Assembly: GCA_017548825.1 (NCBI GenBank)
Contig: JAFYZG010000165.1
Span: 1 to 60,457, forward strand
DNA length: 60,457 nt
Direction of reading: 5' to 3'
Source of the DNA: Oscillospiraceae bacterium
Lineage (GTDB): Bacteria > Bacillota > Clostridia > Oscillospirales > Ruminococcaceae
Shown: positions 1 through 60,457 of the stretch, piece after piece
Layout of the letters: each line of letters starts with the position of its first letter
Position numbering within the stretch: the first letter of the stretch is position 1
The notes under the pieces: generated by a model
What the model was told of the DNA's origin: nothing
What the model saw: the letters and a program-made list of their open reading frames with translations, nothing else
The model's database searches: none
Translations under genes and position numbers: made by a program

Positions 1-1296
1 GTGCAGTATATCGACACCGCCATGGTGGGCAGTCTCGGAACAAAAGCTACCGCGGCGGTTGGTTCGACTTCAACTGTCAGCTGGCTGGTCTACAGCACCG
101 TCTATGCTCTCGGAGTCGGATTCCTTGCCTATATCTCTCAGGCGAGAGGCCGGGGAGACTATGACAGGGCGAAAAAAGCTGTGATGCAGGCCGTGATAAC
201 GTCTGCCGTGATGGGGACTATATTCACGGTCGCAATACTGAGCGTCAGCGGGCTCGTACCCGTCTGGATGAACGTGGACGAGGACATAAGAGAACTTGCT
301 TCAAGGTATTTCTTTGTCCTGTATCTTCCCATGCTTCCCAGAACGGCAAACATGATCCTGGGAACGGTCCTCAGGGCGTCCGGCGACACGAAGACTCCCA
401 TGAGGGTCGGGCTGGCCATGAATGCGATCAACCTGATTCTCAACATGATCCTGATCAAACCCACCAGAGTCATCAGTATCCTGGGCAGAGAGATCACTGT
501 TTTCGGAGCCGGAATGGGCGTTATCGGAGCGGCTGCAGCGAGTGCCGTGTCGTTCCTTTACGGAGGCATAGCGATAACAGTCAGCATCTTCCGGCATGAA
601 GAGATATCCCCGAAGGGCCTTCCTGTCCGCATAGACTGGGAGATAATGGGGCCCTGCCTTAAGACCGCTATCCCCAACATGTTCCAGAGATTCGGATCAT
701 CTCTCGGATATGTTGTTTTTGCCTCGATGATCAACTCGCTGGGAGAGATTTCCACAGCGGCGCATACCATAGCGAACACGGTGGAATCCGCATTCTACAT
801 TCCCGGTTTCGGAATGATGGCGGCTGCGGCGACCCTTACGGGAAACGCCATTGGAGCCGGAGACAAGGAAAGGCTCCACAAGGTATCAAGGATGACGATA
901 CTCTGTGAAGTCCTGATGATGGTGTTTACCGGAAGTCTTCTGTTTATCTTCGCTCCTAAGATGGTCGCTATATTCAGCAGGGATATGGCTGTCATAACGC
1001 TATGCACCACTGTCCTGCGCATGGTGGCGTGTTCAGAGCCGTTCTTCGGCGTTTCCAATGTTCTGGAAGGCATGCTGCAGGGGGCCGGAGACACCCGCTT
1101 CTCCTTTGCCGTCAACATAATAGCGATATGGACCGTACGCATCCTTGGAACATTTATCTGCACTAGGATCCTGGGACTCGGACTGGAGTCGGCCTGGGGC
1201 TGCATGATAGCGCACAATATGACGACATTCATCTGCTACACGATTTATTACCGGTCAGGGAAGTGGGCGCATCCCATTTCGGAGGAAGCTTCCTGA
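1..1296 (+). CDS. MATE family efflux transporter (5' end probably truncated by window edge)
   Basis: The ORF is open from base 1. It is polytopic and hydrophobic with MATE/NorM-like segments (PMLPRTANMILGTVLRASGDTKTPM, repeated in the second half as MLQGAGDTRFSF). Confidence 0.85.
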   Translation: MQYIDTAMVGSLGTKATAAVGSTSTVSWLVYSTVYALGVGFLAYISQARGRGDYDRAKKAVMQAVITSAVMGTIFTVAILSVSGLVPVWMNVDEDIRELASRYFFVLYLPMLPRTANMILGTVLRASGDTKTPMRVGLAMNAINLILNMILIKPTRVISILGREITVFGAGMGVIGAAAASAVSFLYGGIAITVSIFRHEEISPKGLPVRIDWEIMGPCLKTAIPNMFQRFGSSLGYVVFASMINSLGEISTAAHTIANTVESAFYIPGFGMMAAAATLTGNAIGAGDKERLHKVSRMTILCEVLMMVFTGSLLFIFAPKMVAIFSRDMAVITLCTTVLRMVACSEPFFGVSNVLEGMLQGAGDTRFSFAVNIIAIWTVRILGTFICTRILGLGLESAWGCMIAHNMTTFICYTIYYRSGKWAHPISEEAS

Positions 1297-1309
1297 AAGA
1301 GGAGAGACA

Positions 1310-2311
1310 ATGAGCAGAGTACTTATAATCCACACCGGAGGGACCATAGGAATGACCCGTACGGAGAGGGGATATGAACCGGACGGAGATTACTTCCGTT
1401 CCGCCATGTTTCACATGGATTCCCTCAGGGCTCCGGATATCCCTCAATGGGATCTTACGGAAACCGAGCCCCTCCTGGATTCCAGCAGGATGACCGTGAA
1501 GGAATGGAACAAGATAGGCAGGCAGATAGCCGACAATTACGGGGCGTACGACGGTTTCGTGGTGCTGCACGGCACCGATACGATGGCTTATACGGCATCC
1601 GCTATGTCTTTCATGTTCAGGGGACTGAACAAACCTGTCATCCTCACCGGATCGCAGATACCCCTGTGCGAGACACGTAGTGATGGAAGGGACAATCTGA
1701 TCACGTCCCTTGTGATAGCTGGTTCCGGGAAAGTCCATGAAGTATGTGTCTATTTCGGAGGACTTCTGCTCAGAGGGAACAGGACGACGAAATATTCTGC
1801 AGACGGAATGCAGGCGTTCGTGTCACCGAACTACCCGGTGCTTGCCACCGCAGGCATCGAGATACAGTACAATGAGGCCGCACTGGCGAAAAAGACGGAA
1901 GAAGAATTCAGTTTCACCCCTTTGGATGAAGTCGCCATAGGCGTGCTCAAAGTCTTTCCGGGCATCAATTTTTCCCTGTTCCGGCCGATGCTGTCCGGGA
2001 TCCTCAGAGGAGTGGTCCTTGAGACCTTCGGCTCCGGAAACACTCCCGACGACAGCGGGACGCTGGAATCTGTGGCAGAAGAAGGCAGGGAGACGGTCCT
2101 CGTAGTGTGCTCACAGTGCACACAGGGTACAGTGAACATGAGCGCTTATGAGGCAGGAGGCGCGCTCAGAAGGATCGGAGCCGTAAGCGGGAAAGATATG
2201 ACTACGGAAGCGGCAGTTGCGAAACTATATTATCTGTTCAGTACATGCGCCGAGACAGAACTGATCAAGAAGCAGATCGAAAAAGATCTTGCCGGAGAAC
2301 TCACGGAGTAA
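1310..2311 (+). CDS. ansA: L-asparaginase, type I (cytoplasmic)
   Basis: N-terminal IIHTGGTIGM threonine motif and HGTDTMAYTA second motif. GAGGAG-type RBS lies upstream of the ATG. Confidence 0.9.
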   Translation: MSRVLIIHTGGTIGMTRTERGYEPDGDYFRSAMFHMDSLRAPDIPQWDLTETEPLLDSSRMTVKEWNKIGRQIADNYGAYDGFVVLHGTDTMAYTASAMSFMFRGLNKPVILTGSQIPLCETRSDGRDNLITSLVIAGSGKVHEVCVYFGGLLLRGNRTTKYSADGMQAFVSPNYPVLATAGIEIQYNEAALAKKTEEEFSFTPLDEVAIGVLKVFPGINFSLFRPMLSGILRGVVLETFGSGNTPDDSGTLESVAEEGRETVLVVCSQCTQGTVNMSAYEAGGALRRIGAVSGKDMTTEAAVAKLYYLFSTCAETELIKKQIEKDLAGELTE

Positions 2312-2335
2312 AAGATACTGAAATATACAGCGAAA

Positions 2336-2366
2336 CCCCCGGATCCGCAAGGGATCCGGGGGTTTT
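2336..2366. terminator. Bidirectional intrinsic terminator (ansA on +, tRNA pair on -)
   Basis: CCCCCGGATCC-GCAAG-GGATCCGGGGG stem followed by TTTT on +. On the minus strand the same stem is followed by TTTCGCTGTATATTT. Confidence 0.75.
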
Positions 2367-2440
2367 GGTGACCCGGACGAGAATCGAACTCGTATTACCG
2401 CCGTGAAAGGGCGGTGTCTTAACCGTTTGACCACCGGGCC
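2366..2440 (-). tRNA. tRNA-Glu (anticodon TTC), CCA encoded
   Basis: The reverse complement reads GGCCCGGTGGTCAAACGGTTAAGACACCGCCCTTTCACGGCGGTAATACGAGTTCGATTCTCGTCCGGGTCACCA. It folds as a cloverleaf with anticodon loop CTTTCAC. Confidence 0.95.
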
Positions 2441-2517
2441 TGGTAGCGGATGTAGGATTCGAACCAACGACACCCCGGGTATGAACCGAGTGCTCTAGCC
2501 AACTGAGCTAATCCGCC
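2441..2517 (-). tRNA. tRNA-Met (anticodon CAT), elongator-like; tRNA-Ile2 (lysidine) not excluded; CCA encoded
   Basis: The reverse complement reads GGCGGATTAGCTCAGTTGGCTAGAGCACTCGGTTCATACCCGGGGTGTCGTTGGTTCGAATCCTACATCCGCTACCA. The anticodon stem lacks the GGG:CCC signature of initiator tRNA. Confidence 0.85.
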
Positions 2518-2544
2518 ATATCTGTCAAAATTGACGCATTGATA

Positions 2545-2573
2545 ATTTTATAGTAAGAAAAGTGAATTGTCAA
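2545..2573 (-). promoter_or_regulatory. Sigma-A-type promoter for the tRNA-Met/tRNA-Glu pair
   Basis: On the minus strand: TTGACA (2573-2568), 17-nt spacer, TAAAAT (2550-2545), about 28 nt upstream of the tRNA-Met 5' end. Confidence 0.6.
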
Positions 2574-2614
2574 CGATAATATCGACACAATTCGGACGTG
2601 CCCCGACGGGGCGG

Positions 2615-2654
2615 AAAAAGGCAGGGGAAAGGGATCTCCGGGAAAGGAGATCCC
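2615..2654 (-). terminator. Putative intrinsic terminator after serS
   Basis: GGGATCTCC-loop-GGAGATCCC stem (2631-2654), followed on the minus strand by TTTCCCCTGCCTTTTT. Confidence 0.5.
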
Positions 2655-2704
2655 TCATATAGCAATACTATTAGTATAATAACGTTGCCGATATACGCAG
2701 AGGA

Positions 2705-3982
2705 TCAGCCGATATATTCCTGACCGCCCATATAAGGACGGAGCGCCTCGGGAATACGGATCCTTCCGTCTTCCTGCAGGTTGTTCTCAAGGAACGCTAT
2801 GAGCATTCTGGGAGGAGCAACGCAGGTGTTATTGAGGGTGTGCGGGAAGTATGTCCCGTTCTCTCCTCTTACCCTGATCTGCAGACGTCTTGCCTGGGCA
2901 TCACCGAGGTTGGAGCAGCTGCCAACCTCGAAGTACTTCTGCTGCCTCGGGCTCCATGCTTCCACGTCACAGCTCTTTACCTTGAGGTCGGCGAGGTCGC
3001 CGCTGCAGCATTCAAGAGTTCTAACAGGAATGTCCAGGGTGCGGAAGAAGTCGACAGTGTTCTGCCAGAGCCTGTCATACCACATCATGCTGTCCTCCGG
3101 CTCGCAGACGACTACCATCTCCTGCTTCTCGAACTGGTGGATCCTGTATACTCCGCGCTCCTCTATGCCGTGAGCGCCGACTTCCTTGCGGAAGCAGGGA
3201 CTGAAGCTGGTCAGGGTCTGAGGCAGCTCGTTCTTCTCAAGGATCTGGTCGATGAACTTGCCGATCATGGAGTGTTCGCTCGTTCCTATGAGGTAAAGAT
3301 CTTCGCCTTCGATCTTATACATCATGTTCTCCATCTCCGCGAAACTCATGACGCCGTTTACCACATTCCCGCGGATCATATACGGAGGGATGTAATAGGT
3401 AAAGCCGCGGCCGATCATGAAATCTCTTGCGTAGCTGAGTATGGAGGAATGAAGCCTGGCTATATCGCCTTTAAGGTAATAGAAGCCGTTTCCGCTGGTC
3501 CTTCTGGCAGAATCGAGGTCGATGCCATCCAGTCTTTCCATGATATCCACATGATATGGGATCTCGAAATCGGGGACGGCAGGTTCACCGAATCTCTCGA
3601 TCTCGACGTTCTCGCTGTCGTCTTTGCCTATGGGCACGCTGGCATCAATGATCTGGGGGATCACCATCATGCGTTTGCGGATCTCTTCTTCCAGGGTCCC
3701 TTCGCTTTCCTCAAGCGTTTCAAGCTCTTTGGCGATGGCAGCGACCTGCTTTTTGACTTCCTCAGCCTCATCGCGTTTTCCCTGGCCCATGAGGGCGCCG
3801 ATCTGCTTGCTGATCTGATTGCGCTGGCTTCTCAGTTCATCGCAGCGGGAACGCGCATTTCTGAACTGCCTGTCGAGGTCTATCACCTCATCCACCAGGA
3901 CCAGTTTTTCGTCCTGGAATTTCTTTCTGATGTTCTCCTTAACGAGTTCGGGATCTGTCCTTATCAGTCTGATGTCGATCAT
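2705..3982 (-). CDS. serS: Seryl-tRNA synthetase
   Basis: MIDIRLIRTDPELVKENIRKK N-terminal coiled-coil arm plus a class II core (GTSEHSM, FSPCFRKEVGAHG, NNTCVAPPRMLIAFLEN). Confidence 0.95.
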   Translation of the reverse strand: MIDIRLIRTDPELVKENIRKKFQDEKLVLVDEVIDLDRQFRNARSRCDELRSQRNQISKQIGALMGQGKRDEAEEVKKQVAAIAKELETLEESEGTLEEEIRKRMMVIPQIIDASVPIGKDDSENVEIERFGEPAVPDFEIPYHVDIMERLDGIDLDSARRTSGNGFYYLKGDIARLHSSILSYARDFMIGRGFTYYIPPYMIRGNVVNGVMSFAEMENMMYKIEGEDLYLIGTSEHSMIGKFIDQILEKNELPQTLTSFSPCFRKEVGAHGIEERGVYRIHQFEKQEMVVVCEPEDSMMWYDRLWQNTVDFFRTLDIPVRTLECCSGDLADLKVKSCDVEAWSPRQQKYFEVGSCSNLGDAQARRLQIRVRGENGTYFPHTLNNTCVAPPRMLIAFLENNLQEDGRIRIPEALRPYMGGQEYIG

Positions 3983-4830
3983 TGTTTATCATTTCCTCCG
4001 AGTTTATTGGCAAAATCGAAAAGTTGTTCTTTTGAGTAAAAATCCAGGGAAAGGGTCCCTTTTCCGTCCGAGTATTTGACTTTCACGTTGACTCCCAGAG
4101 CATCCTTTAGGGCAAGCTCGACTTCGCTGGCTACCGGATCGGAAGGAGTTCTTTTTACCGGCTGGCGTGGAGAACTGATCCTTGAAAGTCTTTCCGCCTC
4201 CCTTACAGAGAGGTCTTTTTCTGCGACGAGCTCTGCTACGCGCTGTTTTACCGCGTCGTCGGGGATCGCAAGGATGGCTCTGGCGTGCCCTGCGGTGATC
4301 TTCCCGTCCCGAAGCAGAGAGAGAACGCTGTCAGGAAGGGTGAGGAGCCTCATCGCGTTGGCAACTGCCGGTCTGGACTTGCCGACTCTGGAAGAGATCT
4401 GTTCCTGGGTCCAGCCCTGAGTATCAGCCAACTGCTTATAGCCCTCCGCTTCTTCCACGGGATTGAGATCCTCACGCTGGAGGTTCTCGACTAGAGCGAC
4501 GCTGTACGCGTCCGAATCGGACATCTCGCGGATGATAACGGGGATACGGTCGAGGCCGGCCAGTCTGGATGCTCTCCAGCGTCTCTCGCCTGCTACGATC
4601 TTGTAGGCGCCTCCGGCATCCGGACGCACCAGGATCGGCTGCAGAACGCCGTGTTCTCTGATGGAATCGGCCAGTTCGGCGAGAGATTCGTCTGAAAAGC
4701 TCTTTCGGGGCTGCGATCTGTCGGGACTTATATCCGAGACCGGAAGAAAGGAAGTGCTTTCGGAAGAGACGGAATTGTCTATGAATATCGCGTCCAGGCC
4801 CTTGCCCAGGCCGCCCTGTCTTTTCGCCAT
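3979..4830 (-). CDS. parB: ParB/Spo0J chromosome partitioning protein
   Basis: MAKRQGGLGKGLDAIF N-terminus, ParB box (GERRWRAS) and an HTH region. I prefer the ATG at 4830 (AGGAGG RBS, 1 nt after the parA stop) over the longer ORF starting at 4911. Confidence 0.93.
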   Translation of the reverse strand: MAKRQGGLGKGLDAIFIDNSVSSESTSFLPVSDISPDRSQPRKSFSDESLAELADSIREHGVLQPILVRPDAGGAYKIVAGERRWRASRLAGLDRIPVIIREMSDSDAYSVALVENLQREDLNPVEEAEGYKQLADTQGWTQEQISSRVGKSRPAVANAMRLLTLPDSVLSLLRDGKITAGHARAILAIPDDAVKQRVAELVAEKDLSVREAERLSRISSPRQPVKRTPSDPVASEVELALKDALGVNVKVKYSDGKGTLSLDFYSKEQLFDFANKLGGNDKQ

Positions 4831-4831
4831 G

Positions 4832-5605
4832 TCAGACCTCCTTTGAGTTGTTTCTGATGATCTCAGAAGCCAGATTGTCGTAAGCGACCGCTCCTTTTGA
4901 GTGAGCATCATAGTATTTTATAGGCTTTCCGTAACTGGGAGCCTCTGAAAGACGGACATTTCGCGGAACGACGGAGGAAAAGACCTTCCCGGGGAAGAAC
5001 CGCTTGACTTCATCGACCACCTGCAGAGTGAGATTGAGCCTGGAATCGTACATGGTGACCAGAACACCTTCGATCTCGATAAAGGGATTGTACAGGCGCT
5101 TTACCGATCGGACGCTGCTCATAAGCTGAGACAGGCCCTCAAGAGCGTAGTATTCGCACTGTATCGGGATCAGGATGCTGTCACAGGCGTTCAGGCCGTT
5201 CAGAGTCAGCAGTCCGAGAGAAGGGGGACAGTCGATAAGAATGAAATCGTAGTCCTTTTTGTGCTGCAAAACAGCGTCTTTAAGGCGGAATTCCCTTCTT
5301 TCGGCATCCACGAGCTCCAGTTCCGCGCCGGCAAGATCCATGCTGGAAGGAATTACAGAAACTCCGGCATAGGGTGACTTGACCACACAGGATTCAAAAT
5401 CCGCATCTCCCGTGAGAAGCTGGTAGACTGACCTGACAACGCCGCGCTTGTTGATCCCCAGTCCGCTGGTGGCGTTTCCCTGAGGATCGGCATCTATCAT
5501 GAGGACACGTTTGTCCTGCGCACCTAAAGCCGCGGCAAGGTTGACCGCAGTGGTCGTTTTACCTACGCCGCCTTTCTGGTTTGCGATTGCAATTATCTTT
5601 CCCAT
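4832..5605 (-). CDS. parA: ParA/Soj chromosome partitioning ATPase
   Basis: Deviant Walker A MGKIIAIANQKGGVGKTTT, with ParA family similarity along the full length. Confidence 0.95.
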   Translation of the reverse strand: MGKIIAIANQKGGVGKTTTAVNLAAALGAQDKRVLMIDADPQGNATSGLGINKRGVVRSVYQLLTGDADFESCVVKSPYAGVSVIPSSMDLAGAELELVDAERREFRLKDAVLQHKKDYDFILIDCPPSLGLLTLNGLNACDSILIPIQCEYYALEGLSQLMSSVRSVKRLYNPFIEIEGVLVTMYDSRLNLTLQVVDEVKRFFPGKVFSSVVPRNVRLSEAPSYGKPIKYYDAHSKGAVAYDNLASEIIRNNSKEV

Positions 5606-5614
5606 CTTTTCAAA

Positions 5615-5630
5615 TGTTTCACGTGAAACA
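5615..5630. promoter_or_regulatory. parS: parS centromere-like site 1 (TGTTTCACGTGAAACA)
   Basis: Perfect 16-bp palindrome matching the Firmicutes parS consensus tGTTnCACGTGAAACa. It lies 9 nt upstream of the parA start codon. Confidence 0.85.
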
Positions 5631-5736
5631 AAATGTCCTGTATCTAGTTTGCGCTCTAATCATAACACAACACTTTTGAAAAGAAAATGCCGGGGAAACC
5701 TCAAAAAAACAGTCAGAAAAGAGTAAAAAGCCGGAT

Positions 5737-5752
5737 TGTTTCACGTGAAACA
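5737..5752. promoter_or_regulatory. parS: parS centromere-like site 2 (TGTTTCACGTGAAACA)
   Basis: Identical perfect 16-bp palindrome. Confidence 0.85.
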
Positions 5753-5776
5753 GTGCTTTTTTGCTGTAACATCATG

Positions 5777-5792
5777 TGTTTCACGTGAAACA
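5777..5792. promoter_or_regulatory. parS: parS centromere-like site 3 (TGTTTCACGTGAAACA)
   Basis: Identical perfect 16-bp palindrome, 40 bp from site 2. Confidence 0.85.
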
Positions 5793-5929
5793 CGGCCTGG
5801 CTGAGAACATCGACAAGAAGTCAAAAACAAAGACAGAGACCTAAAAAACAGGATTGTTCACATAACGCAGATCATCAGTAAGGTATAATAACCTACAGTT
5901 ATACATCGCAAAGGACCACGAGGAACATA

Positions 5930-8900
5930 ATGCTTGAATTAAGAGAGATAATAAAGGACTATCCGGCGGGAAATGATACGGTCCATGCCCTTAAAGGAAT
6001 CGATCTCGCCTTCAGAAGTAACGAATTCGTGTCTATTCTGGGCCCGTCGGGGTGCGGAAAGACAACGCTGCTCAACATAATAGGCGGGCTGGACGGGTAC
6101 ACGTCCGGAGACCTGATCATAAACGGAACGTCCACAAAGAAATACAAGGACAGGGACTGGGACACATACAGGAACCACTCCGTGGGTTTCGTGTTCCAGA
6201 ACTATAACCTGATACCGCATCAGTCCGTTCTTAAGAACGTTGAACTGGCTCTGAGCCTCTCCGGAGTCAGGGGGAAAAGCAGAAGACAGCGGGCAGAGGA
6301 GGCTCTGACCGCCGTCGGACTCGCTGATCAGTTCAATAAAAGGCCTGCGGAGATGTCGGGAGGGCAGATGCAGAGAGTCGCTATCGCCAGAGCGCTGGTA
6401 AACGACCCGGAGATCATCCTTCTGGATGAGCCTACAGGCGCGCTCGATACCGAGACGGGCATCATGGTCATGGAGATCCTGAAAAAGGTGGCGGCAGACA
6501 GACTTGTAGTCATGGTCACGCACAACCCGGAACTGGCTGAGAGGTATTCGACAAGGATAGTCAGGATGCTGGACGGGAAGATCATAAGCGACAGCAGACC
6601 TCTGGAGGAGGAAGAGAAGGAACAGGAACGAAAGCTTGAGGAGGAAAAAGCCGCGGCAGATGCCAGGAAAAAGATGCCGAGGATGAAACTCTCCACGGCA
6701 TTCGGTCTGTCTTTGAACAACCTGTTCACAAAAAGAAGAAGAACTATCCTGACTTCAATGGCAGGAAGTATCGGAATAATCGGGATAGCCCTGATCTATG
6801 CGGTATCCCAGGGGACAGAGAACTATATAGACAGCGTACAGGAGGAAGCGCTCTCGTCATATCCGCTCACGATTACAGCGGAAACAGCGGACATGGCCTC
6901 CATGATGTCGGCATTTGCGTCCATGAACAGCGCAAAGGGGGAAGAAGTCGCGGAAAACAGTATAGAAGAGGTAAACGTGACAGCCAGCGTCTTCCAGGGG
7001 ATCGGGACAAACGACCTCCGGGCCTTCAAAGAACATCTGGAGAGCACGTACTCCGAGATAGAAAACGATGTCAACACAGTTAGATATACATACCCGGTCA
7101 CTCCCAGAGTATATGCATATGACGTCAAAGGAGATCTGATCCTGGTCAACCCGAGCAATCTCATGGGGACCATAATGGGTGGATCTTATTCATCTTCTTT
7201 CGGATCAATGATGTCAGGCAGCCTTTTCAGCGAGATGATGGATGATCCGGAGCTGATTAACGAGCAGTATGAGACGGTGGCGGGAAGACTTCCGGAGAGA
7301 TATGACGAACTGCTCATGGTACTCACGGACAAGGCACACATCACCGATTTCCTTGAATACGTTGTAGGTCTCAAGGATGTGGAAGAACTGAGCAGCATGG
7401 TCAAGAGCATCATGTCGGGAGAGGCCACGGGACTGGAGTACGACGAGGAAAAAAGGATCTATTCATATGATGAGCTCCTTGGGCTTGATCTGAGGCTCGT
7501 AAATGTTCCTGACCTGTACAGATTCAACAGCGAGTACGGCGTCTGGGAGGATATGTCAGAAGACAAGGAATTCATGAAAGAGGCCTTTGAAAGCGCCGAG
7601 CGGCTGAAGATCGTCGGGATCGTCGCGCCTGCGGCAGGATCGACATCAAATGCCCTGAATCCGGGCATTTGCTATCTGCCGTCTCTGACTCTGCATGTCA
7701 TGGAGAAGTCTTCCGCATCGGAGATGGTCTCGAATCAGCTGCTGGACAGTGAAAAGGACGTCATTTCCGGCAAAACATTCGAAGAGCTGAATAAAGAGAA
7801 CGGCCCGTCGCTCGATCTGGACAACATGATCTCCGTGGACACAAAAAAGCTCTCGTCCGCCTTCAGCGTCAAGGTAGATACGAAAGCAGTCGAGAACTTT
7901 GTCAAAAACTATGTCGACGAAGTGATGAGAGATGTCAGTGTAGAGGACAGTTCCGCAGCGTACGGCGATCTTTCCACGCTGATGAAAGAACTGGCGGGAG
8001 GGCTGACCGGATATGCGGTCGCTTCCGGGGAAGCTCTTCCTGCAGATGCTTCTCTCGGAGGGGCAGGGAAGACGGTGCTTCTGAAAAGGAGCAGCTGTCA
8101 GACCCTTGTTTCCCAGTATCTGGCGTCAGAAGGGGTCCCGCAGAAGATATCGGCGCTGGCAGCAGGTTATGAGCTGCCGGATGAAGTACTGGAGCCGGTC
8201 ATCGCGCCGCTGCTCACTAACGCTCTATCGGTCTATATCAGCGATTTTCCTTCAAATCACGGGGACATCTGGGCCAGAAGAGAGGAGCTTGCAGCATCAG
8301 GGATCACGCTGGACGGTGATACCGCGTTATTGTCCGAAGCTGCAGCGGAGGAGATAAGCTATCAGGCGAGCTCCGGAGCGCTCGCGACCTCTGTAGTCGG
8401 AGAAATGGCCAAGGTCATGACTGCAGCGCAGGGAATGAAGGAAGTCAGAGCTGCGCTGAACGATATACCAAACAGGCTCACGAAGCTTATGGCCGGATCC
8501 ATGAGAGTGAACACTCAGAAAATAGCATCCGCGTTCAAGTTCAACCTGACGGAGGAGGAACTGACAAGGCTGATGTCCGCGTATTCATCCGCAGGAACGC
8601 AGAGATCATACGAGGGAAATCTGCGGGATCTCGGATACAGCAGCCCGGATGACCCGAATGCCATCATCATCTACCTCAAGGATTTCGACGGAAAAGAGGA
8701 TTTTAAACAGTATATAGACAGATACAACAAAGATGCCGAGGAAAAGGGGGAGGACGACAGAGTCATACGGTATACAGACATGACAGGGGTTCTGATGGCT
8801 TCCGTAAAGACGATACTTGACGCGATAACATACGTTCTGATAGCCTTCGTCTCCATATCCCTCATAGTTTCTTCGATAATGATAGGGGTGATAACGCTGA

Positions 8901-9229
8901 TCTCGGTCCAGGAGAGGACGAAAGAGATCGGAATACTCCGCGCAATCGGCGCATCGAAATACAATGTGTCCAGTATGTTCAATGCAGAGACCGTCATAAT
9001 CGGGTTCCTCTCAGGCATCATAGGAACGGGAGTCACCTACCTGCTCTGCATTCCGATAAATTCACTGCTGCACAAACTTACTGATATAGATTCGCTTTCG
9101 GCGGTACTGCCGATCCATATAGCGGCCATCCTTGTGGTGATCAGCACGCTGCTGACGCTGTTTGCGGGGATCATCCCGTCGGCAGGAGCTGCGAAGAAGG
9201 ACCCGGTCGTTGCATTGAGAACAGAGTGA
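5930..9229 (+). CDS. Fused MacB-type ABC transporter: N-terminal ATPase + FtsX-type permease with very large extracytoplasmic domain
   Basis: Residues 1-225 form a LolD/MacB-like NBD (GPSGCGKTT, LSGGQMQRVAIARAL, LLDEPTGALD). A charged EEEEKEQERKLEEEK linker follows, then TM1 at ~272-292, ~670 aa of soluble sequence, and a C-terminal FtsX three-TM bundle (ERTKEIGILRAIGASK). Confidence 0.9.
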   Translation: MLELREIIKDYPAGNDTVHALKGIDLAFRSNEFVSILGPSGCGKTTLLNIIGGLDGYTSGDLIINGTSTKKYKDRDWDTYRNHSVGFVFQNYNLIPHQSVLKNVELALSLSGVRGKSRRQRAEEALTAVGLADQFNKRPAEMSGGQMQRVAIARALVNDPEIILLDEPTGALDTETGIMVMEILKKVAADRLVVMVTHNPELAERYSTRIVRMLDGKIISDSRPLEEEEKEQERKLEEEKAAADARKKMPRMKLSTAFGLSLNNLFTKRRRTILTSMAGSIGIIGIALIYAVSQGTENYIDSVQEEALSSYPLTITAETADMASMMSAFASMNSAKGEEVAENSIEEVNVTASVFQGIGTNDLRAFKEHLESTYSEIENDVNTVRYTYPVTPRVYAYDVKGDLILVNPSNLMGTIMGGSYSSSFGSMMSGSLFSEMMDDPELINEQYETVAGRLPERYDELLMVLTDKAHITDFLEYVVGLKDVEELSSMVKSIMSGEATGLEYDEEKRIYSYDELLGLDLRLVNVPDLYRFNSEYGVWEDMSEDKEFMKEAFESAERLKIVGIVAPAAGSTSNALNPGICYLPSLTLHVMEKSSASEMVSNQLLDSEKDVISGKTFEELNKENGPSLDLDNMISVDTKKLSSAFSVKVDTKAVENFVKNYVDEVMRDVSVEDSSAAYGDLSTLMKELAGGLTGYAVASGEALPADASLGGAGKTVLLKRSSCQTLVSQYLASEGVPQKISALAAGYELPDEVLEPVIAPLLTNALSVYISDFPSNHGDIWARREELAASGITLDGDTALLSEAAAEEISYQASSGALATSVVGEMAKVMTAAQGMKEVRAALNDIPNRLTKLMAGSMRVNTQKIASAFKFNLTEEELTRLMSAYSSAGTQRSYEGNLRDLGYSSPDDPNAIIIYLKDFDGKEDFKQYIDRYNKDAEEKGEDDRVIRYTDMTGVLMASVKTILDAITYVLIAFVSISLIVSSIMIGVITLISVQERTKEIGILRAIGASKYNVSSMFNAETVIIGFLSGIIGTGVTYLLCIPINSLLHKLTDIDSLSAVLPIHIAAILVVISTLLTLFAGIIPSAGAAKKDPVVALRTE

Positions 9230-9244
9230 GGAAGGAGAGGTAAG

Positions 9245-9796
9245 ATGGAGGAGAAGGAAACAGTCAGCAGAAGACAGGCGGTGGAAGAAGTCAGGAATAT
9301 GGCGTTCCAGTTCGCGGACATGTATTTTGCCTTTGTAAAGGTCATCAGAGAAAGATTCGGCGACGAAACGGCGATGGATATCGCGCAGAGAGTTCTTTAC
9401 ATGAGGGCTTCCGAGCGCGCTGGGAAGATGATCCGCAAGGCAGAGGAGGAGGGCTTCGAAAGGATCCCAGAGAATATCAACAGGCTCTCTGATGTCTCCT
9501 ATCTGGGCTGGGACAGTTCATACGGGATCGAAAGCTGCCCGTACGGCGCGCAATGGAACCGCAGGATCGCAACAGATCCCTGGTTCAGGAAGTATGCCGC
9601 CCTGTACTGCGATGTCACGGATACCACCATTGCAGAAGTCTTTACGGCGGACAGCTCACACAGGCTTCACAAAAATGTCGTGCTCGGAGATGACAGCTGT
9701 GAAAGGACATATTTCCCGTCCGATGACGTCAGGAGCGGGAAAAGAACATACGACCCGGACGCAACAGAAAGTATAGCAATGGCGCAATTATACTAA
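9245..9796 (+). CDS. Small cytoplasmic Cys-rich protein, ATC-hydrolase-like family (tentative)
   Basis: Good RBS (GGAAGGAGAGG), 15 nt after the ABC fusion gene. The pattern CPYGAQW...ALYCDVTDTTIAEVF...GDDSCERTYF resembles L-2-amino-thiazoline-4-carboxylate hydrolase-like proteins. The family call is unverified. Confidence 0.55.
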   Translation: MEEKETVSRRQAVEEVRNMAFQFADMYFAFVKVIRERFGDETAMDIAQRVLYMRASERAGKMIRKAEEEGFERIPENINRLSDVSYLGWDSSYGIESCPYGAQWNRRIATDPWFRKYAALYCDVTDTTIAEVFTADSSHRLHKNVVLGDDSCERTYFPSDDVRSGKRTYDPDATESIAMAQLY

Positions 9797-9937
9797 ATGT
9801 ATATATTTGCGCGGATATTAAACTCTGTACTGCGTCATCGTGTGATCCGGATCATAATTTAGATGTGTTCCGCGCACGATGTGATAGAATTAAAAGAAAA
9901 ACAAGGCTCAAATTGCCTTTTTAACGGAGGTAGTTCC

Positions 9938-11401
9938 ATGTCATGCACAACAGTACTGGTTGGAAAGAAAGCCAGCAATGACGGTTCGACTATGATAGCC
10001 AGAACAGACGACGGGTTCTTCGACGTAAAGAAGATCGTTGTAATCGAACCGTCCAAACAGCCGAGAAAATACCGCAACGTGATCTCACATCTTGAGATCG
10101 AGCTCCCGGATGATCCGATCAGATATACAGCGTCGCCCAGCGTTGATACGAAAAGAGGAGTATGGGCAGCGACAGGCATCAATGCCGCAAACGTCGGAAT
10201 GACAGCGACAGAAACGATCACGTCAAATCCCAGAGTGCTGTCTGCGGATCCTCTGGTCGAGTATCAGAAGGCAAAGAACAGAAGAGAAAAAGACATCCCC
10301 GGCGGGATAGGAGAAGAAGATCTCGTATATATCACGCTTCCCTATATTAAGTCGGCCCGCGAAGGAGTCGAGAGACTGGGAGCTCTCCTGGAGAAGTACG
10401 GAACATACGAGACCAACGGAATTGCGTTCAATGATGAGCATGAGGTCTGGTGGCTGGAAACTATAGGAGGCCATCACTGGATGGCCAGGCGCGTGCCGGA
10501 TGATGCGTGCGCGATAATCCCCAACCAGTTCGGGATGGATGAGTTCGATCTTGACGATGCTTTCGGGAAAAAGAAAGCCAATCTCTGCTCTGCGGACCTC
10601 AGAGAGTTTATAAAGGACAATCATCTGGATCTGAATCAGAACGGAAAGTTCAACCCCAGAGATGTTTTCGGTTCAAGAAGCGACCAGGACCATATATACA
10701 ATACTCCGAGAGCATGGTTCATGGAGAGATACCTGGCTCCCTACTCTCACAAGTGGGACGGAGAGGACGCCGAGTTCGGACCGGAAAGCGACAATATCCC
10801 CTGGATGATCGTTCCCGACAGAAAAGTAGCCGCTGAGGACGTCAAGTATCTGCTTTCATCTCATTATCAGGGAACACCTTATGATCCGTATTCCGGCCAG
10901 GATACGGGAAAACGCGGCATCTACCGCTCCATAGGCATCAACAGGACCGGCGTCACTTCTATATGCCAGATAAGAAGCGACGTTCCCGACGCGGCGAAAG
11001 GCGTGGAGTGGATCTGCTTCGGATCTACCGCGTTCAGCGCGATGCTGCCGGTATATACCAACGTGGATTCGATGCCGGCGTATCTCAGCAAGGTCTCGCT
11101 TGATGTCTCCACAGAGAACTTCTACTGGAGCAGCAGGCTGATCGATGCGTTTGCGGATCACAACTATGGAACCAGCATCCAGAACATAGAGAGATATCAC
11201 AGCGCTGTAGCGACGAAAGGCCGTCAGATAATCCGCGAGTATGACAAAAAGCTCACAGAGGGCGGAGATGTATCCATCCTCAAGGAAGCCAACGACAAAC
11301 TCAGCGATATGGCAAAGAAGCAGACGACGGAAACGCTCAACAGAGTTCTTGCGGATGCCAGCATGCACATGAAGAACGGCTACAACCGCGCGGACAACTG
11401 A
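9938..11401 (+). CDS. C69 family dipeptidase
   Basis: Begins MSCTTVLVGKKASNDGSTMIARTDD, the N-terminal nucleophile Cys typical of peptidase family C69. GGAGG RBS at 9926-9930. The ORF extension back to 9863 is rejected. Confidence 0.9.
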   Translation: MSCTTVLVGKKASNDGSTMIARTDDGFFDVKKIVVIEPSKQPRKYRNVISHLEIELPDDPIRYTASPSVDTKRGVWAATGINAANVGMTATETITSNPRVLSADPLVEYQKAKNRREKDIPGGIGEEDLVYITLPYIKSAREGVERLGALLEKYGTYETNGIAFNDEHEVWWLETIGGHHWMARRVPDDACAIIPNQFGMDEFDLDDAFGKKKANLCSADLREFIKDNHLDLNQNGKFNPRDVFGSRSDQDHIYNTPRAWFMERYLAPYSHKWDGEDAEFGPESDNIPWMIVPDRKVAAEDVKYLLSSHYQGTPYDPYSGQDTGKRGIYRSIGINRTGVTSICQIRSDVPDAAKGVEWICFGSTAFSAMLPVYTNVDSMPAYLSKVSLDVSTENFYWSSRLIDAFADHNYGTSIQNIERYHSAVATKGRQIIREYDKKLTEGGDVSILKEANDKLSDMAKKQTTETLNRVLADASMHMKNGYNRADN

Positions 11402-11439
11402 TATCCGGGGAAGACCTTTGTAAAGGAAGGGTATGACAG

Positions 11440-12234
11440 ATGAACGGTATAGCTGTGATAACCGGGGCTTCAGCAGGGATCGGCAGGGAGTTCGTGTTCT
11501 CAGTCGACAAGAGATACGAATTCGATGAGATCTGGGTGATAGCCAGAAGGAAGGAGAGGCTTGAAGAGCTGTCTTCCCTGTGCCAGAACAGGATAAAGGC
11601 GGTCGCCATGGATCTGACGGACAGCGATGCCCTGGAGAAGTACCGAGTGCTGCTGGAAGAGGAGAAGCCCGATATCAGGATGCTCGTCAACTCCGCCGGG
11701 TGCGGAGTATTCGGGCCTTTTGAAGAGAAGGATCTGGACAAGCTGTCCGCAAGCGTCCAGCTGAATTCAGTAGCGCTCACGGCTATGTGCCATATAAGTC
11801 TCCCTTATATGAAAGAGGGAAGCTGCATCATAAACGTCGGATCGAATTCATCCTGGCAGCCGGTTCCTTATCAGGCGGTATACGGAGCGAGCAAGAGCTA
11901 TGTGCTCAGTTTCTCCAGAGCTATCGGAAGGGAGCTCAGACCCAGAGGCATCCATGTAATGTGTGTCTGCCCGGGCTGGATCAAGACGGAGTTTCAGGAA
12001 TACGCCCATCATGATGAATACATCAGGTATGTGGACAGATGGTACGGGCCGGATGAGGTTGCCGAACAGGCGATGAATGATCTGGAAAAGCTGAAGGATG
12101 TGTCGATCCTCGGAACTCCCGTCCGCAGACAGGTCAGACTGGTAAAACATCTGCCCGTCGATCTGGTCATGGACATCTGGTGCAAACAGCAGGGATTCGA
12201 TATGTCCGATAAAAGAAAGAAATTCGGGGAATAG
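11440..12234 (+). CDS. SDR family oxidoreductase
   Basis: ITGASAGIGREF glycine motif, NSAG, and the YGASKSYV (YxxxK) catalytic motif. Confidence 0.9.
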   Translation: MNGIAVITGASAGIGREFVFSVDKRYEFDEIWVIARRKERLEELSSLCQNRIKAVAMDLTDSDALEKYRVLLEEEKPDIRMLVNSAGCGVFGPFEEKDLDKLSASVQLNSVALTAMCHISLPYMKEGSCIINVGSNSSWQPVPYQAVYGASKSYVLSFSRAIGRELRPRGIHVMCVCPGWIKTEFQEYAHHDEYIRYVDRWYGPDEVAEQAMNDLEKLKDVSILGTPVRRQVRLVKHLPVDLVMDIWCKQQGFDMSDKRKKFGE

Positions 12235-12276
12235 ACAATCCTCACGTTCTGTATCGAAAGAAATAATAAAAGAAAG

Positions 12277-12302
12277 GCCGGATCGCAGAGATCCGGCTTT
12301 TT
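12277..12302. terminator. Bidirectional intrinsic terminator between convergent SDR and MFS genes
   Basis: A-rich tract, GCCGGATC-GCAGA-GATCCGGC stem, then TTTTT. Confidence 0.8.
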
Positions 12303-12338
12303 CAGCTGTAAAGGTGTTTCGTAAAGGAGAGCATGTTC

Positions 12339-13568
12339 TCATGGGATCTGCTCAGGTTTCTTTCTGACGATGCCCAGTTTTTCTCTCATGGATATCAGAA
12401 TGACCGCGGTGAAGAGCCAGGCTGCAAGGAACAGGAAGATCGGCTTGAAGCTTCCGGTGCTGTCAAAGACATAGGAGATGATGGAGGGAGAAAGAGCTGT
12501 GGATAGTCCGCTCAGCATACTCAGCCTGCTGTACTGTATCTCAAACTGATCCGGATCGAATATCTCCGCGGAGACCAGCGAATTTGCGACACCGCTCATA
12601 TACCCGAAACCCATAACGAGCGAACCGATATAGAGCAGGACAGGAACTCCGCTTCCGAAGACCAGAACGAGCATGCTTGTGCCGATAAGTCCGAGGAACA
12701 GCTGTATGCTTCGCCAGAGCCCGATATAATCGCTGCATACACCGAAGAGCAGTTTTGCAGACATGTTGCCGATCATCAGCACAGAGGTCATCTTAGCGCC
12801 TATCATGGGATCATAGCCGAGAGAGGATGCGTACTGCGGGATATATGAGACCATCTGGATCGCGAGGCCGGCGACGGTCACCGAGCAGAATATATAAAGA
12901 TATGTCTTAAGTTTGAAAGGAACATGCTGCGTCGTCGGCCTGACAGGCGGCGTGCCCGTGTCAGGGGCAGCCTCTGTTTCTCCGTATGCGAGGGCACCGA
13001 CGTCGGAAGGATGCCGTTCGATCAGCAGAGCGGCGATGAAGACCATCGCAAATGCCGAGAGGCCCAGGATGACAGCGGTCTTTCTCCAGCCGACAGATCC
13101 TATCAGTCTGCCGGCAAGAGGGTTGAATACCGCTCCGATCACGCCGGAGAGCATCATATACATCCCCATGAAAGTGCCCCGGTTCTTGATGAACCAGTTG
13201 CGGATGACCGTAGTGGGAAGAAGGACGACGAGACTGGATGCAAGACCGTTCAGAACGCCGGAGATCGCCCACTGCCACGGCTGTGTATAAAGGGACATAA
13301 GGGCAAAAGAGGCCCCGCCGATAAGTCCGACGAGGATGGCCATCACTTTGATGTTCACGCGGGTCAGCAGTTTCGCGGTGAACAGCATCGCCAAAGTGGA
13401 TACGAGGCCTTTGAGAGTATAGAAGATCGAAACGGAGCTGCTGGTATACCCTTCCGCCTGTATCACACCGTTTATCAGGACACCGGCACAGTTGAAGATG
13501 ATCCCCATCATGGCGCCGTAGAGAAGCATGCAGCCGGCAAGCACCAGCCATACGCGTTTTGTCTTCAT
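12339..13568 (-). CDS. MFS transporter
   Basis: About 12 hydrophobic segments with MFS-like loop motifs. I prefer the start at MKTKRVWLVLAG (ATG 13568, GAGGTGG RBS) over the ORF start at 13619. Confidence 0.85.
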   Translation of the reverse strand: MKTKRVWLVLAGCMLLYGAMMGIIFNCAGVLINGVIQAEGYTSSSVSIFYTLKGLVSTLAMLFTAKLLTRVNIKVMAILVGLIGGASFALMSLYTQPWQWAISGVLNGLASSLVVLLPTTVIRNWFIKNRGTFMGMYMMLSGVIGAVFNPLAGRLIGSVGWRKTAVILGLSAFAMVFIAALLIERHPSDVGALAYGETEAAPDTGTPPVRPTTQHVPFKLKTYLYIFCSVTVAGLAIQMVSYIPQYASSLGYDPMIGAKMTSVLMIGNMSAKLLFGVCSDYIGLWRSIQLFLGLIGTSMLVLVFGSGVPVLLYIGSLVMGFGYMSGVANSLVSAEIFDPDQFEIQYSRLSMLSGLSTALSPSIISYVFDSTGSFKPIFLFLAAWLFTAVILISMREKLGIVRKKPEQIP

Positions 13569-13650
13569 TGACCACCTCAAAAACATTTGTTGAGCGGAAG
13601 GCGATGTGCTTTTCCGCATAACAGATTATACCATCTGAAACAGACAGAAA

Positions 13651-13685
13651 AGAAAACCTCTTCCGTAAGACCGGAAGAGGTTTTT
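13651..13685. terminator. Intrinsic terminator downstream of tRNA-Ser (bidirectional shape)
   Basis: CCTCTTCCG-loop-CGGAAGAGG stem flanked by an A-tract and TTTTT. On the minus strand it is followed by TTTTCTTTTCT. Confidence 0.7.
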
Positions 13686-13686
13686 C

Positions 13687-13774
13687 TGGCGGAGAGTCAG
13701 GGATTCGAACCCTGGAGACCTTTCGGTCTACAGCATTTCGAGTGCTGCACCTTCGACCACTCGGACAACTCTCC
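13687..13774 (-). tRNA. tRNA-Ser (anticodon CGA), long variable arm, CCA encoded
   Basis: The reverse complement reads GGAGAGTTGTCCGAGTGGTCGAAGGTGCAGCACTCGAAATGCTGTAGACCGAAAGGTCTCCAGGGTTCGAATCCCTGACTCTCCGCCA. The anticodon loop is CTCGAAA. Confidence 0.93.
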
Positions 13775-13789
13775 ATAACAGGTTTTTCA

Positions 13790-13818
13790 ATTGTAAAACA
13801 AGCGTTAAAAAAAAGCAA
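13790..13818 (-). promoter_or_regulatory. Putative sigma-A promoter for tRNA-Ser
   Basis: Minus strand: TTGCTT, 17 nt, TACAAT, ending 15 nt upstream of the tRNA 5' end. Confidence 0.5.
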
Positions 13819-13911
13819 GAAAGGGAGACACGGGGAGAAGAAGACCATACTATGCTAGATACTTATAGTATTATAATTATTAAAGAGACCAAAGACAGGA
13901 GGATTCACCAG

Positions 13912-14346
13912 ATGACTCTCGAAGAGTATCAGAAGACTGTTATTTTCCCGGTAGGCACGGGAGGAGATCATCCGTTTTTCACAGGAAAGGTATATCTGGC
14001 GCATATATCCAACGAGCAGCTGACGATCTCGAACGTGACCTTTGAGCCGGGGTGCAGGAACAACTGGCACATACATCATGCGACCTCCGGAGGCGGGCAG
14101 ATGCTGATATGCGTCGGAGGCAGAGGTTTCTACCAGGAATGGGGAAAGGATGCCGTGGAGATGACACCCGGTACCGTAGTACATGTTCCCGCGAACGTAA
14201 AGCACTGGCACGGAGCAGCTCCGGATTCCTGGTTCTCACATCTGAACATCGATGTTCCGGGAGAGGATACCAGCGGCGAGCCGATGGAGCATATCTCAGA
14301 CGAGGACTACCTGAAGGCAGTGCAGAAAAAGGTCACGGAAGAGTGA
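13912..14346 (+). CDS. Cupin domain protein
   Basis: AGGAGG RBS before the ATG at 13912. Cupin motifs are NNWHIHHATSGGGQMLICVGGRG and VVHVPANVKHWHGA. Confidence 0.85.
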   Translation: MTLEEYQKTVIFPVGTGGDHPFFTGKVYLAHISNEQLTISNVTFEPGCRNNWHIHHATSGGGQMLICVGGRGFYQEWGKDAVEMTPGTVVHVPANVKHWHGAAPDSWFSHLNIDVPGEDTSGEPMEHISDEDYLKAVQKKVTEE

Positions 14347-14951
14347 ACTATCTAACAGAGGAAAAACTTAAGGAACTTCTCGCAGGGGCACCGGAACATC
14401 TCAAACCGGTGCCTCCTAGAAGGATGGTGGCTTTTGACGTTGAGACGCCCAACTCCCGCGGCGACAGGATCTGCTCTGCGGGGCTCACGGTCATAGAGAA
14501 CAACCGCGTCGTGCAGACCACGGAGATCAGGGTAAATCCGGAGACGGAATTCGACTGGAGATGCATCAGAGTGCACGGCATCAGACCGCAGGACGTAGAG
14601 GACGAGCCCGCTTTCCCGGAAGTGTGGGACAGGATCAGGGATATTATGGAGAACAGCGTGATACTGGCTCATAATGCCACGTTCGATCTGGGAGTGCTGA
14701 AAAGACTTCTGGATCACTACGAACTGGATTTCCATCCCGTCCGGTATGCGGATACGCTCACCATCTCAAGGGCGGTCTACGGAAAGACGATGCCCAATCA
14801 TAAGCTGGGTACGCTCTGCGCTGAACTGGGTATCCCGCTCGATGCCCACCAGGCCGGAAGCGACAGTTTCGGGTGTGCCGAACTGTATCTCAGGATGCAG
14901 GAGACAGCGGGGTCACTGACTTCGTTCGACAGGGTCTACAGATTCTTCTGA
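14343..14951 (+). CDS. DEDDh 3'-5' exonuclease (DnaQ/epsilon-like)
   Basis: Exo motifs AFDVET, LAHNATFDLGVL and HQAGSDS. The start is uncertain: GTG at 14343 (overlaps the cupin stop as GTGA) or ATG at 14424. Confidence 0.8.
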   Translation: MNYLTEEKLKELLAGAPEHLKPVPPRRMVAFDVETPNSRGDRICSAGLTVIENNRVVQTTEIRVNPETEFDWRCIRVHGIRPQDVEDEPAFPEVWDRIRDIMENSVILAHNATFDLGVLKRLLDHYELDFHPVRYADTLTISRAVYGKTMPNHKLGTLCAELGIPLDAHQAGSDSFGCAELYLRMQETAGSLTSFDRVYRFF

Positions 14952-15001
14952 GCATCGGAAACAAAAGGGAAAAACAGGCTTTCCGGACCCTTAACTTGGA
15001 C

Positions 15002-15030
15002 TTGCATATGATAGTTGCTTCTGTTAAAAT
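15002..15030 (+). promoter_or_regulatory. Putative sigma-A promoter for gap
   Basis: TTGCAT (15002-15007), 17 nt, TAAAAT (15025-15030). Confidence 0.5.
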
Positions 15031-15092
15031 TAGTGCGGTCTTTCATAAATTGTATTCAGAAATGGATATTAAATAATTCGGAGGATTATTCC

Positions 15093-16121
15093 ATGGTAAA
15101 AGTTGCAATTAACGGTTTTGGACGTATCGGCCGTCTGGCATTCCGCCAGATGTTCGGTGCAGAGGGCTATGAGATCGTTGCCATCAACGACCTGACCAGC
15201 CCCGAGATGCTCGCGAACCTTCTGAAGTACGACACCGCTCAGGGACCGTACATCGGCAAGCTCGGCGAGAACCTTCACACAGTCGAAGCCACAGAGGATT
15301 CGATCATTGTCGACGGCAAGAAGATCAGGATCTACAAAGAGGCTGATGCAAACAACTGCCCCTGGGGAGAGCTCGACGTAGACGTCGTCCTCGAGTGCAC
15401 AGGTTTCTACACCACAAAGGCCAAGTCCCAGGCTCACATCAACGCCGGCGCCAAGAAGGTCGTCATCTCCGCTCCCGCGGGCAATGACCTCCCGACAGTC
15501 GTCTTCGGCGTAAACGAGAACGTTCTTACAAAGGAAGACACCATCATTTCCGCTGCTTCCTGCACAACGAACTGCCTCGCTCCCATGACCAAGGCTCTTA
15601 ACGATGCTTATCCGATCCAGTCCGGAATCATGACCACAGTTCATGCCTACACCGGCGATCAGATGATCCTCGACGGACCGCACCGCAAGGGCGATATGCG
15701 CCGTGCACGTGCAGGTGCTGCGAACATCGTTCCCAACTCCACCGGCGCTGCCAAGGCCATCGGTCTTGTCATCCCCGAACTGAACGGCAAGCTCATCGGC
15801 TCCGCTCAGCGTGTACCGACAGTCACCGGCTCCACCACCATCCTCGTAGCAGTCGTAAAGGGCAAGGATGTCACTGTTGACTCCATCAACGCCGCGATGA
15901 AGGCTCAGACCAGTGCTTCCTTCGGCTACAACACCGATCCTATCGTTTCTTCCGATGTCATCGGAATGAGCTTCGGCTCCCTGTTCGATGCCACACAGAC
16001 AATGGTCGCCAAGATCGATGACGATACATATCAGGTACAGGTAGTTTCCTGGTACGACAACGAGAACTCCTACACATCCCAGATGGTAAGGACGATCAAG
16101 TACTTCGCCGAACTCGGCTGA
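15093..16121 (+). CDS. gap: Glyceraldehyde-3-phosphate dehydrogenase, type I
   Basis: [15 protein letters not shown]-terminus and the active site [17 protein letters not shown] lies before the ATG at 15093. Confidence 0.95.
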
Positions 16122-16161
16122 TAAGTACTTCGTACGGGAACAAAGATCAACATGTAACGAG

Positions 16162-16199
16162 AGCGGGAGCTGTCACGGATGGCTCCCGCTTTCTCTATT
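16162..16199 (+). terminator. Intrinsic terminator after gap
   Basis: AGCGGGAGC-loop-GCTCCCGCT stem followed by TTCTCTATT. Confidence 0.75.
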
Positions 16200-16235
16200 A
16201 AACTGTGACAGAACAGAAAGGCACGGTGAATACGA

Positions 16236-18074
16236 ATGCCCCGTGGTTTCGGTCCGAGAGGGTTCCTGACGGAAGAGGAAAAGCAGAACGCGCCAAAGAT
16301 CAGCAAACAGCTCGTCATACGGATACTCAGATATCTGAAGCCGTACTGGCTTCAGCTTCTCATAGTGTTTGCGATCATCATCCTGTCTTCCGTGCTGGGA
16401 CTGCTGCCCTCGCTCATAACGGCAAGGATCATAGACGAAGCACTGCTGGGAAAGGATCTGGCACTGCTCATCAAGCTGGTGGTACTGGCGATCTTCACTC
16501 TGGCGATGTCCAACATCGTCGGGGTCATGGAGTCGTACATCAACAGCTGGGTCTCCAACAGGATAGTCCTCGACATGAAGAACGAGATGTTCAGCCATCT
16601 GCAGGCGATGCCGCATTCCTTCTTCACCTCCGAGAAACAGGGAGACATCATCACCCGGATGAACTCGGACATATCCGGAGTTGCATCGGTGATCAGCTCG
16701 GTGCTGACGAATATAATATCCAACATTTGCACTGTGGTGACCACGATCGTCGCGCTCTTCAGGATCGACGCCAAGCTTTCCCTGGTGGGAATACTCGTGA
16801 TCCCTCTCCTTGTCCTGCCGACGAAGTCAGCGGGAAGGAACCGCTGGCAGCTGCTTTCCGAATCCAGAGAGAAGACGGACGAGCTCAACGAGATCGTCAA
16901 CGAGTCGCTCTCGGTCTCCGGATCTCTTCTGATCAAGCTCTTTACGAGAGAGGAAGCCGTCAACAGGAAATTCGAGCAGGCGAACAAAGAGGTCATCGAC
17001 CTTTCAACCAAGGAGTCCCGGGCTGGCAGCTGGTTCAGGGTTATAATGGGGATATTCACGAACCTCGGACCGCTCCTCATCTATCTTGCAGGCGGATATC
17101 TCATAATAAAGATGAACGACACCGCGGTGACGGTGGGAACCATAACAGCTACCGTCAGCATGATCAACCGTCTCTACAGACCCGTGGAGTCCCTTCTGAA
17201 CGTATCGGTGGATCTGACAAGATCCATGGCGCTGTTCACAAGGATCTTCTCCTATCTCGACATGGAGCCCGAGATAAAGAACAGGATGAATCCGGTCAAG
17301 CCGTCATTCAGTTCCGGAGCCGAGATCAGATACGATCACGTCGCATTCAGATACACGGACGACATACCTCTTATCGAGGACCTCTCCTTCCGGGTGCCCT
17401 CGGGAAAGATGTATGCCATCGTCGGACCGTCCGGCTCCGGCAAGTCAACGGTCGTCAATCTGCTGCCGCGTCTCTATGACGTTAAGGGAGGATCGGTAAG
17501 GGTCAACGGCATCGATGTCAGAGATATCGATCTGACATACCTGAGATCCAATATAGGGGTGGTGACCCAGGAAGCGTACATGTTCAACGGCACGGTCAGA
17601 GACAATCTGCTGTTCGCAAAAGAGGACGCCACACAGGAGGAACTGGAGGAAGCCTGCAGGATAGCCAATATACACGACTTTATCGTGTCCCAGCCTGACG
17701 GCTACGACACGCAGGTGGGCAACCGGGGACTGAAGCTTTCCGGAGGAGAGAAGCAGAGGCTGTCCATTGCGCGCGTGATTCTCAAAGATCCGAAGATCCT
17801 GATACTGGACGAGGCGACATCGTCTCTAGACTCCATCTCGGAGAACTCCATCCAGAACGCGCTCGATGTACTGATGAAAGGCAGGACCTCCATAGTCATC
17901 GCCCACAGGCTGTCGACCATACTGCAGGCTGACAGGATACTCGTCATTTCCGACGGAAAGATAGTTGAGGAAGGCGGGCATGAGGAACTTATTGAGAAGA
18001 ACGGAGTCTACAGGCAGCTCTATGAGACGCAGTTCAGGAAGGTCATTGATATGGAAACGAGCCGTCAGGACTGA
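16236..18074 (+). CDS. ABC transporter, fused permease/ATP-binding (type I exporter, MsbA/LmrA-like)
   Basis: Six-TM N-terminal half plus an NBD (GPSGSGKST, LSGGEKQRLSIARV, ILILDEATSSLD). Confidence 0.9.
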   Translation: MPRGFGPRGFLTEEEKQNAPKISKQLVIRILRYLKPYWLQLLIVFAIIILSSVLGLLPSLITARIIDEALLGKDLALLIKLVVLAIFTLAMSNIVGVMESYINSWVSNRIVLDMKNEMFSHLQAMPHSFFTSEKQGDIITRMNSDISGVASVISSVLTNIISNICTVVTTIVALFRIDAKLSLVGILVIPLLVLPTKSAGRNRWQLLSESREKTDELNEIVNESLSVSGSLLIKLFTREEAVNRKFEQANKEVIDLSTKESRAGSWFRVIMGIFTNLGPLLIYLAGGYLIIKMNDTAVTVGTITATVSMINRLYRPVESLLNVSVDLTRSMALFTRIFSYLDMEPEIKNRMNPVKPSFSSGAEIRYDHVAFRYTDDIPLIEDLSFRVPSGKMYAIVGPSGSGKSTVVNLLPRLYDVKGGSVRVNGIDVRDIDLTYLRSNIGVVTQEAYMFNGTVRDNLLFAKEDATQEELEEACRIANIHDFIVSQPDGYDTQVGNRGLKLSGGEKQRLSIARVILKDPKILILDEATSSLDSISENSIQNALDVLMKGRTSIVIAHRLSTILQADRILVISDGKIVEEGGHEELIEKNGVYRQLYETQFRKVIDMETSRQD

Positions 18075-18146
18075 TGCCTATTGAGTCGCGGAACTATACT
18101 AAAAGTTGAACAGTGCAACAAATATACAAAAAGACATAAAATGGTG

Positions 18147-18174
18147 TTGCAATTTCAAAAAAAGATGGTAATAT
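18147..18174 (+). promoter_or_regulatory. Sigma-A promoter of the rimP-nusA-infB operon
   Basis: TTGCAA (18147-18152), 16 nt, TGgTAATAT (extended -10, hexamer 18169-18174). Confidence 0.6.
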
Positions 18175-18202
18175 ATCAGTGTTGAATGAATGTCAGTTCG
18201 GA

Positions 18203-18233
18203 AGAGTGGGGCGACCCGCTCTTTCGTTTGTAT
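18203..18233 (+). promoter_or_regulatory. Leader hairpin / weak intrinsic terminator upstream of rimP
   Basis: AGAGTGGG-GCGA-CCCGCTCT (GNRA tetraloop) followed by the interrupted U-tract TTCGTTTGTAT. It lies between the promoter and the rimP RBS. Confidence 0.45.
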
Positions 18234-18254
18234 AACAGAAAAAAGGAAATTCAT

Positions 18255-18728
18255 ATGGCAGAAAAGAAGAACATCGCCGAGAGGGTGATGGAGATCGCGG
18301 TGCCTGTCGCTCAGGAACTCGGGCTGTCCGTCTGGGACGTGTTCTACGGAAAAGAAGGACAGAACATGATAATGAGGATCACTATCGACAAGCCGGAAGG
18401 CATAGGGATCCAGGACTGCGAGAAGATGTCCAGAGCGGTCGATCCGATGATAGACGCGGAGAACCTCACAACGGCATCGTACAGTTTTGAAGTATCTTCC
18501 CCGGGACTCGGACGCAGGATACACACCGAGGAACAGTTCCGTCTGTGGACCGGCAAGCCTGTGCTGGTCAGACTGGTAAGGGAAGATGCGGATCACATCA
18601 GGGAATACCGCGGAGAACTGTCAGACAGCAGCCGTGAGCAGTTCTCGGTGATCACAGAGGACGGAACAAAGACTTTCAGCAAATCCGACGTCGCCTATGT
18701 AAAGGCGGACGACGACAACGATATTTAG
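18255..18728 (+). CDS. rimP: Ribosome maturation factor RimP
   Basis: Position upstream of nusA, plus RimP-like sequence (LGLSVWDVFYGKEGQNMIMRITIDKPEGI, FEVSSPGLGR). Confidence 0.9.
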   Translation: MAEKKNIAERVMEIAVPVAQELGLSVWDVFYGKEGQNMIMRITIDKPEGIGIQDCEKMSRAVDPMIDAENLTTASYSFEVSSPGLGRRIHTEEQFRLWTGKPVLVRLVREDADHIREYRGELSDSSREQFSVITEDGTKTFSKSDVAYVKADDDNDI

Positions 18729-18741
18729 GAGGGAACACCAG

Positions 18742-19800
18742 ATGGGTGCCAACAGTGAATTCTTTGAAGCTCTTGAGATGCTGTCAAAGGAAAGAGGAGT
18801 AACGAAAGAGAGCCTCATTGAAAAGATAAGAGCGGCGATCGTACATGCCGTCAGAAGAGATTACGGCGGAGAAGACAATATCTTCGTGGATATCAATCCT
18901 GACACGGAAGGTCTCAAGATCTATATCCGCAAGGATGTCGTGGAGGAAGTCGAGAATCCCAACACGCAGATGACTTTGGAAGAGGCCAAGACTTACCGCT
19001 CAAGAGCAAGGATCGGTTCGGTGATCGATGTTCCCGTTAAGGTCAAGAAGTTCGGAAGGATCGCTGCGGTCAACGCCAAGCACGTCATCCGCCAGGGAAT
19101 AAGAGACGCTGAGAGGAATCAGGTGTTCGAGGAGCTCCAGAGCAAAGAGGGAGAACTCGTCACCGCCGTAGTGAACAGGGTCGATCCCGTAAGGGGAAAT
19201 GCTGTCGTGCTTATCGGCAAGACGGAAGCTATCCTGCCCAAGAACGAACAGGTGCCCGATGAAGTCCTAATCGAGGGACAGCATATAAAGCTTTACGTAG
19301 TGGACGTTGAAGTGTCCGACCGCGGACCCAGAGTGCTCATCAGCCGCACACATCCCGGACTCGTCAAGAGACTGTTCGAGAACGAGGTCCCCGAGATATT
19401 CGACGGGACGGTGGAAGTAAAGGGCATTGCAAGAGAAGCGGGACAGCGCACGAAGATCGCTGTCTGGTCAAAGGACGAGAACGTCGATCCCCGCGGTGCC
19501 TGCATCGGACCTCGCGGAGCGCGTGTCGCCAATATTGTCGACGAGCTCGGCGGCGAGAAGATAGACGTCATCCTGTGGAGCGAAGATCCCACGAAGTTCA
19601 TCGCGGAGTCGCTCTCTCCGGCCAATGTCGTGAACGTTGAGATCACTGACAAGGAAGAGAAGATGTGCAGGGTCACGGTCCCTGATCATCAGCTCTCGCT
19701 GGCCATCGGAAACAGGGGACAGAACGCCAGACTGGCTGCAAAGCTCACCGGATACAAGATCGATATCCGTCCTGAGAGCGGATATTACGGAGAAGACTGA
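18742..19800 (+). CDS. nusA: Transcription termination/antitermination factor NusA
   Basis: N-terminal domain, S1 and two KH domains (AVWSKDENVDPRGACIGPRGARV, LAIGNRGQNARLAAKLTGYKIDI). It lacks C-terminal AR repeats, as in Firmicutes. Confidence 0.95.
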   Translation: MGANSEFFEALEMLSKERGVTKESLIEKIRAAIVHAVRRDYGGEDNIFVDINPDTEGLKIYIRKDVVEEVENPNTQMTLEEAKTYRSRARIGSVIDVPVKVKKFGRIAAVNAKHVIRQGIRDAERNQVFEELQSKEGELVTAVVNRVDPVRGNAVVLIGKTEAILPKNEQVPDEVLIEGQHIKLYVVDVEVSDRGPRVLISRTHPGLVKRLFENEVPEIFDGTVEVKGIAREAGQRTKIAVWSKDENVDPRGACIGPRGARVANIVDELGGEKIDVILWSEDPTKFIAESLSPANVVNVEITDKEEKMCRVTVPDHQLSLAIGNRGQNARLAAKLTGYKIDIRPESGYYGED

Positions 19801-19822
19801 TTAAGAGGTATAACAGCAACAG

Positions 19823-20098
19823 ATGCCGAAGAAGATCCCGCTTAGAATGTGCGTCGGATGCAGAGAACACAAACCGAAGAAGGAACTGATACGGATTGTC
19901 AAGTCTCCCGAAGGTGAGATCTCTGTCGATATCACAGGGAAAAAGTCCGGAAGAGGGGCATACATCTGCAGGGATGAGAACTGTCTGAGAAGAGCCCAGA
20001 AGACGAAACAGCTTGAGAGGGCGCTGGAATGCAACATGACCCAGGAGCTGTTCGACCGGCTTGCGGAAGAGATCCATCAGAGTGAAGATGAAGAATGA
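19823..20098 (+). CDS. ylxR: YlxR/RnpM family RNA-binding protein (DUF448)
   Basis: IPLRMCVGCREHKPKKELIRIV...GRGAYIC motif, in the conserved position after nusA. Confidence 0.9.
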   Translation: MPKKIPLRMCVGCREHKPKKELIRIVKSPEGEISVDITGKKSGRGAYICRDENCLRRAQKTKQLERALECNMTQELFDRLAEEIHQSEDEE

Positions 20099-20396
20099 AA
20101 AACTGCTCTCCGCCATCTCCATGGCCAGGGGAGCCGGAAAACTGAAGATAGGTTTCGACGCGGCAAAGAGCGCCGCATCAGCCGGTGCCCCGATCGTACT
20201 GATCGCGTCCGACATCTCCGACAGAATAAGACAGTCTGTGGAAAGATTCTGCGAGGGCAGCAGCGAACTCGTCTGTACAGATCTCACACAGGACGAGATC
20301 AGTGAGAAGTTCGGATGGAGATTCGGGGTGGCGGCAGTTACAGATCATAATTTTGCAAAACTGATTAATAAGGCGATCCAAGGGAGGATTAAATGA
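20088..20396 (+). CDS. ylxQ: L7Ae/YlxQ family ribosomal-protein-like RNA-binding protein
   Basis: Conserved position between ylxR and infB, with L7Ae-like MARGAGKLKIGFD...VLIASD. I choose the start at ATG 20088; the ORF opens at 20061. Confidence 0.8.
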   Translation: MKNEKLLSAISMARGAGKLKIGFDAAKSAASAGAPIVLIASDISDRIRQSVERFCEGSSELVCTDLTQDEISEKFGWRFGVAAVTDHNFAKLINKAIQGRIK

Positions 20397-22888
20397 TCAT
20401 TAAGTACAAACTCGGAGATCTGGCAAAAGACATGAATCTTCCGAACAAAGACGTCATCACGGTGCTTGAACCGCTTGAAGGACAGGCGAGAAAGCACACG
20501 ACGGTCCTGACGGAGGACGAGCTGGATTTCTTCTTCAACGCAATTACGCTGCAGCGTCAGGCCAAAGACCTGAATGCGTATTTTGCGAACGACGTGCTTC
20601 CTGAGGATAAGCCGAAGGAGAAGAAGCCCGCGGCAAAGAAAGATGCTCCGGCCAAGGAGAACTCGCAGAAGAAGACTGACGCCAAGCCTGCACAGAAGCA
20701 GCAGCCGCAGAAACAGCAGCAGCCGCAGAAGCAGCAGTCTCAGCCTGCTCAGAAGCAGAAGCAGCAGCCGCAGCGTCCCGCAGAGAAGAGAGACATAGAG
20801 AGATCCGCTCAGAAACAGCTCAGACGCGCGGAAGCGAGAGAGAACCAGGGCCAGGGCAAATCCAACATGGTGCAGGAGAGGGTCTCCCGTGTCGTGGATA
20901 CCAGAGCTTCGGAAGTCGACCTCAGCAAGTACAACGAGAAGTACGATGTCCTAGCCACCCAGAACGGAGCGGACAACAATAACAGAAGACGCAACCAGGG
21001 GAATATCCAGGGCAACAAGCAGAAATTCTCCAACCGTCAGAACAAGAACAGACAGCAGTACCAGAAGAGAGAGACGGAGGCCCAGAGGCTGCAGAGGCTG
21101 CAGCTTGAAAAAGCCCGCCACGCGCAGCTCAAGATCATGATCCCCGATGAGATCTCGGTCGGTGAACTTGCAACCCGCCTTAAGGCTCAGGCAACAGTCG
21201 TCATCAAGAAACTGATGTCCCTGGGCGTCATGGCTTCTGTTTCCGAACTGATCGATTTCGACACCGCTTCACTGGTAGCGGAAGAACTCGGAGCAAAAGT
21301 TGAGAGAGAAGTCCACGTGACCATCGAGGAGAGACTGAACATCGCCGGTGCGGACAGCGAAGAGGATCCGCCGGAAAGCCTCGTCAGCCGCGCTCCCGTG
21401 GTAGTTGTCATGGGACACGTTGACCACGGCAAGACATCGATCCTCGACTACATAAGAAAGAGTCATGTCCAGTCCGGAGAGGCCGGAGGAATCACTCAGC
21501 ACATAGGCGCTTATCAGGTGAAGCAGGGCGGCAAGGACATCACGTTCCTGGACACGCCCGGTCATGAGGCCTTCACTGCGATCAGGGCAAGAGGTGCATC
21601 CGTCACCGATATCGCTGTTCTTGTCATCGCCGCGGACGACGGCATCATGCCGCAGACCGTGGAGGCGATCAACCACGCAAAGGCAGCGAACGTACCGATA
21701 ATCGTGGCTCTCAACAAGATAGACAAACCCGAAGCAGATCCAGAGAGGGTCAAGGCGGCTCTGACAGAGTATGATCTGGTCCCGGAGGAATGGGGCGGAG
21801 ATGTCGTCTGTGTCAACGTATCCGCGAAAACAGGCGAAGGCATCGACGAACTGCTCGAGATGATAAACCTGGTGGCGGAGGTGCAGAACCTCAAGGCCAA
21901 CCCCGACAGACTTGCGCTCGGAACCGTTATCGAATCCAGACTGGACAGAGGCCGCGGTCCCGTTGCAACTATCCTCGTCCAGAAGGGAACGCTGCATAAC
22001 GGAGATGTCGTCATCGCGGGTACCGCGATCGGCCGTGTCCGTCAGATGACAGACGAGAACGGGCAGCTTATCGACAGCGCCGGACCTTCTGTCCCTGTCG
22101 AGATCACGGGTCTTGTCGAAGTGCCTCAGGCGGGAGACAGATTCAACGCGGTCAAAGACGAGAGACTTGCAAGGGAGCTCGTGGAAGAGAGAAGGACCGC
22201 ACAGCAGGAAGAGAAATACAAGAACTTCTCGAAAGTCACCCTCGACACACTGTTCAGCCATATCGAGGAAGGAGAAGTCAAGGAACTGCCTATCATCGTC
22301 AAGGCAGACGTCCAGGGATCCTGCGAAGCTCTCAGGCAGAGCCTCGAGAAACTTTCCAACGACGAAGTCAGAGTGCGTATCATCCATATGGGAGTCGGCG
22401 GCGTGAGCGCCAACGACATAATGCTGGCGGATGCGTCCGGAGCTATAGTCATCGGATTCAACGTCAGACCTGATGCCGCAGCTTCTTCCGAAGCTGAGGA
22501 GAAGGGCATAGAGATGCGCATGTACAGGATCATCTATGATGCCATCGACGATGTGGAGAAAGCGCTTAAGGGAATGCTCGCGCCTAAGATCCGCGAGGTC
22601 GATCTCGGATCCGCCGAAGTCCGTCAGGTCTACAAGATCAGCTCTGTCGGAACTATCGCGGGATGCTATGTCACAAAGGGCACCATCACAAGAAACAGCA
22701 TCATACGTGTCGTCCGCGACGGCATCATCATCTATGACGATGAGATCTCCTCGCTGAGAAGATTCAAGGATGACGTCAGGGAAGTGGCGCAGGGATACGA
22801 ATGCGGAATCTCTCTCGGAAAGTTCAATGACATAAAAGAGGGAGACGTTCTGGAAGCATACAGGAAAGAGGAGTACAGGGAGGAGTAA
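20393..22888 (+). CDS. infB: Translation initiation factor IF-2
   Basis: Low-complexity N-terminus, then the G domain (VVVMGHVDHGKTS, DTPGHEAF, NKID) and C-terminal domains. Its ATG overlaps the ylxQ stop (ATGA). Confidence 0.97.
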   Translation: MIIKYKLGDLAKDMNLPNKDVITVLEPLEGQARKHTTVLTEDELDFFFNAITLQRQAKDLNAYFANDVLPEDKPKEKKPAAKKDAPAKENSQKKTDAKPAQKQQPQKQQQPQKQQSQPAQKQKQQPQRPAEKRDIERSAQKQLRRAEARENQGQGKSNMVQERVSRVVDTRASEVDLSKYNEKYDVLATQNGADNNNRRRNQGNIQGNKQKFSNRQNKNRQQYQKRETEAQRLQRLQLEKARHAQLKIMIPDEISVGELATRLKAQATVVIKKLMSLGVMASVSELIDFDTASLVAEELGAKVEREVHVTIEERLNIAGADSEEDPPESLVSRAPVVVVMGHVDHGKTSILDYIRKSHVQSGEAGGITQHIGAYQVKQGGKDITFLDTPGHEAFTAIRARGASVTDIAVLVIAADDGIMPQTVEAINHAKAANVPIIVALNKIDKPEADPERVKAALTEYDLVPEEWGGDVVCVNVSAKTGEGIDELLEMINLVAEVQNLKANPDRLALGTVIESRLDRGRGPVATILVQKGTLHNGDVVIAGTAIGRVRQMTDENGQLIDSAGPSVPVEITGLVEVPQAGDRFNAVKDERLARELVEERRTAQQEEKYKNFSKVTLDTLFSHIEEGEVKELPIIVKADVQGSCEALRQSLEKLSNDEVRVRIIHMGVGGVSANDIMLADASGAIVIGFNVRPDAAASSEAEEKGIEMRMYRIIYDAIDDVEKALKGMLAPKIREVDLGSAEVRQVYKISSVGTIAGCYVTKGTITRNSIIRVVRDGIIIYDDEISSLRRFKDDVREVAQGYECGISLGKFNDIKEGDVLEAYRKEEYREE
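20686..20775 (+). repeat. CAG/CCG-rich low-complexity tract encoding (P)QKQQ repeats in the IF-2 N-terminal region
   Basis: cagaagcagcagccgcagaaacagcagcagccgcagaagcagcag... translates to KPAQKQQPQKQQQPQKQQSQPAQKQKQQPQ. Confidence 0.7.
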
Positions 22889-22889
22889 T

Positions 22890-23258
22890 ATGCCGTCTCA
22901 CAGAGCAGAAAGACTGAACTCCGACTTCAGACGCGAACTGGCGATGATAATCACCAGGATGAAAGACCCGAGGATCAGTCCTCTCCTTGAAGTAGTAAGA
23001 GTCAAGGTCACCAGTGACCTGTCATACGCAAAGGTATACATCGCCTCTGTCGGCGGCGGAGAAGAAGCCGCCGAGGCGTGCAAGGTCCTTCAGGGAGCGG
23101 AAGGTTTCCTGAAGACGGAGCTTGCGCATACCATGAAGAACATCAGAAAGATACCATCACTGCAGTTTGTGCCGGACGATTCGGTGGATTACTACAACCG
23201 CATCGACAGCATCCTGAAAGGACTTAACGCAGATGGAAACCCGGAAGATCAGTCCTGA
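22890..23258 (+). CDS. rbfA: Ribosome-binding factor A
   Basis: RAERLNSDFRRELAMII...VKVTSDLSYAKVY signature, in the conserved position after infB. Confidence 0.93.
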   Translation: MPSHRAERLNSDFRRELAMIITRMKDPRISPLLEVVRVKVTSDLSYAKVYIASVGGGEEAAEACKVLQGAEGFLKTELAHTMKNIRKIPSLQFVPDDSVDYYNRIDSILKGLNADGNPEDQS

Positions 23259-24192
23259 AGAGGCGGCCTCAAGGCTGCTGAAAGCAGACAATATCCTGAT
23301 ACTGACCCATAAGAATCCTGACGGAGACGCCATCGGGTCGGGCATCGCCATTGCGCTCGCGCTCAGGCAGAGAGGCAGGAAATGCCGCGTGGCCTGGAGC
23401 GGAGAACTGGCTTCATATTTCTCGCTGATCACCGAGGGATATGAAAATGACGATTTCGAGGAGCCCGGATTCATTCTCGCTGTGGACCTGGCAAACCCGA
23501 GGCTGCTGCCTGACGATACGCTCTGTTATGCGGATAAGGTGGATATGGTGATAGACCATCATGCCACCAGCGTTCCGTTCGCGGCCGAGACGCTGCTGGA
23601 AGCAGCGGCTTCCTGCTGCGCTGAGATAATCTACAAGGTCATCTTCGCCATGGGATGCGAGGTCACTGCCGAGATCGCCAACTGCATCTACGTGGGGCTT
23701 GCCACCGATACAGGCTGCTTCAGGTACAGCAACACGACGTCGGACAATCACATCCTCGCCGCCAGACTGGTATCGATGGGAGTCAATATAGCGAAGTTCA
23801 ACGAGGAGATCTTCGGACAGAAGTCCAGAGCCAGGGTCGAGATAGAAAGAAGAGCGCTGGCGGGCATGGAGTTCACGTCCGGCGGGAAGATCTGCATCAT
23901 CACGATAACCAGAAGCATGCTGGAAGAGACCAGATGCATAGAGAGCGATATCGAGGGAATAGCCACTATACCGAAGGCGATAGAGGGAGTGGAAGCCGGC
24001 ATCACGCTGCGCGAACAGGAGAACGGCAACTGGAAGATCTCCCTGAGGACCGCGACGCTGGATGCGGCGGAGATCTGCTCTGTCTTCGGAGGAGGCGGCC
24101 ACCTGAGGGCGGCCGGATGCGAGTGCTCCGGCACGCCGTTCGAGATCAAGGTCGCACTGGTGGCGGCTATCAATAAGAGACTTGGACTCTGA
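23233..24192 (+). CDS. nrnA: DHH family phosphoesterase (NrnA-like oligoribonuclease/pAp phosphatase)
   Basis: HKNPDGDAIGS, DHH (VIDHHATS) and GGGGH (FGGGGHLRAAG) motifs. It overlaps the rbfA 3' end by 26 nt. Confidence 0.85.
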   Translation: METRKISPEEAASRLLKADNILILTHKNPDGDAIGSGIAIALALRQRGRKCRVAWSGELASYFSLITEGYENDDFEEPGFILAVDLANPRLLPDDTLCYADKVDMVIDHHATSVPFAAETLLEAAASCCAEIIYKVIFAMGCEVTAEIANCIYVGLATDTGCFRYSNTTSDNHILAARLVSMGVNIAKFNEEIFGQKSRARVEIERRALAGMEFTSGGKICIITITRSMLEETRCIESDIEGIATIPKAIEGVEAGITLREQENGNWKISLRTATLDAAEICSVFGGGGHLRAAGCECSGTPFEIKVALVAAINKRLGL

Positions 24193-25079
24193 TGGACGGC
24201 ATTATTATCCTGGACAAACCGAAAGGAATAACCTCGTTTCAGGCTGCAAGGACAGTCAGCAGAGCGATGGGGAGGGAGAAGACGGGACACGCCGGAACTC
24301 TTGATCCCATGGCGACAGGGGTCCTTCCCGTTATGGTGGGAAGGGCCACGAAGCTTCTGCAGTTCCTCCCGGAGACGGAGAAAGAATATGAAGCAGAAGC
24401 GCTGTTTGGTATCCGCACGGACACTGCGGATGCGGACGGCGCTGTTCTTGAGAGCGGGGGAAGGATACCCTCTGAAGAAGAGTTCAGAGAGGCCCTCTCC
24501 GAAATGAAAGGGGCATATCTGCAGACGCCGCCGATGTACAGCGCAGTCAAAAAAGGAGGCGTTCCCCTTTATGAGCTGGCAAGAAAGGGGCAGACTGTCG
24601 ACAGGATCCCGAGAGAGGTCATCATATACGGCGCGGAGGTCGTATCATTCGCAGGAGACAAAGCGGTATTCCGCGTCTCGTGTTCTTCCGGCACGTATAT
24701 CCGGACGTTGGCGGAGGACGCCGCGGCACGGTGCGGGACTGTATGCCATCTTACGGCGCTTAGAAGGACTTCTGCCTGCGGGTTCGGCATCGAAAACGCA
24801 GTAACGGAAGAGGAACTGCTGATGGCAGCCGGAGAAGGAAGAGCGGAAGAGTTCCTTGTTTCTCCAGAAGAGCTGTTCAGGGATCTGCCTGAAGTCACGG
24901 TATCCGGAGACCTTGAGAGACTGTTCCTTAACGGTTTCGACTTCCCGGTATCCAGGACGGGATGTGTATATCCCGCAGGCACGCGGGTCAGGGTCGCGGA
25001 CCCGGAGGAAATGATCGGGCTGGCGGATGTCACCGGAGACGGGATGCTTCATAAACTGTGGCAGAGACAGACTGTTTGA
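24192..25079 (+). CDS. truB: tRNA pseudouridine(55) synthase TruB
   Basis: GIIILDKPKGITSF and GHAGTLDPMATGVLPV catalytic Asp motif. Confidence 0.95.
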   Translation: MDGIIILDKPKGITSFQAARTVSRAMGREKTGHAGTLDPMATGVLPVMVGRATKLLQFLPETEKEYEAEALFGIRTDTADADGAVLESGGRIPSEEEFREALSEMKGAYLQTPPMYSAVKKGGVPLYELARKGQTVDRIPREVIIYGAEVVSFAGDKAVFRVSCSSGTYIRTLAEDAAARCGTVCHLTALRRTSACGFGIENAVTEEELLMAAGEGRAEEFLVSPEELFRDLPEVTVSGDLERLFLNGFDFPVSRTGCVYPAGTRVRVADPEEMIGLADVTGDGMLHKLWQRQTV

Positions 25080-25095
25080 TTGAGGAGCTTTTAAG

Positions 25096-26022
25096 TTGAT
25101 CGAGACAGTGAAGATGGAGCCGCTGAATATAAAGACAGCGGTCGCGATCGGATATTTCGACGGGGTGCATACAGGTCACAGGATGATCCTGGACACCGCT
25201 GCAGCCTATGCGAAGCAGATGAGCCTTCATACAGCGGTGTTCACCTTCGACATGCCCGGCAGAAGAGCGGAAGGAAAAGGAAGCAGGGATCTGATCACAT
25301 CACAGGAGAAGAAGAGGCTCATATCCGAGGCAGGAGTGGAATACTTCGTATCCCCTCCTTTTGAGGATTTCTGCAGTCTGAGCGGCAGGGATTTCGTGGA
25401 CCGGGTCCTGAGCAGAAAGTGTCTCAATGCAGCTGTGGTCGTCTGCGGAGATGATTTCAGGTTCGGCAGGGACAGGGAATGCGGAGTCAGGGAACTGGCC
25501 AGGTTCTGCGGCCCTTACGGGATACAGGTCTTTGAGCAGGAAGCGCTGATCATGGACGGAGAGCGCGTGTCGTCCTCCAGGATAAAGGCCGAACTTCAGG
25601 AAGGAAACATACAGGAAGTAAACAGGCTGCTCGGATATACATACTCGGTATCCGGCAGAGTGATCCATAGGAACAACAAGGCCTGCGAGCTGGGATTTCC
25701 GACCGCGAACATACTGTTCCCGGCCGAATGTGTGCTCCCGAAGAAGGGAGTCTATATCTCGGATGTCGTTGTGAACGGTGAGCGTTACAGGGGCGTCACG
25801 AACATCGGAACCCGTCCGACTCTGACGGAGGATCAGCAGTCCGTAGTGGAGACGCATATCATCGGTTTCAGCGGAGATCTGTACGGTTCAGATATGACAG
25901 TCAGCCTGCTGAGATTCCTCAGACCGGAGAAGAAGTTCGGGACAGCCGGTGAACTTGCGGAAGCTGTACGTCTCAATATCGAGGATGCGAAAGCTTTTGA
26001 CGCAGACTCCCCGGAGAAGTGA
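25096..26022 (+). CDS. ribF: Bifunctional riboflavin kinase / FMN adenylyltransferase
   Basis: AIGYFDGVHTGH nucleotidyltransferase motif and a C-terminal riboflavin kinase (GFPTANI...THIIGFSGDLYG). The likely start is TTG at 25096, 8 nt after GAGGAG. Confidence 0.92.
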   Translation: MIETVKMEPLNIKTAVAIGYFDGVHTGHRMILDTAAAYAKQMSLHTAVFTFDMPGRRAEGKGSRDLITSQEKKRLISEAGVEYFVSPPFEDFCSLSGRDFVDRVLSRKCLNAAVVVCGDDFRFGRDRECGVRELARFCGPYGIQVFEQEALIMDGERVSSSRIKAELQEGNIQEVNRLLGYTYSVSGRVIHRNNKACELGFPTANILFPAECVLPKKGVYISDVVVNGERYRGVTNIGTRPTLTEDQQSVVETHIIGFSGDLYGSDMTVSLLRFLRPEKKFGTAGELAEAVRLNIEDAKAFDADSPEK

Positions 26023-26052
26023 AAATATGGCATTTTTACAGGGAAAATACTG

Positions 26053-26082
26053 TTGATATGCTTAAAAAGCATGTGATATAAT
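26053..26082 (+). promoter_or_regulatory. Sigma-A promoter of rpsO
   Basis: TTGATA (26053-26058), 18 nt, TATAAT (26077-26082). Confidence 0.6.
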
Positions 26083-26202
26083 AATCAACGCTCGTCAAAA
26101 AACGAGCGGATACCTTGACACGGAAGCATGGCGGATCCCCGATAGGGTTCTCCTGTTACCTGTTTCTGAGTCACGGCGTATGATAAAGAAAGGAGAATAA
26201 AA

Positions 26203-26463
26203 ATGCTGAAGGACAAGAAGGAAGTCATCGAGTTCGCACGCCTCACCGAATCGGATACCGGTTCTCCCGAGGTCCAGGTCGCGCTCCTGACCAACCGCAT
26301 CAACCATCTTAACGAGCACCTGAAGCAGCATCCGCAGGACAAGCACAGCTATCTCGGACTGCTCAAGATGGTAGGACGCCGCCGCAGGCTTCTCGCATAC
26401 CTGCAGAAGAAGGACGTTGAGCGTTACCGTGCAATCGTAGCGAAGCTCGGTCTTCGTAAATAA
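26203..26463 (+). CDS. rpsO: 30S ribosomal protein S15
   Basis: [46 protein letters not shown] is unmistakably S15. Confidence 0.97.
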
Positions 26464-26477
26464 GAAAGTACGAAAAA

Positions 26478-26510
26478 GGCAGACGCGCGCAATACGTGTC
26501 TGCCTTTACA
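26478..26510 (+). terminator. Intrinsic (probably partial) terminator between rpsO and pnp
   Basis: GGCAGAC(gcg)-loop-(cgt)GTCTGCC stem followed by TTTACAAAATT. Confidence 0.65.
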
Positions 26511-26621
26511 AAATTAAACAGTCTTGTATGGGTTTTGCAGTGACTCGAGCGCTTTTTCCCGAAAGAACGCCGGAGTCGTTGCGAAACCGTACGGGACGAA
26601 CAAGAAAACGGAGGTAGCAAC

Positions 26622-28733
26622 ATGTTTGAGAATTACCGTGTTTTCGAGACAGAGATAGCGGGCCGCAAATTCCGCGTTGAATCCGGCAAGCTTGCCCTGC
26701 TCGCAAATGCAGCGGTGATGTGCAGCTACGGGGACACCAGAGTCCTCTGCACAGTCACCATGAGCCCCAAGCCCAGGGAAGGGATAGACTATTTCCCCCT
26801 GTCCGTGGACTTTGAAGAAAAACTCTATTCCGTGGGAAAGATCCCCGGAAGTTTCCTGAGAAGAGAAGGACGCGCCAGTGAGAAGGCCACTCTGGCTTCC
26901 AGAGTCGTAGACCGCCCCCTGCGTCCCCTGTTCCCCAAGGATATGCGCAATGACGTGGCAGTCGTCATGACCGTCATGTCCGTCGATCCCGACTGCTCGC
27001 CCGAGATAACCGGTCTTATCGGTTCATCCATCGCCATCGCGATCTCCGATGTACCGTGGGACGGACCGGTCGCCGGCGTATCAGTCGGTCTTGTTGACGG
27101 AGAGATCGTCATCAACCCGACCCATGAGCAGAACGAACATAACGACCTGCAGCTCACAGTTGTCAGCAGCGACAAGAAGGTCGTCATGATAGAAGCAGGA
27201 GCGAACGAAGTTGACAATGAGACCATGTTCAACGCCATCGTGGCGGGAGACAAGGTCAACAAGGAGATAGTCAGCTTCATCAACTCCATCGTTGCCGAGA
27301 TAGGCAAGGAAAAGATCCCGTTCGAGAGCAAGGATGTCCCGCATGATCTTTTTGAAGCGGTCAAGGAAATGGCTGTCGAAAAGGTCCGCGCAGCTATGGA
27401 TACAGATGACAAGCTGATCCGCGACGCTGCCCTGCTGCCCATCTACGATGAGGTGCATGCGGCATTTGACGAGCAGTATGAGGACAACACATCGATCATC
27501 GATGACGCTCTTTATAAACTGCAGAAGTACGTGGTCCGCAGATGGCTGCTCGACGACGGCAAGAGAGTCGACGGACGCGGCATCAACGATATCCGCCCGC
27601 TGGCTTCCGAAGTCGGACTTCTTCCCAGAGCCCACGGCAGCGGACTGTTTACCAGAGGACAGACACAGGTACTGACTACATGCACGCTCGCCATGCTCGA
27701 TATGGCGCAGCTCCTGGACGGTCTTGATGACCAGACGGAAAAGCGCTATATGCATCATTACAATATGCCGAGCTATTCAGTCGGCGAGACCCGTCCCAGC
27801 CGCGGCCCCGGCCGCAGGGAGATAGGACACGGCGCGCTGGCAGAGAGATCTCTGCTGCCCGTCATCCCCTCCAAGGAAGAGTTCCCCTACGCGATAAGGC
27901 TCGTTTCCGAAGTTCTTTCCTCCAACGGATCCACATCACAGGGCTCAGTCTGCGGAAGCACGCTGGCACTGATGGATGCGGGCGTCCCGATCAAAGCCCC
28001 TGTGGCAGGGATCTCCTGCGGACTCATCACTGAAGATGACCGCTGGATGACCATGGTCGACATCCAGGGCGTCGAGGACTTCTTCGGCGACATGGACTTC
28101 AAGGTCGCAGGAACCAAGAAGGGCATCACCTCGATACAGATGGACCTCAAGATAGACGGTCTTACATATGACATCATCAGGGAAGCTCTCGAGAAATGCG
28201 AGAAGGCGCGCTTCTACATCCTCGACGAAGTAATGCTGAAGGCTATCCCCGAGCCCCGCAAGGAGCTGTCGCCCTATGCACCGAAGCTCGAAGGAATGGT
28301 CATCGATGTCGATAAGATCGCCGAAGTCATCGGAAAAGGCGGTTCGGTCATCAAGAAGATCTGCGCCGAATGCGAAGTCGAGATCGACGTCGAAGAAGAC
28401 GGTCATGTATATGTTTCCGGCAAGAACAGCGAAGGCGTCAGGAGAGCTCTCAGCATAATCCAGACGATCGTAACGGATCCGGAGATCGGTTCCATGTTCT
28501 ACGGAAAAGTCACAAAGATCCTGCCCATAGGCGCCAAGGTCGAGATAGCTCCCGGTAAGGAAGGCCTCGTCCATATCAGCAAGCTTGACGAACAGAGAGT
28601 CGGCAAGGTGGAAGATGTGGTGAGCGTCGGAGACATCATTCCCGTCAAGGTCATCAAGATCAGCGAAAAAGGCATAGACCTCTCCCGCAAGGATGCCATA
28701 GCCGCCATCAAGGCTGCGAAAAAGGAAGACTGA
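26622..28733 (+). CDS. pnp: Polyribonucleotide nucleotidyltransferase (PNPase)
   Basis: Two RNase PH domains, then KH and S1 domains (GDMDFKVAGT, KIAEVIGKGGSVIKKI, GKVTKILPIGAKVEIAPGKEGLVHISK). Confidence 0.97.
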   Translation: MFENYRVFETEIAGRKFRVESGKLALLANAAVMCSYGDTRVLCTVTMSPKPREGIDYFPLSVDFEEKLYSVGKIPGSFLRREGRASEKATLASRVVDRPLRPLFPKDMRNDVAVVMTVMSVDPDCSPEITGLIGSSIAIAISDVPWDGPVAGVSVGLVDGEIVINPTHEQNEHNDLQLTVVSSDKKVVMIEAGANEVDNETMFNAIVAGDKVNKEIVSFINSIVAEIGKEKIPFESKDVPHDLFEAVKEMAVEKVRAAMDTDDKLIRDAALLPIYDEVHAAFDEQYEDNTSIIDDALYKLQKYVVRRWLLDDGKRVDGRGINDIRPLASEVGLLPRAHGSGLFTRGQTQVLTTCTLAMLDMAQLLDGLDDQTEKRYMHHYNMPSYSVGETRPSRGPGRREIGHGALAERSLLPVIPSKEEFPYAIRLVSEVLSSNGSTSQGSVCGSTLALMDAGVPIKAPVAGISCGLITEDDRWMTMVDIQGVEDFFGDMDFKVAGTKKGITSIQMDLKIDGLTYDIIREALEKCEKARFYILDEVMLKAIPEPRKELSPYAPKLEGMVIDVDKIAEVIGKGGSVIKKICAECEVEIDVEEDGHVYVSGKNSEGVRRALSIIQTIVTDPEIGSMFYGKVTKILPIGAKVEIAPGKEGLVHISKLDEQRVGKVEDVVSVGDIIPVKVIKISEKGIDLSRKDAIAAIKAAKKED

Positions 28734-28835
28734 TCACCGGCGATGAACGAAATGTTCATGATGCGGAAATAAAGTCTTATCCCAAAGGAGTATAATTATA
28801 GATACTACTTCTGATGCGGAGAACGAACTGAAGAC

Positions 28836-29669
28836 ATGCACGACAAAAAAGAAGGAAAACTGAACAAGAAGCAGAAAGCCATTGCATGGATATCTGTCCT
28901 TCTGCTCCTGACTGCTTTCGGAGTATCCACCTACAAGATCGTAATGGCAGTCCGGGAATACAGGAAAAGTGCAGACGCCTACAGTGACCTTCAGGAATAT
29001 GTGTTCCCTGTCTATGAAAACACCGCTCCGGTTGACACAGACAACGGGGATTCCGATTCGCTGGACGAAACGACGGAATCGACCATAGGCTGGTACAACA
29101 CGCTGCAGAATATCGGCGCCGACTTTACGAGACTGGCTGAGATCAACAGCGACGTGGTGGGGTGGATATCCATTCCCTCGACGAAGCTCAGTTATCCGGT
29201 CACTCAGACCGGCGACAACACGTATTACCTCAATCACCTCTTCACAGGAGAAACGAACATCTGCGGATGCGCATTCCTTGACTGCAGGAACGATGAGGAT
29301 TTCGAATCCCGGAACAATATCGTGTACGGGCACAGGATGAATGACGGATCGATGTTCACCTGTATACAGAACTATAAGAATCAGTCGTACTATGATGCCC
29401 ATCCCACAGCGACGCTGTACACGCCGGAAGGCACCTATACGATAGAGTTCTTTGCAGGATATGTCACAGAGGCATACGGGGATCCGTGGCGCTTGAGCTT
29501 CGCATCCGATGAGGCCTATATGGAGTGGCATGACTCGCTGGTCGCAAGATCGGATTTCACATCGAACGTGTCTTTCAGCGAGACGGACAGAGTGATCACA
29601 CTGTCTACCTGCTCGGGATCATTCACCAATGCCAGATATGTTCTCCACGGAGTCATCAGAGGGTATTGA
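28836..29669 (+). CDS. srtB: Class B sortase
   Basis: N-terminal TM anchor, YYLNH...GCAFLD, catalytic VYGHRM His, TLSTC Cys and a downstream Arg (NARYVLHG). Confidence 0.88.
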   Translation: MHDKKEGKLNKKQKAIAWISVLLLLTAFGVSTYKIVMAVREYRKSADAYSDLQEYVFPVYENTAPVDTDNGDSDSLDETTESTIGWYNTLQNIGADFTRLAEINSDVVGWISIPSTKLSYPVTQTGDNTYYLNHLFTGETNICGCAFLDCRNDEDFESRNNIVYGHRMNDGSMFTCIQNYKNQSYYDAHPTATLYTPEGTYTIEFFAGYVTEAYGDPWRLSFASDEAYMEWHDSLVARSDFTSNVSFSETDRVITLSTCSGSFTNARYVLHGVIRGY

Positions 29670-29831
29670 TCGTAATCAAATCTGATATCAACTTAAAACC
29701 GGGGCCCATACAGGGCACTGGTTTTTTGGTACAGAAAAGAGACATCGTCATTTTGCGGCGGTGTGTCGATAATGCAGCCGGATATGGGTTATAATGAAAT
29801 TACGATAACCATATAAAGGAAGGAGCATGAC

Positions 29832-31373
29832 ATGATCAAGATCGCGAAAACAGAAGGCGGCCTTGTGCGCGGAACCTATGGCAGCGATATGGCCATCTCG
29901 GTATTCAAGGGAATACCTTTTGCAGCGCCTCCGGTCGGAGAGAACCGCTGGAGAGTCCCGCAGCCCGTAGAACCCTGGGAAGGCGTGCGTGACTGTCTGG
30001 AATACGGCCCGGCGAACATGACGGATTACTCCAGGGCATACGGTCCGTTCTATGAGAAAGAATGGCATTGGGACATGGATTTCCCGATGAGCGAGGACTG
30101 TCTGCATCTCAATATCTGGACCCCTGCAAAGACCCCGGAAGACAGGCTTCCTGTCATGATATGGATATTCGGCGGAGGACTTATCGGAGGAAACCCCGCT
30201 GAGATGGAGTTCGACGGAGAGCGCCTTGCGAGAAGAGGAGTGGTCCTCGTCTCGGTCAACTACAGGACGAACGTGTTCGGCCTGTTTGCCCACCCCGAGA
30301 TCAGCGCAGAGAACGGAGGAAAGCACTGCACAAACTTCGCTCTGTTCGACCAGAAAGCCGGGATCGACTGGGTCGAAAGAAACATTGCGAACTTCGGAGG
30401 AGATCCGGAGAACGTGACCATCTTCGGCCAGTCCGCAGGCGGACGCAGCACTCTGTGTCAGGTGATCTCGCCTCTTAACAGGAACAGCTGCATAAAGAGA
30501 GCCATCACGCAGAGCAGCGCCGGCATCAACTTCGCCATCGGCGGACACGGGACCGACTATCTGACGCTCAAGCAGGCCGAGGAGCAGGGGGACAAGTTCT
30601 TCCGCGAGTATCTCGGCGTCAAGACGCTGGAGGAGGCAAGAGCGCTTCCAGCCGAGTTCATCAGGGATAAGTGCTTTGAGTATCTCGGCAAGAGAGCGGG
30701 ACAGTTCCAGTTCGTGGTGGATGATGACTTCCTCACCGATCAGCCGAACTACATGATGGCGAACAATGACCGCAAGCAGATCCCGATCATGACAGGCTAT
30801 ACGACCGGAGAGTTCTTCGACGTCATCTCTGCCAGGTCTCTCGAAGAGTTCGAAGAGAAGGCGCACATACTCTACGGCAAATACACTGATGAGTTCCTTG
30901 AGCTCTGCGACTTCAAGAGCGGAGATCTGGACAGAGTGCTTGAGCTTTCAAAGGTCAACGGATCGCCCTTCGGTGTGCGTCTGCTTCTGATGCGCGCCGT
31001 GGATGACGGACTCCCGGCTTGGCTGTATGAATTCGACGCGGAGATCCCCGGAGAAGATGATCCCGGCGATTATCATTCATCAGAACTCAACTTCGTATTT
31101 GAGAACCTCGCAAAGTGCTGGAGACCGTTCACGGGAAAGCATTATGATCTCGCAAGGATGATGTGCAATTACTGGACCAACTTCGCCAAGACCGGCGACC
31201 CCAACGGCAACGATGCAGACGGAACCCCGATGCCCAGGTGGGAACCCTTCACGGAGGACTTCTCCAGACCAATCGTCTTCGACGATACAGTGCATATGGC
31301 CGATAAAGACCTGGCTCCGTCCATCAAGGGAATGTACACCCTCGCGGCAGACCTTCTCTGGCGAAAGAAATAG
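29832..31373 (+). CDS. Carboxylesterase, type B (para-nitrobenzyl-esterase-like)
   Basis: EDCLHLNIWTP, IFGGGLIGG oxyanion region and the GQSAGG nucleophile elbow. Confidence 0.9.
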   Translation: MIKIAKTEGGLVRGTYGSDMAISVFKGIPFAAPPVGENRWRVPQPVEPWEGVRDCLEYGPANMTDYSRAYGPFYEKEWHWDMDFPMSEDCLHLNIWTPAKTPEDRLPVMIWIFGGGLIGGNPAEMEFDGERLARRGVVLVSVNYRTNVFGLFAHPEISAENGGKHCTNFALFDQKAGIDWVERNIANFGGDPENVTIFGQSAGGRSTLCQVISPLNRNSCIKRAITQSSAGINFAIGGHGTDYLTLKQAEEQGDKFFREYLGVKTLEEARALPAEFIRDKCFEYLGKRAGQFQFVVDDDFLTDQPNYMMANNDRKQIPIMTGYTTGEFFDVISARSLEEFEEKAHILYGKYTDEFLELCDFKSGDLDRVLELSKVNGSPFGVRLLLMRAVDDGLPAWLYEFDAEIPGEDDPGDYHSSELNFVFENLAKCWRPFTGKHYDLARMMCNYWTNFAKTGDPNGNDADGTPMPRWEPFTEDFSRPIVFDDTVHMADKDLAPSIKGMYTLAADLLWRKK

Positions 31374-31405
31374 AGTCAGAACAGACAGCAGAAAAAAAAG
31401 AAACG

Positions 31406-31427
31406 GGCGGCATCTTCTGATGCCGCC
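31406..31427 (-). terminator. Hairpin with terminator polarity for the minus strand (no minus-strand gene upstream)
   Basis: GGCGGCATC-TTCT-GATGCCGCC. The A-run (31392-31403) sits on the + upstream side, so the U-tract exists only for a minus-strand transcript. Confidence 0.4.
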
Positions 31428-31460
31428 TCTCCATACAAAAGGGACACAGGACAAATGACA

Positions 31461-31488
31461 TTGTAAGTGCCGGTATCGGTGCTATAAT
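31461..31488 (+). promoter_or_regulatory. Sigma-A promoter of pncB
   Basis: TTGTAA (31461-31466), 16 nt, TGcTATAAT (extended -10, hexamer 31483-31488). Confidence 0.6.
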
Positions 31489-31533
31489 GCAAGATAAGGG
31501 TAAGATCACAAACAAAGAAAGAAGAGAGGATAC

Positions 31534-32985
31534 ATGGATAAGAGGAATCTGGCGCTTCTCAACGACTTTTACGAGTATACGATGGCAAGCGGATTCACCG
31601 CAGCGGGACTGTCGGACAGGATCGCGTATTTTGACATCTTTTTCAGGGAAGTACCGGACGGAGGCGGTTATGTCATCGCCGCAGGACTGGACGAGATAGC
31701 AAACTATGTTAAGGATTTCCACTTCGATGAGAGCGATATCGAATATCTGAGAGATCAGAAGTGCTTCTCGGAGGAGTGGCTGAAAAGCCTGGAGGATTTC
31801 CGTTTTACCGGAGATATATGGGCAGTGCCGGAGGGAACGGTGGTGTTCCCCGGCGAACCGCTTCTCACGGTGAGGGCAAGGACCGTGGAGGCACAGATCC
31901 TCGAGACTTTCCTGCTGCTGTGCATCAACCATCAGTCTCTTATCGCCACCAAGTCCAACAGGATAGTAAGAGCTGCGCAGGGAAGGCCGGTCATGGAATT
32001 CGGAGCCAGAAGAGCGCACGGAGCATCGGCCGCGTATTACGGCGCAAGGGCGTCCTACATCGCCGGCTGCGCCGGAACGAGCTGCACGCTCACCGGAAAG
32101 GATTACGATATCCCGGCGCTGGGAACGATGGCGCACAGCTGGGTACAGATCTTTGATGACGAATACACCGCTTTCAAGACCTACTGCGAACAGTATCCCC
32201 AGAATGCCTGCCTGCTCATAGATACCTATGATGTCCTGAACAGCGGCCTGCCGAATGCCATGAGAGCCTTCAAGGAAGTGCTCTGGCCGATGGGAGTCCA
32301 CAAGTGTTCCGTCAGGATCGACTCCGGAGACCTGGCTTATCTCACCAGACGCACCCGCGAGATCCTGGATGAGAACGGCCTGCAGGAATGCAAGATCGTC
32401 ATCAGCAACGCCCTTGACGAGTATCTGATCACCGACCTTATCGCGCAGGGAGGATGCGTGGACAGTTTCGGCGTGGGAGAGAGGCTGATCACCGCAAAGA
32501 GCGATCCGATCCTGGGCGGCGTATACAAACTTGCGGCAATAGAGGACGCCGACGGTGTCGTCCATCCCAGAATAAAGATCAGCGAGAACGTGATCAAGAT
32601 CACGACGCCGCACTTCAAAAAGATATACCGTCTATATGACAAGGAGACAGGAAAGGCGATAGCCGATCAGATATGCGTATACGATGAGACTATAGATGAG
32701 AGTCAGCCTCTGACGATATTCGACCAGCACAATCCCTGGAAGAGAAAAACGATAGAGAACTTCACCGCGAGAGAACTCATGGTACAGGTGTTCAAGAACG
32801 GCAAGCTCGTGTACGACCTCCCTGACATGAAGCAGATCAGGGAGTACTGCAGGAAGGAAGTCGACACACTGTGGGACGAGGTAAAGAGATTCGAGAATCC
32901 TCACGGCTACTATGTGGACCTTTCGCAGAAGCTCTATGATATCAAGACAGAACTTCTCTACGAGGGCAGCAACCATAAAGAGTGA
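31534..32985 (+). CDS. pncB: Nicotinate phosphoribosyltransferase
   Basis: LLNDFYEYTMASGF N-terminus, GTMAHSWVQ, and NAPRTase family similarity along the full length. Confidence 0.93.
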   Translation: MDKRNLALLNDFYEYTMASGFTAAGLSDRIAYFDIFFREVPDGGGYVIAAGLDEIANYVKDFHFDESDIEYLRDQKCFSEEWLKSLEDFRFTGDIWAVPEGTVVFPGEPLLTVRARTVEAQILETFLLLCINHQSLIATKSNRIVRAAQGRPVMEFGARRAHGASAAYYGARASYIAGCAGTSCTLTGKDYDIPALGTMAHSWVQIFDDEYTAFKTYCEQYPQNACLLIDTYDVLNSGLPNAMRAFKEVLWPMGVHKCSVRIDSGDLAYLTRRTREILDENGLQECKIVISNALDEYLITDLIAQGGCVDSFGVGERLITAKSDPILGGVYKLAAIEDADGVVHPRIKISENVIKITTPHFKKIYRLYDKETGKAIADQICVYDETIDESQPLTIFDQHNPWKRKTIENFTARELMVQVFKNGKLVYDLPDMKQIREYCRKEVDTLWDEVKRFENPHGYYVDLSQKLYDIKTELLYEGSNHKE

Positions 32986-32993
32986 TCAGAGAC

Positions 32994-33035
32994 ACAAAAA
33001 AGGCCATCAGCCGCTTTAGACTGATGGCCTTATCT
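32994..33035. terminator. Bidirectional terminator between convergent pncB and a lipoprotein gene
   Basis: AAAAAA + GGCCATCAG-loop-CTGATGGCC + TTATCTG. Confidence 0.7.
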
Positions 33036-33063
33036 GATGCTGAGGATGGAAAGGAACAGCCGG

Positions 33064-33585
33064 TCAGGCTGTCCGGGTGAAGATGTCACGGTTCACTACG
33101 GCCCCGATCTGATCGCCGAAGAATCTGAGCTCGTCGGTATCTATGAGAACGAGAGAGAAGGAGACTACATCGGAACCCAGGAAGTCCTCGCTGTCCCGGT
33201 CCTTGATAACACACTCCGCCCGGTCATCTCTGACGCTTACCGTGCCGCTGACAGTAGTCATGACTACGTCGGCACCGCCGGAAAGGGAATCAAAGCGGAG
33301 AGAAAATGTCCCGTCTTCCTTGATCTCCAGCACGGAGATCCTGCCGTGCCAGCTGTCATCGTCTGTGGAGCTGTGATCCAGGGCAGACCAGCTGCAGGAA
33401 AAGCTTCCTACGAACGGTGACTCCTTGAGGTTTTTCCCGCTGTATGCAGGCGTGGACGGAATAGGCTCTAGAACAATCTCCTCATCTTCCTCCGGATGTT
33501 TGTTTTTTCCGCAGGAGACAAGAGAGATCATCAGGAGGAGAACAAAGAACAGGCATATTATCTTTTTAAAAGATCTGTCCGTCAT
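33064..33585 (-). CDS. Hypothetical lipoprotein
   Basis: Signal peptide with lipobox LVSC|G (MTDRSFKKIICLFFVLLLMISLVSCGK). No family is recognised. I choose the start at ATG 33585. Confidence 0.7.
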   Translation of the reverse strand: MTDRSFKKIICLFFVLLLMISLVSCGKNKHPEEDEEIVLEPIPSTPAYSGKNLKESPFVGSFSCSWSALDHSSTDDDSWHGRISVLEIKEDGTFSLRFDSLSGGADVVMTTVSGTVSVRDDRAECVIKDRDSEDFLGSDVVSFSLVLIDTDELRFFGDQIGAVVNRDIFTRTA

Positions 33586-33705
33586 CAAATCAAACCTGAA
33601 TAATGGATTCGTAATGGGATCAGCATATGATCTCACTTACACATAATTATAGCACAAAGATCATACACAGAGATCTTCCCCGTGGCTTCAGAAAGCTCCT
33701 GATTT

Positions 33706-33733
33706 TGCAAAAAACGCCAATAATAGTATAATT
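33706..33733 (+). promoter_or_regulatory. Putative sigma-A promoter of sppA
   Basis: TTGCAA (33706-33711), 16 nt, TATAAT (33728-33733). Confidence 0.55.
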
Positions 33734-33767
33734 ATCGGTGACTTAACGAAAGGTTTTTATTTGTGAA

Positions 33768-34700
33768 ATGAAAACAAAACAGTTCATTACTATCATAATA
33801 TCGTGCCTCCTTATCCTGACCGTCGGGATCCTGGGGATCAGACAGTCGGGCTTCTTCGGAGGGAAAGAGGCATACGTGGGATCGTACATCTCGGTCATCT
33901 GGATCAGCGGGACCATCGGTGAAACATCCTATGATATCTTCGGGAATGAGACATCCCTGTCCACCTTCACGATCTGTGACTATCTTGATCAGATAGCGGC
34001 TGACAGACACAACAAGGGGCTGTTCATAGAGATAGATTCCCCCGGCGGATCTGTTTATGACAGCGATAAGATCTATCAGGCACTGATGGAGTACAAGGAG
34101 CTCACAGGCCGCCCCATCGTGGCAGCGTGCCTCAGCACCATGTGCTCCGGGGCGTACTATATCGCAAGCGCAGCTGACGAGATCTACGCGGAAAGAACGG
34201 CAGACGTCGGTTCCATAGGAGTGTACATCGAGATGATGGATGTCTCCGAACTGGCAGCCAAACTGGGAGTCAAGGTCGACTATATAAGGTCATCCGAGAA
34301 CAAGGCGATGGGCAACATGTACAACGCCATGACCGAAGAGCAGAGAGCGATCTACCAGAGCATAATCGACGAGCACTACGAGAGATTCCTGGACATCGTG
34401 CAGAAATCCAGAGGTTATGACAGAGAGACGCTGAGAAAGATCGCCGACGGAAGAGCATACACAGCGACGCAGGCGCTTCAGAACGGGCTGATCGACGGCA
34501 TCAAGGAATACGACGATGTCCTCCTGGATTTCGAGGAGCAGCTCGGAGTCTATACTCTGCTTGCCCCGGAGGTGGCGAATGAGGATATCATCAGCGCCAT
34601 TCTCCGTCAGCTCCCCGGTGGCCTGTTCGGCAAAAGCGAGATCGAGGAACTGAAAGAGCTTCTTGAGAAGAGAAACGGCAGGGCGATGTACCATGAGTGA
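33768..34700 (+). CDS. sppA: Signal peptide peptidase SppA (36K type, peptidase S49)
   Basis: N-terminal TM, IDSPGGSVY, and MCSGAYYIASAADEIYAERTADVGSIGV containing the catalytic Ser region. Confidence 0.9.
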   Translation: MKTKQFITIIISCLLILTVGILGIRQSGFFGGKEAYVGSYISVIWISGTIGETSYDIFGNETSLSTFTICDYLDQIAADRHNKGLFIEIDSPGGSVYDSDKIYQALMEYKELTGRPIVAACLSTMCSGAYYIASAADEIYAERTADVGSIGVYIEMMDVSELAAKLGVKVDYIRSSENKAMGNMYNAMTEEQRAIYQSIIDEHYERFLDIVQKSRGYDRETLRKIADGRAYTATQALQNGLIDGIKEYDDVLLDFEEQLGVYTLLAPEVANEDIISAILRQLPGGLFGKSEIEELKELLEKRNGRAMYHE

Positions 34701-35502
34701 GATCCTTGATTTCGAAAACACAGAAAAACAGACAGAGACCCCGTCGGAAGAGGTCCCTGCTGAGACGCTGCTTCCTGAAGAGCCCGCGGTGACAGAAGAA
34801 GTCCCGCAGCCTGCGGCAGAGGATGCGCATGCGGAAGATACTGCAGTCCCGGATCCGTTCGGGCCGGTGAATACCGGGAGCATTCCGCTTGAAGTGCCCG
34901 CGGCGGCAGACAGCGGATATATCTCTCCCTATTCGGCGCAGTCGGCGGCAGGAATAGGCAGACAGAGGACAGACGCTGATGGAGAACCCGCAGGAGAGCG
35001 GGCCGGATTCTGGCCTAGACTGGCTGCGTTCCTGATAGATGCTGTTATAGCAACGGTCCTGTGGGGCATGCTGCTGTTCTTGTTCGGCTTGTTCACCGAC
35101 AGGCTGAATGAACCGTTCTTCTTCAGCATTAAGCTCAGAACGGTACTGATGTATGTCGCCCAGAAACTGTACTTCGTCATTGCGGAGTGGAAGTTTGGGA
35201 AGACTCTGGGGAAAAAAGCACTCAGGCTTGAAGTGATCAGCAGCGAATCTCTCGGAAGACCTGGCCTGTGGACAGTGTTCTTCCGTGAGACGTTCGGGAA
35301 ATTCCTGTCTTCTGCATGTGTAGTGGGAGACCTGATGATCCTGGGCAAAGAACATCTGCCGCTCTATGACAGACTTGCAGACACAGAGGTCGTATATACG
35401 GTAAACGCTCATAAACCCGCAAAAGAGGCAGTCAAAACAGAAGAGGCGGTTATACCGTCTGTTCCGGAAACTGTGCAGGAACAGGAGACGGAGTCCGTCT
35501 GA
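34693..35502 (+). CDS. RDD family membrane protein with acidic/Pro-rich N-terminal region
   Basis: FWPRLAAFLIDAVIATVLW...GKTLGKKALRLEV...LYDRLADTEVV (RDD-type core). Its ATG overlaps the sppA stop (ATGAGTGA). Confidence 0.8.
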   Translation: MSEILDFENTEKQTETPSEEVPAETLLPEEPAVTEEVPQPAAEDAHAEDTAVPDPFGPVNTGSIPLEVPAAADSGYISPYSAQSAAGIGRQRTDADGEPAGERAGFWPRLAAFLIDAVIATVLWGMLLFLFGLFTDRLNEPFFFSIKLRTVLMYVAQKLYFVIAEWKFGKTLGKKALRLEVISSESLGRPGLWTVFFRETFGKFLSSACVVGDLMILGKEHLPLYDRLADTEVVYTVNAHKPAKEAVKTEEAVIPSVPETVQEQETESV

Positions 35503-35520
35503 CAGCCGAAGAGGAAAGAT

Positions 35521-36216
35521 ATGGCAAGAGTAAAGCACACAAAAGCAGAGAAAGCGAAGATCAGACGCAGAAGAGCGAGACAGTTCCGCGGTGCGGTATT
35601 TCTCCTGCTCGCGTTTGTCGGAGTCATTTCCATAATATCTGTCGCAGTCGGACAGATACGGAAGCTGACCAATGATGACGCGCAGAAAGCTGAATTCGCG
35701 AAGATCATCGCGCCTCTGGTGGCGCTGGACCCGGCACCGTTCGAGGGGACGGAGAAAGCAAAGGCTGAGCTGCTTGAAGAGGCATCAATCAGAGCGGTCA
35801 TCTCAAACGAGAACATCTCAAAATATGTCAGGACCAGTGAAGGACAGATCCTGATCCCGGTACTGGATGTTGACAGGTATTTCACAAAGCTGTTCGGATC
35901 CGGCAGTCTTCCCAGACATGCAACTTTCACCGACGGAGACATCACATTTGAGTATGATTCCGAGAGCAAGTGCTATATAGTGCCGTTCACCAATCTAAGC
36001 GGAACGTATTATCCGCGTATCAGCAAGATCGATTCCAGCGGAAGTACCAGGACACTTACAGTAGACTATCTGTCGTATGCGGATCAGGGGAACGTCATCG
36101 GCGTTACCGGAGACGAAGGCGGTCAGAGAGTGATCAAGACCATGGAGTATATCCTGCTGAAGGAAAGCGGAGAATACCATATCTATTCAGTCAGGTATGC
36201 GGGACAGAGCAGCTGA
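35521..36216 (+). CDS. Hypothetical single-pass membrane protein
   Basis: Basic N-terminus, one TM (AVFLLLAFVGVISIISVAV), then a ~170-aa extracytoplasmic domain. No family is recognised. Confidence 0.7.
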   Translation: MARVKHTKAEKAKIRRRRARQFRGAVFLLLAFVGVISIISVAVGQIRKLTNDDAQKAEFAKIIAPLVALDPAPFEGTEKAKAELLEEASIRAVISNENISKYVRTSEGQILIPVLDVDRYFTKLFGSGSLPRHATFTDGDITFEYDSESKCYIVPFTNLSGTYYPRISKIDSSGSTRTLTVDYLSYADQGNVIGVTGDEGGQRVIKTMEYILLKESGEYHIYSVRYAGQSS

Positions 36217-36238
36217 CGGCTGATAATAAAAGATATAT

Positions 36239-36270
36239 GCGGGTGCCGGGACTGGCGCCCGCTGTTTTTT
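36239..36270 (+). terminator. Intrinsic terminator
   Basis: GCGGGTGCC-GGGACT-GGCGCCCGC stem followed by TGTTTTTT. Confidence 0.8.
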
Positions 36271-36295
36271 GACTGATCGGCAGAGAGGCCCAGTG

Positions 36296-36324
36296 TTGCC
36301 AAATAAAGGTCAAAAGAATACAAT
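36296..36324 (+). promoter_or_regulatory. Sigma-A promoter of metG
   Basis: TTGCCA (36296-36301), 17 nt, TACAAT (36319-36324). Confidence 0.6.
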
Positions 36325-36356
36325 AATTAGGCTGATTATTAACAGAAGGGATTGGA

Positions 36357-38297
36357 TTGCAGATGGAAAAGAAGCCCTATTATATTACGACTGCGATCGC
36401 GTATGCATCCGCAAAGCCTCATATCGGAAACACGTATGAGATCGTTCTGGCGGACGCTATCGCCCGTTTCCGCAGGGAACAGGGATATGACGTGAGATTC
36501 CAGACGGGAACCGATGAGCATGGCGAGAAGATCGAACAGAAAGCCATTGCTGCTGGAATGTCACCGAAGGAATACGTCGACCAGGTCGCCGGTGTGATCA
36601 GGGATATCTGGGATCTGATGGACACGACATACGACAGATTCATCAGGACCACGGACGAGGATCACGAAGAGCAGGTGCGGAAGATGTTCCGCAAGATGTA
36701 CGAGAAGGGCGACATCTACAAAGGCTACTACGAAGGCTGGTACTGCACGCCCGACGAGTCTTTCTGGACCGACTCACAGGTCGTGGACGGAAAGTGTCCC
36801 GAATGCGGCCGTCCTGTCGTGCGCGCAAAGGAAGAAGCATATTTCTTCCGTATGAGCAAATATGCCGACCGACTCATTGAGCATATAAACACACACCCCG
36901 AATTCATCCAGCCCGTATCCAGGAAGAATGAGATGATGAACAACTTCCTGCTTCCGGGACTGCAGGATCTCTGCGTGTCCAGAAGCTCCTTCAAGTGGGG
37001 CATTCCGGTGGACTTCGACGAGGGACATGTGGTCTACGTGTGGCTGGATGCGCTCAGCAACTATGTGACCGGGCTTGGTTATGATGCTGACGGAAACAAC
37101 GGCGAACTGTACGAAAAATACTGGCCTGCCGATCTGCACCTGATCGGAAAAGACATAGTAAGGTTCCATACCATATACTGGCCGATCTTCCTGATGAGCC
37201 TGGATATTCCGCTGCCCAAGCAGGTGTTCGGACACCCGTGGCTGCTGATGTCCGGAGGAAAGATGTCCAAGTCCACCGGCAATGTCATGTATGCCGATGA
37301 TCTGGTGGAACTTTTCGGAGTTGACGCGATAAGGTATTTCGTCCTTCACGAGACTCCGTTTGAGAACGACGGGACCATCACGTGGGATCTGATCACCGAG
37401 AGAGTGAACACGGATCTGGCCAACATACTCGGAAACCTCGTCAACAGGACGATCGCGATGACCAACAGGTATTTCGGCGGAGTCGTCGAAGATGCCGGGG
37501 CTCAGGTGGATCCCGATGCCGAGTTCAAGGATACGATCCTCTCCAGTGTCGCCAAGGTCCAGGAAAAGATGGATGTGCTGCGTGTTGCGGACGCGATCTC
37601 CGCGATATTCGAGATATTCCGCCGCTGCAACAAGTACATAGATGAGACGGAACCCTGGAAGCTTGCGAAGGAGCCTGAGAGTGCCGCAAGGCTTAAGACT
37701 GTGCTCTATAATCTTGTTGAAGGCATCGTAATCGGCGCTTCACTGCTGAAGAGCTTCATGCCGTCCACATCCGACAAGATCCTCAGCCAGCTGAACGCTG
37801 AGCACCGCAGCCTGGATAGCATGACCGAGTTCGGTCTCTACCCCAGCGGAAACAAGGTCACCGACGCCCCTGAGATCCTGTTCGCCCGTCTTGATCCGGA
37901 AGTGATCACTGCTAAGGTCGGGGAGATACAGAAAAAGTACGCGGAACCTGAGCGTCCCAAGCTTGAGCATAAGGAGACCATCAGCATAGATGATTTCGGC
38001 AAGACCGAACTGCGGGTCTGCGAGGTGCTGGACTGCGAGAAGGTCCCGAAAGCGGACAAGCTGCTGAAGCTGACGCTGTTCGACGGAGAGAGAGAACGCA
38101 CAATCGTCTCCGGCATAGCCAAGCAGTATACTCCCGAAGACATGAAGGGGAAGAAGGTCATCTGCGTCGTCAACCTCGCACCGCATTCGTTCCGCGGCAT
38201 CGAGAGCGAAGGAATGCTCCTTGCCAGCGAGACGGACGGAGTGCCCAGGGTAGTCTTCGTGGATGCTGACGTGCCGGCAGGCAGCGAGATTCACTGA
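36357..38297 (+). CDS. metG: Methionyl-tRNA synthetase (with C-terminal tRNA-binding/EMAP domain)
   Basis: YITTAIAYASAKPHIGN (HIGH region), a KMSKS motif (GGKMSKSTGN), the Zn knuckle CPECGRP and a C-terminal Trbp111-like domain. The start is TTG 36357 or ATG 36363. Confidence 0.95.
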   Translation: MQMEKKPYYITTAIAYASAKPHIGNTYEIVLADAIARFRREQGYDVRFQTGTDEHGEKIEQKAIAAGMSPKEYVDQVAGVIRDIWDLMDTTYDRFIRTTDEDHEEQVRKMFRKMYEKGDIYKGYYEGWYCTPDESFWTDSQVVDGKCPECGRPVVRAKEEAYFFRMSKYADRLIEHINTHPEFIQPVSRKNEMMNNFLLPGLQDLCVSRSSFKWGIPVDFDEGHVVYVWLDALSNYVTGLGYDADGNNGELYEKYWPADLHLIGKDIVRFHTIYWPIFLMSLDIPLPKQVFGHPWLLMSGGKMSKSTGNVMYADDLVELFGVDAIRYFVLHETPFENDGTITWDLITERVNTDLANILGNLVNRTIAMTNRYFGGVVEDAGAQVDPDAEFKDTILSSVAKVQEKMDVLRVADAISAIFEIFRRCNKYIDETEPWKLAKEPESAARLKTVLYNLVEGIVIGASLLKSFMPSTSDKILSQLNAEHRSLDSMTEFGLYPSGNKVTDAPEILFARLDPEVITAKVGEIQKKYAEPERPKLEHKETISIDDFGKTELRVCEVLDCEKVPKADKLLKLTLFDGERERTIVSGIAKQYTPEDMKGKKVICVVNLAPHSFRGIESEGMLLASETDGVPRVVFVDADVPAGSEIH

Positions 38298-38309
38298 TAT
38301 AAACACAGG

Positions 38310-38342
38310 AAGGGAGATGTTCTGTCGGGACATCTCCCTTTT
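38310..38342 (+). terminator. Intrinsic terminator after metG (short U-tract)
   Basis: AAGGGAGATGT-loop-ACATCTCCCTT followed by only TT(GG). It ends 26 nt before the next start codon. Confidence 0.6.
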
Positions 38343-38368
38343 GGATAGATAACGGAGGACGAGAACCG

Positions 38369-40402
38369 ATGGCTGAAAAAGAATATGTGTTTGAGACGAC
38401 CGAGAAATACCTGAAGAAGCTGGACGGAGATCTGGCAGGAAGGACTTTCCGCCTGGCCATGGATAACGGCGAGGAATACCAGATACGGTTCCTGGACGGG
38501 GAGATCCTGGAATGGAGAAGAGAAGGAGAGCTGCTTCGCTGGGAGAAGTACGGATGCCTCAAGGCTGACGACAGCACGTTCTTCGTGGCATCCGTCCTCG
38601 GAGGAACTGAAGTATGCACCTGCGTCACCATGGTGATAGATGAGGAGAACAGCCTCGTGACTATGTGCATATCCAGACAGGGGATCCATCCCCTGCGGCC
38701 CAGACTGGCTGAGGTCGAGTATATCTTCGGGGCGATCAGGGTGCCCGGCAGACCGCTGCCTGAAAAGAGACACAGTTTCACCAGAGATCTGGTGGGGAAA
38801 AAGATCGTGTGGCACTATGCAAACGGTTTCATCAACACGCATATCTACCAGAGCGAGAGGTATTACAGGATCGTTCCCCTCACGGACACGAGGGCCCCGG
38901 AAGAGGTCGAAAGGGACAACAGGGAGATCGAGCTCGGACTGCGTCCCAGGGAGATGCTCTATGAAGAACCTGCCAGATTCATCCGGATCAAGGACGGCAT
39001 GTATCTGATCAGCTTCGTAGAGGACAACATGAACAGAGTCGATCCGGGCAGAGGCGGCAACAACATGATCGTCCTGGAGAACCTCAAGGGAGGCGTAGAC
39101 TGCGGAAGAACGTTCTCAGTAAACAGACAGGGCAGGCTGGAGCACGGTTTCTTCCGTGCTTACGGAGAACCGGTGGAGGAAGATTTCCCGATAGAGAATG
39201 AACCTACGCCATACAGGGTCACAGGAGAGAAAACGATGACTATAGCTGTGCTGGGTCCGGAGAGCAGCCTTAAGGCAAGGATCGTCTCCGAGGCGCTGCA
39301 CAGAGGTCATACTGTGACCGGTGATGCAGACACAGCAGATGCTGCAGTCGAGTTCCCGGACGGTGAGATAAAGATCACCCGGAACGGGCAGACAACGGTC
39401 ATGATCCTGCCCGAGAAAACGGATACGGACTACAGAAGGACCGGGTATTACCGGTTCGAAGACGGGAAAGCGCCGTATGCGGAAGAGGGAGATATAGCGA
39501 TGGCTGCTGTGGACATGGCGATGTCCTCCGATCCGGGAACCTTCTTTATAGCATCCGACAAGGTCAGCGAACTGCCCCAGGGATCTGACGGCAGAAGAAG
39601 ATATGTGGCGCAGACGCACAAGGGGATAGCCGGAAAGGTGTTCCATGTCGTGATGGACAGCATGGATGAGTTCGTCGTCCGGTTCCTGACGGATGAGCTG
39701 CTTGAGATGTCGTACAAAGGAGAATTCTTTGAAAAGCACGCCTGCAGCTGTATGGAGTGCGACGACGGGGTATGGTTCGTCACTGTCATGAGGGGAGAAG
39801 AATGCTTCACGATGGTGCTGGACACAGTTCAGGCTCTTGTCACAACAGTGACCACGTCTCTCTACCCCGGAAAGATGCAGATGGTCCGTCACAATATAGG
39901 ATTCGGTGCGATAGCTCAGGCAGGAAAAGACACCGGCCTCATGAGACACTGTTTCACGGAGGATCTGGTAGGTAAAAAAGTCACGTGGCATTACTCACCG
40001 TACGTCAGCATCACACACTGCTACATCTCCGAGAACTATATGAGGTCATCTCTCGGAAAGATGAAGCCGCTTCCTGAAGACGCTCCTGAGGAGGCGGTGT
40101 TCGATGCGATGGACCGCTACCGCAGATGGGGCAGCATCTTCTTCGAGGAGCCCTGTCAGTACATCAGGATCAACAAACATCTTTATGTCGTATGCACGGC
40201 AGAGACCAACAGAAACAGGGTCGATCCGCTGGAAGGCGGAGGTGCCATGGTATATGCCTTCAACACCAGAAGGATGCAGGATTACGGAAGAGGCTTCTTC
40301 ACGGGAATGGCAGAGACATATCCGAATCTTTTCTCGGTGTATGGGGAATGGGATGACGATGAGGATCCGATGGATACAGCAGAGAGCCCGTATAATATCT
40401 GA
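38369..40402 (+). CDS. Hypothetical protein: tandem duplication of a MoaF/PAD-like (calycin-type) double-barrel module
   Basis: GGAGG RBS at 38354-38358. Residues 21-283 and 419-677 are clearly homologous to each other. The family assignment is tentative and was done by eye. Confidence 0.8.
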   Translation: MAEKEYVFETTEKYLKKLDGDLAGRTFRLAMDNGEEYQIRFLDGEILEWRREGELLRWEKYGCLKADDSTFFVASVLGGTEVCTCVTMVIDEENSLVTMCISRQGIHPLRPRLAEVEYIFGAIRVPGRPLPEKRHSFTRDLVGKKIVWHYANGFINTHIYQSERYYRIVPLTDTRAPEEVERDNREIELGLRPREMLYEEPARFIRIKDGMYLISFVEDNMNRVDPGRGGNNMIVLENLKGGVDCGRTFSVNRQGRLEHGFFRAYGEPVEEDFPIENEPTPYRVTGEKTMTIAVLGPESSLKARIVSEALHRGHTVTGDADTADAAVEFPDGEIKITRNGQTTVMILPEKTDTDYRRTGYYRFEDGKAPYAEEGDIAMAAVDMAMSSDPGTFFIASDKVSELPQGSDGRRRYVAQTHKGIAGKVFHVVMDSMDEFVVRFLTDELLEMSYKGEFFEKHACSCMECDDGVWFVTVMRGEECFTMVLDTVQALVTTVTTSLYPGKMQMVRHNIGFGAIAQAGKDTGLMRHCFTEDLVGKKVTWHYSPYVSITHCYISENYMRSSLGKMKPLPEDAPEEAVFDAMDRYRRWGSIFFEEPCQYIRINKHLYVVCTAETNRNRVDPLEGGGAMVYAFNTRRMQDYGRGFFTGMAETYPNLFSVYGEWDDDEDPMDTAESPYNI

Positions 40403-40413
40403 AGTTACAGAAA

Positions 40414-40456
40414 AGACAGACTGCACAGAGCTTTTCAGGCTTTTTGCAGTCTGTCT
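40414..40456. terminator. Bidirectional terminator-like hairpin between convergent genes
   Basis: AGACAGACTGCA-19 nt loop-TGCAGTCTGTCT, flanked by an A-run and TCTTGTCTTCTC. Confidence 0.65.
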
Positions 40457-40474
40457 TCTTGTCTTCTCAGAATA

Positions 40475-41245
40475 TTACAGGCCAAAAACTCTTCTTGCGG
40501 TCCCGCTTGTGACCTCTATTATCTTCTCCGGGGTCTCGCCCTTAAGAGCGGCCATCTCGTCGACCACTGCGGAGATCATGTCGGAAGTGCATCTGGTTCC
40601 TCTGAAGGGAACAGGGCTGAGATAAGGACAGTCGGTCTCCAGTATGAAACAGTCCAGAGGAAGCGCCTTAACGGCGGCTTTCTCTTTCTTGGAGTTCTTG
40701 TATGTCAGTGCTCCGCCGATACCGAGCACAAGGCCGGACCTGACAGCTTCTTCCGCCATCTCCAGAGAACCGGAGAACCTGTGCAGACAGCCGGAAGGCC
40801 TGTATCTTCTGAAGTATTCTATTATGTCTCCGTGCGCGTCCCTGTCGTGGATCTCAACAGGCATGTTCATTTCTTTGGCAAGAATCAGCTGAGATTCGAA
40901 GACCTCGTGCTGTATCTCTCTGGACGGTTCAGGCCAGTAATAGTCGAGACCTATCTCCCCTATGGCAACGACTTTAGGTGACAGAGCCAGTTCTCTTATG
41001 CGGTCGAGCCAGTCATCCGGAAGATCCGCGGCATCCTCCGGATGTACGCCTACCGCGGCAAAGACATGGTCATATCTCCCGGCAAGCTCGATCGCGCGTA
41101 CGGAGGAAGCGATATCGGTCGCGTTCTCTATGATGGCGGAGATACCTGCTGTTTTGAGCCCGGAAAGAACGTCATCCCTGTCCTGATCGAAGGCACGGTC
41201 AAGATAATGTGCGTGTGTGTCGATGATACCGCTGTAGCAGTCCAT
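40475..41245 (-). CDS. tatD: TatD family metal-dependent hydrolase/DNase
   Basis: IIDTHAHY metal-binding motif, VEIHDRDAHGD, and LLETDCPYL-like ILETDCPYLSP. Confidence 0.93.
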   Translation of the reverse strand: MDCYSGIIDTHAHYLDRAFDQDRDDVLSGLKTAGISAIIENATDIASSVRAIELAGRYDHVFAAVGVHPEDAADLPDDWLDRIRELALSPKVVAIGEIGLDYYWPEPSREIQHEVFESQLILAKEMNMPVEIHDRDAHGDIIEYFRRYRPSGCLHRFSGSLEMAEEAVRSGLVLGIGGALTYKNSKKEKAAVKALPLDCFILETDCPYLSPVPFRGTRCTSDMISAVVDEMAALKGETPEKIIEVTSGTARRVFGL

Positions 41246-41257
41246 AAAGAACCTCCT

Positions 41258-41294
41258 AAAAAAGACACGGCAGAGAATTATCCTGACGTGTCTT
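41258..41294 (-). terminator. Intrinsic terminator after the lipoprotein gene, abutting the tatD RBS
   Basis: Minus strand: AAGACACG-loop-CGTGTCTT followed by TTTTTTAGGAGGT, where AGGAGG is the tatD SD. Confidence 0.65.
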
Positions 41295-41316
41295 TATATG
41301 TGTTTACGATAAGAGA

Positions 41317-41778
41317 TCACTTCAGATAGGAATCCACCAGTTTCTGCGCATCGGAGTCCTTGTCACAGGAAACGAAGATCACATAAACGCCCTTCTGTTC
41401 AATGACGGCATTGCTGATCCTGGGCAGTGATTCGGGACTGTAGGATTCGTAAGTGTTGTAGAGGGACTCCTGTCTCTTGACTATCTCTTCCTTGATCTTT
41501 TTGGCGTCGGATTCGCTCTTGCATGTGATTACGGCGAATTCTTCTCCGGTCGCGCCGGTGCCGATCTCATAGATGAAATCCTCGATGGAATCTGTGGTAA
41601 GGCCTACGACCTTTTTCACGACGCTCTCCGAAACAGGAGCAAGCGTGTCAAGGAACAGGTCAGCGTTTCTGATATCGTCAGCCAGTTTTGATGTGTCGAG
41701 GCTGAAGGAAGAACCGCAGGAGACCAGTGTTAAGGCAAGTACGGCGATGACGGCAATTGCGAGCGCTTTCTTAATCAA
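41317..41778 (-). CDS. Small lipoprotein (DUF4358-like, tentative)
   Basis: Signal peptide and lipobox LVSC|G. The body (GATGEEFAVITCKSESDAKKIKEEI...VIFVSCDKD) resembles the DUF4358 lipoprotein family common in Clostridia. Confidence 0.75.
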   Translation of the reverse strand: MIKKALAIAVIAVLALTLVSCGSSFSLDTSKLADDIRNADLFLDTLAPVSESVVKKVVGLTTDSIEDFIYEIGTGATGEEFAVITCKSESDAKKIKEEIVKRQESLYNTYESYSPESLPRISNAVIEQKGVYVIFVSCDKDSDAQKLVDSYLK

Positions 41779-42824
41779 TTCTCATAATCCTCCGGATCAA
41801 CAGTGTGAGTAGCGAGATATTTCCACCAGGCCTGTCCGCCGGTCTCGTTGATGTAGAAGCCGTTTGAAGAGTAGCTTCCGTTCAGAGAGCCGGAAGCGTC
41901 GGACATGCCGGAACAGCAGTCGACACAGTAGGCGGAATGCTTCTGCGCAACTGACATTATCATATCGTTGTATTCTTTGATGCGTGAATTCTTTATGTAG
42001 TTGTTTGAGTACTTGGCCTCGTCCACGGGAACGATATTCAGCAGGAAGATTGACGCGGCAGGCTGAAGTCTCTTTATCTCATCGATGAGCGCGTCATAGT
42101 CCTCTTCGAACACTTCCGGATATGACCAGCCGAGCTCATTCAGACCGAGGCAGATGTAGACTTTTCCGTAGGATCTCTCAGTAAGGGCGGAAGCGAAGGT
42201 CTGCTCGACTCCGTCTGAATCGACACAATCGTACGTCAGCGCGTTTGACACGTTGATCGCTGTTCCGTAAAGGACCTTGCTGAATGTTCCGATGTTGTAG
42301 GTGGGCAGCAGCTGTACCACTCTGGTGTCGCCGATGATGATCGCATTCTCAAAGAATGCTTCGTTCTCCGCAGTCTCCGGTGCGGGTCTGGTGTAATCGT
42401 AATACAGAGGGACTCTGTGCACGACGACTTCGTCGGACGGCAGCGGGCCCACATTCTCAGTGGTCACATACTTGCTCTGGATCGCTTTTGAGATCAGTTT
42501 CACCACGGGGATCAGAACGATCAGGCAGAGCAGGGCAAGGGCTATGATCCTGCGGATGAGATATTTATTCTTATTGCTCTTCTTCATAGACGTCACAGGC
42601 TTTCTGCGTTGCGGCTCTGAAGGAGCGGCCGGCTTTTCTTCCGGCGTTTCATTATCTTCGAAAACTTCGGAGAGCTCCTGTTCAGGGTCCGTAAACGGCT
42701 CATCAGAGGGAGTCCAGTCAAAGACGACCTCGTTTTCTGCGGCAAGAGCTTCCTCCCGCTCAAGATCAGCGGGGGGCTCACCCGGGTCGAATGTAAATAT
42801 CATTTTGTTCTCTTCGTTTTCCAT
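41775..42824 (-). CDS. Membrane-anchored SGNH/GDSL-like protein with substituted catalytic positions
   Basis: Acidic N-terminal cytoplasmic tail, one TM (IIALALLCLIVLIPVV), and an SGNH-like ectodomain (IIIGDTRV, CLGLNELG, NGFYINETG). I choose the start at MENEENK (ATG 42824). The stop overlaps the next gene's start. Confidence 0.75.
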   Translation of the reverse strand: MENEENKMIFTFDPGEPPADLEREEALAAENEVVFDWTPSDEPFTDPEQELSEVFEDNETPEEKPAAPSEPQRRKPVTSMKKSNKNKYLIRRIIALALLCLIVLIPVVKLISKAIQSKYVTTENVGPLPSDEVVVHRVPLYYDYTRPAPETAENEAFFENAIIIGDTRVVQLLPTYNIGTFSKVLYGTAINVSNALTYDCVDSDGVEQTFASALTERSYGKVYICLGLNELGWSYPEVFEEDYDALIDEIKRLQPAASIFLLNIVPVDEAKYSNNYIKNSRIKEYNDMIMSVAQKHSAYCVDCCSGMSDASGSLNGSYSSNGFYINETGGQAWWKYLATHTVDPEDYEN

Positions 42825-42932
42825 AGTTAAAATAATAGACCAAAGATGTGTATTTTTCAACAAAACGGCCATCTTCCGAAGGTGGACGGCGCAGAGAAAA
42901 GAAAGGAGAATCAGCCGATCAGCCGCGCATGC

Positions 42933-42962
42933 TTTACACTGAACATCTATTCTTATTATAAT
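42933..42962 (+). promoter_or_regulatory. Putative sigma-A promoter of lepA
   Basis: TTTACA (42933-42938), 18 nt, TATAAT (42957-42962). Confidence 0.5.
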
Positions 42963-42985
42963 AGGCATGCTTTAGGAGATTATAA

Positions 42986-44785
42986 ATGAACGATCACATC
43001 AGGAATTTTTCTATCATCGCTCACATCGATCACGGCAAATCGACTCTTGCCGACCGGTTTCTGGAGATCACCAACTCCGTGGATTCCAGGGAGATGAGAG
43101 GACAGATCCTTGACGGGATGGATCTCGAACAGGAGAGAGGCATCACCATCAAGGCCAGCGCGGTGACGATAGAGTATAAAGCAAAGAACGGGGAAGTTTA
43201 TGAGTACAATCTCATAGACACTCCGGGTCATGTCGACTTCAACTATGAGGTCTCACGGAGCCTTGCCGCGTGCGAAGGCGCGGTCCTCATCGTCGACGCG
43301 ACTCAGGGCGTGGAGGCCCAGACTCTGGCCAATGCCTATCTTGCGGTGGACAATGACCTGGAGATCCTTCCTGTGATCAACAAGATAGACCTTGTCTCGG
43401 CGGATCCCGACAGGTGCAAGCAGGAGCTGGAGGACTATGTCGGAATACCTGCGGACGATGCCCCGCTGATCTCCGCAAAACTGGGGACGAACGTGGAGGA
43501 GGTGCTTGAGCGCATCGCCTCTGACTTCCCGCCTCCCGGCGGTGACGAGAACGCGCCGCTCAAATGTCTGATCTTCGACTCCGCGTATGACAGCTACAAG
43601 GGCGTGATAGTCTATGTCCGCGTCTACGACGGAACGGTAAAAGCCGGGGACCGCATCAGGATGATGGACACCGGCGCTGAGTTCCAGGTCGTTGAAGTCG
43701 GCAGAATGAGAGCTCTGTTCCACGAGCCCTGCGACTGCCTGTCAGCGGGTGAGGTCGGTTACATCACCGCAAGCATCAAGAGAGTCGCGGATACCAGGGT
43801 AGGAGATACCGTTACCTCCGCCGAAAGACCATGCGACAGTCCGCTTCCCGGATACAGGAAGGTCATGCCCATGGTGTTCTGCGGGATATATCCTGCGGAC
43901 GGAGCTGACTATGAGTCCCTCAAGGATGCTCTCGCGAAATTGTCGCTCAACGACGCATCGCTCTCATATGAACCGGAGACTTCCGGCGCTCTGGGATTCG
44001 GTTTCAGATGCGGATTCCTCGGACTGCTGCACCTGGAGGTCATCACCGAGAGACTGGAGAGGGAATTCGATCTGGATCTTGTGACCACGGTGCCGAGCGT
44101 CGTATACAGGATAACGCTGAATACGGGAGAAGTGATCGAGATAGACAACCCGACGTCCTATCCGGATCCCGCTACGATCGCAAAGACCGAAGAACCCGTA
44201 GTGGATGCTCATATCCTCTCGCCGACAGATTATGTCGGCGCCATAATGGATCTCTGTCAGAGACGCAGAGGGACATTCATCGACATGAACTACATAGACA
44301 AGACAAGGGTGGATCTCCACTACGAGCTCCCTCTTGCCGAGATCATATACGATTTCTTCGATGCTCTTAAGAGTAAGACAAGAGGATATGCATCGCTTGA
44401 CTATGAGATAAAGGGATACAGGGAGAGCAAGCTCGTCAAGCTCGATTTCCTGATAGCAGGAGAACAGGTGGACGCCCTTTCGTTCATAATCTTTGCAGAC
44501 GACGCATACTCAAGGGGAAGAAAGACTGCGGAGCGCCTCAAGGAGTATATCCCCAGGCAGTTGTTCGAAGTTGCCATCCAGGCCGCGGTGGGCGGAAGGA
44601 TCATAGCGAGGGAGACGGTCAAGGCACTGAGGAAAGATGTCCTTGCGAAGTGCTACGGAGGAGATATATCGAGGAAGAAGAAACTGCTGGAGAAACAGAA
44701 AGAGGGAAAGAAGAGGATGCGCAAGTTCGGATCCGTCGAGGTCCCGAGCGAAGCTTTCACGGCAGTGCTCAAACTTGATGACTGA
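42986..44785 (+). CDS. lepA: Elongation factor 4 (LepA)
   Basis: [32 protein letters not shown], and the LepA-specific C-terminal domain. Confidence 0.97.
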
Positions 44786-44863
44786 TCTGTATCAGGTATA
44801 ACAGCGGATCAACAGCCGGCAGGAGTCTCCTGCCGGCCGGTGACGCATGCACAGGAGAGTTGT

Positions 44864-45472
44864 ATGTTTTCACGTTTGTTTCAGAAAAGCGGAGTGTCAT
44901 GGATCGTAGCCGGCCTCGGGAATCCGGACAGCAAATACGAGGGTACCCGCCATAACATGGGATTCATTGCCATGGATCATATAGCGGAAAAGAAAGGGAT
45001 CTCCGTTACAAGAGCCAAATTCAGATCTCTGACCGCCCTCAAAAAAGAGGAATGCGGTCAGGTGCTCTATATGAAACCGCTGACCTACATGAACAGATCC
45101 GGAGATGCCATAGGTGAGGCTGCCAGATTCTACAAAGTGCCGGCGGATCACGTGATAGTGATCTGCGACGACATCACCCTCCCGGCAGGGACCATAAGGA
45201 TCAGGGCCAAGGGAGAGGCCGGCGGGCACAACGGCCTGAAGAGCATTATCTCCGCGCTGGGGAGCAGCATGTTCCCCCGCATTAAAGTCGGAGTGGGAAA
45301 CGGGGCGCCTTCCGGTGATGAGCTTATCGACTTCGTTCTGGGAAAGCCTAACGAGGAAGATCTCAAGGCTATAATGAGCAGGATGGATGATATCTTCTCG
45401 TCACAGGAACTGATAAAGGAAGGACAGCTGGAACTTGCGCAGAGCAGGTACAACAAAGGAAAAAGCGAATGA
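44864..45472 (+). CDS. pth: Peptidyl-tRNA hydrolase
   Basis: IVAGLGNPDSKYEGTRHNMGF signature. AGGAGA RBS lies before the ATG at 44864. Confidence 0.93.
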   Translation: MFSRLFQKSGVSWIVAGLGNPDSKYEGTRHNMGFIAMDHIAEKKGISVTRAKFRSLTALKKEECGQVLYMKPLTYMNRSGDAIGEAARFYKVPADHVIVICDDITLPAGTIRIRAKGEAGGHNGLKSIISALGSSMFPRIKVGVGNGAPSGDELIDFVLGKPNEEDLKAIMSRMDDIFSSQELIKEGQLELAQSRYNKGKSE

Positions 45473-48400
45473 GGATACTCGACGCAATCGCCGAAAGCAG
45501 ACAGATAGAAGAGCTGGCAGACTCTCTCAAAGGAAAGAAGAGAGCGTCGGCTCTCTTTGGCGCGCACAGGATCCATCGTGCGGTCTGTGCAGCGGCGTTT
45601 GCGCTGAGGACCGGGAAGAAGGTCATCGCGGTATTTGAGAGCGATGCGGATGCTTTCCGCTCCGCGGAAGACATCAGGACGCTCGGCTTTGAAAAAGCGG
45701 AAGCGATACCGTCAAGGGAGATCACTCTTCTCGATGTGGAAGGTGCCTCCAGAGAGGAAGAGATCGCAAGACTGTCCGTGCTCGGAAAAGCCGCAAGGGG
45801 AGAACTGGATCTGATCTGCTGTTCTGTCGAGGCGCTGTGTCTGCTGACTATGCCCCATGAAGTCTATCTTTCCAGACTCAGGGAGATCAGAAAGGGCGAC
45901 AGGATAGAACAGAGGGAACTGTCTTCCTCGCTGATGGACGCGGGATACACCAGGACGGAACGAGTGGAGGGAAGAGGACAATACGCCGTCAGGGGTGACA
46001 TTATCGACATCTTCCCCACTGACAGGGATGCGCCTGTGAGGATAGAACTGTTCGGCGACGAGGTCGACAGGATATCGGAATTCGCGGCCGATACGCAGAG
46101 AAGGACCTCGGATCTCGATAAGGCCGACATCTCGCCGGCGAGGGAGATCTCATTCTTCGGGCAGACTGCGGAAAGAGCAGAGGAGTTCTGCGGATCGCTG
46201 AAGGAAGGCCCTCTCAAAGAAGCGATCTCATCCGATCTGCAGGAGATGGCGGAGGGGATACTCCCTGCCTGTTCCGACAGATATCTCAACATATGCTACG
46301 ACCGGCCGGAGACGGCAGCGGATTATCTTCCGGATGCGGTTATATTCATCTCCGAGCCAGTGGAGCTGGAGACCCGATATAAAAACCTGATGCAGAGGCA
46401 TACGTACGACCTGGAGGATTTCTCCGGGAAAGGCCTCTATACAAAGGAGCTCGGGAAGTTCTATGCGGACATGGACGAGATCTTCGCGGACCATGACAGG
46501 GTGCTCTGCGAGACCTTCACCAGAGCTGTGGGGGAAAGGGTCCTCTCCGCTGTCGTAAATATAAGTTCAAATACTGTACCGAGATGGAACGGAGAGATCG
46601 CCATACTGTCAGAAGATCTGTCCGCGTACAGGGATACCGGATACAGATGTGTCGTGTTCACCGGTACCGCGAGAGCCGCGGAGGCGGTCAGAGGAGACCT
46701 TGAGACAGAAGGTTTTGAAGCCGAAGTCACGGATGTCTCACTTCCCGCCGAAGGACATGTCGCGGTCACGGAAGGATCGCTCTCGTCGGGGTTCGAATTC
46801 GCCCCGCTCAGGATAGCGGTCATATCGTCGTATAACGAGAACAGGAGAGCCGTCACTGTTTCCAGGCAGAAGAAGGCATCGGAATCCTTCGGAAGCCTTG
46901 AGGATCTCCGCAAGGGTGATTATGTCGTCCACAGGAACCACGGCATCGGAATGTTCGACGGGATCAGGAGGATAGACCATCACGGATACGTGGCGGACTA
47001 TATCACACTGAGATACCGGGACGGGGACATGCTCTACGTCCCCGTGACTAGCCTGGACATGGTGAGCCCCTACATCTCCGGGAAAGAAGACGCCAAGGTG
47101 ACGCTCAACAAGCTCAACTCGGACGAATGGAAGAAGACCAAGCAGAAGGTCTACAGATCTGTCAGGGAGATGGCGAAGGAGCTGATCGAGCTTTATGCCA
47201 GAAGGGAGAAGACGGAAGGCATCAGTTTCTCCTCCGACACGGAATGGCAGCGCGATTTTGAGGCGAGATTCCCCTACGAGGAGACAGAGGACCAGCTCAG
47301 GAGCTCGGAAGAGATAAAGAAGGACATGGAGAGCCGCAGGCCGATGGACCGGCTGCTCTGCGGAGACGTCGGCGTGGGCAAGACGGAGGTCGCTCTCAGA
47401 GCCGCCTTCAAGTGCGTGAGCGACGGGTATCAGGTCGCCATCCTGGTGCCGACGACCATCCTCGCATGGCAGCATTATCAGACGGTGCTTGAGCGCATGG
47501 ATCCGTTCCCCATCAAGACCGCGCTGCTGTCGCGGTTCGCAGATTCCAAAGCGATCAAGGCTGCCGTAGCCGGCATAAAGAACGGCACGGTGGATATCGC
47601 GATAGGAACGCACAGGCTCCTTCAGAAGGATATAGAGTTCAAAAAACTGGGACTGCTGATAGTTGACGAGGAACAGAGATTCGGCGTCGCCCACAAGGAA
47701 AAACTCAAGGAGAAATTCCCCGGAGTCGACGTGCTGACGCTGTCAGCCACTCCTATCCCCAGGACCCTGAATATGGCTATGAGCGGGATCAGGGACATGA
47801 GCACTATAGAGAATCCTCCCATCGATCGTCATCCGGTACAGACATATGTGACTGAATATGACGAGGACACGGTAAGGAATGCCATACGCAGGGAACTGTC
47901 CAGAGGAGGTCAGGTCTACTATCTGCACAACAGGGTGGAGACCATCGAAAGGACTGCGGCGCGGCTGCTGGAAATGATCCCCGAGGCGAGGATAGAGATC
48001 GCTCACGGGCAGATGAATGAACAGCAGCTGTCCGAAGTCTGGAGGAGGATGGTGGAGGGCGAATGCGACGTTCTGGTCTGCACGACCATAATCGAGACCG
48101 GTGTCGACATAGCCAACTGCAATACCCTGATAATAGAGGATGCCGATAACCTCGGGCTGGCACAGCTGTACCAGCTGAGGGGAAGAGTGGGAAGGAGCAG
48201 CAGGAGAGCATATGCATGGCTGCTGTTCCGCAAGGATAAAGTGCTCAATGAGATCTCCGCCAAGAGACTCGCCGCTATCAGTGATTTCACCGCATTCGGT
48301 TCCGGATTCAAAATAGCGATGAGGGATCTGCAGATCCGCGGAGCGGGCAGCGTTCTGTCCGCAAAGCAGAGCGGACACATACAGAACGTGGGTTATGAGA

Positions 48401-48918
48401 CGTACATACGGATCCTGGAGCAGGCTGTCAGTGACGAACAGGGCATTGAGGCTCCCGCAAAGGAGACGGAATGCAGGATAGATCTTCAGATCTCTGCGTA
48501 TATACCCGACAGTTATATAGAGGATATCGAGAGCCGCATAGAGATGTACAAGAGGATAGCCGATATCAAGTGCAAGGAAGACTATGATGAGGTCGTGAAC
48601 GAGCTCAGAGACAGATTCGGACCGCTGCCCGAATGCGTGAGACAGCTGTGCAGCGTCTCATCCGCCAGAGCGAATGCGGCGCGTCTCGGATTCTACGAGA
48701 TCAGGGGAAGGAACGGATCCGTGCTGATGTATATAGACGGCCTGAGCGACACACAGCTCAAGGCGGCGGTCAAGGCGCTGCCGGGCAGAGTCTACTATTC
48801 TGCAAGGGGAAAGAAGTATCTCACCATCAGCGATACGGATGACGGGGCTCCTCTGGAGGATATCTTTTTGGTGCTGGATGCTCTCAGAGATGCAGCAGGG
48901 GCATCCGAGGCATCATGA
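45469..48918 (+). CDS. mfd: Transcription-repair coupling factor Mfd
   Basis: UvrB-homology N-terminus, a CarD-like RID (GDYVVHRNHGIGMF), and a superfamily-2 translocase (LLCGDVGVGKTEVA, DEEQRFGV, TRG motif region). Its ATG overlaps the pth stop. Confidence 0.96.
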   Translation: MRILDAIAESRQIEELADSLKGKKRASALFGAHRIHRAVCAAAFALRTGKKVIAVFESDADAFRSAEDIRTLGFEKAEAIPSREITLLDVEGASREEEIARLSVLGKAARGELDLICCSVEALCLLTMPHEVYLSRLREIRKGDRIEQRELSSSLMDAGYTRTERVEGRGQYAVRGDIIDIFPTDRDAPVRIELFGDEVDRISEFAADTQRRTSDLDKADISPAREISFFGQTAERAEEFCGSLKEGPLKEAISSDLQEMAEGILPACSDRYLNICYDRPETAADYLPDAVIFISEPVELETRYKNLMQRHTYDLEDFSGKGLYTKELGKFYADMDEIFADHDRVLCETFTRAVGERVLSAVVNISSNTVPRWNGEIAILSEDLSAYRDTGYRCVVFTGTARAAEAVRGDLETEGFEAEVTDVSLPAEGHVAVTEGSLSSGFEFAPLRIAVISSYNENRRAVTVSRQKKASESFGSLEDLRKGDYVVHRNHGIGMFDGIRRIDHHGYVADYITLRYRDGDMLYVPVTSLDMVSPYISGKEDAKVTLNKLNSDEWKKTKQKVYRSVREMAKELIELYARREKTEGISFSSDTEWQRDFEARFPYEETEDQLRSSEEIKKDMESRRPMDRLLCGDVGVGKTEVALRAAFKCVSDGYQVAILVPTTILAWQHYQTVLERMDPFPIKTALLSRFADSKAIKAAVAGIKNGTVDIAIGTHRLLQKDIEFKKLGLLIVDEEQRFGVAHKEKLKEKFPGVDVLTLSATPIPRTLNMAMSGIRDMSTIENPPIDRHPVQTYVTEYDEDTVRNAIRRELSRGGQVYYLHNRVETIERTAARLLEMIPEARIEIAHGQMNEQQLSEVWRRMVEGECDVLVCTTIIETGVDIANCNTLIIEDADNLGLAQLYQLRGRVGRSSRRAYAWLLFRKDKVLNEISAKRLAAISDFTAFGSGFKIAMRDLQIRGAGSVLSAKQSGHIQNVGYETYIRILEQAVSDEQGIEAPAKETECRIDLQISAYIPDSYIEDIESRIEMYKRIADIKCKEDYDEVVNELRDRFGPLPECVRQLCSVSSARANAARLGFYEIRGRNGSVLMYIDGLSDTQLKAAVKALPGRVYYSARGKKYLTISDTDDGAPLEDIFLVLDALRDAAGASEAS

Positions 48919-48944
48919 CAGAGGCAGCGGACGGAGAGTGACAT

Positions 48945-50174
48945 ATGAGGGAAGAAAACAGCAACAGAAAGTATGTGATCAGAAGAGTCGCGGCACTTGT
49001 CATAGTGCTGGCGGTTATTGCCGGCGCGGGAACAATGCTGCTCAAAGGAAACTCCAGAAAAGCGGCCCGTAAAGCAGCACTGGACAGCCTGACACTGACG
49101 CCGGCCGATGATGCCGCAGTAAACTTGGCTTGTCCCGGCACTACATACAGGGGAGACAGCGGAGGAGGTTCTTTCGAGTACGGAACAGCGGTGGTGGATC
49201 CTATGTGTCTGATCGGGAGCCATACCGGGGAACTGGCTGTCGTAAAAGGGTCGGCAATCGACACATCAGTCGCCGGAGAATATGATGTGACGTTCAGACT
49301 GTCATGCACCGATGAATACGGCGCAAAAGTGACCAAGGACGTCAGCATGCGCTATTCAGTTACTGACACAGCAGCACCACAGATAGAGATACAGTATCCG
49401 ACAGTAACTCTCTTCACAGGTGAAGATTTCGATCCTCTGCAGAACGTTCTTTCAGCAAAGGATCCGGTCGACGGGGATGTTGAGGTCAGCGCAGATTCAG
49501 ATGTAGACACTGAAAAAGCCGGGTCGTACAGAGTCAGGATCACGGCATCTGACAAGAACGGGAACGATGCCAGCGCGGAGTATGCAGTCGATGTCGATGT
49601 GTTCGCGCCGGCGACTACTCCATCAGACGGCATCTATATGTATGCAGTTAAGGTCAACAGAGCCGCGAATACCATCACTGTCTACAAAAGAGACGGAAAC
49701 GGACAGTATACAATCCCCTACAAGGCAATGGTGTGCTCAACAGGAGACGCGACGCCTCTCGGCACATACTACACATATGACGACCCCTCCAACAGCAAGT
49801 GGTCTCCGAGATATCCCTGGTGGTCGCTTTACGGGGGAGTGTACGGGATGTATGCTACCGGTATCACCGGTGCGATCCTGTTCCATTCAGTGCCGTATTA
49901 CTCTCCGAACCGGAACGATCTGGAGTATGAGGAATACAACAAACTCGGAACAGCTGCATCAATGGGCTGTGTCAGACTGTCAGTCAGAGACGTCATGTGG
50001 ATATTCTCACACTGCCCCAAGGGAACGATGGTGGAATTCTATGATGATGCCGGGGATCCGGGACCTCTCGGGAAACCGGAGCCGATCCACATAGACACTT
50101 CCAGTCCGAACAGAGGGTGGGATCCGACAGATCCGGATCCGTCGAACCCATGGAATGCGGGATCTGCAGATTGA
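48945..50174 (+). CDS. L,D-transpeptidase (YkuD domain) with N-terminal anchor and two Ig-like repeats
   Basis: TM anchor, two repeats of the AGxYxV..........D type (Ig-like), and the YkuD active site ILFHSVPY...GTAASMGCVRLS. Confidence 0.88.
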   Translation: MREENSNRKYVIRRVAALVIVLAVIAGAGTMLLKGNSRKAARKAALDSLTLTPADDAAVNLACPGTTYRGDSGGGSFEYGTAVVDPMCLIGSHTGELAVVKGSAIDTSVAGEYDVTFRLSCTDEYGAKVTKDVSMRYSVTDTAAPQIEIQYPTVTLFTGEDFDPLQNVLSAKDPVDGDVEVSADSDVDTEKAGSYRVRITASDKNGNDASAEYAVDVDVFAPATTPSDGIYMYAVKVNRAANTITVYKRDGNGQYTIPYKAMVCSTGDATPLGTYYTYDDPSNSKWSPRYPWWSLYGGVYGMYATGITGAILFHSVPYYSPNRNDLEYEEYNKLGTAASMGCVRLSVRDVMWIFSHCPKGTMVEFYDDAGDPGPLGKPEPIHIDTSSPNRGWDPTDPDPSNPWNAGSAD

Positions 50175-50224
50175 TCCCATATCGGTGCAACATTTAAGCG
50201 CCAAGAAGACACATAAAAAGTGAA

Positions 50225-50260
50225 GGCAGATCCCGGAAAGACCCAGTTCCGGGATCTGCC
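50225..50260. other. Perfect 12-bp-stem hairpin in the Ldt / adaptor intergenic region
   Basis: GGCAGATCCCGG-12 nt-CCGGGATCTGCC. It has no U-tract on +. On the minus strand it is followed by TTCACTTTTTATG. Confidence 0.5.
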
Positions 50261-50291
50261 GCGAATACAGAAAAATCGAGGCTTGATTCGT

Positions 50292-51506
50292 ATGGATTCA
50301 AAAGTAAAAAAGAGAACATGGCTGATCATCGGAGCGCTCCTGGTCCTTGGAGCGGCATTGTTTGCGTTATGGTACTTTTTCCTTAGGGGAAACAGCGGAG
50401 ATACCGTATACGTGATGCCGGTCAGTTCGGTGGCGGAATTCGGCACCGGAAGTTCCAACCGATTCAGCGGTATCGTCGAAGCCCAGCAGACTGTTGATTT
50501 CCGCAAGGACAACACAAAGACGATCAAGACAACATATGTCAGCGAGGGAGACCATGTTGAAGTGGGAGACGTCCTGTTCTCCTACGACACGGATGCCATC
50601 AAGCTCCAGATATCACAGAAGAAGCTCGATATTCAGAGAGAGCAGGCAGCGATCACCAGCAACAATGAGATGATCGCTCTGACAGATGACGATCTTGAAA
50701 AGCAGAGGCTCCGCAACGAGAACAAGCAGATAGAGTACAGGATAAAGGCGATCCGCAATGAGCTTAACAGCCTTGAAGCGTCCATGGCCGAGACAGATGT
50801 TGTCAGCACTGTGGAAGGGACCGTAAAGCATGTATCTGACGGGACCGAAGCAGGGGATGTATATATATCTGTTATGAAATCCGGCGATTACGTGATCAAG
50901 GGGAAGGTCAATGAACTGAATCTTTCGCAGATCTCGCAGGGAACACAGGTCGCGGTCCACAGCAGGATCGACGGTTCCGTATGGAACGGATCGGTCTCCA
51001 GAATAGAAACAGGACAACCGGCAGATGAGAAGGAATACGGTTTCTATGTGTCAGACGAAATGTCCACCAGCTCAAAGTACTATTTTTATATTGAACTGGA
51101 GAGCAGCAGCGGGCTGTTCCTCGGACAGCATGTCGTCGTTGAGCCTCTCGGAGCTGCAGTCAAGAAAGGACTGTGGCTGTTTGAGGACTATATCATCGGG
51201 GCTGACGGCGATTCACCTTATGTCTGGGCTGACTCCAACGGGCGCATAAAGAAGACGTATGTCACGCTCGGAGAGTACGACGCCATGATCGGAAGCTGGC
51301 AGATCACCGAGGGGCTGACGATCAACGACTATATCGCATATCCTGACGGGAACATATCTGACGGGATGAAGACCACTACCGAGTATTCCGAGGAATCGTA
51401 CGAGGGAGTAGAATCCGGTGAATGGGAAGTCAGCTATGCAGAACCGGAAGAAGAGAGCGGAGAATTCTTTTTCGGTGCTGAAGTTCCGGAGGATGACGCC
51501 GAATGA
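50292..51506 (+). CDS. Efflux periplasmic adaptor (membrane fusion protein, HlyD/MacA family) 1
   Basis: N-terminal TM, a split lipoyl-like domain (VSEGDHVEVGDVLFSYD ... VSTVEGTVKHV) around a short coiled-coil hairpin, beta-barrel and MP domains, and an acidic C-terminal tail. I choose the start at ATG 50292. Confidence 0.85.
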   Translation: MDSKVKKRTWLIIGALLVLGAALFALWYFFLRGNSGDTVYVMPVSSVAEFGTGSSNRFSGIVEAQQTVDFRKDNTKTIKTTYVSEGDHVEVGDVLFSYDTDAIKLQISQKKLDIQREQAAITSNNEMIALTDDDLEKQRLRNENKQIEYRIKAIRNELNSLEASMAETDVVSTVEGTVKHVSDGTEAGDVYISVMKSGDYVIKGKVNELNLSQISQGTQVAVHSRIDGSVWNGSVSRIETGQPADEKEYGFYVSDEMSTSSKYYFYIELESSSGLFLGQHVVVEPLGAAVKKGLWLFEDYIIGADGDSPYVWADSNGRIKKTYVTLGEYDAMIGSWQITEGLTINDYIAYPDGNISDGMKTTTEYSEESYEGVESGEWEVSYAEPEEESGEFFFGAEVPEDDAE

Positions 51507-52198
51507 TCATCGACATCAAAAACCTGTATAAGGATTATCTCAACGGAGAGATGGTGGTGCCGGTCCTGAAGGATGTTTCATTCTCGGTGGATGAAGGCGA
51601 ATTCGTATCAATCATGGGCAGATCAGGAAGCGGTAAATCCACTCTGATGAATATCATCGGATGTCTGGACAGACCGACGTCCGGAAATTACCTGTTCAAT
51701 GGGGAAGATGTATCTGCCATGAGCGACGATGAACTGTCAGACCTCAGGAACAGAGGAGTCGGTTTTATTTTTCAGCAGTTCAATCTGCTGCCGAGGGACA
51801 CGGCCCTGGAGAATGTGGAGCTTCCTCTTGTGTATGCGAACGTGCCTGCACAGGAGAGAAAGGCCCGTGCGCTGGAGGCGCTGGAACGGGTGGATCTTGC
51901 AGACCGCGCCGAGTTTCTTCCGACGCAGCTCTCCGGAGGACAGAAGCAGAGAGTGGCGATAGCCAGAGCTATAGTGAACAACCCGAGCATACTTCTCGCA
52001 GACGAGCCCACCGGTGCTCTTGACTCCAGGAGCGGTGAACAGCTCATGGAACTGTTCTGTGATCTCAACAGACAGGGCATGTCGATCGTAATGATCACAC
52101 ATGAGAGAGGGGTAGCTGCATATGCGCAGCGCGTCATGATGCTCAGCGACGGTGTCCTGACCGACACAGATAAAGAGAGTCTGGAGGGCATCAAATGA
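51503..52198 (+). CDS. MacB/LolD-type ABC transporter ATP-binding protein
   Basis: GRSGSGKSTLMN, LSGGQKQRVAIARA, LLADEPTGALD. It has ATGA overlaps on both sides. Confidence 0.93.
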   Translation: MIIDIKNLYKDYLNGEMVVPVLKDVSFSVDEGEFVSIMGRSGSGKSTLMNIIGCLDRPTSGNYLFNGEDVSAMSDDELSDLRNRGVGFIFQQFNLLPRDTALENVELPLVYANVPAQERKARALEALERVDLADRAEFLPTQLSGGQKQRVAIARAIVNNPSILLADEPTGALDSRSGEQLMELFCDLNRQGMSIVMITHERGVAAYAQRVMMLSDGVLTDTDKESLEGIK

Positions 52199-53919
52199 AA
52201 AAGAACAAGACCCTCAGGAGGATCATATCTGCAGTAACGGTGCTGGCAGTCATTGCCGGGGCCATGTTCGGGGCGCGCGCATTGATCGATCATGGAAGAA
52301 AGATCCCGGTGACGCTCGTGGCCAATATTGCGGATATGTGGTATGACACCGGATCGTCAGGATACGGACAGATAAGTCAGGGAGGAGTACAGCAGGTCTG
52401 GAACGATTCCGGAAAGCTGGTCAGCAAGGTCTATGTTTCTGCCGGAGACAAGGTGAGCAAGGGAGATCCTCTGGTCCAGTACGACATCTCTGAGGCCCGC
52501 CTGGAGGCAGACAACTGCAGGATCCTGTATGAGATGGCGAAAAGAGATCTGAACAAAGCGCAGGAGAGACTGGAATACATCAAGACGTTCCGGCCCAACG
52601 AGAGACCGGAACCGATTCGCAGGATATTCGAAGAACCTGTTGATCTGCATTTTGAAGACGAGACATTAGTAGTAGACTCCGGTGAAGCTTCTGTTGAAGA
52701 GGTCCTTCAGGACGGTAAGGCATTCTACATCATCAATATCAACACATACACCCCGATAACAAGACAGACGTTCGAGGCAATGCTCTCATACGAGCCGCAC
52801 ATGGCAAACCCGGAACCTGACTTCGAAGACGATGCGGAAAACGATCCTGAGGGAGATGTGTCTGCAGAAGAAACTTTATCAGATGAGCCGGTCGCTCCAA
52901 AGAATTTCTGTTTCAGGATATGGGCCAACTGCGCAGACATGGACAGCGTTCAGATCGCGACGGTAACTCCGGCAGCGGGTGAAGCGGCAAGAGTGCCTAT
53001 ACAGGGGTGGTTTGCAGAGAACGGATGGCTCGAGGAATACCCGGAACAGGAGACCTTCTTCTTTTCGGACGTATACACCGTCGATGAGATAACAGGAAAT
53101 GTCGAAGAAAGAACAGACGATCTCATAGGGAAAGTTTTCGTTTTCAAGCTGGAGCGTTCCAACGCACAGGTCCCGGAAACGGAGAGATACTCGCAGAGAG
53201 AGATCGACAACATGATCAGAGAGCAGAATGACCTGATCAGAGGGCTCAAGATCGACGTTGCACAGGCAGAGCTGAACTGGAGACAGGCAAAACAGGCCTC
53301 CGGAGACGGCATAGTACGGGCAGCACATGACGGCATCGTCATGAGCGTGGGAGATCCTTACAACGGTTACGAAGGAGAACCATTTATACAGGTCGGCAGC
53401 GGAGAAGGCTATCAGATAGTGAGCACGATCACGGAGCTGCAGCTCGGAACAGTCAAAGTCGGTGACACGATCACCGTCAATATGTGGTCGAACGGGATGA
53501 CGTACTCGGGGACCATCGTAAAGATATCCCCGTATCCCACCGACGACAGCATGAGTTACTACGGAGGCGGCAACGTATCCAATTATCAGTTCATTGCAGA
53601 CCTTGAATGCGAGGATGAGCTGCAGACCTGGGACGGCGGGGAAGTCATCCTTGATTCAGCATCCGGCGGGGAGAAGGGACTGTTTGCCCTCCAGGCTGCC
53701 TATGTCAGGGAAGACGGCGGCAGGAATTATGTGCTCAAAGTAGGGGAAGACGGAAGAGTCTACCGCCAGTATGTCGAAACAGGAAAAGTGATCTACGGTG
53801 GATGGTATGTAGAGATAATCAGCGGACTGACGCTGGATGACTACATCGCATTCCCCTACGGAAAGAATGCAGTGGAAGGCGCTAAAGCGGATTACGATTC
53901 CGAGGTGGGGATATGGTGA
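52195..53919 (+). CDS. Efflux adaptor (membrane fusion protein) 2 with large insertion in the hairpin
   Basis: N-terminal TM, lipoyl halves (VSAGDKVSKGDPLVQYD ... AAHDGIVMSV), and two helices separated by ~200 aa of non-coiled, acidic sequence. The C-terminal barrel/MP domains are similar to adaptor 1. Confidence 0.75.
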   Translation: MKKNKTLRRIISAVTVLAVIAGAMFGARALIDHGRKIPVTLVANIADMWYDTGSSGYGQISQGGVQQVWNDSGKLVSKVYVSAGDKVSKGDPLVQYDISEARLEADNCRILYEMAKRDLNKAQERLEYIKTFRPNERPEPIRRIFEEPVDLHFEDETLVVDSGEASVEEVLQDGKAFYIININTYTPITRQTFEAMLSYEPHMANPEPDFEDDAENDPEGDVSAEETLSDEPVAPKNFCFRIWANCADMDSVQIATVTPAAGEAARVPIQGWFAENGWLEEYPEQETFFFSDVYTVDEITGNVEERTDDLIGKVFVFKLERSNAQVPETERYSQREIDNMIREQNDLIRGLKIDVAQAELNWRQAKQASGDGIVRAAHDGIVMSVGDPYNGYEGEPFIQVGSGEGYQIVSTITELQLGTVKVGDTITVNMWSNGMTYSGTIVKISPYPTDDSMSYYGGGNVSNYQFIADLECEDELQTWDGGEVILDSASGGEKGLFALQAAYVREDGGRNYVLKVGEDGRVYRQYVETGKVIYGGWYVEIISGLTLDDYIAFPYGKNAVEGAKADYDSEVGIW

Positions 53920-55208
53920 GAAGCAGCGGATTCGGAGAAAACATCAAACTGGCATTCAGAGGGATCTTCACACATAAGATGAGATCCTTCCTGACCATGC
54001 TTGGCATAATCATCGGCATAGCCGCGATAATAGCCATAGTCTCGACGATCAGAGGGACGAACGAGCAGATAAAGCAGAATCTCATAGGAGCCGGAACGAA
54101 CAGCGTGACCGTCTGCATAAAGCAGAACGACTGGGAGTACGAGTTCGATTATATGAGCGTTCCGGACGGATTCTACCCTGTGTCAGATGAATCGATGGAC
54201 CAGATACGCAGTCTGCCCGGAGTTAAATGCGCAGCGAGATATCTCAGCAGAAAGAACTCGGCGAGCGTATACTGCGGATCAGTAACACTGGACGGCTGCG
54301 GAGTATTCGGCGTTGAAAGTGATTACTTCAATGCCGCGGGCCTTCAGCTTATCAAAGGAAGGCTGTTCGGTGAGCATGACATAAGCTCGTTCTCAAAAGT
54401 GGCGGTTCTGGACAGATCTGCCGCAAAAGCTCTGTTCAGCAGCGACGAGCCGATAGGGAAAACGATAGAGATAGGAAAGGAAGTGTTTCTGGTCGTCGGA
54501 GTTATAGACACGGAGAGCAGTTTCCGCCCCTCGATAGAGAGCATGGAAGACTACTACACCTATGTGGGAAACACCTCCGCGAAGGTTTATATACCGCTTG
54601 CCGACTGGCCGATACTCTTTCAGTTCGATGAACCGGAATCGGTCATAGTCAGATGCAAAGACACGGACAGTATGACTGACGTGGGAAGGAAGACTGCCGA
54701 GATACTGAACAATGCCCTCGGAATAGGAGAAGGAAAGGACGGCAAGAGCGGGGAATCGGATATCAGGTATAAAGCCGATGACCTTCTGGAACAGGCAAAG
54801 CAGATCCAGGATCTGAGCAAGAGCACCAACAGCATGCTTATATGGATCGCGGGAATATCTCTGCTGGTCGGCGGTATCGGAGTTATGAACATAATGCTCG
54901 TATCCGTGACCGAGCGCACAAGGGAGATCGGTCTCAAGAAGGCCCTGGGAGCGAAAAAGAGAGTCATCCTCGGTCAGTTCCTGACGGAAGCGGCCGTGCT
55001 TACCAGCGTCGGAGGGATCCTCGGAGTTGCGGTTGGCATCGCGCTGGCGTATGCGATACAGTTCATAGCACAGGTACCGGTGGCCATAAGCATTCCGGCG
55101 ATCGTCGTATCGGTGCTCTTCTCGACCGCAGTGGGACTTATCTTCGGGCTTCTGCCCTCGATACAGGCATCAAGGCTGGATCCTATAGAAGCGCTCCGGT
55201 ACGAATAA
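53913..55208 (+). CDS. MacB/FtsX-type ABC transporter permease
   Basis: TM1 (FLTMLGIIIGIAAIIAIV), a ~230-aa extracytoplasmic domain, and a C-terminal FtsX bundle (ERTREIGLKKALGAKK). It overlaps the adaptor-2 stop by 7 nt. Confidence 0.9.
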   Translation: MVRSSGFGENIKLAFRGIFTHKMRSFLTMLGIIIGIAAIIAIVSTIRGTNEQIKQNLIGAGTNSVTVCIKQNDWEYEFDYMSVPDGFYPVSDESMDQIRSLPGVKCAARYLSRKNSASVYCGSVTLDGCGVFGVESDYFNAAGLQLIKGRLFGEHDISSFSKVAVLDRSAAKALFSSDEPIGKTIEIGKEVFLVVGVIDTESSFRPSIESMEDYYTYVGNTSAKVYIPLADWPILFQFDEPESVIVRCKDTDSMTDVGRKTAEILNNALGIGEGKDGKSGESDIRYKADDLLEQAKQIQDLSKSTNSMLIWIAGISLLVGGIGVMNIMLVSVTERTREIGLKKALGAKKRVILGQFLTEAAVLTSVGGILGVAVGIALAYAIQFIAQVPVAISIPAIVVSVLFSTAVGLIFGLLPSIQASRLDPIEALRYE

Positions 55209-55222
55209 CGGTGGACGTCATG

Positions 55223-55268
55223 AGCTCCGCAGCCGCAGAAACGGCAGCGGAGCTTCTTTGTTCTTTTT
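55223..55268 (+). terminator. Intrinsic terminator after the ABC operon
   Basis: AGCTCCGC-loop-GCGGAGCT followed by TCTTTGTTCTTTTT. Confidence 0.75.
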
Positions 55269-55374
55269 CGGACGGCCGCTGCAAATAGCAGCGGCTATTA
55301 CGCGCAAATATGCCTGTATAATCCGCACGTCCTGCAATATACTTTTACTGTAAGAAAAGGAAGGAGGTACCGAA

Positions 55375-55797
55375 ATGCTGAAGCAGCACAATGAGATGTA
55401 CGGCAGTGACGACTGGCTCGCCAGAGAGATCAGCCGCGAGAGCAGGATCTCAGCGTGGGACATGGACGGAGGAAGGATCCTCCGGGAAGAGCATGAAGAC
55501 AACTGCGATGCAAGAAAGCTAAGGACGGAACATGAGCTTGACTGCGAAGCACGGGAAGTCGCTCAGGAACACCGGACCGAACATATGTCAAGAAACACCG
55601 AGCCGGCATTCAGCCGCACAGTTAGATCCGAAGCGGAGCAGCAGAACAGAGACAGAGTGACGTCGGACAAGAAGAAAGCGCTTGCGATAGTGATCGGTCT
55701 GTTCGTCATGACGATCCTCATACCGTACCTGGCGTTCCTGATACCGCCTGCCGTGATCGCTCTTCTGATGGTCACAGCAAAGAAAAAGAACCGCTGA
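55375..55797 (+). CDS. Hypothetical tail-anchored membrane protein with His/Cys/Glu-rich 13-residue repeats
   Basis: Strong RBS (AGGAGG, 8 nt). The cytoplasmic part carries EHEDNCDARK / EHELDCEARE / EHRTEH, and the C-terminal 33 residues are hydrophobic, followed by KKKNR. Confidence 0.65.
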   Translation: MLKQHNEMYGSDDWLAREISRESRISAWDMDGGRILREEHEDNCDARKLRTEHELDCEAREVAQEHRTEHMSRNTEPAFSRTVRSEAEQQNRDRVTSDKKKALAIVIGLFVMTILIPYLAFLIPPAVIALLMVTAKKKNR

Positions 55798-55836
55798 CAA
55801 CAAATGTTGAATAATAGTGATAAGGAGAAAGAAAAA

Positions 55837-56733
55837 ATGGATCCTGTAGTAGTAATCGCGATCATCACAGTAATAATCGCAATAGCCATCTGGATGCTGG
55901 CGACCTGCCTGTGCATCGTCCCGCAGGGAAGCACCTGGGTGATTGAGAGGCTCGGAAGGTACGCCACCACATGGGAAGCCGGACTCCACCTGAAGACACC
56001 CCTGCTCGAGAGAGTCGTACGCAAGATCTCCATGAAGGAGCAGGTAGCGGACTTTGAACCGCAGTCGGTCATCACAAAGGACAACGTAACGATGAACGTC
56101 GACTCGGTAGTATACTTCCAGGTGATCGACCCGAAAGCTCTCACATACGGAGTGGAGCGCCCGATCGCAGCGATCGAGAACCTCTGCGCGACGACACTGA
56201 GGAACATCATCGGCTCCATGACTCTAGATGAGACCCTGGTAGGCCGCGAGACCATAAACGCCGAGACCATCAAGGTACTGGACGAAGCCACCAACAAGTG
56301 GGGAATCGATATCACCCGAGTGGAAGTCCAGAACATCACGCCTCCTCTCTCTATCCAGGAAGCGATGGAGAAGCAGATGAAGGCAGAGCGCGAGAAGAGA
56401 GCAGTTATCCTCGCAGCAGAAGGTGAGAAGCAGTCAGCGATCACCAGGGCGGAAGGCGAGAAGGAATCAGCTATCCTGAGAGCCGATGCTATCCGCGAGG
56501 AACGTATCCGCACCGCGCAGGGCGAGGCGGAAGCCATCGCAGCTGTAGCTCAGGCGCAGGCCAGAGCGATCGAAATGATCAATCAGGCGCAGCCTACCAA
56601 AGAATATCTGCAGATTCGCTCCATGGAAGCTGCCGAGAAGATGGCTGACGGACAGGCCACCAAGATCGTGGTGCCCTCAAGCCTCCAGGATGTCGCGGGC
56701 ATAGCAACGCTCTTCAAGGAGACGACCCGTTAA
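55837..56733 (+). CDS. SPFH/band-7 (stomatin-like) protein
   Basis: N-terminal TM, the SPFH core (IVPQGSTWVIERLGRY...VITKDNVTMNVDSVVYFQVIDP) and a coiled-coil EAxxxA-rich tail. AAGGAGA RBS lies before the ATG at 55837. Confidence 0.92.
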   Translation: MDPVVVIAIITVIIAIAIWMLATCLCIVPQGSTWVIERLGRYATTWEAGLHLKTPLLERVVRKISMKEQVADFEPQSVITKDNVTMNVDSVVYFQVIDPKALTYGVERPIAAIENLCATTLRNIIGSMTLDETLVGRETINAETIKVLDEATNKWGIDITRVEVQNITPPLSIQEAMEKQMKAEREKRAVILAAEGEKQSAITRAEGEKESAILRADAIREERIRTAQGEAEAIAAVAQAQARAIEMINQAQPTKEYLQIRSMEAAEKMADGQATKIVVPSSLQDVAGIATLFKETTR

Positions 56734-56755
56734 GCATAAGTATCTTAGACACAGA

Positions 56756-56787
56756 GCCCTTCAGCGAATGCTGAAGGGCCCTTTCAG
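56756..56787 (+). terminator. Intrinsic terminator after the SPFH gene
   Basis: GCCCTTCAGC-GAAT-GCTGAAGGGC followed by CCTTTCAG. Confidence 0.6.
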
Positions 56788-56883
56788 TGATCCCGGTATT
56801 AACAATGCTCGGTTGAAAAGGAGGACTGCGGAAGGTATAATAACTTTTCAGGAATTCACCCTTAAGGAAGGTTTGATTCATCC

Positions 56884-57969
56884 ATGAGATTAAGAAAGAT
56901 CGCAGCTCTGCTGCTTGTTTTCACAGTTTGTCTGACCCTCTGTTCCTGCGGATACAATCCCAAGACGGTCGGTACCGTCACGGATCCCGAGGGCAACAAG
57001 ATCGATATCACCTGCGGACAGTATCTTCTCGTACAGTACGAGACGGTCATGAGCCTCCTGAATTCTGCCGGGGTATCCGGACAGATCGATCTGAGCAAGG
57101 TGCTCGATACGGAGTACGGCGACAGTACGGTCAGAGAATTCATCAGGTCCAGCCTGCCGGAGGCGCTTCTCAGACGGGCGGTCGTGGACTATCTCTACGA
57201 CAGGACCGACCTCGGAGACGACGTGGCCACGAAGATATATTATGACAACTATGTCCAGAGCGACTGGGCTTCCTCCAGCAGTTCCTATCTTCAGAACGGG
57301 ATCGGGTTCGAGAGTTTCAAGGCGTATGAGATGCAGATGATAAAAGCTTCACGGATTCCCTATGATTTGTATGGGAAAGGCGGAGAAAAGGAACTGACCG
57401 AAGAATATGTCAACCAGTTCATTGCTGAGAAATGCGGAAGATTCACATACATCTCTCTTCCGTACAGGAAGGTCATGGGTGTGGATCTCACTGACGAGGA
57501 CAAGAAAGAACTGAAGTCATATGCAGAACAGATCCTTGCCACATGTGAGGAGAAAGGCGTTCCGGCACACGGCAGCGCCAAGACCGTGATCGCAGCGGCA
57601 GCGGATGAGTTTTATACCAAGTACCAGAGCCTGCTCGGATACGAACAGGACATGGAGTCCATCACATATGAAAACCAGAGGAGGGTCTTCGGGGACGGGA
57701 CGTTCACCGATGCACAGTATGAACAGATGTTCAAGGCGCAGCCCGGCGAATTCATCCTGGTGGACGGAGGAGACGGACTCTATATCATAGCGTACAGGAC
57801 GGAACTCGATCCGGAAGCGGACACTTATGATGAACTCTACAATGAAGCAATAGCATATGTTGCCGCACAGGAGTTCCAGGATTACATTACAGAGAAGACG
57901 GAAGGATTCAGCATCGAGCTCGATCCCAAAGCTGTCGAGTACTACAGCCCTGACAAAATAGTTTTCTGA
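56884..57969 (+). CDS. Lipoprotein, PrsA/SurA-chaperone-like (tentative)
   Basis: Lipobox LCSC|G. It is helical-rich, and the C-terminal stretch FTDAQYEQMFKAQPGEFILVDGGDGLYIIAY resembles the end of a parvulin domain without the catalytic His region. Confidence 0.7.
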   Translation: MRLRKIAALLLVFTVCLTLCSCGYNPKTVGTVTDPEGNKIDITCGQYLLVQYETVMSLLNSAGVSGQIDLSKVLDTEYGDSTVREFIRSSLPEALLRRAVVDYLYDRTDLGDDVATKIYYDNYVQSDWASSSSSYLQNGIGFESFKAYEMQMIKASRIPYDLYGKGGEKELTEEYVNQFIAEKCGRFTYISLPYRKVMGVDLTDEDKKELKSYAEQILATCEEKGVPAHGSAKTVIAAAADEFYTKYQSLLGYEQDMESITYENQRRVFGDGTFTDAQYEQMFKAQPGEFILVDGGDGLYIIAYRTELDPEADTYDELYNEAIAYVAAQEFQDYITEKTEGFSIELDPKAVEYYSPDKIVF

Positions 57970-58014
57970 GAATCAACACCGACAACCTCCACAGACGTGC
58001 AGAAAGGAGACAGA

Positions 58015-58599
58015 ATGGAGAACAAGAACAGCAATCCATCACCGGCAAGAGATGTCGTGATGGTCGGACTCATGACGGCACTGGTATTCATCTTCACATA
58101 TCTTCATATTGATATACCCACACCGCTCTCAAACACGATGATCCACCTCGGAAACGTAATGTGTCTCCTCGCGTCTCTTCTTTTCGGAGGCATCAGAGGA
58201 GGACTGGCAGCGGGGTTCGGATCCATGATCTATGACATGCTGGATCCCAGATATCTGCCGACCTGCTGGGTCACCTTCATAATGAAGTTCCTGATGGGAT
58301 GGGTGGCAGGCAAGCTTGCAGAGAAGAATGTCAATGAGGCAAATCCGAGATATGCGCTTTCGGCGGCATGCGGTTCCCTGACATATGTGATCCTGTATGT
58401 GCTGAAGACCTACATACAGAACAGGCTGATCCTTGGATATGAGGCACAGACTGTGTATGCGACCATGCTGACCAAGGGAGTAACCTCTCTGGCCAACGGC
58501 ATAATCGCTGTGGTCTTCGCAGTCATTCTGAACGCCGCAATAAGGCCGACGCTTAAAAATGCCGGGATCATCACTGCGCCGGCAGACAACAGTATATAA
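58015..58599 (+). CDS. ECF transporter S component (substrate unknown)
   Basis: About 6 TM segments with an ECF-S-like N-terminus (ARDVVMVGLMTALVFIFTY...IHLGNVMCLLASLLFG). AAGGAGA RBS lies before the ATG at 58015. Confidence 0.7.
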   Translation: MENKNSNPSPARDVVMVGLMTALVFIFTYLHIDIPTPLSNTMIHLGNVMCLLASLLFGGIRGGLAAGFGSMIYDMLDPRYLPTCWVTFIMKFLMGWVAGKLAEKNVNEANPRYALSAACGSLTYVILYVLKTYIQNRLILGYEAQTVYATMLTKGVTSLANGIIAVVFAVILNAAIRPTLKNAGIITAPADNSI

Positions 58600-58602
58600 A
58601 AT

Positions 58603-59109
58603 ATGATAAACATCGTGCTTCTGGAGCCGCAGATCCCTCAGAATACCGGAAATATCGCAAGGACATGCGCCGCGACAGGGGCACGTCTGCATTTGGTGAG
58701 ACCAATGGGTTTCACGCCGGATGACAAAAAACTAAAGAGAGCAGGGCTGGATTACTGGCACCTGCTGGACATAACTTATTACGACAGCACGTCGGAGTTC
58801 TTTGAAAAGAACAGGGGAGAGATGTTCTTCTTTTCCACGAAGGGAGAAAAGATCTACAGTGATGTGGAGTATCCCGACGGCTGCTACATAGTGTTCGGAC
58901 GGGAAGACAGAGGGATCAATGAGAGGATACTGTCGGAGAATTATGACAGGTGCGTCAGGATTCCGATGCTGGACGATGACTCCGCAAGGAGCCTGAACCT
59001 GTCGAATTCCGTCGCTGTCGCGGTGTATGAGATCCTCAGGCAGCAAGGCTTCAAAGGACTGAGAACAGAAGGGAAACTGACCGGAAGAGAAGAGCCGGAG
59101 ATCGTATAG
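58603..59109 (+). CDS. trmL: tRNA (cytidine/uridine(34)-2'-O)-methyltransferase TrmL (SpoU family)
   Basis: INIVLLEPQIPQNTGNIARTCAATGARLHLV, and LNLSNSVAVAVYE in the SPOUT knot. Confidence 0.92.
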   Translation: MINIVLLEPQIPQNTGNIARTCAATGARLHLVRPMGFTPDDKKLKRAGLDYWHLLDITYYDSTSEFFEKNRGEMFFFSTKGEKIYSDVEYPDGCYIVFGREDRGINERILSENYDRCVRIPMLDDDSARSLNLSNSVAVAVYEILRQQGFKGLRTEGKLTGREEPEIV

Positions 59110-59152
59110 ATCGGCAGAACAGTACTACACGGAGCATATCCGGAGGACGGGC

Positions 59153-60115
59153 TTGGCTAAGAACAAAAACAATCGGAATGCCGGGAAAAGGAACTATGAG
59201 AAAGACCTTTTCAGGGCGGAAAGGAACAGCGTTGCCGACATGGTCGCATCGCTGGTGCTTACACTTGCCTCCGCAGCCGGTATCATCCTTTTCTGGAATG
59301 CCGGCAATGTCCCCGAATGGGCGGACACTTACAGATATGCCATACTGTCCGCCGGTATATCGCTGCTCATCTATTCTCTGATGAAGTTTTTCCGCGCGAT
59401 ATCGGAGAGAAGAGCATGCAAGGCCATCAGAAAAGACTCCGTCTATGCAGTCAGGCTGAAGGCGGAACAGCAGAAACTGATCAGCAGGATCCTGTCAAGA
59501 CAGAGCGTCCGTGAGCATTTTCTCTGTTTCTTTTTCATCCTGGCAGTCCTCACCGTCATTCTGGTGCTATCCTATGTCAGGACCGGCAACAGCAGTTCTC
59601 TCATAGTGCTGGCTCTGGCTTCTGTGCTTGCCTTCGCGGTTACGCTCATCTCATATGTACGTGACATCGTCAGAACTGCATCCGCAGACGGATTCTGTAC
59701 GGTGTCCGGCAGCGGGATAATCCAGGCCGGCAGGGTGTTTCCCTTCAGCGCAGCAGACGGAGATGTGTCGGAGCTGATCAGATTCAGCGACTACTATTCG
59801 GTCAGATTCATCACTCCCGGGATACTGGGACTGCTGGTAAAAACGGACTTTCCGCTTCCCAGACGCGGAGCAGTCAGCAGAGAACTCATCGGCGCGGAAG
59901 AGGAATCTGTCCTGATCACGACGCTTAACCCAGCAAGATATGCGCAGACGGACAGTGCCTACAGACAGCTGCCGTTCAGCAGGGAAACGGCCGAAAACAG
60001 TGCCGAGCAAGCGGAGGTCTTGGTGGTGGACGAGAGCACATTCCTGCGAATCGCGGCGTACGCAGCGGCAGTCATGCTGATCGCCGCAGTAGTGATAGCG
60101 GCCAATATATCCTGA
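59153..60115 (+). CDS. Hypothetical polytopic membrane protein
   Basis: TTG start 6 nt after GGAGGA. It has two N-terminal TM pairs, a soluble ~110-aa domain and a C-terminal TM. No family is recognised. Confidence 0.65.
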   Translation: MAKNKNNRNAGKRNYEKDLFRAERNSVADMVASLVLTLASAAGIILFWNAGNVPEWADTYRYAILSAGISLLIYSLMKFFRAISERRACKAIRKDSVYAVRLKAEQQKLISRILSRQSVREHFLCFFFILAVLTVILVLSYVRTGNSSSLIVLALASVLAFAVTLISYVRDIVRTASADGFCTVSGSGIIQAGRVFPFSAADGDVSELIRFSDYYSVRFITPGILGLLVKTDFPLPRRGAVSRELIGAEEESVLITTLNPARYAQTDSAYRQLPFSRETAENSAEQAEVLVVDESTFLRIAAYAAAVMLIAAVVIAANIS

Positions 60116-60120
60116 TTTAA

Positions 60121-60154
60121 CACAAATCAAAGTCCCCGGAGCTGAACCACGAGC
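60121..60154. terminator. Bidirectional terminator between convergent genes
   Basis: AGTCCCCGG-loop-CCGGGGACT followed by ATTTCTATT. On the minus strand it is followed by TTTGATTTGTG. Confidence 0.65.
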
Positions 60155-60178
60155 ACCGGGGACTATTTCTATTGCTGT

Positions 60179-60457
60179 TCAGTATTCTGTACTGAGCCGG
60201 AAGCCTTCTGCAAAAGAACCGCTCAGGACGAAGCGGTACACCGTTGCGGGAGAAACGTCGAACGGACCGTAGTCGCAAGGTTCACAAAAGCCGATCCTTC
60301 CGGCGAGAGATTCTAGATCCAGATGTTCCAGACTGTCGGCAAGCATGAAGGATACAGACATCGTTTCCGGCAGTTTGCCTTCGGGAAACATGGACGGATC
60401 GAAGACGAAGCTGGCTGTCTCATTCCTGCCGAACCGGGATCCGTCTGCATGGGATGA
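60179..60457 (-). CDS. Hypothetical protein, 3' part only (ORF remains open to the window edge)
   Basis: The minus-strand frame is open from 60457 down to the stop at 60179. The listed Met at 60391 is probably internal. No family is recognised. Confidence 0.5.
   Translation of the reverse strand, partial: SSHADGSRFGRNETASFVFDPSMFPEGKLPETMSVSFMLADSLEHLDLESLAGRIGFCEPCDYGPFDVSPATVYRFVLSGSFAEGFRLSTEY

Follow-up and report, generated by a model that had tools for sequence, protein, structure and literature searches.

A probable stop-loss fusion of two paralogous MoaF-family genes around a relic reductase domain in an Oscillospiraceae genome

The 60,457-nucleotide contig JAFYZG010000165.1 of an Oscillospiraceae bacterium (assembly GCA_017548825.1), called here the window, carries a gene for a 677-residue protein whose two halves resemble each other. 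The gene is located between metG and a convergent tatD, as the initial annotation had placed it. How did one chain come to hold two similar halves, what separates them and what might the molecule do? The explanation that best accounts for the locus as a whole, with a probability of about 0.6, is that a stop-loss fusion joined neighbouring genes, leaving a dead reductase domain between two modules that act as a linked pair, tentatively on a phenolic ligand. Its structural and historical core, namely an anatomy of two MoaF modules plus a relic domain and an origin by fusion of adjacent paralogous genes, is highly probable. The gene is organised as follows:

38369..40402, + strand: coding sequence from the ORF list, 677 aa with an ATG start, in the order M1 module, junction, relic domain, M2 module
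38396..39220, + strand: module M1, residues 10-284 (Pfam, HMMs, structure model, conserved residues)
39221..39238, + strand: fusion junction ACA GGA GAG AAA ACG ATG (T285 G E K T M290), from comparison with relatives L014, L011, L012, L018 and L021
39236..39583, + strand: relic NAD(P)H-binding domain (PF13460, NADH-flavin-reductase-like), residues 290-405, from alignment with intact and intermediate domains
39584..40399, + strand: module M2, residues 406-677 (Pfam, HMMs, clustering with unfused M2-type genes, conserved residues)

The two halves had been judged by eye to align over their whole length with about one third identity. BLASTP of residues 13-284 against 409-677 gives 94/277 identities (34%) and 51% positives (E=4e-47), and the motif pairs quoted from the two copies are all real. 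Both copies do end in PY (P281-Y282 and P674-Y675), a module-terminal P-Y that is conserved in 38/39 and 36/39 family modules. Each half is one MoaF unit, built of two calycin barrels joined by an FGAI...RH segment. The N-barrel (MoaF) and the C-barrel (MoaF_C, or PAD-like, after the phenolic acid decarboxylases) cover approximately residues 20-123 and 134-284 of M1, and 419-516 and 526-677 of M2. The whole protein scores 68.9 bits with PF10703 (MoaF, cut-off 23.3) and 36.2 bits with PF17409 (MoaF_C, cut-off 22.1), in two stretches each. When the halves are scanned separately, M1 and M2 reach 46.4 and 29.5 bits with PF10703, and 21.3 and 21.4 bits with PF17409 (cut-off 22.1), of which profile positions 2-33 of 113 are matched. 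Because the MoaF_C match spans just the first ~30 positions, these modules are, as far as their sequence tells, a divergent subfamily specific to Clostridia and the rumen.

The predicted structure agrees with this assignment. A model of module M1 (pLDDT 84.6, pTM 0.85) matches PDB entry 4q51 in Foldseek over 282 columns (E=3.6e-13, TMq 0.73, TMt 0.76, 18% identity) and a sequence-profile comparison finds the same entry at E=1.6e-7. It is also the sole family match of the whole protein in a PDB sequence search (E=0.008); matches of the linker to PCSK9 prodomains in that search (E 0.15 and weaker) were dismissed as chance. The 4q51 protein, a Burkholderia cenocepacia 'putative molybdenum cofactor biosynthesis protein F', is the only solved MoaF member and the window halves share its two-barrel fold. 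Like most MoaF members it is a single module of ~280 aa, while the window protein has two paralogous modules around a dead reductase domain. The full-length AlphaFold model has a pLDDT of 76.7 and a pTM of 0.66. An NCBIfam scan of the 677-aa protein assigned no family and no equivalog.

The protein is not the orphan it had been taken for. Its membership of the MoaF family is recognisable, many ruminant-gut MAGs encode relatives of it in fused, split or unfused form, and its orthologues are 72-99% identical to it. The family has 303 representatives among 1.84 billion proteins, nearly all in ruminant-gut Clostridia. A tblastn search of annotated plasmids with a canonical single-module MoaF (P0134) gave no match.

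Residues ~290-405, which separate the two copies, were overlooked in the initial annotation and are a degenerate NAD(P)H-binding domain. The statement that no cofactor motif could be recognised misses this relic Rossmann domain. An intact PF13460 domain precedes M2 in the relatives L018, L021, P0031 and P0035. Those of L018 and L021 score 59-63 bits with PF13460 (E=5.5e-17), and the intact domain matches PDB 4r01 with E=4e-47. Intermediate linkers match PF13460 at E=2e-4 to 2.5e-3 and 4r01 at E=4e-4, the longer linkers of P0007 and P0008 staying at 18-22 bits, under the PF13460 cut-off of 27.2. The window linker has no Pfam match at E<=10, PF13460 included. The glycine motif that follows the first strand (GxxGxxG) reads GATGKAG in L018, L021 and the other two intact domains, GADTxxG in the intermediates and GQDSSLM in L001, and has degenerated to GPESSLK in the window.

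About 26 and 70 residues of the Rossmann core (~95 together) are deleted from the window linker. The first beta-alpha unit (TIAVLG...RIVSEALHRGHTVTG), RRTGYY and the C-terminal helix GDIAMAAVDMA (D-A-A-V-D) are still recognisable, and alignment via the intermediates L014, L011, P0007 and P0010 displays invariant V, G, R, D, R-x-G and D-A-A-D columns. The linker also lies where the intact domain does, after the old start codon and before the M2 module. This homology via intermediates indicates that it descends from a PF13460-type domain, the ancestor type being the atypical SDRs (PDB 4r01 and 3ew7, with biliverdin-IXbeta/flavin reductase 1hdo as a distant member). It differs from them by its destroyed glycine motif, the missing core and the absence of a Pfam match, and does not merit the name of NAD(P)-binding domain. 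AlphaFold predicts a small alpha/beta domain at this place (pLDDT 81-88). The linker dN/dS of 0.16-0.24 corresponds to selection relaxed 4-5-fold relative to the modules. Across relatives the reductase domain is intact in some, partly decayed in others and absent in others, so that living intermediates display the stepwise erasure of a sandwiched domain.

The modules had been described as two diverged double-barrel units of MoaF/PAD-like calycin type, and Pfam, Foldseek (4q51 and PAD chains) and hhalign to PAD all bear this out. Foldseek matches ~25 PAD chains with E 2e-4 to 4e-3 at probability 1.00 (TMt 0.46-0.55). A C-barrel profile of 92 sequences aligns to the Bacillus subtilis PAD over 110 columns (hhalign E=9.7e-5); a shallow module profile of 12 sequences did not do so significantly (E=0.094), and PA_decarbox (PF05870) gave no Pfam match to the window protein at E<=10. 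The C-barrel and the PADs (PF05870; B. subtilis PadC 2p8g/4alb, L. plantarum 2gc9/2w2a) have a common flattened beta-barrel fold, and the first hairpin motif LVGKxxxWxYxxGF matches FIGSHMIYTYENGW. PADs are single-barrel homodimers of 160-180 aa, whereas the window protein has an extra N-barrel in each module and four barrels in total.

The PAD catalytic residues, which we take to be Tyr11, Tyr13, Arg41 and Glu64 in B. subtilis numbering, are matched in part. In the hhalign map Tyr13 corresponds to Y150/Y542 and Glu64 to E218/E612, both kept in 39/39 modules. Tyr11 corresponds to W148/W540, a Trp in 39/39 modules, and Arg41 aligns to E195 inside a non-conserved helical insertion. With only half of the catalytic set (2/4) kept, the window protein is not a PAD and its likeness is limited to pocket architecture at most. 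The self-alignment of the halves is significant, and the protein has no full-length match to a characterised enzyme in which the catalytic residues are all kept.

Comparison of 39 modules reveals a conserved set of pocket candidates found in both module types. It comprises R134, H135, W148, Y150, N156, H158, Y160, R167, E200, E218, N222 and R247 in M1, and R526, H527, W540, Y542, H550, Y552, R559, E594, E612, N616 and R641 in M2. Type-specific differences are V546 and I548 of M2, which replace F154 and N156 of M1. The dN/dS is 0.04 for M1 and 0.04-0.05 for M2 (0.03-0.06 in both modules at a dS of 0.35-0.55), and six related genomes preserve the open reading frame. Since purifying selection is strong and the same polar and aromatic residues are kept, both MoaF modules are functional. 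In the proposed mechanism each C-barrel would have, where PADs have their active site, a pocket for a small molecule, and the modules would bind or convert a ligand there without cofactor. A phenolic or hydroxycinnamoyl compound from hemicellulose de-esterification is tentatively put forward as this ligand.

The fused form has no conserved gene neighbourhood. Its contexts differ between clades and contextual inference therefore rests on unfused, split and other-clade relatives, the window gene itself having housekeeping neighbours (metG, tatD, lepA) and no carbohydrate locus. The commonest direct neighbours of the relatives are esterases of types releasing acyl or phenolic groups. An alpha/beta-hydrolase is directly adjacent in L005 (BD-FAE), L014 (S9/AXE1-like), L019/L020 and L024 (COesterase), and PF00756 esterases, with or without CBM48, are found in L018, L024 and L004. 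Also near relatives are GH51, GH95, GH4 and GH5 glycosidases, sugar ABC transporters, sugar-binding proteins and regulators of the MarR, GntR/LacI and AraC types. Esterases and glycosidases are absent from about half of the surveyed contexts.

The barrels might instead sequester or carry a hydrophobic or aromatic molecule in the manner of lipocalins or avidins, without any chemistry; buffering of toxic plant phenolics and delivery of a substrate to partner enzymes are examples. This is somewhat unlikely, even though the fold class consists mostly of binding proteins, Foldseek also matches lipocalin-like proteins and avidins, PAD Arg41 is missing and Tyr11 replaced, and loss of the reductase domain was tolerated. 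A dense invariant set of charged and polar residues (R-H, H, E, E, N, R), present in both paralogue types at a dN/dS of ~0.04, is more typical of a catalytic site, and the ancestral covalent link to a reductase domain suggests substrate turnover.

Modules that bind or modify a sugar or oligosaccharide, acting on hemicellulose fragments in the manner of, for instance, an isomerase, lyase or esterase, are a less probable alternative, in which the ancestral reductase domain would have acted on a keto-sugar. Sugar sites typically have residues of the conserved W/Y/H/D/E/R/N kind, which would suit a sugar as well as a phenolic ligand, and the GH4, GH5, GH51 and GH95 genes of the relatives' loci, with their sugar-binding proteins, ABC permeases and GntR/LacI-type and AraC regulators, fit such a role. 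Against it, the PADs are the only characterised structural relatives and two of their catalytic positions are kept, the direct neighbours are most often of the acyl- or phenolic-releasing esterase types, and the intact reductase domain belongs with the flavin and biliverdin reductases, known members of which use conjugated or quinonoid substrates, not sugars.

The preferred reading of a phenolic ligand can be extended to the ancestral gene set, a three-gene cassette (M1, M1, reductase-M2) in which the module step would have been coupled to NAD(P)H-dependent reduction, a coupling then lost in the window lineage. It is conceivable, at rather long odds, that M1, M2 and the flavin-reductase-like domain form an unrecognised enzyme system of herbivore-gut Clostridia for hydroxycinnamates or vinylphenols freed by feruloyl and acetyl esterases. 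Such a system would combine PAD-like formation or binding of a quinone-methide-type intermediate with subsequent hydride transfer. The window protein would be a reductase-less derivative that carries out the cofactor-free half-reaction only or relies on a reductase in trans. If true, this would explain at the molecular level how plant phenolic acids come to be decarboxylated, or hydrogenated in their side chain, in the rumen, as has long been observed. In lactobacilli the hydroxycinnamate enzymes PadA decarboxylase, HcrAB reductase and VprA vinylphenol reductase are separate and separately regulated (PMC10295242). They offer a conceptual parallel only, that of a PAD-fold protein coupled to NAD(P)H-dependent side-chain reduction, and no homology to HcrB or VprA is claimed. 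The difference is that here the PAD-like modules and the reductase domain were ancestrally in one operon or one polypeptide.

The origin of the two halves is documented by their relatives. HMMs built from first and from second modules were applied to all modules in 29 loci, unfused genes included, and split every one of them into M1-type or M2-type. Window M1 scores 534.8 bits with the M1-HMM against 180.9 with the M2-HMM, and window M2 512.8 bits with the M2-HMM against 166.9 with the M1-HMM. A neighbour-joining tree divides 40 modules into two clades, and unfused L026_g3 and the reductase-fused L018/L021_g3 lie at the base of the one for M2. In this tree, which carries no support values, split forms nest among fused ones, so that it is compatible with different numbers and directions of fusion or fission events. 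Adjacent M1 and M2 genes occur in eight loci (L011, L012, L014, L018, L021, L023, L026 and L029). The term 'two copies' might imply duplication within the gene; the halves are members of two old paralogue clades that elsewhere are separate adjacent genes.

The junction retains the order of a former intergenic boundary, with an ex-stop codon, an ex-Shine-Dalgarno spacer and the ex-start codon of the downstream gene all read in frame. The first of these is TGA in L014, L018 and L021, TAA in L011 and L012, and ACA (Thr) in the window. In L014 the boundary reads TGA GGA GGT GAA AGC ATG, with a spacing of 12 nt identical to that of the window. The ATG itself is found only in the window, its five closest orthologues having CTG (L007, L010 and L001), CAG (L008) or TAT (L009) instead. 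It is for this lack of conservation that the junction ATG is probably a fossil. Internal translation initiation at M290 was considered, the Shine-Dalgarno sequence and ATG being kept in the window, and rejected on the same comparison.

The course of events was, with high probability, the following. An upstream gene coded for an M1-type module, and the gene downstream of it for an M2-type module with an NAD(P)H-binding reductase domain in front. The stop codon changed from TGA to ACA and, as the 12-nt spacer between the genes kept the frame, the two proteins became one chain. The reductase domain of the fused protein then lost the glycine-rich motif for dinucleotide binding along with most of the core, leaving a compact 115-residue spacer under relaxed selection that was deleted entirely in sister lineages. 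This is an unusually clean case of gene fusion by stop-codon loss, with the Shine-Dalgarno sequence and the old start codon legible inside the protein. M1 and M2 are predicted, at roughly even odds, to form a covalently linked pseudo-heterodimer, the linked pair replacing a complex of separately encoded subunits. The adjacency of M1 and M2 genes in the eight loci, their fusion in others and the existence of further, independent tandem MoaF-MoaF proteins speak indirectly for such a partnership.

In-place tandem duplication, by which a single MoaF gene doubled internally, its halves diverged to 34% identity and a linker was newly acquired, would account for the full-length homology of the halves, and tandem MoaF-MoaF proteins did arise independently elsewhere in the superfamily. 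It is nevertheless very improbable: each half is nearer to the separate genes of its own type (535 vs 181 and 513 vs 167 bits) and the modules fall into two clades in the tree, a translated stop position, the Shine-Dalgarno spacer and the ATG survive at the junction, and the linker has its homologue in the N-terminal domain that unfused M2-type genes encode.

For the Pfam family MoaF there is a solved structure and a misleading name but no established function, so that membership gives no indication of activity; a search of the open literature on MoaF and PF10703 found nothing on function. The window locus and its relatives suggest a functional unit that may well be a hetero-complex of two paralogue types, here fused by nature, an NAD(P)H-dependent reductase domain as ancestral partner and an association with carbohydrate esterases and hemicellulases in rumen Clostridia. 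Together, subunit pairing, reductase partner and esterase context provide a short list of testable substrates for a domain of unknown function. A part in molybdenum cofactor biosynthesis, for which the only argument is the name carried by 4q51 and the Pfam family, is hardly credible: no moa, moe or mog genes or molybdoenzymes were found in ~14 independent neighbourhoods surveyed and no NCBIfam equivalog was assigned. The name comes, as we assume, from the monoamine (moa) regulon of Klebsiella and not from cofactor synthesis. The labels 'molybdenum-cofactor biosynthesis' and 'NAD-binding' are both unsuitable in the annotation of such proteins.

That the gene is a pseudogene or a decaying fusion artefact without current function, as the visibly degenerating middle domain might suggest, has next to no probability given the frame intact in six related genomes, the constraint on the modules (dN/dS 0.03-0.06), a good ribosome-binding site and confident predicted folds. 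The signals that flank the coding sequence are:

38312..38342, + strand: hairpin GGGAGATGT-N9-ACATCTCCC followed by TTTT, immediately past the metG stop codon (38295-38297), read from the sequence
38354..38359, + strand: ribosome-binding site GGAGGA, 9 nt 5' of the ATG at 38369, from the sequence
40413..40457, no strand assigned: 12-bp inverted repeat AAGACAGACTGC ... GCAGTCTGTCTT between the convergent stops of the fused gene (40400-40402) and tatD (40475), from the sequence

The 677-aa protein has no signal peptide and is presumably cytoplasmic for that reason. The context of the gene had been presented as a synteny breakpoint by analogy with Bacillus metS-yabD. This argument is weak since tatD is convergent here, as the last gene of a GDSL-DUF4358-tatD unit, and the metG-X-tatD order is confined to the clade of the window. 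Arrival of the gene between metG and tatD by horizontal transfer was considered and set aside, GC content and skew having no anomaly and mobile-element genes not being seen. An Rfam scan of the window yielded three tRNAs only, far from the gene, and no riboswitch or T-box near it.

The hairpin downstream of metG is probably a weak or partial terminator of that gene. No promoter-like site separates it from the start codon and the fused gene may consequently be transcribed by read-through from metG. A consensus scan for promoters and terminators missed this hairpin and gave a number of sites not above chance. The inverted repeat between the convergent genes is probably a bidirectional terminator; a terminator-like site of the same scan (40436-40453) overlaps it.

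The 677-aa ORF begins with ATG and is uninterrupted, and its GC content and skew are ordinary beside those of neighbouring genes. Its elements are:

9 nt upstream of the ATG at 38369, + strand: ribosome-binding site GGAGGA
38369-40402, + strand: ORF, with modules M1 (residues 10-284) and M2 (residues 406-677), each an N-barrel and a C-barrel, and a linker (residues ~290-405)

When the two parts of the protein, N-terminal and C-terminal, were compared by BLASTP, residues 13-284 aligned with 409-677 (34% identity, 51% similarity, E=4e-47), so the internal repeat proposed in the initial annotation is real and well past chance. Pfam detects PF10703 (MoaF) and PF17409 (MoaF_C) twice each, with whole-protein scores exceeding the curated cut-offs; the NCBIfam scan of the protein returned no family. 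The AlphaFold model of a single module is confident (pLDDT 84.6, pTM 0.85), and that of the whole protein (pLDDT 76.7, pTM 0.66) features four beta-barrels and a folded alpha/beta element between the modules. Foldseek against the PDB ranks first 4q51 (E=3.6e-13, TM 0.73/0.76), a Burkholderia single-module protein labelled "putative molybdenum cofactor biosynthesis protein F", then ~25 chains of phenolic acid decarboxylase (PAD; E 2e-4 to 4e-3, probability 1.00, TM ~0.5), and finally other double-barrel calycins and avidins. The earlier MoaF/PAD/calycin reading is thus right at fold level: the observation behind it was confirmed and its interpretation is supported in part.

Searching 5.8 billion proteins by word index gave just 12 clusters, every one tandem, at 47-99% identity. 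When a module profile was run exhaustively as an HMM against 1.84 billion representatives, 303 proteins matched at E<=1e-3 (73 at E<=1e-30); the best matches include single modules of 280-300 aa, ~411-aa proteins, and 475-555-aa proteins in which the matching module is preceded by another MoaF module or by an NAD(P)H-binding domain. The MoaF-type family is small, yet not confined to tandem proteins. Scanning one genome per GTDB species yielded 22 loci, nearly throughout from ruminant gastrointestinal MAGs labelled Oscillospiraceae, Ruminococcus, Clostridiales, Lachnospiraceae or Bacillota; the nearest relatives (93-94% identity) belong to "uncultured Ruminococcus sp. RUG11783" and an Oscillospiraceae MAG. 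The Lachnospiraceae MAG RGIG7066 is the source of two different loci (L015 and L025), one with a complete fused gene and the other with a gene truncated where the contig ends (67% identity); more than one copy is therefore present in some genomes.

HMMs built from first modules (M1-HMM) and second modules (M2-HMM) were searched against all ORFs of all fetched loci (L001-L029), and every module was clearly assigned to one type. The first half of the window protein scores 535 bits with M1-HMM vs 181 with M2-HMM, the second half 513 bits with M2-HMM vs 167 with M1-HMM.

Architectures of M1- and M2-type genes
(a) fused M1-linker-M2, 677-705 aa: window, L001, L005, L007-L010
(b) fused M1-M2 with next to no linker, 579-597 aa: L003/L015, L004, L006/L017, L013, L016
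(c) two genes, M1 (284-293 aa), then ~140 aa + M2 (409-438 aa): L011, L012, L014
(d) three genes, M1, M1, then ~220 aa + M2 (495-511 aa): L018, L021, L023 and, independently, L029
(e) three single-module genes, M1, M1, M2: L026
(f) solitary M1-type genes: L019, L020, L022, L024, L027, L028

Neighbour joining divides 40 modules into an M1-type and an M2-type clade, and the unfused gene 3 of L026 and the reductase-fused gene 3 of L018 and L021 branch basally in the latter. The halves of the window protein are therefore old paralogues and did not arise by a recent internal duplication.

Other MoaF genes occur nearby. The loci L018, L021 and L023 start with a second gene for an intact NAD(P)H-binding domain and a MoaF module (- strand, e.g. 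L018:1-1421); it lies on the strand opposite to the three-gene cassette, ~4.5 kb upstream of it, and branches outside both clades. Distant MoaF-only genes of 286-291 aa (L013:4915-5790 and L025:3094-3954, both - strand) adjoin the fused gene divergently; they match PF10703 with E=1e-8 and both HMMs weakly, and may be a third, remoter paralogue type within the same genomes.

Junction DNA between M1- and M2-type coding sequences
L014: PYRV-TGA-GGAGGTGAAAGC-ATG
L011: PYRV-TAA-GGAGGAACATAAC-ATG
L012: PYRV-TAA-GGAGGGACGGAAT-ATG
L018: PYRV-TGA-(23 nt)-ATG
window, 39221-39238: PYRV-ACA-GGAGAGAAAACG-ATG

The spacing in the window is identical to that of L014 (12 nt, in frame); a Thr codon stands where the stop was, and both GGAG, the Shine-Dalgarno sequence, and ATG are retained. 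Where the stop used to be, the five nearest orthologues carry ACA, ACC or AGC; the fusion is therefore common to the clade. At the former ATG they have CTG, CAG or TAT, which marks the window ATG as an apparent fossil, not a conserved internal start. Comparison of the junctions shows that an M1-type gene was joined through stop-codon loss to a gene coding for a reductase domain and M2.

In the M2-type gene product of L018 and L021, the N-terminal ~220 aa make up a complete NAD(P)H-binding domain, which begins MKIAVIGATGKAGS and scores above threshold with PF13460 (E=5.5e-17). It matches PDB 4r01, a "putative NADH-flavin reductase" (E=4e-47), and is distant kin of biliverdin-IXbeta/flavin reductase. 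Aligned with it (alignment A3), the linkers grade from intact domain to almost none.

Stages of linker decay
1, domain intact: L018, L021
2, GADTxxG, core deletion of ~70 residues, PF13460 and 4r01 matches remaining but sub-threshold: L014, L011, P0007, P0010
3, GPESSLK or GQDSSLM, ~26 more residues deleted, no Pfam match left in the window linker: window, L001
4, linker practically gone: P0006, P0009, P0011, P0012

Judged by this series, the window linker is a dead reductase domain that was sandwiched in the fusion and decayed afterwards; AlphaFold still predicts a fold for what is left of it (pLDDT 81-88). In the unsaturated comparisons (window, L007, L008; dS 0.35-0.63) dN/dS is 0.04-0.05 in M1 and in M2, so both modules are functional and maintained; the 0.16-0.24 of the linker is relaxed, not neutral, and consistent with a structural spacer. 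The protein is a new architecture of well-documented origin within the known, uncharacterised MoaF family, not a new kind of system, and a textbook-quality case of a gene fusion within which a domain then decayed.

Residues kept at >=90% across 39 modules of both types
N-barrel: G24, D32, E36, F41, C85, D91, L96, T98
Inter-barrel segment: F120-G-A-I123, R134-H135
C-barrel: G143, K145, W148, Y150, T157, H158, Y160, R167, E200-P201, I207, Y212, E218, N222, G229-G230, N238, D244, R247
C-terminus: P281-Y282

Only two positions are strictly type-specific (F154/V546 and N156/I548, M1/M2). A C-barrel profile of 92 sequences aligns with B. subtilis PadC (sequence checked against 2p8g and 4alb) over 110 columns with E=9.7e-5. 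PAD Tyr11, Tyr13, Arg32 and Glu64 correspond to W148, Y150, R167 and E218, Tyr19 to N156 (M1) or I548 (M2), and Arg41 to the non-conserved E195 inside a helical insertion. Of the catalytic residues of PAD, four in number, two are kept, and the window protein is not a PAD. The MoaF pocket is plausibly located where that of PAD is, and M1 and M2 differ at one position lining this predicted pocket (PAD Tyr19).

The order metG-X-tatD-DUF4358-GDSL-lepA is found only in the window's own clade (L001, L007-L010), and fused genes of other clades occupy different genomic places. The gene and tatD are convergent, with a 12-bp inverted repeat between them. Features around the gene are:

36296-36324: promoter-like site before metG, whose leader is short
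38312-38342: hairpin, 9-bp stem + TTTT, right after the metG stop codon and ~25 nt before the ribosome-binding site
41317-42968, - strand: GDSL/SGNH hydrolase with N-terminal hydrophobic segment, and DUF4358

The hairpin, missed by the consensus terminator scan, could be a leaky terminator setting the expression ratio of metG to the MoaF gene. The hydrolase, DUF4358 and tatD form a conserved unit downstream in all members of the clade. Rfam found only three tRNA genes in the 60-kb window (2369-2517 and 13690-13774, - strand), and no riboswitch or T-box leader ahead of metG.

Among relatives in other clades, mostly unfused and split forms, the gene contexts are informative.

Genes near relatives
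Directly upstream: BD-FAE esterase (L005), S9/AXE1-like hydrolase (L014), GH5 (L016)
Directly adjacent: COesterase (L019/L020 and L024)
PF00756 esterases, with or without CBM48: L018, L024, L004
Also near: GH51, GH95, GH4; solute-binding proteins, ABC permeases
Regulators: MarR, GntR/LacI-type, AraC-type

By plain count, roughly half of ~14 independent contexts are of plant-cell-wall type. Rosetta-stone logic, operon adjacency and independent tandem fusions suggest that M1 acts in complex with M2, an association that would be covalent in the window protein. The ancestral system may have coupled the MoaF-module activity to NAD(P)H-dependent reduction, and a plant phenolic, e.g. hydroxycinnamate or vinylphenol, is a possible substrate in view of the PAD-like pocket, the partner of flavin/biliverdin-reductase type and the many esterases nearby. 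We give this tentative proposal little more than one chance in four; the window protein provides the first concrete functional leads for the MoaF family. Lactobacilli are known to use separate proteins for such chemistry, namely PadA, HcrAB and VprA (PMC10295242), and no homology of HcrB or VprA to the window protein is claimed. A non-catalytic binder, in a fold shared with calycins and avidins, is a live rival to the phenolic substrate, as is a sugar-directed role, given the glycoside hydrolases near relatives. Molybdenum-cofactor biosynthesis, the role in the label of 4q51, and pseudogenisation, which the linker might suggest but the low dN/dS of both modules opposes, are effectively excluded.

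A 735-aa ORF in L005 (6061-8268, + strand), with no Pfam match, overlaps the fused MoaF gene (P0008), its start lying 4 nt ahead of the stop codon there; it is probably translationally coupled to it and its product could be a partner of the fusion. L013 also codes for a 400-aa fusion of flavin-reductase-like, rubredoxin-like and rubrerythrin parts (3568-4770, + strand), two genes away from its fused MoaF gene. Small flavoproteins of the nitroreductase family (L026:5408-5932, + strand) and PNPOx-like (L029:4246-4653, - strand) adjoin unfused MoaF clusters, and might be alternative redox partners, since the M2-type gene of L026 is without an NAD(P)H-binding domain.
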